In this document: positions 1-42,841 of the stretch, piece by piece | How positions within the stretch are numbered: the stretch's first letter is position 1 | Layout of the letters: every line of letters starts with the position of its first letter | Program-made: the position numbers and the translations under genes | The notes under the pieces: generated by a model | What the model saw: the letters and a program-made list of their open reading frames with translations, nothing else | The model's database searches: none | Told to the model about the DNA's origin: nothing | NCBI GenBank assembly: GCA_013115145.1 | Contig: JAAPAO010000286.1 | Coordinates: forward strand, 1-42,841 | Length of the DNA stretch: 42,841 nucleotides | Direction: 5' to 3' | DNA from: Perkinsus chesapeaki ATCC PRA-425 | Taxonomy: Eukaryota > Protista > Perkinsozoa

Positions 1-878
1 TTGTATCGTCGGACTCCACAATCGTTACCAGTATTTCGTGTTCAGTTATTCGCAAGGTGTCCATTCTCGAGCAAATGTGCCGCCAATGATGGAGACCACA
101 AAGTATGTATTTATGACTTATAGTGGAGGACTGTACTCCACCCTCCCTGCGGGGCACATCTTCAAGATGCGCGCTCTCCTATGTCTACTCAATCTCCCAT
201 ATTGTCAGCTTAGGTCAAGAAGTTATATTTTGTCCATAGCTCTTAGTAAGAGCCTCTTACCCAAAGCTAGTGAAGCTGAGAGTCTTGTGTATCGTGGAAG
301 CCAGACTCTGAGTATACAAGTCTTAGGTAATCTTTCTGTTGGCAGCGTCTGGAATCCTTCTGTTGCATTCTTCATATCTAACCATTGTTCTTACTGTTAT
401 TCGCACTATTCCTCACGGTCAGGACAGCTCTCCGTCTATTCCCGGTACAACTATACAATAGATTAGAGAGCCGTGGATCAAACCGAATCATGTAGGCAGT
501 CCACAACTGAGTGCACATGAGAGCAAGAGGCACTGCTATACGATTTAACACACTTTAGAAGGACGTTTTTATCGGACAAAATGTATCGAATGTGGAACAA
601 TAGCAGGTACAAGCCATTGACTTTAAGGTGTCCTGCTACTATAGATCATTCAGTTGAGCGCAAACTGTTCTCGGCAGATCAGAACTGCACTGAGGTGGGT
701 TTTCTGGATACAGTGTAGTAGACTCTGTGGAGAAATCCCGAAAACGGTTCCCCTCTGATGTAGTGTAATTACGTCCAGGCAGTTGGTCCATTTTCATCTC
801 ACCGATTACTAATTATTCATCCGCTACCACTTCGTCCAATCAGAATGGCCGGTACTCAGTTTTGACTCATTCGAGGAC

Positions 879-2257
879 CTGCAGCTCTTCTCTGACTAAG
901 GTCAGAGCTGCTTTGCGTGGAAAGCGCCCCGCGTCACCAACCCCAACGATGAGGTTCAGCCTGCAGCAGCGTCCAGCAGCTCTTGTGTAATCGTATCTTT
1001 CGCTTGATGTTTTCATGTGTGTGTGCCTTCTTAAGTGATGTGTTGTGTGACTTAACTTGTGTCCGTGTTATTGTCCGATGCTTGCGAGAAGTTAGGTAAT
1101 GCTATTTCTGAGCCCTACCACAGTTGATTTGAAGCGAGACATATACGATCGGTGAAATGGCACTGGATGGAGCGGCAGCAGAACTGCCAAGGTGGATGAA
1201 ATGACAATGGATGAATCAACAATGGATCAAGAGAAAATGGCACGGGTGTATGGTGGGATTTGCAGTGGACATCAAGCGAGCCGTAAAAGTCCTGAAACTC
1301 CGCAACACCATTGCTGGTCATGTCGACTTCTCCGGTAGACTCCTTCACTCCACCGATATCAAACTCTATCGAATACTCTTGGCAACCTAAGGTAGCTGTG
1401 AGAAGATCACCAAAGCGCAAGTCGTGTCATCATAGGGGAAGAGGTCATGACAGTATGGAAGACGTAAATAGGTTGCTAGGCAAACAGCATGCACAAGTTA
1501 CCCAGCGCTGAGGCACTTTGGTACCTGCGATCTTAAGACCGGTGATTTTAGGGTTCATTATGGAGATAAAAAAAGAGGGCCTATAGCCATGAGATAATTA
1601 GGAATATCATCATCGTCATCTTCTTCAGATGAACTCTCTACTTCTTGTTCGTCAGCCTAAGGCGAACAGAAATCACATCAACTTCAGATGCGGAGAGACT
1701 GAGTAGGCCCTACCTTCGCCGCCTCATAATCATCATCACTATCGCCAGACATATTGTAACCAATATCGACAACGAAAGTTTCAAACTCTATACGAGCACC
1801 CAGACACACTTGACTTAGCGGTATCTTCACTTGACCTTCCTCAGCGTCCATCAACCTAGTGATAAAGGATAACCATAACACATACAGAAGATGCTACTCG
1901 GTTAGTGCAATGGTGAACTGCGCCCAGTTGCTGTATCTGCTGCCCTGTTCAGTATATCCTATGGATCCTGTCATCTCCTAATAATAACCCTCAGTCGCCG
2001 AAGTGTGAATTCATCCTTACAAACATCTGTACGTAATAATGTTTGCAATAGACATAAAAAGACGCCATAAAGTCCTCAAACTCAACGACTCCCATTCGAC
2101 CTCTAATCACGGGCGACTCTTCTCTGGTGCCAGCAAGTTCAAGCGTGACATAGTATTCTCTCTCCCCTGGCAAAACTAACTCCGTTTACTAATGCAGACG
2201 GGCTACCACTTGTGGGCTCTTACCTGTCTTTGGCATATTCCGTAGCTTCACTTCCAT
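879..2257 (-). CDS. Multi-exon gene (or gene pair) with two tandem C2-like beta-sandwich repeats separated by an acidic linker; 3' end unresolved, probably continues toward the window start
   Basis: Spliced repeat 1 MEVKLRNMPKT|VLPGEREYYVTLELAGTREESPVIRGRMGVVEFEDFMASFYVYCK aligns by eye with repeat 2 MNPKITGLKIA|GCQEYSIEFDIGGVKESTGEVDMTSNGVAEFQDFYGSLDVHCK. GT-AG phases are consistent except for a 1-nt frame break at the T7 run at 1568-1574. The C2 assignment is inferred from the alternating hydrophobic strand pattern. Confidence 0.45.
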
Positions 2258-2775
2258 TATAACTCACCGTCAATGGCGCTGATATCCTCATCGAGAAGGG
2301 TATCTGTAGTCAGTACAGGTAAGGGTTAACATGTCATGAATGACTCACATCATCAAAGGCATCCCTTGATGTCATTCCCTTGTGTGCTAGTAGCACAGTG
2401 CTACAGCCATTCTCAATAAACAAAGAAGCAGCAGCAGCAGCCAAACTTAAGAGGTATCCTATACCGACAATGCTGTTGTTGGCTCAGTGGTGATTCGTTC
2501 CTAGCGACTATGGGACACTTGCGTCTTTGTGCGCATCAAATGCTACTTGTGTGAGGCGATCAGCGAAGGAGACCTTCGCCAGGTCATTTCGACATGCTAA
2601 ACCTCCCCAGTTGCTCGTAGTTCCAGCAGTCGTCCTGCAGAACCGCGGTGTTACCGTTTACAATGTTAACAGGTGCTTCTGCATACCCGCCCCAGTACTC
2701 GGCAACTCAATTCTCTATAAAGTGGAAACGTTACCTTCACAAAATACCAACTAAGACTTAATCTCATAAAACAAA

Positions 2776-5700
2776 CTATAGTGCCTTCAGCTGCTCCACA
2801 TCGAGGTCCATGTCCTCGGCAACCGATACCATCGTTGCTGTCATACGACCAGTCATGCCACCACCACCACCGAACTCGGGGGCCATCCTGCTCTCCGACC
2901 ACTCCACTATATTCCTAAACATAGTCGCCCACGGACTGCCCCTGATGCCCTTCCACTCCCTAGGCATCCAAGGCCACTGCCAGGTCATAGAGCAGCGCTC
3001 TGGATGAGGCATCATAGCGAGATGTCTGCCATCAGGGGTAACCAAGCCGGCGATACCGTCGATCGAACCATTGGGGTTGAAGGGGTACACCGACGTGGGG
3101 GCACCTTGGTCATCGACGTATCTCAGAGGGGCCAAATGTGAGTCCATAACCTAACAACGCGGATGCAACGGCTTAAGCCTGGAGGAACCACCTTAGTGTA
3201 AACATCTCTATCGGGGAACAAAGCCCTCCCCTCCCCATGGGCTATCCATACGCCCAAGACACTGCCGCCCATCCCTCTAAACCAGGTGCCAATTGCTGGT
3301 GAAGCCGGGTCCAACGCCACAGATACGAAACGAGACTCGTAGCGGCCGGAACGATTGTGAACAAACCTAACAAAGGTGCCAAGGGACTTCCTTTGGCTGG
3401 GACAGGAGCTTACCTTGCACGTTGAGCCAAGTCTAGCATGCCTCCCTTATCTGTCTTGCCTGGCACCCAGCCCAACAGGCTCATCAGCTGGCAACCATTA
3501 CAGACACCGAGGGAGAAGGTGTGCTGAAGCATGATACGTAGTAACACTGTGCTGTATAGTAGCAGCACTTTGCTAGTGTTACTACCTCTTCATCATAGAA
3601 CCTCTGTAGTTGATCACGGCATCTGGTATTAAAGGTGGCCTTACCAGCCCAACCCTTAGCCGAGTCCAATACATCACCGTAAGAGAACCCTCCAACAAAG
3701 GCTACTCCGGCGAAACCTGACATCCTCGACCCTTCCTCCTCGACCACAGATCCCCTGGACCTCACCTTGCAGTGTCGTCCTTCCCGTGGCGATATCGCCC
3801 ATGATGACATCTACCGGCAGAGCCCCCGCGTTCCAAAAACTCGCCGCCATCTCCCGATCGCCATTGGAGCCTTCCTCTCTAATAATCGCCACACGTACCT
3901 TCCTTTGGGTGGACGCTGGAGCCCTGGGAAGGGGGGCGAAGGTCAAACGATAGGGCGGGGTGGTGGTCCTTGAGGCCATCACATCTGAAAGAGATGGTCA
4001 TGACGACGACACGGCACGTCGTGTTAGTGCGGCGGACCTCTCTCCTGTCGAACACACGTAACATCAGCCTGGAGCTCCTCCAGCTTAAAGCTGGTCTTCT
4101 CCCACTGAAGCCTAATATCCTTCACGCTCTCCACCATCAACTGCCGTCGAGCTCCGCCTTTCATTCTCAATTCAACCTCGACATTCGTGCTGCCGCTGAC
4201 ACCGTTGCCCAACACTTTGCACTTGGTTTTCTCCCCGTAGGCAGCCATGACTGTTGGCACGTTGCTCGTGGCAACCTCCAGAATGAGCCCTGGCCCCTCA
4301 CTGAAGAGGTACTCCATAACATTCCCACTGCCGCCTTCATCTTCACGGAGATTGCCCTCATCGATCGATATAAGGTATCCATTATGGCCGCCAGACATTA
4401 TCATCTCGCATGCGGCAACAAGCAGGCCTCCGTCCGACCGATCGTGGCCAGCGGAAATTACTCCGCGGGAGATGAGGTCCTAAAATGGCAAATAGTGAGG
4501 CGCCGGAGAGCAGCTTGTCCGCACCTGGGTGACCAGGAAGGCATGCCTGAGCTGGTCCACGTGGAAATCGCTAATCCTGCCATCAGCATTCAGGTGGCCG
4601 CTCTGCAGCATCACGTGGGCAAGTGAGGTGCCCTTGAGGGAGGGACATGAGTCCAAGTCGACCAATAATAATACGGACTCCGACGGTGATAGTTTAACGT
4701 CAGGAGTGACCTTAACTGTGACATCAGGTACTGCTCCATACACCGATACGACCACTTCACCAGGGGCCTAAGATAATACAAAAAAGCTATGAAGAGCGTG
4801 TATGGTCGCACATCGAACCCCTCCGAGAGTGAATTCCCCTCTGTGTATTTTCTATCGAAACCCTGAGCCTGGGTGCAACCTCCCTGCTAGGCTCACCTTA
4901 ACAGTCTCCTTGTTGTCCTCTGGTCCATCATCCCTCCTAGGGCACTGAGCCGCCATGCTAAGGGAATCCTTACCACCATCGATAGCAATGCCAATATCAG
5001 ACATAACCTCATCGATTGCCTCCGCCACTTTCAGCATCTTGTATCCCTCTCCAGGCAGCTTGGCCGCCCACATCCAGTTGCCACTGCATCGCACATCCTC
5101 AAGATTCTCCAGCTTAACCCATACAAGATTCGTCAGAGCTTCAGCAACAGCCAGCCTGGCCATTGCTCTCAGTGAGGAATCATCTCCAGAGAGACCAATG
5201 ATCGGTCTCTCCCCAATGGCCGTTGCCGAGCCTTGGATACTGAGCATCGATGTTGCTGTTACTGCTACGTTTGCCAGTGGTGTGTGGAATGGTCCCACAC
5301 ACTGCTGTTGGGCAATGAGACCGGTGACGGAGCGATCGACCTTGTTGCAGAGGAACCTCTTGGAGCCCACTGACACTAACCGCATAACCTGAAGACATTA
5401 CTAAGGCCTCTCCACCTGGCACCTGGCCAATTGATCATTTTCATCAAGATTCAACAAGGAGACAATTAAATGCAATGTTTTATTGATAGATTCCCCAATT
5501 GGTAAGTACGGGCCGATTTCACATACATTCCCCCCCGCAGTCGGCGAGCCCTCCCAACCTACCTTCCACAGAGCCGTCTTCACATCCTCCTCGAAGTGAC
5601 CGAGTTTGTGATCGACCGACTTAGGCTTGGTAAGATGGAATGTCTTCTGTGGCATTTTACAGAGCACCTTATCAAGCGGCAGATCCACAGGTACTTTACC

Positions 5701-7743
5701 ATCTCTGTCGACCACCCTGCATCGACCAGTCTTAACAACACTACCAACCTTCGACCAGGGCGCCCCCTCCCTACGACACAGATCTCCCAGCAGCCCCAGC
5801 TTGCTCTCTGGTAGAAGTAACGCATCATTCTCCTGATACTCAGCTATCCACAGCTCCAACGCGGACATACTGGGATCACCAATCAGCATGTGTTTCATGT
5901 CAATCTCGAGGCCAGTCGGCTCCCCTATCTCCTTGAGGACGTTGCCGGCCCCACCAGCCCCTTGGTCATGGATAGACAGCACCGGGTTGGCCTCGCCCAT
6001 CTCTACTAGGTAACGGATGACCCTATTAACACGCTGGAGCATCTGAGGATCTCCTCTTTGCACCGCATTAAAGTCTAACTCTTCCTGGTTCTCCCCGGCC
6101 ACCATAGAGCTCGCTGCACCCCCACCAACCCCAAGGCGATAGGCCGGTCCACCCAACTTAACTATGGCCGCTCCTGGCATCGGCGGGGTCTGCTTCAATC
6201 TGTGCCGGCAGTCCATCGCCCCGAGGCCACCGCTCATCATTATAGGCTTCACCCACTCGATACGTTCCCCACCAACCACAGCCCCATAGCTTCGGCAAAA
6301 CCCATTCACAACAGGTTCGCCAAATTTATTACCGTAATCGCTGGCTCCATTGGAGGCTTGTATGAGGATGTCTACAGGGGCGGCCAGATTGCTCGGGTAC
6401 CGCCAAGATCGGTCCTCCCAGTCGACTTCATGCTCCTCATCTTCGAGATAGAGCGCTCCCACACAGTAAGCCGCAGTGCCCGCCACCACCAGGCTGCCTC
6501 GACCTGTACTTTGGCCATCTCTCAGTCGCCCACCAGTGCCAGTTTCAGCGCCAGGGAACGGGGCCACTCCACAAGGGAAGTTGTGGGTTTCGCATGTGAA
6601 GGTTATATCATATATAAGGGAGCTCTCGGCAAAGTCGCCAGTACTCATGTCAGGCAGCAGGCCAGTGAAGCCTCCAGCAGCTCCCCGGATGGCGGAACTG
6701 TTATCACTGAAGGCCACTGTGGAAGCGTTCGGACGACCGCCTTCCTTCTCCCTCTGCTGAACTCTTTTGTATGGGCTCTTAACGAGCTGGAAAAGTGTAT
6801 GGGGCACCTCCTCCCCGTCAACGACCAATTTACCACCGAAAAACCAATGTCGTGAGTGCTCACTGTTACCCTGGGCTAGATCGAAACATTCAACCTAATA
6901 GAGACGAGTAGGCCAGGGCGGCCACCTTCCGTGCTTACCGTGGTGGGATTGCGTTTAAGGTCGTCCCTGAACAACTTGACATAATAATCGATGTCCTGAG
7001 AATCGTACCCGAGACCATTGGATTCTGATAAAGCCACCATGAAGGCTAATTCCACTGGCCTCCCCTACCGCTGAAGCTTTCCAAAGCCTTCTGGCCCTCT
7101 CCCATCACGTCCACTTCTCCCCATGGGGCCGGCTTGGCCGCTTCTGCATACAGGAAGCCTCCAGATGCAACAGGATACTCCATCTCAGTCATACGGTCAT
7201 GGATCTAAGTGGGGTAATTCCAGTCCGGGAAAGAGACTGGCATCACCACCTGGGATAGAAAAGTGGCGCGTTGCTCGGTCGAGGATGGGCGCTTGATGAG
7301 ATACCTCCTGGTTCCTGAAGTGAGGGCCGTAAAGGAGAGTGCAGTTCTAATCGAGCTTACTCTCAATCCTTTCAATGCTGGAGATGCCAGCAGACAAGCA
7401 AATACTGACAGCGTTGGTGCACCAGGCGGTAACAAATTGCTGCCTTGGCCCGACTTCAACCACCTCTGTCGAACCGTCCTTAGCTTCGGTTAAAGAAGTC
7501 TCTTTGGTAGCAACACTTCCCAAACACGGGAATGTCTCTTGGAGGAGCCACAGGAGGCGGTTTTCCTCTTCAACAGTAAGGACAGTACCGGTGACCTGCT
7601 ATGGCAATGCAGAGGTTAACTTCGCCTTCATCAGCTACTTGAACGTTGAAGCATATTTCTTGTTCGATAACAACAACGTCCGAGTTTCTTAAACTCCTTG
7701 GCTCGACTCTGCGATAGAAACGAAGTGGCGAGGATGTGTTCAT
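2776..7743 (-). CDS. PFAS: Phosphoribosylformylglycinamidine (FGAM) synthase, large single-chain type, multi-exon
   Basis: Motifs seen: DNSSAIRG, CETHNFPCGVAPFPGAETGTGGRLRD, EWVKPIMMSGG, SIHDQGAGG, FLCNKVDRSVTGLIAQQQCVGP, GGKDSLSM, HDRSDGG. Glutaminase domain: REEGSNGDREM, GGFSYGDVL, GVCNGCQL, MMPHPER. ATG at 7743, TAG at 2776. Confidence 0.97.
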
Positions 7744-7748
7744 CCCAG

Positions 7749-7774
7749 CTAACGGGTAAAACAAGGAGGTAAAA
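7749..7774 (-). promoter_or_regulatory. Candidate trans-splice (SL) acceptor: pyrimidine tract plus AG, 5 nt upstream of the PFAS ATG
   Basis: Minus strand reads TTTTACCTCCTTGTTTTACCCGTTAG-CTGGG-ATG. The role is inferred from known SL trans-splicing in perkinsids and dinoflagellates. Confidence 0.35.
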
Positions 7775-8004
7775 CCCTAAGTACACAGGAGTGCAAGCAT
7801 GTCCCAACCGCCTCCCCAATACAACAGATCGCTGGTAACCAATGTGAATCTATTTCTAGCAGCCGCCACAGTTATTACAACTATAACTGAGTTATATGCC
7901 CGCAAATAAAGCCCTAATGCCGTGAAACTGTGTTGAAACGCAAAGTGCGCATACTGAGCACATGCACCAACCGGGGAGCCACGAAGAAAGTTTGCTCTCT
8001 ACAA

Positions 8005-8076
8005 GCCGGTTTAGCTTAGTGGTAGAGCGTCAGTCTTGTAAACTGAAGGTCGGCGGTTCGATCCCGCCATCCGGCT
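8005..8076 (+). tRNA. tRNA-Thr(TGT)
   Basis: Cloverleaf GCCGGTT..TCAGT-CTTGTAA-ACTGA..GGCGG-TTCGATC-CCGCC-ATCCGGC-T, followed by a T tract. One U6-U67 mismatch. Confidence 0.96.
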
Positions 8077-8253
8077 ATTTTGTAGACGAGTTTGCCTTCC
8101 TTGTGAATGTACGAGCAAATTTCTGAGGCCATAGCCTCCCTTGAAGCACCTCCTAGGTAAAAGAGAGACTGGAGTTGTCTATTGAAACCAAACTAACAAG
8201 CAATCACAGAGCTTCCGATCTGAACACGAGAACGGCTCAGCTAAAATATCACA

Positions 8254-8327
8254 GCTCCGGTGGCTCAATCGGATAGAGCGTTGGACTTCTAATCCAAAGG
8301 TTGCGGGTTCAAGTCCCGCCCGGAGTA
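8254..8327 (+). tRNA. tRNA-Arg(TCT), intronless
   Basis: GCTCCGG..TTGGA-CTTCTAA-TCCAA..GCGGG-TTCAAGT-CCCGC-CCGGAGT-A; G1-U72 wobble. Confidence 0.96.
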
Positions 8328-8495
8328 ATTTCAAATTTGAAAAGTCATTGCAATTCTCGTTTTACGCGAACGGACGAGACGTTCAGTAGTTGCTTAGTCC
8401 TGATTATATCTCAGCATTATACAGTACCGCAAAACTCAACACCACGCCTAATAGTGTACACAAAACTGTTGAAAGGGAGTAATGCCATAACCTAA

Positions 8496-10596
8496 TCAAT
8501 TATGCAAATTTTGGGACTTCTGCGCTGCCAGTCGGACGCTTATTCGGTACAGCCTTTGAGAAAGAACATCTCCGATGGATAAGAGCACTACCACCATAGC
8601 AAATACATACGGGACTGAGGAACAGTAGTTCAGGCAACTTCAACAATCTAACAACTATCTCACCCCATGTGGACCACACACACGTTTTACTAAGGCCATC
8701 GACGGTCATCAGAGCATACGCGGAGCACACTGGATCGATACATGCATTGGTTCTAGAGTCATACCTAATACCCAATATGCGGCACGAGTCACTGGAAACA
8801 CACTACCGTTGTTGGCCTATGCATGCCGGCTTTAAAGCACAACCAAATCCAGCACTCGCAGTGGCTTCATTGGATGGCTTCACGACCTCAAACCCGACCC
8901 TGTTCCCGGCCCAGGTGATATTCGAGAATGCCGCGCGCAATGCTCGAATGCCGAATATAATCGGAGTGTTGGTGAACTCTCCTGTGAGCTGCGAACTGAA
9001 GCTCTGGAGACAGAGTGTCTTTTTGTCCTCCATCAGTAACGCCTCCAATGGTAAAGAGAAGGTAGGGGATGTCCTGAGACGTTAGTAATGCTGCCAGTTA
9101 TAAGGCAGCCGCCTCACCTATCTTCGTCGAGGCGGAAACTGAGTGTTGGCAAAGGACCATCGGCGATGCAAGTACGGTTACTGCTACTGCAGTGTAATGA
9201 TGATGCCCAACCGAGAAGGGACTCCAAAAATACCGAAGGAACTATTAAACATTCATGTAGTGTACCTAACCGTGTATGGCAATTATGTCGCTACAGCGCA
9301 ACCAGTGATAAAGCTCACTTGCGACGGCCAACCAACTTGAGCTAATATCGGGAGTCAGCATTCCAGATCCGCACATGGTGGGGTGATATCTGCCCAGTAG
9401 TAATTCCCGCCATATTGTGGCTCGACATTCCTTACACCATGAACCCGGGGTAACGAGGTAACCGCGGACCCGAGTCCTGCAGTCCTTCGCTCCAGATTCC
9501 TTGGCCAGAGGGAAGGTCGCCATTCCAGAAAAGAAGTCTAGAGTTTGGCAGGTCCAAAGTAACGCCTTGCAAATCTCCGTCTGTTTTGCAGAAGTCTGCG
9601 ATTGTGGAATCGTTCCGACACGTGAAGGCCGCTTCTGAGATACACCGTCATCAAGCCCCAAGCCGGTGTTGATCTGATCTTACTCGCAAGACCCAAGACA
9701 CCGGCTGATTCCCCGTTCGCTGATATCTGCCAAAAACACAACTCAAGGCCAGCATAGACCGCCGAGGAATTGAACGTAAGGCTCGTAACTCAGGCGACAG
9801 ACTAGGCGCGCAACTTGGGAACCGCGAGATCCCTTCCTACACCGCCAGTGATCCCTTCAGTGCCGTCCAAAGCCACACGGAGAGGAATTGAAACACTTCT
9901 GTTGACTGAACTAATCGACGCTTCTTCCACCACCTAAGACGATGTATCGAGTTTAGACCACTGCAATCTCGTCGCGCTACTCAAGCGTACCTCAATCCCC
10001 TCGTATTTAAAGTATCGCGGTCCGTCCAAATTAAGATAGTGGGTTGTTTCTGACAGACACACCTAGCTACGAGGTCCCGTGGTTGAACTATAGAAGAAGC
10101 AAGCGAACAGACTGTGCGGCGTTACTTCGCGCTTTATGCCAGTCCATGTCCTTGCTGGGCTCACACTTATAGAAGTCGCCAAATTTAGGAATATCGGCGT
10201 AGCATTCCGCCGGATTCCTGCAAGCTTGAACAGTGTTGCTGGCGTCAATGTTGTAGCATGCATCAGTTCGCTTTCCTGGGCCACAAGCAACCTACACGCC
10301 AAAGTAAGACAGGCGAGTCTACTATGTTCTTTTAACACGCGAATATAAAGATAGGTTCGGCGAGACAAGAGCTTCGCTCACTATTCGCTAACCCAACCAT
10401 TCCCATGTAGTACCGTTACAGTATCCGAGCCCATACTGTCTACAAGAAGCATCAAATCTTGTGCCGGTGAGCCTATCTGCACTCGGATACCCAGCCGTTC
10501 TCCTACTCGATCCAATGGCTGGATAATATAAGCTGCACAGCTTAGGAGAATGTGGTTAAGGAGGAGGAGCAGTGCAGTGAGACATAGGTGTCCCAT
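8496..10596 (-). CDS. Pepsin-like (A1) aspartic protease homolog with signal peptide, Cys-rich juxtamembrane segment and C-terminal TM helix; catalytic motifs degenerate
   Basis: Signal peptide MGHLCLTALLLLLNHILLSCAA. Pepsin landmarks: IRVQIGSPAQDLMLLVDSMGSD, SAGVLGLA, CLIVPSVFLESL, CIADGPLPTLSFRL, IIFGIRALRAAFSNITWAGNRVGF. These are followed by CALKPACIGQQRYDSRTNACIDPVCS and the TM segment WVPYVFAMVVVLLSIG; TGA at 8496. Confidence 0.8.
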
Positions 10597-10689
10597 TGTC
10601 TGGGTTAAGAAGGCTGTTTATGGCAAATAAACACAACCCCGATGTTTCTTGGTGAAAAGCCCAAAAATCAAGCGAACGCGCTTCGTAAA

Positions 10690-10771
10690 CGACACCTGAG
10701 GGATTCGAACCCTCGCGGGCAGAGCCCAACGGCTTAGCAGGCCGCCGCCTTAACCACTCGGCCAAAGTGTC
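10690..10771 (-). tRNA. tRNA-Ser(GCT)
   Basis: Reverse complement GACACTT-TG-GCCGAGTGGTTAAGGC-G-GCGGC-CTGCTAA-GCCGT, long variable arm, GAGGG-TTCGAAT-CCCTC-AGGTGTC-G. Confidence 0.96.
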
Positions 10772-11588
10772 CTTGAGAATTGTTGTGGGATAGGTGGTCT
10801 GCCCAGCTTCTACAGACGAAGATCCTGTCATTGAGCGGCACCATTTGAGCCCATTATTTGGAACACTTTGAAGGGGGTCTTTAAGTAAATGACTTGAGCT
10901 CTTGATGTGACTGGATAGCACCGTCACGGAGTTCAGCTGGTCTATATATCAAGGAAATCTTAGCCGACTTAGGAGCCTCCGCTACCAGGGGGTCCGGGCC
11001 AACCCTCGGTAACCCTGTATTGATACAGTATTATTAACACTCACATCAGGGAGAGTCCGGAGAAGCTTGCTAGGCAATAGCTTGCGCACTTAATATGCAG
11101 GAATGCTTTGAGTGAGTTCGTTGGCTGACAACCAGCAAACCAGGCTAACCAATGGTCATCGACACTCTACGATGTTTTATTGCTGCAAAGTAAGTTGGCT
11201 TCGTCAGCTGGGCCACATTCAGAGCCGCGCTGGCAATCATATTGCGGAAAAATAAATTATAATCGATGGAGCTTGTCTGGGAAAGGGACGGAAGACATAA
11301 AACAAAATGAGGCACCATGCCTACTAGGCATGCCTAATCGAACTCTTTCCTGCTTAAGACATTGAAAAGAAAGGAAACCCCGAGAAGAGTTCGCACGATC
11401 CCTTGTATTCTGCAACACTCACTCCATGCGATGTGACTTGTGCGTGAGGTGCGGCGCCGTTATACTTTGTATTTGCGTATTTGTACAATCGGATCGATGA
11501 GAACGCGACGACTTCCATCGTGAAACGTCAAAACTATAGTATTGAAAGCTCCAAGGGTTCTAGCGTGAATCATCATGATAACGACGGC

Positions 11589-13215
11589 TCAGACAAAATA
11601 GGTTTCCGTGAAGTATCTAATCAAGCAAATGAATGCTCGGTGAGAGTCACAGTTAGGAGGACAAAATGCTACCCTTCACGGGGCTTCCCGGTTGAGTTTC
11701 TCCACCCTGTGAAAACTAGAGGATAGTTGTATATCAACGCCGGAGCTTCCTCGGATACAGTAGAGCAGCTGACATAGGGACCGTTAGGTTCCCGCAAACT
11801 GTAATGATGAACTTACCCGTCGCGTGGGATGTGTGTACGGACACCATCGAGGAAAAAGTCACCGAAGAAACGATTCGCCGCAACGGAGATTCTTGAATGG
11901 TCTATAGAGAGCTTCGAGTTCCATTCGAATGAGGGCTTCTCAGGGTGAAACTGAACCGAGAAGTTGCCCCTTGTCGAAATCATCGTAGTCTACTTGAACA
12001 GCCCAAACGCCATCAAGGGCATTCCGACCCTCCACAACAGCAACAAAGTCTCTCTCAGAACCGAAGCTACGTGATGTTGCCAGAACGCGGAGGTCAACCA
12101 TAGCTTCAGGATACCTGAGAACAGTCGTAGAGTGAGTAAAGTGAGTAGAAAGAGGATACATGTGAAGTTGGTCTAGCCACACGCCCCAGTCGTGGTGATT
12201 GTAGGTCATATTTCTGGCCTCAGTGGCCTTCTTAACCTAACAACTGACTCAATACGAAATGGCTTAATATGCACCACCTCTGAAAAATAATGATCGCTCT
12301 CCATTACAGAGTCTTCATGTTTCGTCCACCGAAGTGTCAACGATACCTGCAAGAGATGAGGGAGCGTTCGTAAGTGTAATAGGGTATACATCGTCCGCTC
12401 CTGGTGTCTGCTCCAGAATAGAGTCGTTCTTAGCAGCTGAAGCATCAACTTACAAAACGTTAAGTAAACGATCTCCTACCAACTTGCATTATTCGCTCGA
12501 ATCCTAGGCATGTCCCGAAGACCGGTAATCCCTGCAGTTCCGCAGTCTGGCGGGCTTCTATGATCCATTTTGTGAGATTATCCCAAAGCAGCCCTTGGCC
12601 TCCACCGCCAGTAAAGAGGACTCCTAAAGATGCCAACCTGCAATGGTGAGCATCATACCTGAACCACACCTGAAACCATTCCGAGCAATGTGGACACTTC
12701 ATCCCGGCTTCCATAATGAGGAATTGGCACGACCTGACAAAGAAAAAGTAATCGATGTTTCGACGACCATCCAGCGAGGCGAGTTGAGGTGGTATCGATC
12801 TCACCTGGGCTCCAGCAGCCTCCAGCCATTTGACATAGCTTGCCGCGATATACCCTCCACCTCCAGCCGGGCACAACTTGCCACATGGCAGAGTGAGAAC
12901 CCCAACAAGGGGACGTCTGAAGGACAAAGGCTGGAACGGAGCCTGGGGGGAACCGCCGGAGCGAGAACCGAGCTAGATAACACTTACTGGCATGCAGCTG
13001 ATTCCGCGGCAGTTCCTGCCTGGAACCTCGACAACAGAGAGGAAATCGGAATATCTGAACCACAAGAGCGGGGACATGAGAACTGGGGCAGCACCTCAGA
13101 GTTAAGTAGCAGCAACGAGTCCATTAGCCTGCGCGGGCGGCTTACCGTTCTCCGCAGCCGGCCCTCGACACAGGATATACAGCAGCAAGCATACCGCAAG
13201 CCCTGATATCATCAT
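11589..13215 (-). CDS. GGH: Gamma-glutamyl hydrolase (peptidase C26, class I GATase-like), signal peptide, multi-exon
   Basis: Signal peptide MMISGLAVCLLLYILCRGPAA. Motifs RPLVGVLT, YIAASYVKWLEAAGAQV, GVLFTGGG, nucleophile VFGTCLGFE, NHHDWGV, AVQ|FHPEKPSFEW; C-terminus YFTETYFV*. Confidence 0.92.
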
Positions 13216-13383
13216 AACTATTGGCCTTTTAGAAGAACACGACTGAGGTAAGAAACGCCACCCTCGAAACTGAAACCATAAGACACCGATTTCAGGCCGT
13301 CACGAGTCGGCGGTCATGTCTCCTTCTGACAGTCTACATAAAGGGGCCATCTCCGGCAAAGGATTCGACAATGAATGTGGCAA

Positions 13384-13674
13384 TTAACCGTGGGAAGAAG
13401 ATACCGTGGGAAAACTGGGATTACACTGGGATCTTTTGCGTAGCTTGAAAAGAGCGTGAAGAAGAGATGGTGAGAGGTCGAGAGCCGTGGAGCAGAATTG
13501 TGTGCAGAGAAGCGGCCCCGAGTTGTATTTTGCCGTCACGTTGAGTCGTTGAGGCACGTTTGATGTGTACATCTGCTCTTGTGGAGGCACACCAGTTGCA
13601 GGTGTATGACCAGTCGAATCCCAGTTGTTCGATGGTGATGACTGGACAACTTCCTGGGAGGAAAGCAGAGCCAT
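13384..13674 (-). CDS. Possible small hypothetical protein (low-complexity Ser/Pro/Thr-rich start)
   Basis: 96-codon ORF on the same strand as its neighbours, with a possible GT-AG intron. No recognisable domain. Confidence 0.2.
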   Translation of the reverse strand: MALLSSQEVVQSSPSNNWDSTGHTPATGVPPQEQMYTSNVPQRLNVTAKYNSGPLLCTQFCSTALDLSPSLLHALFKLRKRSQCNPSFPTVSSSHG

Positions 13675-13906
13675 TATGGCTCTGCTACAGTTACTCAGTC
13701 TGCCGCCGACACGACTAGCAGCTCGATGAAATGAAATGTGACAGGCTTACGTGGCTACCTTAGGCGAGTGTGTTCCAGCATCCAGAAGATGCGGCAGCAA
13801 CATACGGTTATCAGCCATAACCAGATAAAACACGTAACAACCCAGGAGAGACAACTGGGGACAGCACTAGCACACAAAAGCACTTGCTCTTGAAGAGAAA
13901 GATTAT

Positions 13907-14768
13907 TTATTGAATTAATCGATCAAGGTCCAAGCTGAAGCCGCAGACGGTAACGATGCGAATAGCGTACCTGACCGCCATGTATGCGCAATCGCATGGA
14001 AGGGACTTCCTACAAGAGACAATCTGACACCTCCTCCGCAACTGGATCGTTATTGTTACTCGTACTGTTCACCGGCTCCACCAACAACTCACAGAGTTCC
14101 CCTACTTCACCGCACAGCGCCAGAGTCAGATTACTGTGAGGTCGGAATTTCAGCGCGCAGGACTGGCGAACTCACCGTGGCGTGTGATACTGAAGCCAGT
14201 CCCGTGCTTTGGCAAAGTTGCTCATCTCCTCGGCCATCTGACCAAGCGTTTCCACCGCATGAACCTCCAGAGCTCCTCCTGCTTGGCGAGCATGGCTGTA
14301 GGATTTGTACTCGTCGTACTTGGCCGAGGAACCACGTACGATATCTAATTATCAGAGTACTCCCGCCAAGCGATGCAAAAAGTAACACCAGCAGGGTATT
14401 TGCGCTTGTTCTTGGCCATCTTCAGGCCAGCAGCCTCGGAGACATCCACGCCCACACAGTTTGCTGTTATTAGTAGAAGTCGAAGAAGATCATGCAGACG
14501 ATCATGGAGCTTCTCAGCTTCACCTGCCAACATGTGACTACACAGGCCTCCCACCACAGAGCTCACCTTCACTCAAGTCGACGCCGCTGCGACCAGTATC
14601 TCCTTTCCACTGGAGCGTCTCAGCCACCAACCCTGCAGCTCGCGCCACTCTGAGCCCGCAGACCGCAGGAGATGAAGCCGCCTTTCCTAGTCTCTTCTGT
14701 ATCTCTTTAAGAGGCATGCTAGTGGCATCATTATCTCTGGCCGCGAAGGATTGATCTATTTCGACCAT
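13907..14768 (-). CDS. DCTPP1: dCTP pyrophosphatase 1 (MazG-like all-alpha NTP-PPase) with two tandem modules, 5 exons
   Basis: Module 1: AETLQWKGD..DLLRLL..GVDVSEAAGLKMAKNKRKYPA|DIVRGSSAKYDEYK. Module 2: FAKARDWLQYHTPR|NLTLALCGEVGELCEL..EEVSDCLL|YAIRIV..LIQ*. Four short GT-AG introns with consistent phases. Confidence 0.88.
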
Positions 14769-14875
14769 TAAACTCCAGAAGCCGTGTTGCACACAGCAGT
14801 ACCTTCCGGGTTTTCTAACAAGTGCACTCGCAACACAAAGCCACTGTCCCGCAGAGTCAACTTTAATATACATTA

Positions 14876-16195
14876 TCATGTCGAACCAGCACTGTCGATA
14901 ACATACTCTGGCTTAACATCACCTAAGCATCAATGTTATGTTTGCCATCGAATTGAGTGTTACTCTCAGCTAGCTCGGCTTTCGAGCAACAGCCGGACAA
15001 GGCCAGACAGGAGGCCACCCCGGCGCGCTTGGCCATGAGGATGTCTGTGTCGAGTCTGTCCCCAATGACTATACTTCGTGATGCATCAAACCCTTCTTGG
15101 TCAATAACAAACCTTAACTGAAAGACGGTAGACTAATGAGTACACTACATTCGCCAGACGACTCACAAAATCTGGGTTTGGCTTCCCCAGCACTTCAGCC
15201 TCTTCCCGTCCGTTCATCCTCGCCACGGCATTCAAAGATGCCAGTATAGTGCCCTGCAATAGAACGCCTCAGACTGCAAAGCGCAAGGACCACTTTTCGG
15301 GTTAAGCTGCCGAGATTAGCGATTACAGTTGCCGGGATCCTCCATGGCCCTATCTGGTCAAACATGTCATCGTTGGTGGCATAAAAGAAGAAATTATCAT
15401 TCTGAGCCAACTCGAACGCCAAAGATACCCTGACACATCCCAGAAAAATGATGCCCGACGATGCAAGCTCATACCGGCAGAGCTTATTAAACGAGAAAGC
15501 TAGGTCCCAACCTAGCACGATACCATCAATCTTCGGGCTTGAAGATTCCGTCATCTCATCCGCCATAACCCGGAATTTCTCCTCCGTCATCGTAGTGTCG
15601 CCACCTGAGCATGAATGATCAGACGCCGCAGCAAGCCCGTTTGAGTGCATTTGATGGACCTCAGCGTCCATACCGTGGATGCTGCTTTGACGTACAGTCT
15701 CGACTCTGCCCTTCAGTTACGCAAGTGATCCCCAACTCGCTGAGCTCGTCCACAATGCCTCGGCCACCGATGACGTAGCTGAGCAAGAGCCAGCAGCAGC
15801 TTGCACACCATTGATGCTGGATGGAATATGATTACATACGCCGAGCATCGGGGTGCCTTTCTTTGACAACTCGCGCTGCATAATAACAAGATGGATGCAT
15901 CATCTCCTTAGAGGTCAGCTCGCTCAGCCCGAGGTCGGCGAACTTAGACCACATGTCGGAGCGAGATCTCGAGCTTGTATTGGTTACGAAGGTATACTAA
16001 CGAGTGTTACAATCCTTCTCTTCATCACACCGAGGTTACCTTCTTGCCCTTATTTCTCAACAACTCCAATGTGGTCTTTACGCCACTTATTAACTGACCT
16101 CCTTGCCAAATCACACCATCACAATCGAAGATGAAATTATCGTATTCATCAATAAGGTCACCTATTGATGACGATAGCTCCCGTTGCTGCATCAT
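14876..16195 (-). CDS. HAD-superfamily class IIA phosphatase (PGP/pyridoxal phosphatase/4-nitrophenylphosphatase-like), multi-exon
   Basis: Motif I FIFDCDGVIW, motif II FVTNTS, cap region GIVLGWD..FSFNKL and FYATNDD, motif III GKPNP, motif IV VIGDRLDTDILMAKRAG, C-terminal VKPEYVIDS. Confidence 0.92.
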
Positions 16196-17041
16196 TCATA
16201 AATACAACTTCTATTATCATACACATTTTGATCAGCGTCGAAGATTCCGTCGATCAACTAAGAAATCAGTCTACCTTCCTCAGCTGAGCCCTGCTGAAAC
16301 TACTCCTAAACTGATGATGGACAATGCACAAATCGCCCCGAAGTCACTTGAAATTATCTTTCCTCGCCAACTCAGTACGTTTTATAGAATCAGGCTGTGT
16401 AGAATAAGCGCATTAATGTACCTCAGCACCGATGATCCGACTTATTATTTAATTCGGGTTCGATATTACGGAATTTACTATTCAATCAAATTAAGGAGGG
16501 CCCATGTGTGAGGCCGCCGATGTAGTAAGACCTCAGGCGAACTAACAGTGTAGCACAAAGAAAGCTCCGAGCTGCTGAAATACACCAGCAAACTGTTGCA
16601 TGTCTGCATCAGACTCGAAATTCGCAAGGTGTTTTGAAATAATGCTTAGACGGGAAACCGAGGAAAGCCTTGAAAGAGGTGAACGGGCTGTTCAGAACAG
16701 CTTGTACGATATAACACCACGGAACTCACTCCCTCGGCAGGAGTAGTCGGAAGAGCATGGCCGTGGCTGGCCATGCCCTAACACCATCCCTGGTGTCATC
16801 ATATGCCATTACTGCACTATAGCCCCTTCTGCGCGAACCTTCATATTCATCCCCCTAGCGGTTTGTCTACGTTCGACCCGGAAACTGCCCACGTCGAGAC
16901 CACCTCCGACGGGGCTGCTGCTGTTCAACAGTCACGCGCCGTGAAATGAGCGTATCTTGCTCTCTAACCTTTTTCGATGTCCCCTGTCTCCCGTAGTGGT
17001 TGTTGTCACATATTCCACCACCTTGAGATATAAACGATAAC

Positions 17042-17644
17042 ATGCGTTGGTTATCTTGTACTGTTATGCCACTGCTGGCCTCTGGAGCCGCGGGGGGTTT
17101 CCGTCAACCTTTAGTGCAACCATTAAGCTCGTCGTCACAGTCTAGGCCGCCGAGAAGGCCTATTCGTGGGCCCAATCCAAACGGTATGTACGTCGGTGGC
17201 TTCGATGATTACTGGATGAGATTCATTCCCGGAGCTGCTCATCGTGTAGAATATGAAGTTAAATCGGGTAAAGGGAAATCCCCCAGAGTCGGAGAGCACG
17301 CCACAAAAGGGTACGAAGTCAGTGAGAGACCAAGCCTCAAGTACAAGGGAGAAGACTATCACAAAATCTTAATGACGTTTGACAACACAGACTATGACGA
17401 TGAACGCTCCTCAGACCACCAGTCGCATAAAGTCGTATTCAAAGGGGATAAAGACGAAAAAGCAAACCTTTATTTTGATAAACGTTCTGGATACGAATTT
17501 TACGTCTCTGCCGACAGCAAGAAAGTCCTGTGCAAGGAAGCGAAGCTGCCGTCTGTCGAGGTGACTGTAGAAGGCCAGAAGAAGATGAGTTACACTGATA
17601 AAGGGGATACTGGGTATGTGCTTCTTAAGCAATCCAGTAAATAG
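17042..17644 (+). CDS. Intronless 200-aa hypothetical protein, predicted secreted and beta-rich
   Basis: Uninterrupted ATG-TAA ORF with a hydrophobic N-terminus, a Pro/Arg linker, then Tyr/Lys/Glu-rich alternating strands. No family recognised. Confidence 0.62.
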   Translation: MRWLSCTVMPLLASGAAGGFRQPLVQPLSSSSQSRPPRRPIRGPNPNGMYVGGFDDYWMRFIPGAAHRVEYEVKSGKGKSPRVGEHATKGYEVSERPSLKYKGEDYHKILMTFDNTDYDDERSSDHQSHKVVFKGDKDEKANLYFDKRSGYEFYVSADSKKVLCKEAKLPSVEVTVEGQKKMSYTDKGDTGYVLLKQSSK

Positions 17645-18032
17645 ATATAGTACGATAGGAATGTACATGACGACGATAGTGTTTGTGTGATGATGTTCAT
17701 GTTGATGTTCATAATCAACTCCACCGCCGCTCTGAGTTGTAGAGTAGGAACGCTAATATTGTAATAATTGAATAACCTTGTTGGCCCAACAATAGCCCAA
17801 CAATGTTGGGCTATATGGATGGCTGATCGCCCCAACGATAATGATGAAGAGTAAAGACCCTTCATGGAGCTCCACTCAGCAAAAGTCTTGAGAAACTCTA
17901 TACCTCAACTGAGGAAGCTAGAAAGAAGATATGCCCCCACTGTTGAACACAAAGCAGTAGAAGACAAGCGAATGAACCATTGCAATAGCCATGGTAAAAC
18001 ATGATGTACTGTACTTTCGATGAACAGCTCAG

Positions 18033-21000
18033 TCACTTCCGACTGTTCACTTGTCGATGAATCTGATGTGACAGTCAGAGCGCGCATGTCCGGGATGCCT
18101 GCTACGTGGCAGAGGAGATCGACGTAGCTCATCTCGCCGCCGATCCTATCTTCACTGAGCGTGCCTAGTAGGCGAGCTTCCTCTTGTGTGTTCGGGAGAA
18201 CCACTTGAAGGGGTTGGAACCTATCCGTTGCAGTTAACGGCAGACCCAACGGACCCGTACGGGTGGGATCCTTTGTCTTTCCTTATTTGCTGAACAATGC
18301 ACCAAACTCGGCAAGCGAGGTCGCTGGTCTGCGGTGAAACAGCCTGGCAGTGGAAACCGATGCTTTCTGTGGTCGCTGTGGGTTTACCGGTATTCTGGTT
18401 CCTTCCAGCTGGCTGATGCCAAGAAGGTCATTGAGGAGGTCTTCACGAATCTCTCGACCAATGTACAATCGCAATGTCTGCGCGTCATCGATCAGATACA
18501 CTCCGGCCGGAGATATCTGAACAACTGCTTAGCAGTGACTTATCACCGAGATATCTCACTTCTTCAGCCGACGCTGCCACTGTTTCCGGTAAATAGACAT
18601 TATCTTCCACACCTGTTGGAGTTCCACATTGACACTGAAATGAAACAACAACATCCCTGCCGCCGCTTGCATCCTTGCCGTTTATACGGGCATATCATGG
18701 ATGGCATATATCCTCGGATAGACCCTGAATGTCGACTGATACACACTGTAGCCGAGAAGACTCATCAGACACTCATAGCGCTCATCGACTGATACGTCCG
18801 CCGCAGGTCGAAAGGCTGGCAACTGAAGGCGGGTATCCTGGGAGTAGTAGGTGTCGCAAGACCGGTTCACCACCTTCAGCAGGCCACCAATGTAGAGTGG
18901 CATCAACTTCAATGTCTCCGGCAGCAATAGCTGTGTACCTTCGGTAAAACAGTATATAAAACGGTAATCAGCAACTCCGAATCCCATGGCACAAGATTAA
19001 CAAGATGGCAGTATTATTATTATCAAAATATATCCCATCAAAATGATTAATAAGATATATCATTATCTATCTTATGTGTTAATAAGATAATGATAATATA
19101 GATATTGGAATTATAATAATTGGTCTCATCCTTCACTAGAGACTCACATACTCAACGTGTGATAACAAGTGTTCTATACTACCGAGTCCGCAAAGACGGT
19201 GAAGTCGCCGGAATTAGCAGTACAAGAAGATTACTGCCAGGAGAGAATAAAACTATAGACTTAGTGAAGTAGTGGAGATGCTTTCATAGGCATACTTGTG
19301 TGGGTTGGTGAAGTAGACGAGGAGCAGTTGATCCGGTAACCGTGCAGAACTGTGGTACACTGGCCAATGAGCTTGTCCTGACATAAACGACACCAACTGG
19401 CACTCCTTGCCGCTCCTTGCAGCGGATCCCTCCTTGATATGTTAGCAAGATACCTCACCTTAGGTGGTTCCCCTGTCGCCAGCATTTCCTCGGCAGCATG
19501 TCTCGCTAAGAGATTAGTAAGAGACTCAACATCAGGCGAGCGGAAGGCTCCAGAAAGGCTTGTAGTTACCGGCAATCGAAGAGTATGAACTCGCAGTAGC
19601 CTGGAGAGTAAATACCAGCAGAGTCATGGGGATGAGACACAGAGGCAGATGCTCTTGAGCATCGTATTCAGTTCTGTCAAACTGCAGCGTAACCTCACCT
19701 GATTCCCTCTGAATTGTGGTGAAGTATCGCCAATTGAAAGTACGCGTATCGAGCTTGTAGTGCCTCCTCCAGATAAAGGGAAAACCTAAGCCCCTATAGC
19801 AGCAGCCGAAGATAACACGTACCCAAAGACCGCATCACAGTCAATCCTCGGAAGTAGGAATCCTCCTCGAGGATCAGCAAGAGCGGGATGCAGCCGAGCT
19901 GTCTGCGACCATCTGCTCAAACATCGATCGATAGCCAGCCCTCGAGATACACCTGAAAAGCTCCTCTGAAATCCTGGCTACGCTTAGGGAATCGGTCTGC
20001 CTCAGACGACCACTATAAGCCGAAACGCTGAGTACAGGAACGACCGTTTCAGTGATTTGTATAACAACTTGGAACACCCTGTAATCCACACGCCTTACGT
20101 GCTTGCACAACACAACCATATGCCGCAGCTTTAGTAACAGCTCGGGCGATGTCAAAGTGAAGGGCCTCTCCATCCTGATGATGAGGCAGCCCCCTATAGA
20201 TGACCCTCCTGTCAAGAATAACTTACCCTCTCAACATCGAACGATCGATAAATGTGAGTGTTGCCTCCAGTATTCACCGTGAGATAGCAGAGAGTAGGCA
20301 AGTGGGAGGAGGCAGCACCAGCTACACTTACGTTGCCAACCGCCTCGTTGACCTCCGCCGCCGATGGCGCCCCGAGGAAGGTGTCAACGCTGACCTGAGT
20401 CGCTCAGTGGGGAGCCATCCCAGCATCACGGCACCTACGGCCTTCGAGATACACTTGGTCAGAATTGGTGACCAGAGCTCGGGATTCCTAGTTTGCAGCA
20501 GGGCCCTTCTCGACGCAGGAGTTTGCTCATTGGCATTCGGTATACCTGCCACAGTGAATGCAGCGGCGGTGGCCGGCTGGCGGCATGGCAAGCGACCTTT
20601 CGGATGGATCAAATGACCGCTGCCGATGTCTGGATAGGCACCTGAGCCACACACTCGTAGGTGAATGAGGAAATACGGTGCCGACTTACCATAAAACACC
20701 AGGACCGTGCCGCCGCCGTGCTTGGCCAACCCATCTACTGCCACTTGGAGGGCTGCAGCCCCGCAAGAGGAAGATGGTCCTAGTCGAGCAACCTCTAGAG
20801 AGAGCGCGGGAGCAGTCGTCACTTTTGGTAGATTCGACGTCGTGCAAGAGATGGTCCAACAAGTGAAGTAGCCCTTCTTCATTCTCATGAGGATTAACGA
20901 AAAGGGCATCGGACTGCGAAGGTCGAGTTCGGTTTCCTCCGATATGTTGTCAGCTCACATGGAGGGGCAAGAAGGGCTCTTCGATATCAGCCACCACAAA

Positions 21001-23724
21001 CTCCTCCGCTGTCGACATCCCGAGCCGATAGAAATGAATAACGTCATCGAAAAGGACCTGCCCTACCGTACTATTGGTCAGAGTAAAAGGTGAACTCACC
21101 AAACAGATCTCTGCCATGGTCGGCAGGTAGGGCAGTAAGCGGCGAATGCTAGCCATAACTTGGTGGAACATTCCGGAGACAACCTGGAAGAAGGATTTGT
21201 AGTTCCAGGGAAGCTCAAGAAGACAGCAGCAGCAGCAACCAGTACACTATGGTAGCTACAGTCGATAACAAAACATAAGCCTGGCGGACGCTCAGTCGAT
21301 GAGCCATCAGGACCTGAGTTTGGGGAGTATTCTGGGGAAGAATAGTGCAGACATACGCAAGTAGTCCGACGGAGCAACATAGTCCACACTGCCATATTGA
21401 AGCTCGGCTCTATCTCTTATACCAGCAACTGGACATTGATGTATCTGGACAAGGCCACAGATGGCTCTCAATGGCTGTATGGATAGAGGCAATAATGCGG
21501 CTGCAGCGGTAACTGCTATAGGCAACAACCACGCTATTCACTCGAGCAGGACGGTTTGCTGGAAGTTTTAACAGATCGTCCCTCCTCCTTACAACGACAG
21601 GGAAGATAGAAAGCAACACTTAACTAACTTTCTAAACTACTTCTCTTTGGATTGAAAAGAACTTGAGGATTTCGATTTATCAATCGGGTGTAAGTAAACC
21701 GCATGGAGTCAGAATGCACAGCTTGCCTGAGGGACTTCCATGACATAGCTGCAAAAGTTGCAAACACACTCCTCACCCTCACCGATCCATTGGAATGCAG
21801 GGTTAGCATAGGCTCTACCTGATCACAGCCACTACACTGTATTAGACGAGGAACAACAAAGAAGTATCTCGACATATGGCTGGATTGATACCGTCCTCGG
21901 TATCATACCGTATTTCCCTAAAAAGTGCTTGGAGGAACACCCATCTCGAAGGGCTTTGCTGTTTTTCCAGTGGTAAAAGGAGTTATATCAGTTATATTAT
22001 AACTCAGTCTCATAACAAGACTACAACCAGTACAGATCCGCCCTCGCTGATCGCTAAGGTTCAAGTCTCGACACGGAGAAGTATTCGGGACAGATTTAAA
22101 GCTCACATCGTGGGCAGCGCATTGGCCCTGACTCTGCGTAGTTGATTAGGGGTATGTCCTTCTCATCATTAGACAATTCAGCAAAGGGCTGTGCTATAAT
22201 ACCAATAGCAACGCCTGAGCTATGTACAGTAGACTGGAGTGCTGGTATCTGCTGGGCACCCAGGTAGGTGATGAAGGCCACCACAAGCGGGCAGTACGGT
22301 ATAGGTTGTTGATCGCAGGAAACGTGAAGACGCATTGCCCTTGTCGATAGCGGTGTAGACGCTGCACGCCGACGGCGGCAGCTGACAGAGACACGTTCTT
22401 GGCGATGACTGAGATGACCGACAACCGACTCCGGTCCTGTCAGTCTCGAAGCGGCGACCACCATGACGTTTGATAGGCTCTGATGGCCCCGTCGGTCGAG
22501 GGACCGAAGCTGCGTCAATCTTAGGGCCGCCGCCGCCGGGCCCAGCTCTGCTGTCTCCGACGGACATGCCTGAGCAAGCCGCCACCCTGTCCTCGGTGAG
22601 AAAAGCTTGTCCTACTAAACGGGACATGGTGATACTGCCGATTGCTGCGTGCCCTTGAAGGACTGCTTCCGGATGCTGATCGAGCATAGTTGTTCGGAGA
22701 TGAGTCGTAGGAGAGTGCAGCATCGCTGGCATCTACACAAAGAATAGTCCATACAAGCTCAGCCGTGGATGCATGTGGTCGACTACATTAAAAATATACA
22801 ATATCTACATTCTATACAGAGGAATAGTTTCGAGAAAAACCTGCAGAAGTTGCTGTTTACGTCGTTCGGTACCACAGAGTGAATTCGAGGGGTTAGCTTA
22901 GCCAAGTTGGGCGAGGAAGCCAATCATTAGTGCTAGTACACAGGTGGGGTAATGACAAACTGCTATATTTAAGACATACCACTGATGCTTCTGAGGCGAG
23001 GAGGAGGCAGACCAATAGGGGCTACCCTTGAGGAGGAGGAGTAGAAGGAAGACATCGGCACCTTACAAACTCGAGCTCGCAGTGGCAAGTCTTCAGCCAA
23101 CAGCATAGACTCACCGATAGCTCAGCAACATCGCCAGAAGCATGATAGTCTGAGCACTTCGGAACAGACACCGGGGCATTCACCGGTGGTGGAGGAGGAA
23201 GCCTGCCTCGATCTCTACCGTATGGCTGAGCAGCAGCAGCATCACGAGAATAGACATCAACACATGATCTAGCCTCACGGAAATGTGCTCCTATCAACGA
23301 CTGAAAGTGTTCCTAATGCTATAAAATGTCATGTTCCCGGACCGAAAGGCGGCTGATGCTGCGGTCCGCCCGGCACCGACTCCCTCCTAAGAGGCCTCAC
23401 CACTAAGAGCGGCCTGCTGCTGACATAAGGGATGTTATGGTTCACCGCGGTTGCCTCGACATGTTCGTGTGGGGGTGCTTGGGCCGGGGCGTATTCTGGT
23501 ACTCGAGACAGATGAATCGGCGACGGACACTTCTCAGGGCTAACACCTGCCCTCGAGGCATCGCTATAAGCAGCAGCAGCCTCAGAGGCAACCCCACCTC
23601 GATAGGCGCTACTGCTACGCCTGCTGCCATCGGGGGGACCTCGAGGGGAATGCAACGTCCCATAGTAACTCGTAACCGGACCGGAATGCTGGATAGGGTA
23701 CTCATTGCTCGTGCTGTGATGCAT
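18033..23724 (-). CDS. SEC24: COPII coat subunit Sec24 (C/D-like), many exons; 5' Pro/Ala-rich exons tentative
   Basis: PKIDAASVPRP, zinc finger GPMRCPR|CRAYANPAFQW..CVCNFC, GSVDYVAP, trunk LCFVIDCS, GGTVLVF, GFDAV, RVHTLRLPV, LPETLKLMPLYI, YPRIYAIHD, SYVDLLCH|IHRQVNSRK*. Confidence 0.92.
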
Positions 23725-24182
23725 GGATAGTTTATGAGGCCTTATGCCATACCAAGGCCAATCTGCAGCTGCTGCTGACACCACTAGCGGCAAGGATCGG
23801 CTTATCCACAGTGGAAGCTCGTCAAACCTTCCACTGTGAGCAGCTACGAAGTGTGCCCCTGAGGAAGGCGACAGTGCGGAAGACGGAGCTTCCGGTGCTA
23901 ATAAGAGTGGGACAAATCGGATTGTGTCGTTCTGTCTCCAAGGTCGGTTATAAATTAACACTGTTACTCTGATCCTTTGATTGATAAGAAAACTAGCATA
24001 GGAATGGTGACAGCACTTGGTTATGATGGGCAGCGATACTCCAACCACCGGCAGGCGAGTACAACAAGGAGAAGGACAGAGAACGATCGACAGAAATAAA
24101 CGGAAGGAGGCAAGAGTGACTTCGTCGGTGGTCTCGAATACATTGTGACACCCCCTTCTGCATCGCTTCTACCATCACTAAA

Positions 24183-25393
24183 TCAACACTGGCAGTTGGG
24201 CAGTTCATTAGAGCAATTATTAGCATTCCTGTCGTGCTCGTGGGGCGATATCTTCATACCACCTTGAGCCGTCAACTCTTGCTGATTCCTTCCCTCCGCT
24301 TGAGCTCGACTACGCTGGTTATAAATCTCTGAGAATTAATGACCAAACTCCACATCCCTCTCTAGAGTAGCCAACCCTACCCTGGAGCAGCTTCTCGAAT
24401 ATGTACTTTACATTCACTGAAGACACCGCTGAAGCCTCGGCAAAAAACAAGCCGTTTTCCTTGGCAAATGCCGCTGCCTCTTCAGTGCTCACCTGGCACC
24501 CAATTCAATCCGTCAGAGGTAACACAGGCTCACGGCTCATCATCCGAATAACTTTACGAGCCACGGATTATATACACTCGAGAAAACCTTCCAAATTTTC
24601 GCCCCGCTATGTTTACACTTTGCATCTATTTCCTACACAGTGCTGTAATGGCTTCTATAAAGCAAGACCAGAGCCTTTGAGACACTCCAACACTAATGCG
24701 TGAGATCTGCCACTAGGCGGTATGATCCGCGTTAAACATGAAATGGTAACACTACCATTTTTACCATACACCAAGTCGTCCGTAAAAAAAGTTATTATTT
24801 CTACTCTCAAGATACTACCGCTTGAGTCCCGTTGTAGGATTCCTATTACCTGTCTGGTCGATGGATCCTTGTCGACCAAATCGATCTTATTGCCGACCAA
24901 CAGTATAACAATATCCGGTTCAGCATTCTGCCTTAATTCCTCCTACACACCACTTATATAATCCTATCTAGGCCCGAGATTCCACTACCATCCACTTTGA
25001 GCAATTCACAAATGTGTTCCGTCTGGTCACATCATACACCAGCAGGGCTCCTACGGCTCTTCGGTAGTGTGCGGATGTTATGGCTCTATAACGCTCTTGC
25101 CCTGCGGTATCCCTAACAACCAGGCCTTCCAACATTACCCACCACGTTACTACCATATCTGAGCCTTCACCGTGCCTCCTACTGGCAAGGGAACTGTCCT
25201 AGTGGCGAATTCTACACCGATCGTTGCCGTGGGAGCACGAGGGAGAGTCCCCTTGATGTAACGTGATAGAAGATGAGTTTTGCCGACCGTTGCATCACCC
25301 ACTAGGACAACTGAAATCGACTTCCGAATTTAGCAAGTGTGCTTTAGTCCGAGCTTCAGTACTTTTGTAGAGGTGATCGTAGTCGTCGTCCAT
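24183..25393 (-). CDS. RAB11B: Rab11B small GTPase (alveolate-specific paralog), multi-exon
   Basis: [10 protein letters not shown]|[43 protein letters not shown]|[32 protein letters not shown], and C-terminal CQC prenylation motif. [13 protein letters not shown] and HYRR distinguish Rab11B from Rab11A. Confidence 0.95.
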
Positions 25394-25745
25394 TTAAAAG
25401 GTATTTAGTAACAAGGAACCAGAGGAGATTCACAAACGCTGACAAATTCATACCACTCTTTCGTCAAATCCTACACGAACTTCTCGTCACAGATACCTGC
25501 CTGAATGCACTGAGACCTCAAATACTGCACTCCATAAGTACAGGATTTGATACCGGGGAAATACCGGCTTTGCTAGGGCACATACCTGTTCCGCGCTGGT
25601 GTCGAGAAGTCTTCGTTAAGGAAATGTAAGATTTTCTAAGTGCGCAAGATTGATTTGCTCTTGAAGCCGATAGTCGAGATGTCCTTTTCGGTGCCGGGTG
25701 ACAATATACAAAACGTGTAGCTTACTTTGAACAAACAGTACGCCA

Positions 25746-27384
25746 ATGGTCAAAAGCATTCACGCCATTCTTACAATAAGCCCTGTATTCTGCATTCGAT
25801 CTCTCCAAAGCGTCCTGGTAAGTACCGAGATACCGTTGAATGCAGCGCAGTGTGACAAAGCAGATCGAAATAGAGGAGATAGAGCCTCCTGTTATAACCA
25901 GCGGTGGGTATAGAGACGTCTTGGCAGAGGCTCTGCGAGATAACAGGAGCGCTGCGGACATACACAGTACTCCTCATCGGAGTAACTCATTCGATCATCG
26001 TATCCCCGATCAGATATCATACAAGAATGGTATAAAGTAAGCTCAACGATGGGCACTTCAGAGGCAACAGTCTTAGTGGATCTGAACGCAGAGGATGCCA
26101 TTACTGGTCGAACGCCTTTGCAAGAGGCTGTATTTAGAGGGCAAAGAGACACGGTGAGTAATGATACTTACTAATTACCAAACACTCATTGCTCGTGGTT
26201 ACTGTACTGCTGGTTAATTACGCGTCAGAAATGTCATACTTCACCCGATATCGCACTGAGTAAAAGTGATGCTCGGAGATGGATGTAAAAGATACCCCAA
26301 CTAAAGGCGATTTCGCAAAGAATCACTGCTCAGCGATTCAGATTCGAACACTAGAGGAGCTCAATTTCGAAGTTGAGCGCACCCATAATGCACGAGTGTG
26401 CAAGGGAGACTATCACATCCATACGTTCGTCGCAGGTCCGCCTCCTACTACACTACCCTGATGTCGACGTCGATGCTCCAACCCCACAGGGTGCTACCGC
26501 TGCCTATATGACTATACCTGATCGATGTGACATCCTCCCACTGCTCATGTCCGCTGGATCCAGTCCCGTCGAGGGTTGGAGGTAGCTCCTTAAGAATCTA
26601 TCCGTCCACTTCGACCTCAGACGTGGAAAATCTCCGTTGGAGAGAGCGGTTGAGACTGAGTCTATAGAATGCTTATCCGACCTTTATCGAGTGTCACCGT
26701 TTATCCTTCATCCGAACGAGGCTCCCGATGAGGGTGCGGAAGAACTTCTCAATATGGCATGGGAACCTGAGACGCAGTCATCGGCTAGCCATAAAGGGTG
26801 GGCTCTTGCATCCTTCAGTTAATACTCGTAACTGCAATGCAAGGTACACAGAGTTCAAGGCCCGTGTGATGGAGAAGGCGAGCAAAATCGCAACATTGGA
26901 CAAGCGTGAGGCTTTCTTGTCCCAGATTCACTTTCCCAGACTTCTTCAGGGTTGCCCATCATACGTTATCTCCATGCACTACACTTTGACTCCTTCGCTG
27001 TTGGCTTCACCTGGTGTGTTCTCGAGGCAGTCACCTTCTTCACGGCACTGTTCTTGCCTTTGCTCTGCCTCTATCACCTGGTTGTATGGGGCCCGCTAGA
27101 CTCAAGAAGGCCTTTAGAAGTATCAAGCATGCTTGGCATTGGGGATCCCCTCAAGTAGCAGTCTATGCTATTCAATGGGCTATTCGTCAGTCAGGACCCA
27201 AATGGGCTCCTCTGGTGCTTTGCTGCCCGAAAGTGCTCCGCCAACTGCACGGCTCAAGTGTCGAGGAATCCTCAGTACTACCGAAGAGATAGATGTTGAA
27301 GCTTGTGGAAGATTTGACATTGACTGCTTCTCACGAGTGATTTCCATGAAGAATGCCTGCTGGCTCAGTGTCTTCGTGAGTTAG
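25746..27384 (+). CDS. Ankyrin-repeat protein with C-terminal hydrophobic (TM) segments, multi-exon
   Basis: VDLNAEDAITGRTPLQEAVFRGQRDT|VRLLLHYPDVDVDAPTPQGATAAYM are ANK-like repeats. The hydrophobic segment FTWCVLEAVTFFTALFLPLLCLYHLVVW follows. Start and stop are approximate. Confidence 0.68.
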
Positions 27385-27534
27385 CACTATCTACTCTACT
27401 TGTTCCTCATCACGTCATAGTCATGTCTCCTACCTAAGCGTTCAACTTGCCTTTTCGGGGATGTCAACCCCGCCAACAACACGCGTTACTTTGGCGCCTC
27501 TGTATTTTCTTTAATGCGCTTTCGATAGTCTACC

Positions 27535-29731
27535 ATGTCACATTGCCGTGAGATGAAGGACAATGGCTCTTGCTACCTCTGTCATCAGGTTAAGGTTCCA
27601 AGCATGTACGTCTCAGTCGGTGGTTTGGATGATTTCTTCTCACCAGAGGAGAGTAATCTCATCCCCCCCGACTGCCTGATGCCGAAAGCTCTCTCTTTCA
27701 GCACTTCAAGAGCGTTTGAAAATAATCGACCGGCGCCGTTTGATTCTGAGGATAGTTCATTATACTGAACTTGTGGTGCGCTGGTCAGCCTTGCTCGCGG
27801 TCGTCATATGGGTAAAGCCAATGCCTGCTACAGCTAACCTTGATATTATCCTTCAGATGGCATACGTAACAGATAGGCCAATTCTTGCAGTGACACTCAT
27901 GAGCGTTGGTGGATTACGCGTTGGCACTTCACTTCTCTTCACGGCACAGTAATCCGTCTCGATGAGCAACCCGGCGTTGATATCATTGCTCCTCCTCTGC
28001 CGCAGGGCTAAGGAGTCTCATCTTCTTGCTGTATTCGGGCAAGGTGCTCATAAGGTCATTGAAACTCGGATGAGGGCTCTTATGCGAACTGCCATCGAAG
28101 ATGAACCTGCGGGAGGAGCCACGACAGGGGAAAAGGTGCGCACCCCTCCCGAAACTGGTCCAGTGTCACTCGAGAGTCTTTACTTTTCAGATAATGAGGT
28201 GGCTCTTGAAGTTTTACTGTCGAGGATATTTTTCGCCGAGACGCAGTTCGCTTCTAGTGCCTCTAGCAACTGTTCTGGTCATCTCCATTGCAGCAGTAAG
28301 GTGGTCTATACTCATTATAGTCGGTAACACATCTTCCAGGTGACCTTCACAACCCACGGTCAATGGCTTTACTATGGGATGTTCCCCACAATGTAGGCTT
28401 CTGGTAGCTCGACATATCAACGCATCTGCTAAGATACAACCCTGCAGTGCCTCCAGTAGAAGTATTTGGTCGAGCCGGATCATTGGAAAGATATTTTGCT
28501 GTGTGGATGGAGGCTCTCTTCATAATAGTCACAACAGAGATGCTGTGAGACTATCGTGTTCAACGCAATTGTTTGCCTCTCTCTCACTGTCCGTTACGTA
28601 GCACACGTTCCTGGGGAGTATTAAGCCGGCATTGGATGGTTGCTGTTGGATGGTCGGAGCGAACTGAGACGACTGATTCAGAGTGCATCACAATTAAACT
28701 ACTGTACCCTCAGCTCGGACGTTCCCAGAACACTACGAGATGCAATTATTACACTCTCACGCTTCCGCACCGGTGTGACGTGTATCTCTCACACGCTTGG
28801 TGAATGCTTGTATCAATTCCGTTCGACTTGTGAAAAACGATCATGGGAACCAACAAGCATCGGCATCCGCTCTAGGTTTGGTATATGCGTTTATGCAATC
28901 GTCGCAATAGCAATACTCGAGGGTCGGTTAGATGGACAGAGGTAAGCAGTTACGGGCTGGCAGGGCGACTCCAGTAGTATTATCACTCTCAGGTATCTTA
29001 TGGAATCGTCTCACTACGTCGGATCTAATCCTGGAGAAGGCCAACATTTTCAGAAAAGTATGATAGTCGCAGCTCATCGAGACCGACATTTACCCCTATT
29101 CCCAGCACGCATATCAGACCGCCGCCGATAATAGGGACCACGTGATGGCACCTGCTTAGATCGCTATTCCAATACCTACTGCATTGGTGTGGCAGAGTGG
29201 CAAGGATGTTCTTGTTTAGGATGTGCAAGCGCCGTGAATCAAGTCTCTATTGATCAGTGGAGGCTTCTAAGACAACCCTTAATGTATCTCTACTCGTTTT
29301 ACATAGTAAGCTCTCGTAGACAATGTTTGTCATCCTGAATCGTGTCTCTGACATCGTGAAGGTAACACTCTTCCTGGGTGCCGGAATCGACATACTACTA
29401 CTCCTGAAGCAGCTGCCTGTTGGCCTTAATTACATCGGCAATGTCGCCACCATCTTCGTTTGGTGGTCGCTCCCGCTTGCAATCGGTAAGGGACCAATGC
29501 TTGCTAGAATTCCGCAAGCTTTTTCCAGGTCTCTTGTGGGTCGCGTTCCTAGCAGCTCGATCGAATTCGGTCTCCAAAAGTATGGATCAGCTACAATTTA
29601 CTTTGCCGTGCTTTCGAGCCATTGAATGGCCCACCGCCGTCTTCTCTTTATTGCTGACCATTTGCACGTACGGGCTTGAGCTCTATCTATTCACTCTCAC
29701 CACTGTCAAGGAAGACACCGCTCCCCTCTAG
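27535..29731 (+). CDS. Hypothetical multi-exon protein(s), helical, with a hydrophobic C-terminal part; boundaries uncertain
   Basis: Protein-like exon frames flanked by GT/AG: RAKESHLLAVFGQGAHKVIETRMRALM, DNEVALEVLLSRIFF, RYNPAVPPVEVFGRAGSLERYFAVWMEAL, LLDGRSELRRLIQSASQL. No family recognised. Confidence 0.42.
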
Positions 29732-30982
29732 AATCTAGATTCGTGCTTGTTGCTACATCCGGCAATCCGGATAACCTAATCATCATGCGATTTGCATGGT
29801 TGCTGCCATTGAGTTGAGTTAACAGTTGCTATCCCCTGAAGTTCGTGACATAGCGGAGCTTACTGAAACCGAGTAAGTGCCACTAAGAAGGGACCGATGG
29901 TCATATCTCTGGTCACACGGTGTGACTCACACCCGCCGCAGATCAGTAGTGTGCCATTACAGAAAAGAATTTGCTCTTTGAGGCCCTATCGTACTGCTAA
30001 CGTAATGCCACACAACGTTGGGGTAGTGAAGTGAGTTCATTGAACAATCTTCCGTTGCCTTTGAATTCTTCTTGCTGAATCTCAAAGAGTCTTGCTTAAT
30101 CTTGCTTAAAAAATTAACTCTGGTCAGACGATGAAACATAGTAGATCAAAATTCATACTTCAGGCTGTCTATTACGGTATATCGCCAGCACTCCCCCATA
30201 TTGCACCACAACCCGCAGCCAAATGGCAGGACAGGGACGCCGTCTTGTTGTGGAAGCTACCATAGAGAGAGTTGAACACAGCAAGCAAATGATGAGTCCA
30301 CGGTGGCTGCAACGACTTTCAACTTTAGCAGCTTTCTGCGAATTCGAAACTGTCCTTTCTAACTGTAGCTTCATCCATGTAGTCCTCTCCCCTTTGTACC
30401 TATTGTTATTGTGCTATAAGTACAACAAACCCATGCGAGCCTACTTCCATGTAGTATCCCTCAGTTGTCTCACCACGTATGCCTCCCACACTGCCACTCC
30501 TACCCTTAACGGGCGCGAGTCTGGCAACTTGTTTCACAGCCGGGTGCGATAAGTATCCCCACCTCTCCTCCCTGAACGGAGACTGCGGGTGAGCCTACGG
30601 CCCGTCCAGGGGTTTGAGTTTGGACCCCCCCCCCGAGGCGCCCGGCGCCGACAAATAATGTCACCCGGCGGGTGCTACTCTTGCTCGCGCGCATTGACTC
30701 GGCGACTTCAAGACTGTTAGGGCAACCAGTAGACCCTCTGTCAGTCTTGTATCACCGGCGCTTCACACGTTCTGTATTCGCCAGCTCCGTCGCTGAGAGT
30801 TCCCTTCTCCCAGTGCCCGCACTAAGAGGTTTCATATCTCATATGACGCGAGTCACGTCACCTTGCTCTGATACCTAAGTAACTTAGCGTAAGTTAGACC
30901 TAACCTATGGTATGGCGGCTACAACTATACATGCGGGTTCCAGTACATTTGAAACCAACCCCTAGTAAGGGTGGGTAAGCTC

Positions 30983-31876
30983 GAATCGCGGTGAGGGTCC
31001 CTTACCACGATTCTAAATTTGAGAGTAGTTTAGTAATGTACATCCTCTGAATTAAACTCGATGAAGGAGTATAAAACGGCATATCAAAGGGGAAACAAGT
31101 ACAATACTTTACTATACCCAGCGAATCCCGCTGTCTTTATCGACCACTTTCCTTCACAAACGAATACAGCCCCTCTGTCTAGGACCTAGTGTGAGGTGAT
31201 CGGGACGATTCTCTCAGCTTCCGCCACTCCGCTTGCGAGGCTTCTCCGCTAGCCAGAAGCTTTCATTCAGCGTAGTAACCAACGTTGTCGATGTGACTAG
31301 TATTCTCGAAGACCTCCCAAAGCGGGGATTGCTTAATATTATCCCCGTTGTGCTCCTTGAGCAGCCTTTGCCTTACTGCTCTCGCTTAGTGCCTCGTCCG
31401 GGCTGGTAGGTAGTCTTCCTTCTTGGGCGTGTCAATCTCATTAATACTTCTTCTAGCACTATAAGCACGGCGATGTCACATCGCCAGTGGGAAGGACATC
31501 ACTCACGGGCATATTTCTGAAAGCTCAGTTTCACTGAGCTTCTCTGACATTTTATTGGCTGACTTCAGCTAATAAAATGTCAGCCTGACGAGCGGCTTCC
31601 CGGTCCGCTTTTCCCTGCGCGACAAAAGTGTGGTGCTCAACTCCGCTCCGGAACTACATCCACTCCCCTTAGTAATCCCACTGCGATATTCGCAGTGTCC
31701 TGTGACGACTCTAGGGGCTTGCTGCGTTCTAATACAGTATTATCAGGTGAGTTACTCACCGTGAGTACACCAGTAACGCGAAGGAGTCTCTACGTATTGT
31801 TAGTTTCTATGGTGCTAACAGGAAATGAGTTTAATTCAGAGGATGTAAGTTCCTAAACTACTCTGAAAATTAGAAT
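30983..31876. mobile_element. Non-autonomous inverted-repeat element (MITE or Helentron-associated HINE-like)
   Basis: 50-bp inverted repeats at 31010-31059 and 31827-31876, including a perfect 21-bp core TACATCCTCTGAATTAAACTC. A 31-nt stem-loop at 30983-31013 abuts the left repeat. No coding capacity or TSD seen. Confidence 0.6.
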
Positions 31877-33714
31877 AATGCGCAATTTTGTGCACAAAAT
31901 AGGACAGGGAGATCTTACGGGAGTTAGACCAGCGCTGCGCTGGTTGCGGCAACCAAGTTGTCAGAATGATAAGGTTATAGGAGTATACAGCCGAAATGAA
32001 CCTAAGGTTCAGAACCTTGAAACTTGGAACATTATGCACCTTCCTCCTCTCTCCTTGACCACAGCAAAACTCGCCGTTGTTAAGGACTTTTCGCACTGAA
32101 CGGAGATTGCGCATACTGTACTTCTTTCCACTACAGGACACTTCAATTTTGAGTGCGTGTGTGAGTTTAGAGTCCAACGGCAAAAATGGCTCAGACTATC
32201 CCGCTACCCGCGAAAAGCTCGCTGCGAATAATTAAGAGTATAGGTATCGTGAAAAAAGCACATCTAGGAGGCTAACTACTTCCGTTCAAGTAACCGCTGG
32301 CCGAGAAGTATAGTGAGTGTCTCGCTAATACTGCGGAACGCTCTTGAAATCGACGTCTGAATGCGACAGTCATATAACTAGTTGTTAAACAAACCCATAA
32401 TGGCCTTCATATCAGTGCACCACATAACATGTATGACTTATTCATACAGTGTACTGTACATCTGATTTGACATATCATATCTAGTGCGAATCAGAGCAAC
32501 CACTAAGGGATCGATTCTGTACTCGTGGTGGATGGTGAAGTGATTGGCGACAGGACGGCTATTATAAGGTCCTTATTTACACTGGTTATAACTCAAAGCT
32601 CCTTTCTCGGAAATACTGAAAAGTGATCTTCGCCAGGCTCGAACGAGAGTAAAAAACGAAGATTACCGAGCGAAGTGTAATTCTGGTTACCAGATTATAA
32701 TCAGAAATGACAATCACTGACCCTCCTAGCTAACGAGGTCGACGAAAAGATAAATATTCTCTGCTATCTGGTGCAGCCAGCGCTGAAGCCCCCACTTGGG
32801 CCGCCCCAGACGGTGAAAGATAGAGTGCTTCCTAATGTTTCCTGGCTTCATAAATAAAAGGCATAGACACGAATCTCACCATCTGACAGGAAGAGTTTTC
32901 GGGCAGCCAGGACTCTTCAGCCGCCAAGGTCAGGTGAAAAGATGCTCCACTTACCCATAACTTTAATGAATCCCAGCGTTTCGTAGAGTCGAATGGCATC
33001 CTTGTTGGTCGCCATAACATAGAGAGTCATTGCCAGCACATTACCCACGCTACGAGCCTAAAGAATAAGGCAAGTCGTGATAGTCAGTGTGACTCGTGAA
33101 CCAAATGTAAATTTCAAAGCAACAATTCGTTGTTGACGCACGAACAGGGAATCCTGTAATCTCCCCCATCTTTTCGTATCGTGGTCAGTTTTGTTACAAT
33201 TGTAGGACTCTAGAATCTAGCGCCTAACTGGTTTCACCGAGGAAGGCTTTTCATAACGAAGATATACGTAGAGCACTAAGAAGTGCCTGGCGCTTCAATG
33301 CGCGTACCCTATCGATGCTGTGACGGATGAGATGCGTTCCAATGCCGCGTCGACGAAATCCGCTGGATACCTCAACCTACCAGGAAAGAAGACTAGAATG
33401 CGCTCGATGACTACTTACGCTCGCTATATAGCCGAAGGTACCCTTCTTCTTAGGATCTGACCTGATGGTAGTAGCATCCGTATTGCATAAGGGAACATCC
33501 GGTGTAATGATTACACTGCAATCAGAGTCAACTAGCTACCCATTTCTGATTAGTAAAGGCCCAGAACTTATTATAGTTTCCTAGATCAAGTTAATAACTA
33601 GCTCTGATTACGTTGGAAGAGCCGGCTATAAGTAACGAGTGAATATAACGAGTCCGTACATTTTCGATCTGATAGCTTCTTCCTCTTTCTTGGATAGTGC
33701 CTCAGGTATCCTCA

Positions 33715-33987
33715 TCAGGATGTATCCAACGACCTCCTGAAATTGGAAACTGGGAGTGCGGAATAAAGTCGGGAAGTTGTTCTTGCGAGCTTGGTATCAT
33801 TTGTGTCATCTCTTACATGGGAGTTTAATCCACCGTTGACAGCTACATAGCAGGGGATACCCGTAATCTCCAAACACTCGAGTTCGAAGAGAAAGTTATC
33901 GCAGTAGTCTTGACGATCATAGGTCCGGTAGCTTATATTTGTGCCTGCCGCAAGTACGAAGTACAGAAGACCGAAATAAAGTTTCAT
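33715..33987 (-). CDS. Small ORF with signal-peptide-like start (secreted protein or remnant)
   Basis: MKLYFGLLYFVLAAG followed by a Cys-containing 75-aa segment. Lies within the decayed region. Confidence 0.3.
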   Translation of the reverse strand: MKLYFGLLYFVLAAGTNISYRTYDRQDYCDNFLFELECLEITGIPCYVAVNGGLNSHVRDDTNDTKLARTTSRLYSALPVSNFRRSLDTS

Positions 33988-34858
33988 ATTATATAATAAG
34001 AGCTATCACGCTTGTCAACTGAACAGGATAATCGATGGGTACGAATTATTCTGTGAGATAACATGACAGTTGCTAGTCTTGCGGAACAGCGGGAATGGTG
34101 GCTTAGAGATAATACATGGGGTGTCCACTTGCCTGAACGCTATGTGGAGGACAGCACGAGGGGACGCAAAACACGGTTCGGATGTATCACATAATGCGAT
34201 TCGCATTGTCAAACAATATCATTTTATTCAAGCCACTCTTCCCGTTCATGCCCGCTTGTGTCTTCGTACGCGTAAGACACAATATAGTGAGTCACGCTGC
34301 ATAGTCTATGGAAGCAGAGACTTATTTCTCGCTGCTAGAAAATAAATAGTATACTTTGAAATTATTCATTTCGTTGGATCATTCAGACAACTTTAGTTCT
34401 TGTCTTCTTTGCCTGCTGATAGTTGCTGTTGGTGACGGACATGCGTGCTGTCTCCAACGAGCCATATGCTAATGGTGACTTCAACTATGTCGAAGGCTGA
34501 TGTTATAGCTTATCATGAGCTAGACCTCATAGACTTCATAATGAAGTCGTTACTCCTGCTACTCTAGTACATCAAGTAGGATGACATCCTAAGTATGTAA
34601 CCTCGGAACACAGTTCTCCTGTTTCACTAGGACAATATCGGCTGATAGAGTCGATTTCACGGATGCGCATGATCGAATTCTTCTCAGAGTTATACATGCT
34701 GCGTTGGCCGTCAATGTGACACGGTGGGCGGCTGACCTTGCACGAGGCTGCCAATCTGGCAGTGCCAAAATTACTGAACATGAAATGCGGCACTTGCTCC
34801 ATATGGAGGAGCCTACTCTGCCATAGAGTTGTGATGTCGTGACCTGGTCGTGATCAAC

Positions 34859-35460
34859 ATACTACAGCATTTCCTGGTCATGTTTCCGACATGCGCGCTG
34901 TTATTTCCGAGATACCGGCGGTATCATACCGCAGGCAAATATCCTCGCCGTTTAGATTTAGGAACCTCGGAAATCATTCAAGCGACACAAATTCATTTTC
35001 GTGAGACGAAGTCGTGTTACGGTGGGGACATGTGAATCACAAACGATGTATTTACACTTTATCTGTTTTTTTCTGTCTTATGGTCATTAGCATGTGTAAG
35101 CCGTGGCTCGTGTCGGGTCCCGATGCTCTGTAGTCTAACATGAGTTTGACTGGTGTGCACTGATCGGATATTTCATGCCTGTGTCGGATAATTGATTTCT
35201 GCGCAGAAGATTCTTTTGGATTGGCGCGCACCCGCGGATATTGGAAAGTAGGCTATCGGATATTTGAATGATAGTCGGATATTTGAGATGCACGAATCGT
35301 GCGGATATTAGAATGACTGTATTCGTCGGATATTGCACATGACCGAATCGGATAAATGGGTGCTGGTCGGAAATAATTGTGACGCGCCGGATATTTGCCT
35401 GCGGTATCTCGGAAATAATAGTGCGCATGTCGGAAACACGACCGGGAAATGCTGTAGTAT
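34859..35460. repeat. About 600-bp element bounded by long imperfect inverted repeats, with an internal CGGATATT motif array
   Basis: Arm 34859-34944 (ATACTACAGCATTTCCTGGTCATGTTTCCGACATGCGC..GCAGGCAAATATCC) is the reverse complement of 35389-35460 apart from a few substitutions and a 14-nt insertion. Seven exact CGGATATT copies at 35165-35395. Confidence 0.8.
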
Positions 35461-37288
35461 CTGGCAGTGTCGCAGTGATTCTTCTATCATGCAACCATTG
35501 TACGGTACGTAATTTCTGTCCCGCATCTTAGCTTGAAGCTGACTAAATACCTGGGCGGTTCACTGCGGAGCTGTGACACGCCCAAGTAGCACGCATGCAC
35601 ACTGCACGGCCTCGATAGAACCCATCGTTTTTCGACTTTTCACCATCTAGCACGACTATGTGTAACTCATTGAGTACGGTCTATCGAGCTATTGCTAGAT
35701 CTCGAGCGTTGCAAGTGTATCCCGAGACCGAAAGTAGGTCGGGTGATAAAGTTCGGAAGCCGCCGGCGTCTGGGCGAGCGCGATAGTTGCTTGTGAAGCG
35801 CGCGTCTCCACGAAGATGGGTTACCTTGTTCTTCTTTCAGCTGGCCGGGCAGGTCTGCCGTGTTGTTCCGTCGTGGTTTACCCTTGGTGTATACCACCGC
35901 CTAAGCAGCTCGTAAATCTAGACTCCAGCACGCATTCGTTCTCGGCTGACTGCGCTGCTGTACGAGCGACTGTGAATGTTTTGAAGCACTCTTAATAGAT
36001 CTAGATTGTGTATAAAAAGACCGGAGTCAACCGAAACGGCCAGGCGAATGGTTTCTTCCCGCAGAGCCCGATATAAAGCCTATGTCACCAAGGCGGCCAT
36101 CCAAGGTTAACTGAATAACACCACTTATAGCAGTTCTTGCACTGCACATTGGCTTCATTCTATTACCATAACCACGTTTAGTCTTCTACGAGCCACGTCA
36201 TGATTATATATAGTACTCGTTACCTCTTAACATGATATCGAGCCTTGGTCAACCCGGTGATGGTCTTGAAGGCCGTCGCTGTGTTCCTACAAGGGAGGGT
36301 ATCACCAATGAGCAACATATTGTAGCTTTCGCTGCCGAGGTAATGAAACCTCTAGGCGACTTTGACTTGAAGGCATTCTAGGATTTACCCAAGCCAAAAC
36401 CGTCAGAGCAGGTCCAGGTGGCATTTGCGAGCTGGGAGATGCCGCACCTGAAGTGATAAGCGCTCTCGATGAGCGATGCTAGAGAGAGGTGTTGTTAAGA
36501 TACCAGTTTGAGAATCCTGGCACTGATCGCTCAACGCGACTGAATATACTAGTTCACTTGGACCAGAGACTGTCCGACCCCATAGCTGCAAATGAAGCTG
36601 TACTATAAGGTATAGCAGCTTGGCGGTGGTTAGGGGGCTTTGTGTAGATAGAATGCGGCGTGTTGGACATGCTCGTTGCTTTCCTGGACGACATAGACCA
36701 ATCAAGAGTTACTCCTGATGGGGATGTTGACACACATTACAGGCTACTCGCATTGAAGGTATGCCATTGCTCTCAGTTTCTAGGATAGCCTTCTGACCAG
36801 GTCGTGTATCGGTTATCGAGATCTACTGTTGGTCGAGCTGCACTCGCTCATAATGGGAATGCACTACAAGCTTTGAAAAGAGAGGAGACTCTGCTTAGCC
36901 CAAGATGCTGGTGAGTTATGGATGTAAAGGCTTGGGACGGGTTATTGCAAGGTTAACAAGGCGCACGACGACGCTGGTCCTACTTGAGCTCTCCGGCTTC
37001 GCTGAGGGAGCGGCCAGGCTGTTCGATACCGGGTAATGTAATATGGGGTAAGGTTCCGTATCTATGGTAAGATACTTGGAAGTCCTGTATAGTAGAGTCT
37101 GTGTCCGAAGAAGCTCCCAAGGCCCAGTGGAGGGGAGGAGTGAGGGTAACTAAAGCTTTGCTAGGTAATAGAGCTAGCGTGGCTTCTTCAGTGCGTTGTG
37201 ATGTATTTGAAGTTCTCTCCAACATGGTGTCTCTTGGTCCAAGTGATGCTGGTAAAGTTGCTGCATCAGTAAGGACTCCATGATGACC

Positions 37289-37317
37289 GTGGGTTCGAAC
37301 CCCACCCCCGGCATTTT
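37289..37317 (+). pseudogene. tRNA 3'-end fragment (T-arm, acceptor 3' strand, discriminator, T4)
   Basis: GTGGG-TTCGAAC-CCCAC-CCCCGGC-A-TTTT. No matching 5' acceptor strand or D-arm upstream. Confidence 0.5.
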
Positions 37318-38163
37318 CAGTTTGCTGGCCTCCCTATGCTGATACCGGCATCTCCGACTAACTCCACTGTGTCATCAATTCTCCGCTTCCTCCTAGAAGT
37401 CAGCCTCGTTGGAGTGGATGCCAAGAAGGCTGTGTCGGCCGACTCGTCATTTGTACTAGAACTGGGGTGGAGGAGGGCCGGCACTAGTCTTTAATGTAGA
37501 CGAACAAGATAGTACTTCTCTTCATGAGTGTGGACGCTCCACCGAGCGTTGTTGATGTGGGATGGTCACTGGCAGCTAGTTTAACAGTACTAGTCGATGT
37601 TAAGACGGAGGTAATAGAGGTACCAGTAGCTAACATGATGCCAATTGAAGGTCTGGGATGCATGCCCGGACTTGCTGGATCATGTTATCGAGAGGCTGAC
37701 GGTCAACAGGCCGTCTCAGGGGGCAGTGTTGAGGCATGTTATTCAAGTTCTAGCAAATCTTCAAGAGCTTCCTACGTAGGAGTCGCTTTGCCTGCACAAC
37801 TGCTACTGTGCTCTGGTTAGCATTCGGGAATGGTTCCTGAGTCATGGCGCTGCTGAGGTACTGGATGCTATTGCTGAGGAGGATGGTCAAGATGCTACGG
37901 TAATCCAGGCGGAGAACTGATGGAGACGACTTGAAGGATTTAGGTTGTTAAGTTGGGAAAGACATCCGCGGAGCTACTCCGATTTAAGCCTTGATTTACC
38001 AGCACGTTCTGAACCGTCACCCATGGACCACGTTAAATAGAACTACTTGCTACAGTCGTGGCAATAAGGAGTTGTGTTAGGGAGTTGGTCATATATTGGA
38101 AACGCGTCCACCATCCACTTTCTGACACCTCTAGCTGTGCCCTAGTTTTAATTAGCAACCTCC

Positions 38164-38610
38164 ATGTCTCTGGATGATACTGAGGGACCACGAGCAGCGC
38201 CTCGCCTTGATGGGCATAGTCATCACCGGTCTCGAAGTCGAGGTTGGAGACGACAAGAGGAAAGCACTAGTGGAGGGGTCGTGACCAGGGCCATCAAGGC
38301 TACCTTAAGATTCCTCTGGCGATGTGCCCTGCAAATATTCTATTTCGCCCGGTAGCATGGGGATATAGGTTTTGCCGCTCTATGCTCTCTGGGGTGGTAT
38401 CTTCTCTCGGCGAGTTGGGATTCTCTTTGGCGAAATTATTCCAAACTCGCGCTCCTGGGTCTACAAGTCACTTGTGTAGCGTCTGGCGACGATATCGAAT
38501 CCACTGTCTCCTTCCCCTCCTACTGGGCTGAGGTGGCCCTTAGTTTATGAGCCTTATTGCGTTCTCGTCCTACGGTAGTCCTAGTGGAAATCGGTCTTGT
38601 TTCTTCATAA
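38164..38610 (+). pseudogene. Probable pseudogene of a membrane protein: one 149-codon frame broken by in-frame stops
   Basis: Frame from ATG 38164 continues through TAG 38353 as HGDIGFAALCSLGWYLLSASW..LALLGLQVTCV, then TGA 38548, then TAA 38608, with no frameshift. Confidence 0.35.
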
Positions 38611-39593
38611 TATAATTTTCATTACGGTTTCTGTAGTGGGCCGAGACTGTGCCTTAGCTACTCTATCATCAATAACAATAGTGTAGTCGTCGTCCAGCAT
38701 AGTCGGGCTACTGTGCACCTCTGTGTACACTGTGTACACAACTTACTACTATACACAAGCTTTTATCTCAGAAATATATTGATTTCACTTATAACGTGAA
38801 GCTAAGTGACGTAGCTTAATTTATTAGCTCCGGCTTGTTCACCTGCTTGGGGCACCCAGGAACATACAGCCTTGACCATTCCGATAGGAATCTACACAAT
38901 AAGCTTTCCTCAATCAATTTGAACGGACTTTATTTAAATTTATAGATCGTAAAAAATTGTCAAATCAAATTCGTTATGTCGCTATTTTTCAATTTGTTGT
39001 CAAATTTGCTTTAAAACGCATGAGTCTATTTAAACGGATTCGTTGAATTTCAACCAGTGCGTAACCCCTAGCTACACACTGTTACATTACAACGCAAACA
39101 GCCGTTCTGTTTAACTCATCAAACACATTGTCGCGTGTGAAGTGGTGATTCACAGCTAGTTCCACGATGTAATTCCACGAAGCTCAATTCGCAATCCATG
39201 CTTGAATGATTCACTTTTGACGAGTTGACGTTGCGACGAGAGACCCTAGCACGCTTTGGATGTTATACTGCAGGTTTTCGGTGGCCTCTTCCGCATCGAT
39301 GCGAGAGTTGTAGGTAGTAGACTGCATGAGCAAGGCTGAGCATGTCTTGCCTGATGAACGATAAATACATGCCGAGAGCGAAATTCCGTTGTTCAGATGA
39401 GTAGCTTCGGTTCTCTTGAACTGCATAAAGAAGCTATTTAGTTTGCATGACAGCATGAGTATTTTAATTTTGAAAAAATATTTTAAATGTCTGGAAAACA
39501 GTTTTTACGTTGATCCAAGAGGGCTTTAACTTGACCGGTAAATGGTGTAGTATGTGTTGGTGTTGGTCAGGTTTAATGTATTACTTCTCCTAG

Positions 39594-42550
39594 TGGTAAC
39601 TGCCTATGCATGCTTCTTTCAAGGGATAAGCCTTCCTATTGTTACAATAAAAGGCGACTTTATGGGACAGGTAGGATGAGGAGGAGGATGAGGATGAGGA
39701 TGAGGCAATGGGCAGCACTCGAAATAGAAATGGTTACTCAAAGCACCTCTGCTATTTGAATTCCCCACCCACAGACGCACTGGCGGCGGGTCTACGTATT
39801 CCTCTTGTATATCTTGCGCTGTATTTTAGTACATCAAACCTCCTCCTCTTCGAAAGTGATATTGATAAGTTTCATTTAGGGATCGATAGATATCACCAAG
39901 TCTACTTTAGAGAGCCTTGAGAACTTCTTCGAGGAAGGCTTTTATTTGCCAGGTATGACTCATCTCATACCGCTCTCTCCCCAACTCTTTCTCAGGTATA
40001 CTAGTGCTTCTCTGCTCTGTCGTTGTGCCCATAGTGAAGCTCCTTATGATGTTTGTCATCTTTTTTATTCGTCGTTCCTTCCCAGAGAAGGCTCATCAGC
40101 TCATGTTTGTCCTCCGGTAATACCCTTACCAGCATCATCAGCATCATCATCACCATCGCTACCATGATACCTCTCTCAGGATTATAGCCAAATACCAAAT
40201 GCTTGATATCTTTGTAACGATAATAATGGTGGCATTTCTGAATCAGGTAGGACGACATCAATCGCAACCACCGGTCACTGGAAATATCACATTATTATAG
40301 ACTATTGTACCTATATTTATTATATCACATTATTATAGACTATTGTACCTATATTTGTTATATCACATTATTATAGACTATTGTATCTATATTCATTATA
40401 TCACATTATTATAGACTATTGTACCTATATTTATTATATCACATTATTATAGACTATTGTACCTATATTTTNNNNNNNNNNNNNNNNNNNNNNNNNNNNN
40501 NNNNNNNNNNNNNNNNNNNNNNNNNNNNNNNNNNNNNNNNNNNNNNNNNNNNNNNNNNNNNNNNNNNNNNTTATTATAGACTATTGTACCTATATTTATT
40601 ATATCACATTNNNNNNNNNNNNNNNNNNNNNNNNNNNNNNNNNNNNNNNNNNNNNNNNNNNNNNNNNNNNNNNNNNNNNNNNNNNNNNNNNNNNNNNNNN
40701 NNNNNNNNTTATTATAGACTATTGTACCTATATTTGTTATATCGCATTATTATAGACTATTGTACCTATATTTGTTATATCGCATTATTATAGACTATTG
40801 TACCTATATTTGTTATATCGTATTCGTTTCAGGATGTCATGAGGACGACACTGCAGACAGGTTTCTACTATTACCTCGCCTTTTGCCTGCTTAGCATCGG
40901 AGGTAGGTTGTTAATGTTCCTTGGAGTCGCATTGGCCTCCTCCCCAGCCACCCAAGTCCTATGGTCGATGTTGCCTGATCGTCCCCAAGCCCTCTACGCT
41001 CAACAGCTGGCTCGGTGGATGCATGATAGACAGGCCGAGATTGCGTTTAAAAATCTCACAGGCCGGTCTCCTGGCAAATACTCAAGTCTAATGAATAACT
41101 CTTACCGAAGCCCAGAGGTAGGCATCAGAAGGGGAAGAAGGGTGGCGGAATGTCTAAGCAAGCTCGTATAGGCCCATCACTCGGCTGCACCTGGTCGAGG
41201 CTCTATAGATAACTGGGAAAGGGAGGTAGGAATTGCTATGGCTTTGTGGATGACATCACGTGCTCGTCAGTCCCCCGCCGGGCCCTCCGATTCCCCGGGA
41301 AGAGGAGCAGCAGCAGAGGGTGTGGTAGCTGCTACCCCTCAGCGGCCGGAAAAGCCTAGCAAACGGACATGCTCTAGCCCAGATGAACCCCATGATGTTC
41401 GGATAAGTAGCCAGTAGTACTACTGCCCGAGTGAGGATATCCTCAATGCAGGTCGGACGCCTTCGTTCGGAGCGGCTTCGGAGCCTACGTCCTTTCGTCC
41501 GCCCACACCACAAGGCAGCAAGGCAGCAGGGGGAGGTATCATCAATTCCTGTTGTGGTTTACAACGTTTAGGCCGAGAGTCTCCTGGAGATGATAGCGGT
41601 GCACTAGTGGTCTGGCCAGCACCTTCGACAAATCGGGATCCGAAGGCCAACGCTCGAGCCGGAGATGTATCTGAGATCACAAGCGTTGCTAGCAGCTTCA
41701 ATCTCGCGGAGAGCAAACAGAAGCGATCTCTAAGTAAAAACAGCGTCTAGCTTGATTCGACAAAGTCGGAGGTGTTCTTTTTCCCAGTCCACAGTATAGC
41801 GTCCTGTGGTGGTTGTTGTTGTTGTTGCTGTCATGGCTTTGAGTTCTCCTTGGATACCTTCTTCCTCTACGGTGCCTGCATTACCTTTTATATTGGCGTT
41901 TACTGGAGTCTTTATCATAGTGTAAGCCAAGGACAAGGGGAGGATCATAGTCATGATGATATTCGAGCAGGTCCTTACAGTAAAGGTTGCTTTTAAAGAC
42001 AGTCTTATAGTGTCCCAGAGCACTCTCGGTTTGAGTAAGCATATCGCTGTCGACTAAGCTCCTTAACCTTTATTCGCGTTCAGTCGGCATGATTGACGTC
42101 CTCGTTGGTCAGCGAGGTGGCATCAACTACATTGTGCCAGCTGTTGTTTTTGCGGTATTCGCTCTTATTATACCATGTGTTCAAGTTAGTGGCATATTTC
42201 TAGCAGGTGGGTGCCTCCTGTGTGGCAGCATTGTGTACACCTGGCCCTGCCTCATCATCCAGGTACCCTCCACGTCTTGCCCTGCCACAAGACCTCACAC
42301 TTCTGTGCCGATACCTACCGATGGCTCCTCTATCTTATCGAGTATGATTGCTGCTGACGACTACCCCACATCTCCTTGGATCCTTCTCTTGCTCAGTTAC
42401 ATCAGCGACTGGGCTATGATGGATGTCTTCTCAGTGGCAATGTTTACCACGCTGATATCCCTCAATGCATTTGATGCCCTAAGAGCTGACGCCCCTCCTG
42501 GCCTGCTATCTGGCTTCTACTTTCTTTTGATGGCTGGTAGGCTCGTCTAA
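39594..42550 (+). CDS. Polytopic membrane protein with two PqiA (paraquat-inducible protein A)-like domains; 5' and 3' ends unresolved
   Basis: Domain 1 (spliced): GISLPIVTIKGDFMGQ|GSIDITKSTLESLENFFEEGFYLP|GILVLLCSVVVPIVKLLMMF..R|IIAKYQMLDIFVTIIMVAFLNQ|DVMRTTLQTGFYYYLAFCLLSIG. Domain 2: AVVFAVFALIIPCVQ..SYISDWAMMDVFSVAMFTTLISL..PGLLSGFYF. An unterminated open frame runs from about 42563 to the window end. Confidence 0.8.
40284..40820. repeat. 38-bp AT-rich minisatellite containing two assembly gaps
   Basis: Unit TTATTATAGACTATTGTACCTATATTT(A/G)TTATATC(A/G)CA repeated head-to-tail. N runs at 40472-40570 and 40611-40708, so copy number is unknown. Confidence 0.95.
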
Positions 42551-42841
42551 CTCTTCTTCAGCGTGCATGTCAGCGAGTCAGGTTTGGCCTCGATGGACTT
42601 GGCCACCCAGACCCATGAGCTCTTGATGGATGCTATGGCCCGAAATGTGGTGGAGATGGCGACTGAGATGATCATATTTGAGCAGGCAAGTTCCGATGAC
42701 AAAGGCTCCATTTATGCTCAAAGTGCACCTGCGTACTTTGGTGAGGAGACGAAATTTCGAGAAAACAGTCTACACCTTTTCAACGCCTATTTCGACAATA
42801 GTAACTTCTATTTCGACAGGCGAGCGAAATTTATGTTAAGA

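Follow-up and report, generated by a model that had tools for sequence, protein, structure and literature searches.

A gene of Perkinsus chesapeaki ATCC PRA-425 encodes two modules of the DCTPP1/MazG type on one chain, and neither module carries the complete set of motifs from which the active site of dCTP pyrophosphatase 1 (DCTPP1) is built. This raises the question of whether the product could have a working site and, if so, which residues of each module would contribute to it. The gene lies in a window of 42,841 nucleotides (contig JAAPAO010000286.1), the whole stretch of DNA that was analyzed here. Human DCTPP1 is a cancer drug target, and most crystal constructs lack its flexible C-terminus. 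An enzyme with its core and its C-terminal lid on different, covalently linked modules would offer a handle on which elements act in trans and on how many sites are required, and such fusions also inform how homo-oligomeric enzymes become asymmetric single chains.

The gene runs on the minus strand from 14768 to 13907 and consists of five exons, which amount to 690 coding nt and specify a product of 229 aa; the four introns (43, 44, 42 and 43 nt) all begin with GT and end with AG. Exon 1 (14567 to 14768), which is covered by spliced RNA, carries the start codon, a short remnant of helix 1, a degenerate EXXE helix (RAAGLVAE) and a retained LQWKGD. It is followed by intron 1 (14524 to 14566, phase 1), the position and phase of which are the same in P. 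olseni. Exon 2 (14389 to 14523) encodes helix 3 of module 1, helix 4 and KMAKNKRKYPA; it matched a MazG-like Pfam family with E = 0.031, and the PDB sequence search aligned it with MazZ, AF1178 and DCTPP1 chains. Beyond intron 2 (14345 to 14388, phase 1), exon 3 (14176 to 14344) encodes the end of the module 1 tail, DIVRGSSAKYDEY, the linker and the start of helix 1 of module 2 (DWLQYHTPR), and the junction of the two modules is located inside this exon, where the frame is open. Intron 3 (14134 to 14175, phase 2) has an in-frame TGA at its donor, and the motif HTPR-NL runs across it. Exon 4 (14014 to 14133), with the GEVGELCE, the ELLVEP that lacks QW and the EEVSDCLL of module 2, matched Pfam MazG with E = 0.061. 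Intron 4 (13971 to 14013, phase 2) has an in-frame TAG at its donor, and the sequence joined across it, SDCLL-YAIRIV, corresponds to the canonical SDVLLYLVRL. Exon 5 (13907 to 13970) encodes the end of module 2, YAIRIVTVCGFSLDLDRLIQ, and closes with a TAA stop (13909 to 13907) ahead of any KN..KYP tail. Within the protein, module 1 comprises residues 18 to 125 (14307 to 14717, minus strand), the inter-module linker residues 126 to 144 (14250 to 14306, minus strand) and module 2 residues 145 to 229 (13910 to 14249, minus strand). An Rfam search and a tRNA scan of the four introns gave no match, and no second DCTPP1 copy was found in the window.

The 5′ part of this model agrees with RNA sequences. 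Three 454 metatranscriptome contigs (two samples of one study) and one contig labelled ‘organism A’ match the window with 100% identity. Introns 1 and 2 are skipped exactly in the three metatranscriptome contigs, and the exon 2 join is contained in contig X5. The 5′ ends of the three contigs run on past 14805 with 18 to 21 extra letters, which we take to be the reverse complement of a spliced leader of the dinoflagellate/perkinsid type; the final three letters of this leader match genome positions 14805 to 14803. Because the leader is joined at the AG at 14804-14803, within a stretch of acceptor and 5′UTR at 14769 to 14805 (minus strand), the mRNA is trans-spliced, its 5′UTR is 34 nt long (14802 to 14769) and free of an upstream ATG, the ATG at 14768 is the first after the leader, and module 1 thus has no hidden upstream exon. 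The RNA libraries are labelled RT-PCR, and the exact leader letters may stem from a primer. In the other direction the contigs extend to 14267 and, in the case of the fourth RNA contig, to 14204, which is residue 160 in the first helix of module 2, so that the RNA spans the module 1 tail through to helix 1 of module 2. One transcript and one chain, as a preliminary description of the locus had assumed, are what the single ORF on a trans-spliced mRNA with RNA running into module 2 indicates. The contigs, identical to the window and derived by RT-PCR and 454 sequencing from a source given as ‘marine metagenome’, point to transcripts of the organism in those environmental samples. RNA coverage ends in exon 3; introns 3 and 4 and the stop, which lie outside the contigs, were assigned from motifs that continue across the junctions and from positions, phases and a stop that are conserved in two relatives.

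The first of these relatives is P0002, found by phmmer with exon 3 as the query against 1.84 billion representatives. Its NCBI label, ‘dCTP pyrophosphatase 1 [Perkinsus olseni]’, hides a two-module architecture: P0002 and the spliced window model share 65% identity along their full length, and the layout and the end of the two proteins are alike. The P. olseni gene (L001) is interrupted by four introns, which agree with those of the window gene in codon position and phase but have lengths of 176, 52, 83 and 146 nt (L001 2542-2717, 2853-2904, 3068-3150 and 3274-3419) versus 42 to 44 nt in the window. The second relative, L004 from a Logan assembly, has five exons alike, an MVE start that follows an in-frame stop, and a stop directly after ...DLEKLLAYQ, at the position of the window stop. 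The preliminary description had proposed a search for the same architecture in perkinsids, and it was found in this way: both relatives share the gene, its intron positions and its stop, and a further protein, P0028, has the same module order. The Perkinsus proteins matched by a P0002 query were two fusion models only, and the same search found single-module DCTPP1 proteins of green algae at E ~1e-21. Two of the P. olseni annotations look like errors: the annotated start of P0002 precedes the conserved MVE start, which the leader fixes in the window, by 16 codons, and P0006 (374 aa) runs through intron 4 into non-coding sequence. Downstream of the stop, tblastn detected no tail-like coding sequence in either the window or L001; VMADNRMLLPHLL (frame 2, about 13810 to 13770), considered as a degenerate second tail, was rejected on this result.

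Single exons gave weak matches in Pfam and PDB sequence searches (E values from 0.03 to 1.5, with the Pfam matches below cut-offs), and these were rejected as stand-alone evidence because the exons are too short. Pfam on the ortholog P0002 reached 18 and 15.9 bits, under the cut-offs of 27 and 22 (PF12643, PF03819 family). We built a local profile from 14 single-module DCTPP1 proteins and ran it on the spliced model. The profile matched twice, at residues 45 to 135 (profile positions 72 to 164, 77.7 bits) and at residues 144 to 222 (profile positions 37 to 124, 79.0 bits). Judged by these profile matches, both modules belong to the DCTPP1/MazG-like family.

We then assigned the catalytic motifs to the two modules using human DCTPP1 numbering, which was checked against PDB alignments. 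Module 2 contains DWLQYHTPRNL (161 to 171), GEVGELCE (177 to 184) and EEVSDCLLY (202 to 210). Human F41, W47, F50 and H51 are represented in it by F, W, Y and H, three of which (W162, Y165 and H166) correspond to residues of the base pocket; the EXXE...EXXD metal acids (human E63, E66, E95 and D98) are present as E178, E181, E203 and D206; and human E69, E94 and Y102 are retained as E184, E202 and Y210. Module 1 fails in the same comparison. It has RAAGLVAE (43 to 50) where GEVGELxE is expected, DRLHDL (75 to 80) where EELSDV is expected, and a shorter GKAASSPAV in place of the DWxQxHxPRN stretch, so that its helix is eight residues shorter and F41, W47, F50 and H51 have no counterpart. A44 and L47 occupy the positions of E63 and E66, D75 that of E94, R76 that of E95 and L83 that of Y102; E69 is matched by E50, and D98 by D79, which is Ala in P. 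olseni. What module 1 retains is LQWKGD (52 to 57), with Q53-W54 at the position of human Q72-W73, and KMAKNKRKYPADIVRGSSAKYDEY (102 to 125), in which K102, N106, K109, Y110, P111 and G117-S-S-A-K-Y122 correspond to human K121..N125..K128-Y129-P130 and GSSAKY. Module 2 has ELLVEP at the ELFQWK position, that is, VE for QW, and ends in ...SLDLDRLIQ-TAA, about eight residues short of the expected KN..KYP. There is thus one copy per chain of the C-terminal lid (K..N..YP plus SSxKY), and it resides on module 1, as does the only equivalent of Trp73 (W54). Since the module 1 core and the module 2 tail are both degenerate, the site that they would form is dead on both sides; in the opposite pairing, the module 2 core with the module 1 tail, every part is present. 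The complementary motif loss that the preliminary description had read from the sequence alone was therefore upheld, all of the motifs that it quoted being present after the four introns are removed.

The reciprocal motif loss is conserved in the window, P. olseni and L004, and RVARAAGLVAETLQWKG is identical across all three taxa. When the window is compared with P. olseni, identity at third codon positions is only about 40% and dS is saturated, which makes the dN/dS of roughly 0.1 in both modules approximate; module 1 has a dN of 0.26 and module 2 one of 0.19. Amino acid identity to P. olseni is 67% in module 1, 75% in module 2, 35% in the leader and 47% in the linker, the least conserved internal part. 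These substitution patterns indicate that purifying selection acts on both modules, and module 1, conserved well above the leader and the linker, is no decaying remnant.

For the fold, the P. olseni ortholog P0002 was used as a stand-in for the window protein, whose spliced sequence served for the alignment, the local profile and the codon comparison. Alignments A1 and A2 were dropped because MAFFT had stacked all the single-module sequences, along with window exons 1 and 2, on module 2; folding relied on A3, which is deep over module 2 and shallow over module 1. The resulting AF2 model is all-helical, with a mean pLDDT of 70 and a pTM of 0.69. The helices of both modules have pLDDT values of 80 to 90, and the leader and the tail-plus-linker segment (residues 117 to 148) are below 50. 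The top 19 Foldseek matches of the model were DCTPP1 chains, with module 2 39-43% identical to human and mouse DCTPP1. Foldseek found no chain that spans both modules, but such chains were found by VIA-align among 48,161 PDB chains. The first two matches were the single-chain dUTPases 5myd_A (Z 9.4, 139 residues aligned) and 1w2y_A (Z 9.1, 130 residues aligned), both with a span of 33/34-243; for helical bundles such Z values are modest, and the matches rest on predicted models. The top VIA-align matches as a group comprised dUTPases, RS21-C6, AF1178 and MazZ. The two modules are accordingly predicted to pack into a single bundle like that found within one dUTPase protomer. The part of the AlphaFold comparison proposed at the outset that concerns packing is supported by the predicted model of the ortholog, with both modules in one dUTPase-like bundle; the part that concerns the tail falls, together with the linker, in a region of pLDDT below 50. 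W54 and Y110 of module 1 would presumably contact the module 2 site.

The search with P0002 also gave eight two-module proteins with the opposite module order (P0019, P0030, P0032, P0035-P0038 and P0040), in which a tail-less live module is followed by a module that lacks the acids but has the complete tail. They are from metagenomes, with the addition of one MMETSP transcript, P0019, which is a complete ORF on L002. P0028 has its modules in the Perkinsus order. In all 11 of the two-module proteins, which represent two to three fusion events, the tail is on the acid-less module and is missing from the module that has all acids, and in each of the dead modules K..N..KYP..GSSAKY is conserved better than any other part. 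The Trp equivalent to human W73 is distributed differently: all eight opposite-order fusions carry it on their live module, and in P0028 the dead module has Phe at this position. What holds generally is therefore only the placement of the tail on the dead module, and a trans role of the Trp from module 1 would be specific to Perkinsus.

In a tree of a 69-column core, the live and the dead modules of the opposite-order proteins form two clades (UFBoot 86 and 100), and the matching internal order of these clades points to one old fusion. Module 2 of P0028 also falls into the live-module clade, despite the Perkinsus order of that protein. The Perkinsus modules are neither sisters nor grouped with the opposite-order fusions and are placed among single-module proteins on long branches, which suggests that the Perkinsus fusion was an independent event. 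It may have come about by internal duplication, as the preliminary description had it, or by the joining of two paralogues. The AF2 model of P0019 (pLDDT 79, pTM 0.82) matched 5myd_A with Z 9.9 (148 residues aligned) and 1w2y_A with Z 8.9 (154 residues aligned), and both dUTPase matches were well above unrelated rows. We tentatively propose, as a reading that could turn out either way, that an asymmetric single-chain DCTPP1 arose at least twice in protists and that the dead module was kept only as the donor of the lid and, in Perkinsus, of the Trp as well. A hydrophobic C-terminal stretch, which may be a tail anchor, follows the GSSAKY tail in P0019, P0032, P0036 and P0037/P0056 (alignment A4). 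P0028 (L003 5001-6104) is an intronless-looking ORF that adjoins an HSP90 gene; its tail is seemingly split by an in-frame unspliced intron, with VSKSQ...DYQ between KYPIELCK and GKSGKYTEY. The 16-mer FAIDRDWLQYHTPRNL is common to P0028 and P. olseni, and P0028 may come from an environmental relative.

Several elements of the DCTPP1 site are described as coming from neighboring subunits. In the human enzyme Trp73 is contributed by the adjacent monomer (PMC13291643, PMC13616921), and three chains take part in the mammalian active site, where Tyr102 and Tyr129 are assigned to a further monomer (PMC13616921). Tyr129 hydrogen-bonds the alpha-phosphate (PMC13291643), and Asn125 reads the 3′-OH (PMC2954211). 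In MazZ, the base- and ion-binding residues of helices 1 to 3 are from one chain, and the pocket is completed by K76, N80, W85 and A92-H95 of a second chain (PMC8342488); the K...N segment of MazZ aligned with the KMAKN of module 1 at the sequence level. The idea that QW and the tail act in trans, put forward in the preliminary description, is therefore supported by the literature for the Trp and by homology to MazZ for the tail, whereas its assumption of a single partner conflicts with a mammalian site made by three chains. It follows from the three-chain site that the donor of the Trp and the donor of the tail may be different neighbors. A point against a composite site of this kind is that the equivalents of Tyr102 and Tyr129 are on different modules here, as opposed to the same neighboring monomer in DCTPP1 (PMC13616921).

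One interpretation of these results, which we consider probable, is that the Perkinsus gene encodes a single-chain asymmetric DCTPP1 with one composite site made from both modules. The modules would fold back on each other and form the bundle that is ordinarily formed by two separate subunits. Module 2 would give the base-reading helix (W162, Y165 and H166), the four Mg acids (E178, E181, E203 and D206) and Y210. Module 1, lacking metal ligands and a base helix, would have no site of its own and would be retained as a trans donor, its K..N..KYP..RGSSAKY lid closing over the sugar and the phosphates and its W54 acting, in Perkinsus, as the stacking Trp. As the reciprocal site is dead on both sides, there would be one active site per polypeptide, and the probable assembly would be a pseudo-tetramer of two polypeptides, with two sites rather than four. 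The elements of this model that we infer are the pairing of modules within a chain, the action of the tail and the Trp in trans, the oligomeric state and a pyrophosphatase activity of the dCTP type.

Alternatively, module 1 might be a structural partner only, an obligate dimer interface, with the tail and the Trp contributing to stability, to regulation or to the binding of another ligand. Such a role would fit with module 1 helices that are confidently modelled and packed, with the low confidence of the tail in the model and with a Trp position that differs among fusion types. We regard it as unlikely, given that across two to three fusion events the tail is what every dead module conserves best and every live module lacks, that the equivalent MazZ segment lines the pocket of the partner (PMC8342488), and that Tyr129 of DCTPP1 touches the alpha-phosphate and Asn125 reads the 3′-OH (PMC13291643, PMC2954211). 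In another scenario the fusion has no activity of its own, or is active solely in mixed oligomers that include a canonical DCTPP1 from elsewhere in the genome, and would act as a regulator or pseudoenzyme. Module 2 indeed has neither a Trp73 equivalent nor a tail, yet three taxa have retained all of its metal ligands and base-pocket residues, the only Perkinsus proteins recovered with P0002 were the two fusion models, and the window holds no other copy; this scenario appears decidedly improbable. A gene-model artefact, in which two genes or a decaying duplicate were misjoined or a 3′ exon that gives module 2 a tail was missed, could be sought in introns 3 and 4 and the stop, which lie outside RNA coverage, but is hardly tenable with a junction inside one open-frame exon crossed by RNA contigs, a start codon fixed by the spliced leader, a stop and intron phases alike in two other taxa with saturated synonymous sites, no tail-like coding sequence downstream in the window or L001, and a dN/dS of roughly 0.1 in both modules.

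The composite-site DCTPP1 can be compared with several known systems. Mammalian DCTPP1/RS21-C6 (7MU5, 6SQW, 2OIE) is the best structural match of module 2, at 39-43% identity, and shares DWxQxHxPRN, GExGE and EExxD with module 2 and QW and the KxxxNxxxYP..SSxKY tail with module 1. It differs in that each chain has a single module and the homotetramer contains four equal three-chain sites (PMC13616921), in contrast to the two unequal fused modules of Perkinsus. The single-chain ‘dimeric’ dUTPases (C. jejuni 1W2Y, staphylococcal phage 5MYD and L. major 2YAY) are the best whole-chain match of both fusion types and likewise hold a four-helix bundle in one protomer (PMC2954211); they have about 10% identity, another substrate and other extra helices, whereas the Perkinsus modules are still recognizable as DCTPP1 copies. 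The premise that MazG enzymes are single-module proteins, from which the preliminary description had started, does not hold: EcMazG and Mtb-MazG have tandem MazG domains (PMC10014863), and dimeric dUTPases are thought to have been derived from a MazG-like ancestor through duplication (PMC2954211). The tandem MazG proteins of E. coli (3CRA/3CRC) and M. tuberculosis (7YH5) resemble the fusion in having two domains with the acids concentrated in one (PMC10014863), but they belong to another MazG subfamily without the KYP..GSSAKY tail, no split of core and tail has been described for them, and they gave weak one-module structural matches (3cra_A, Z 4.8, with the P0019 model; 7yh5_A, Z 5.6, with the P0002 model).

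MazZ of cyanophage S-2L (7ODY) was the best PDB sequence match of exon 2 and also has its core on one chain and a pocket completed by the C-terminal K..N of the tight-dimer partner (PMC8342488); unlike the Perkinsus protein, it is a single-module homotetramer, (d)GTP-specific, with two extra beta-strands. The opposite-order protist fusions share the live module without a tail, the acid-less module with a tail and the dUTPase-like predicted fold, but they have the live module first, QW on the live module, a loop Trp (human W84) retained by the dead module, and clades of their own. No paper on a tandem DCTPP1 or on a Perkinsus DCTPP1 was found in the literature. Tandem MazG proteins and single-chain dUTPases were known already; a DCTPP1 with its core and lid sorted onto two fused modules appears to be new.

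If asymmetric single chains did arise at least twice in this way, these fusions would amount to a natural complementation experiment in which the DCTPP1 lid works in trans and half of the tetramer sites are dispensable, and to a replay of the presumed route from MazG dimers to single-chain dUTPases. Going by the sequences matched, the fusion may be the only DCTPP1-type dNTP-sanitizing enzyme of Perkinsus, a parasite of oysters and clams, and its architecture is unlike that of the animal hosts’ enzyme. Directly upstream of the fusion gene, on the same strand, all three Perkinsus-type loci carry a gene for a HAD-type phosphatase that was identified with Pfam (Hydrolase_6 / Hydrolase_like; window 16028-16195, minus strand; L001 507-1062; L004 1350-1532). 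The phosphatase and the DCTPP1 could form a pair that acts in sequence, from NTP to NMP to nucleoside.
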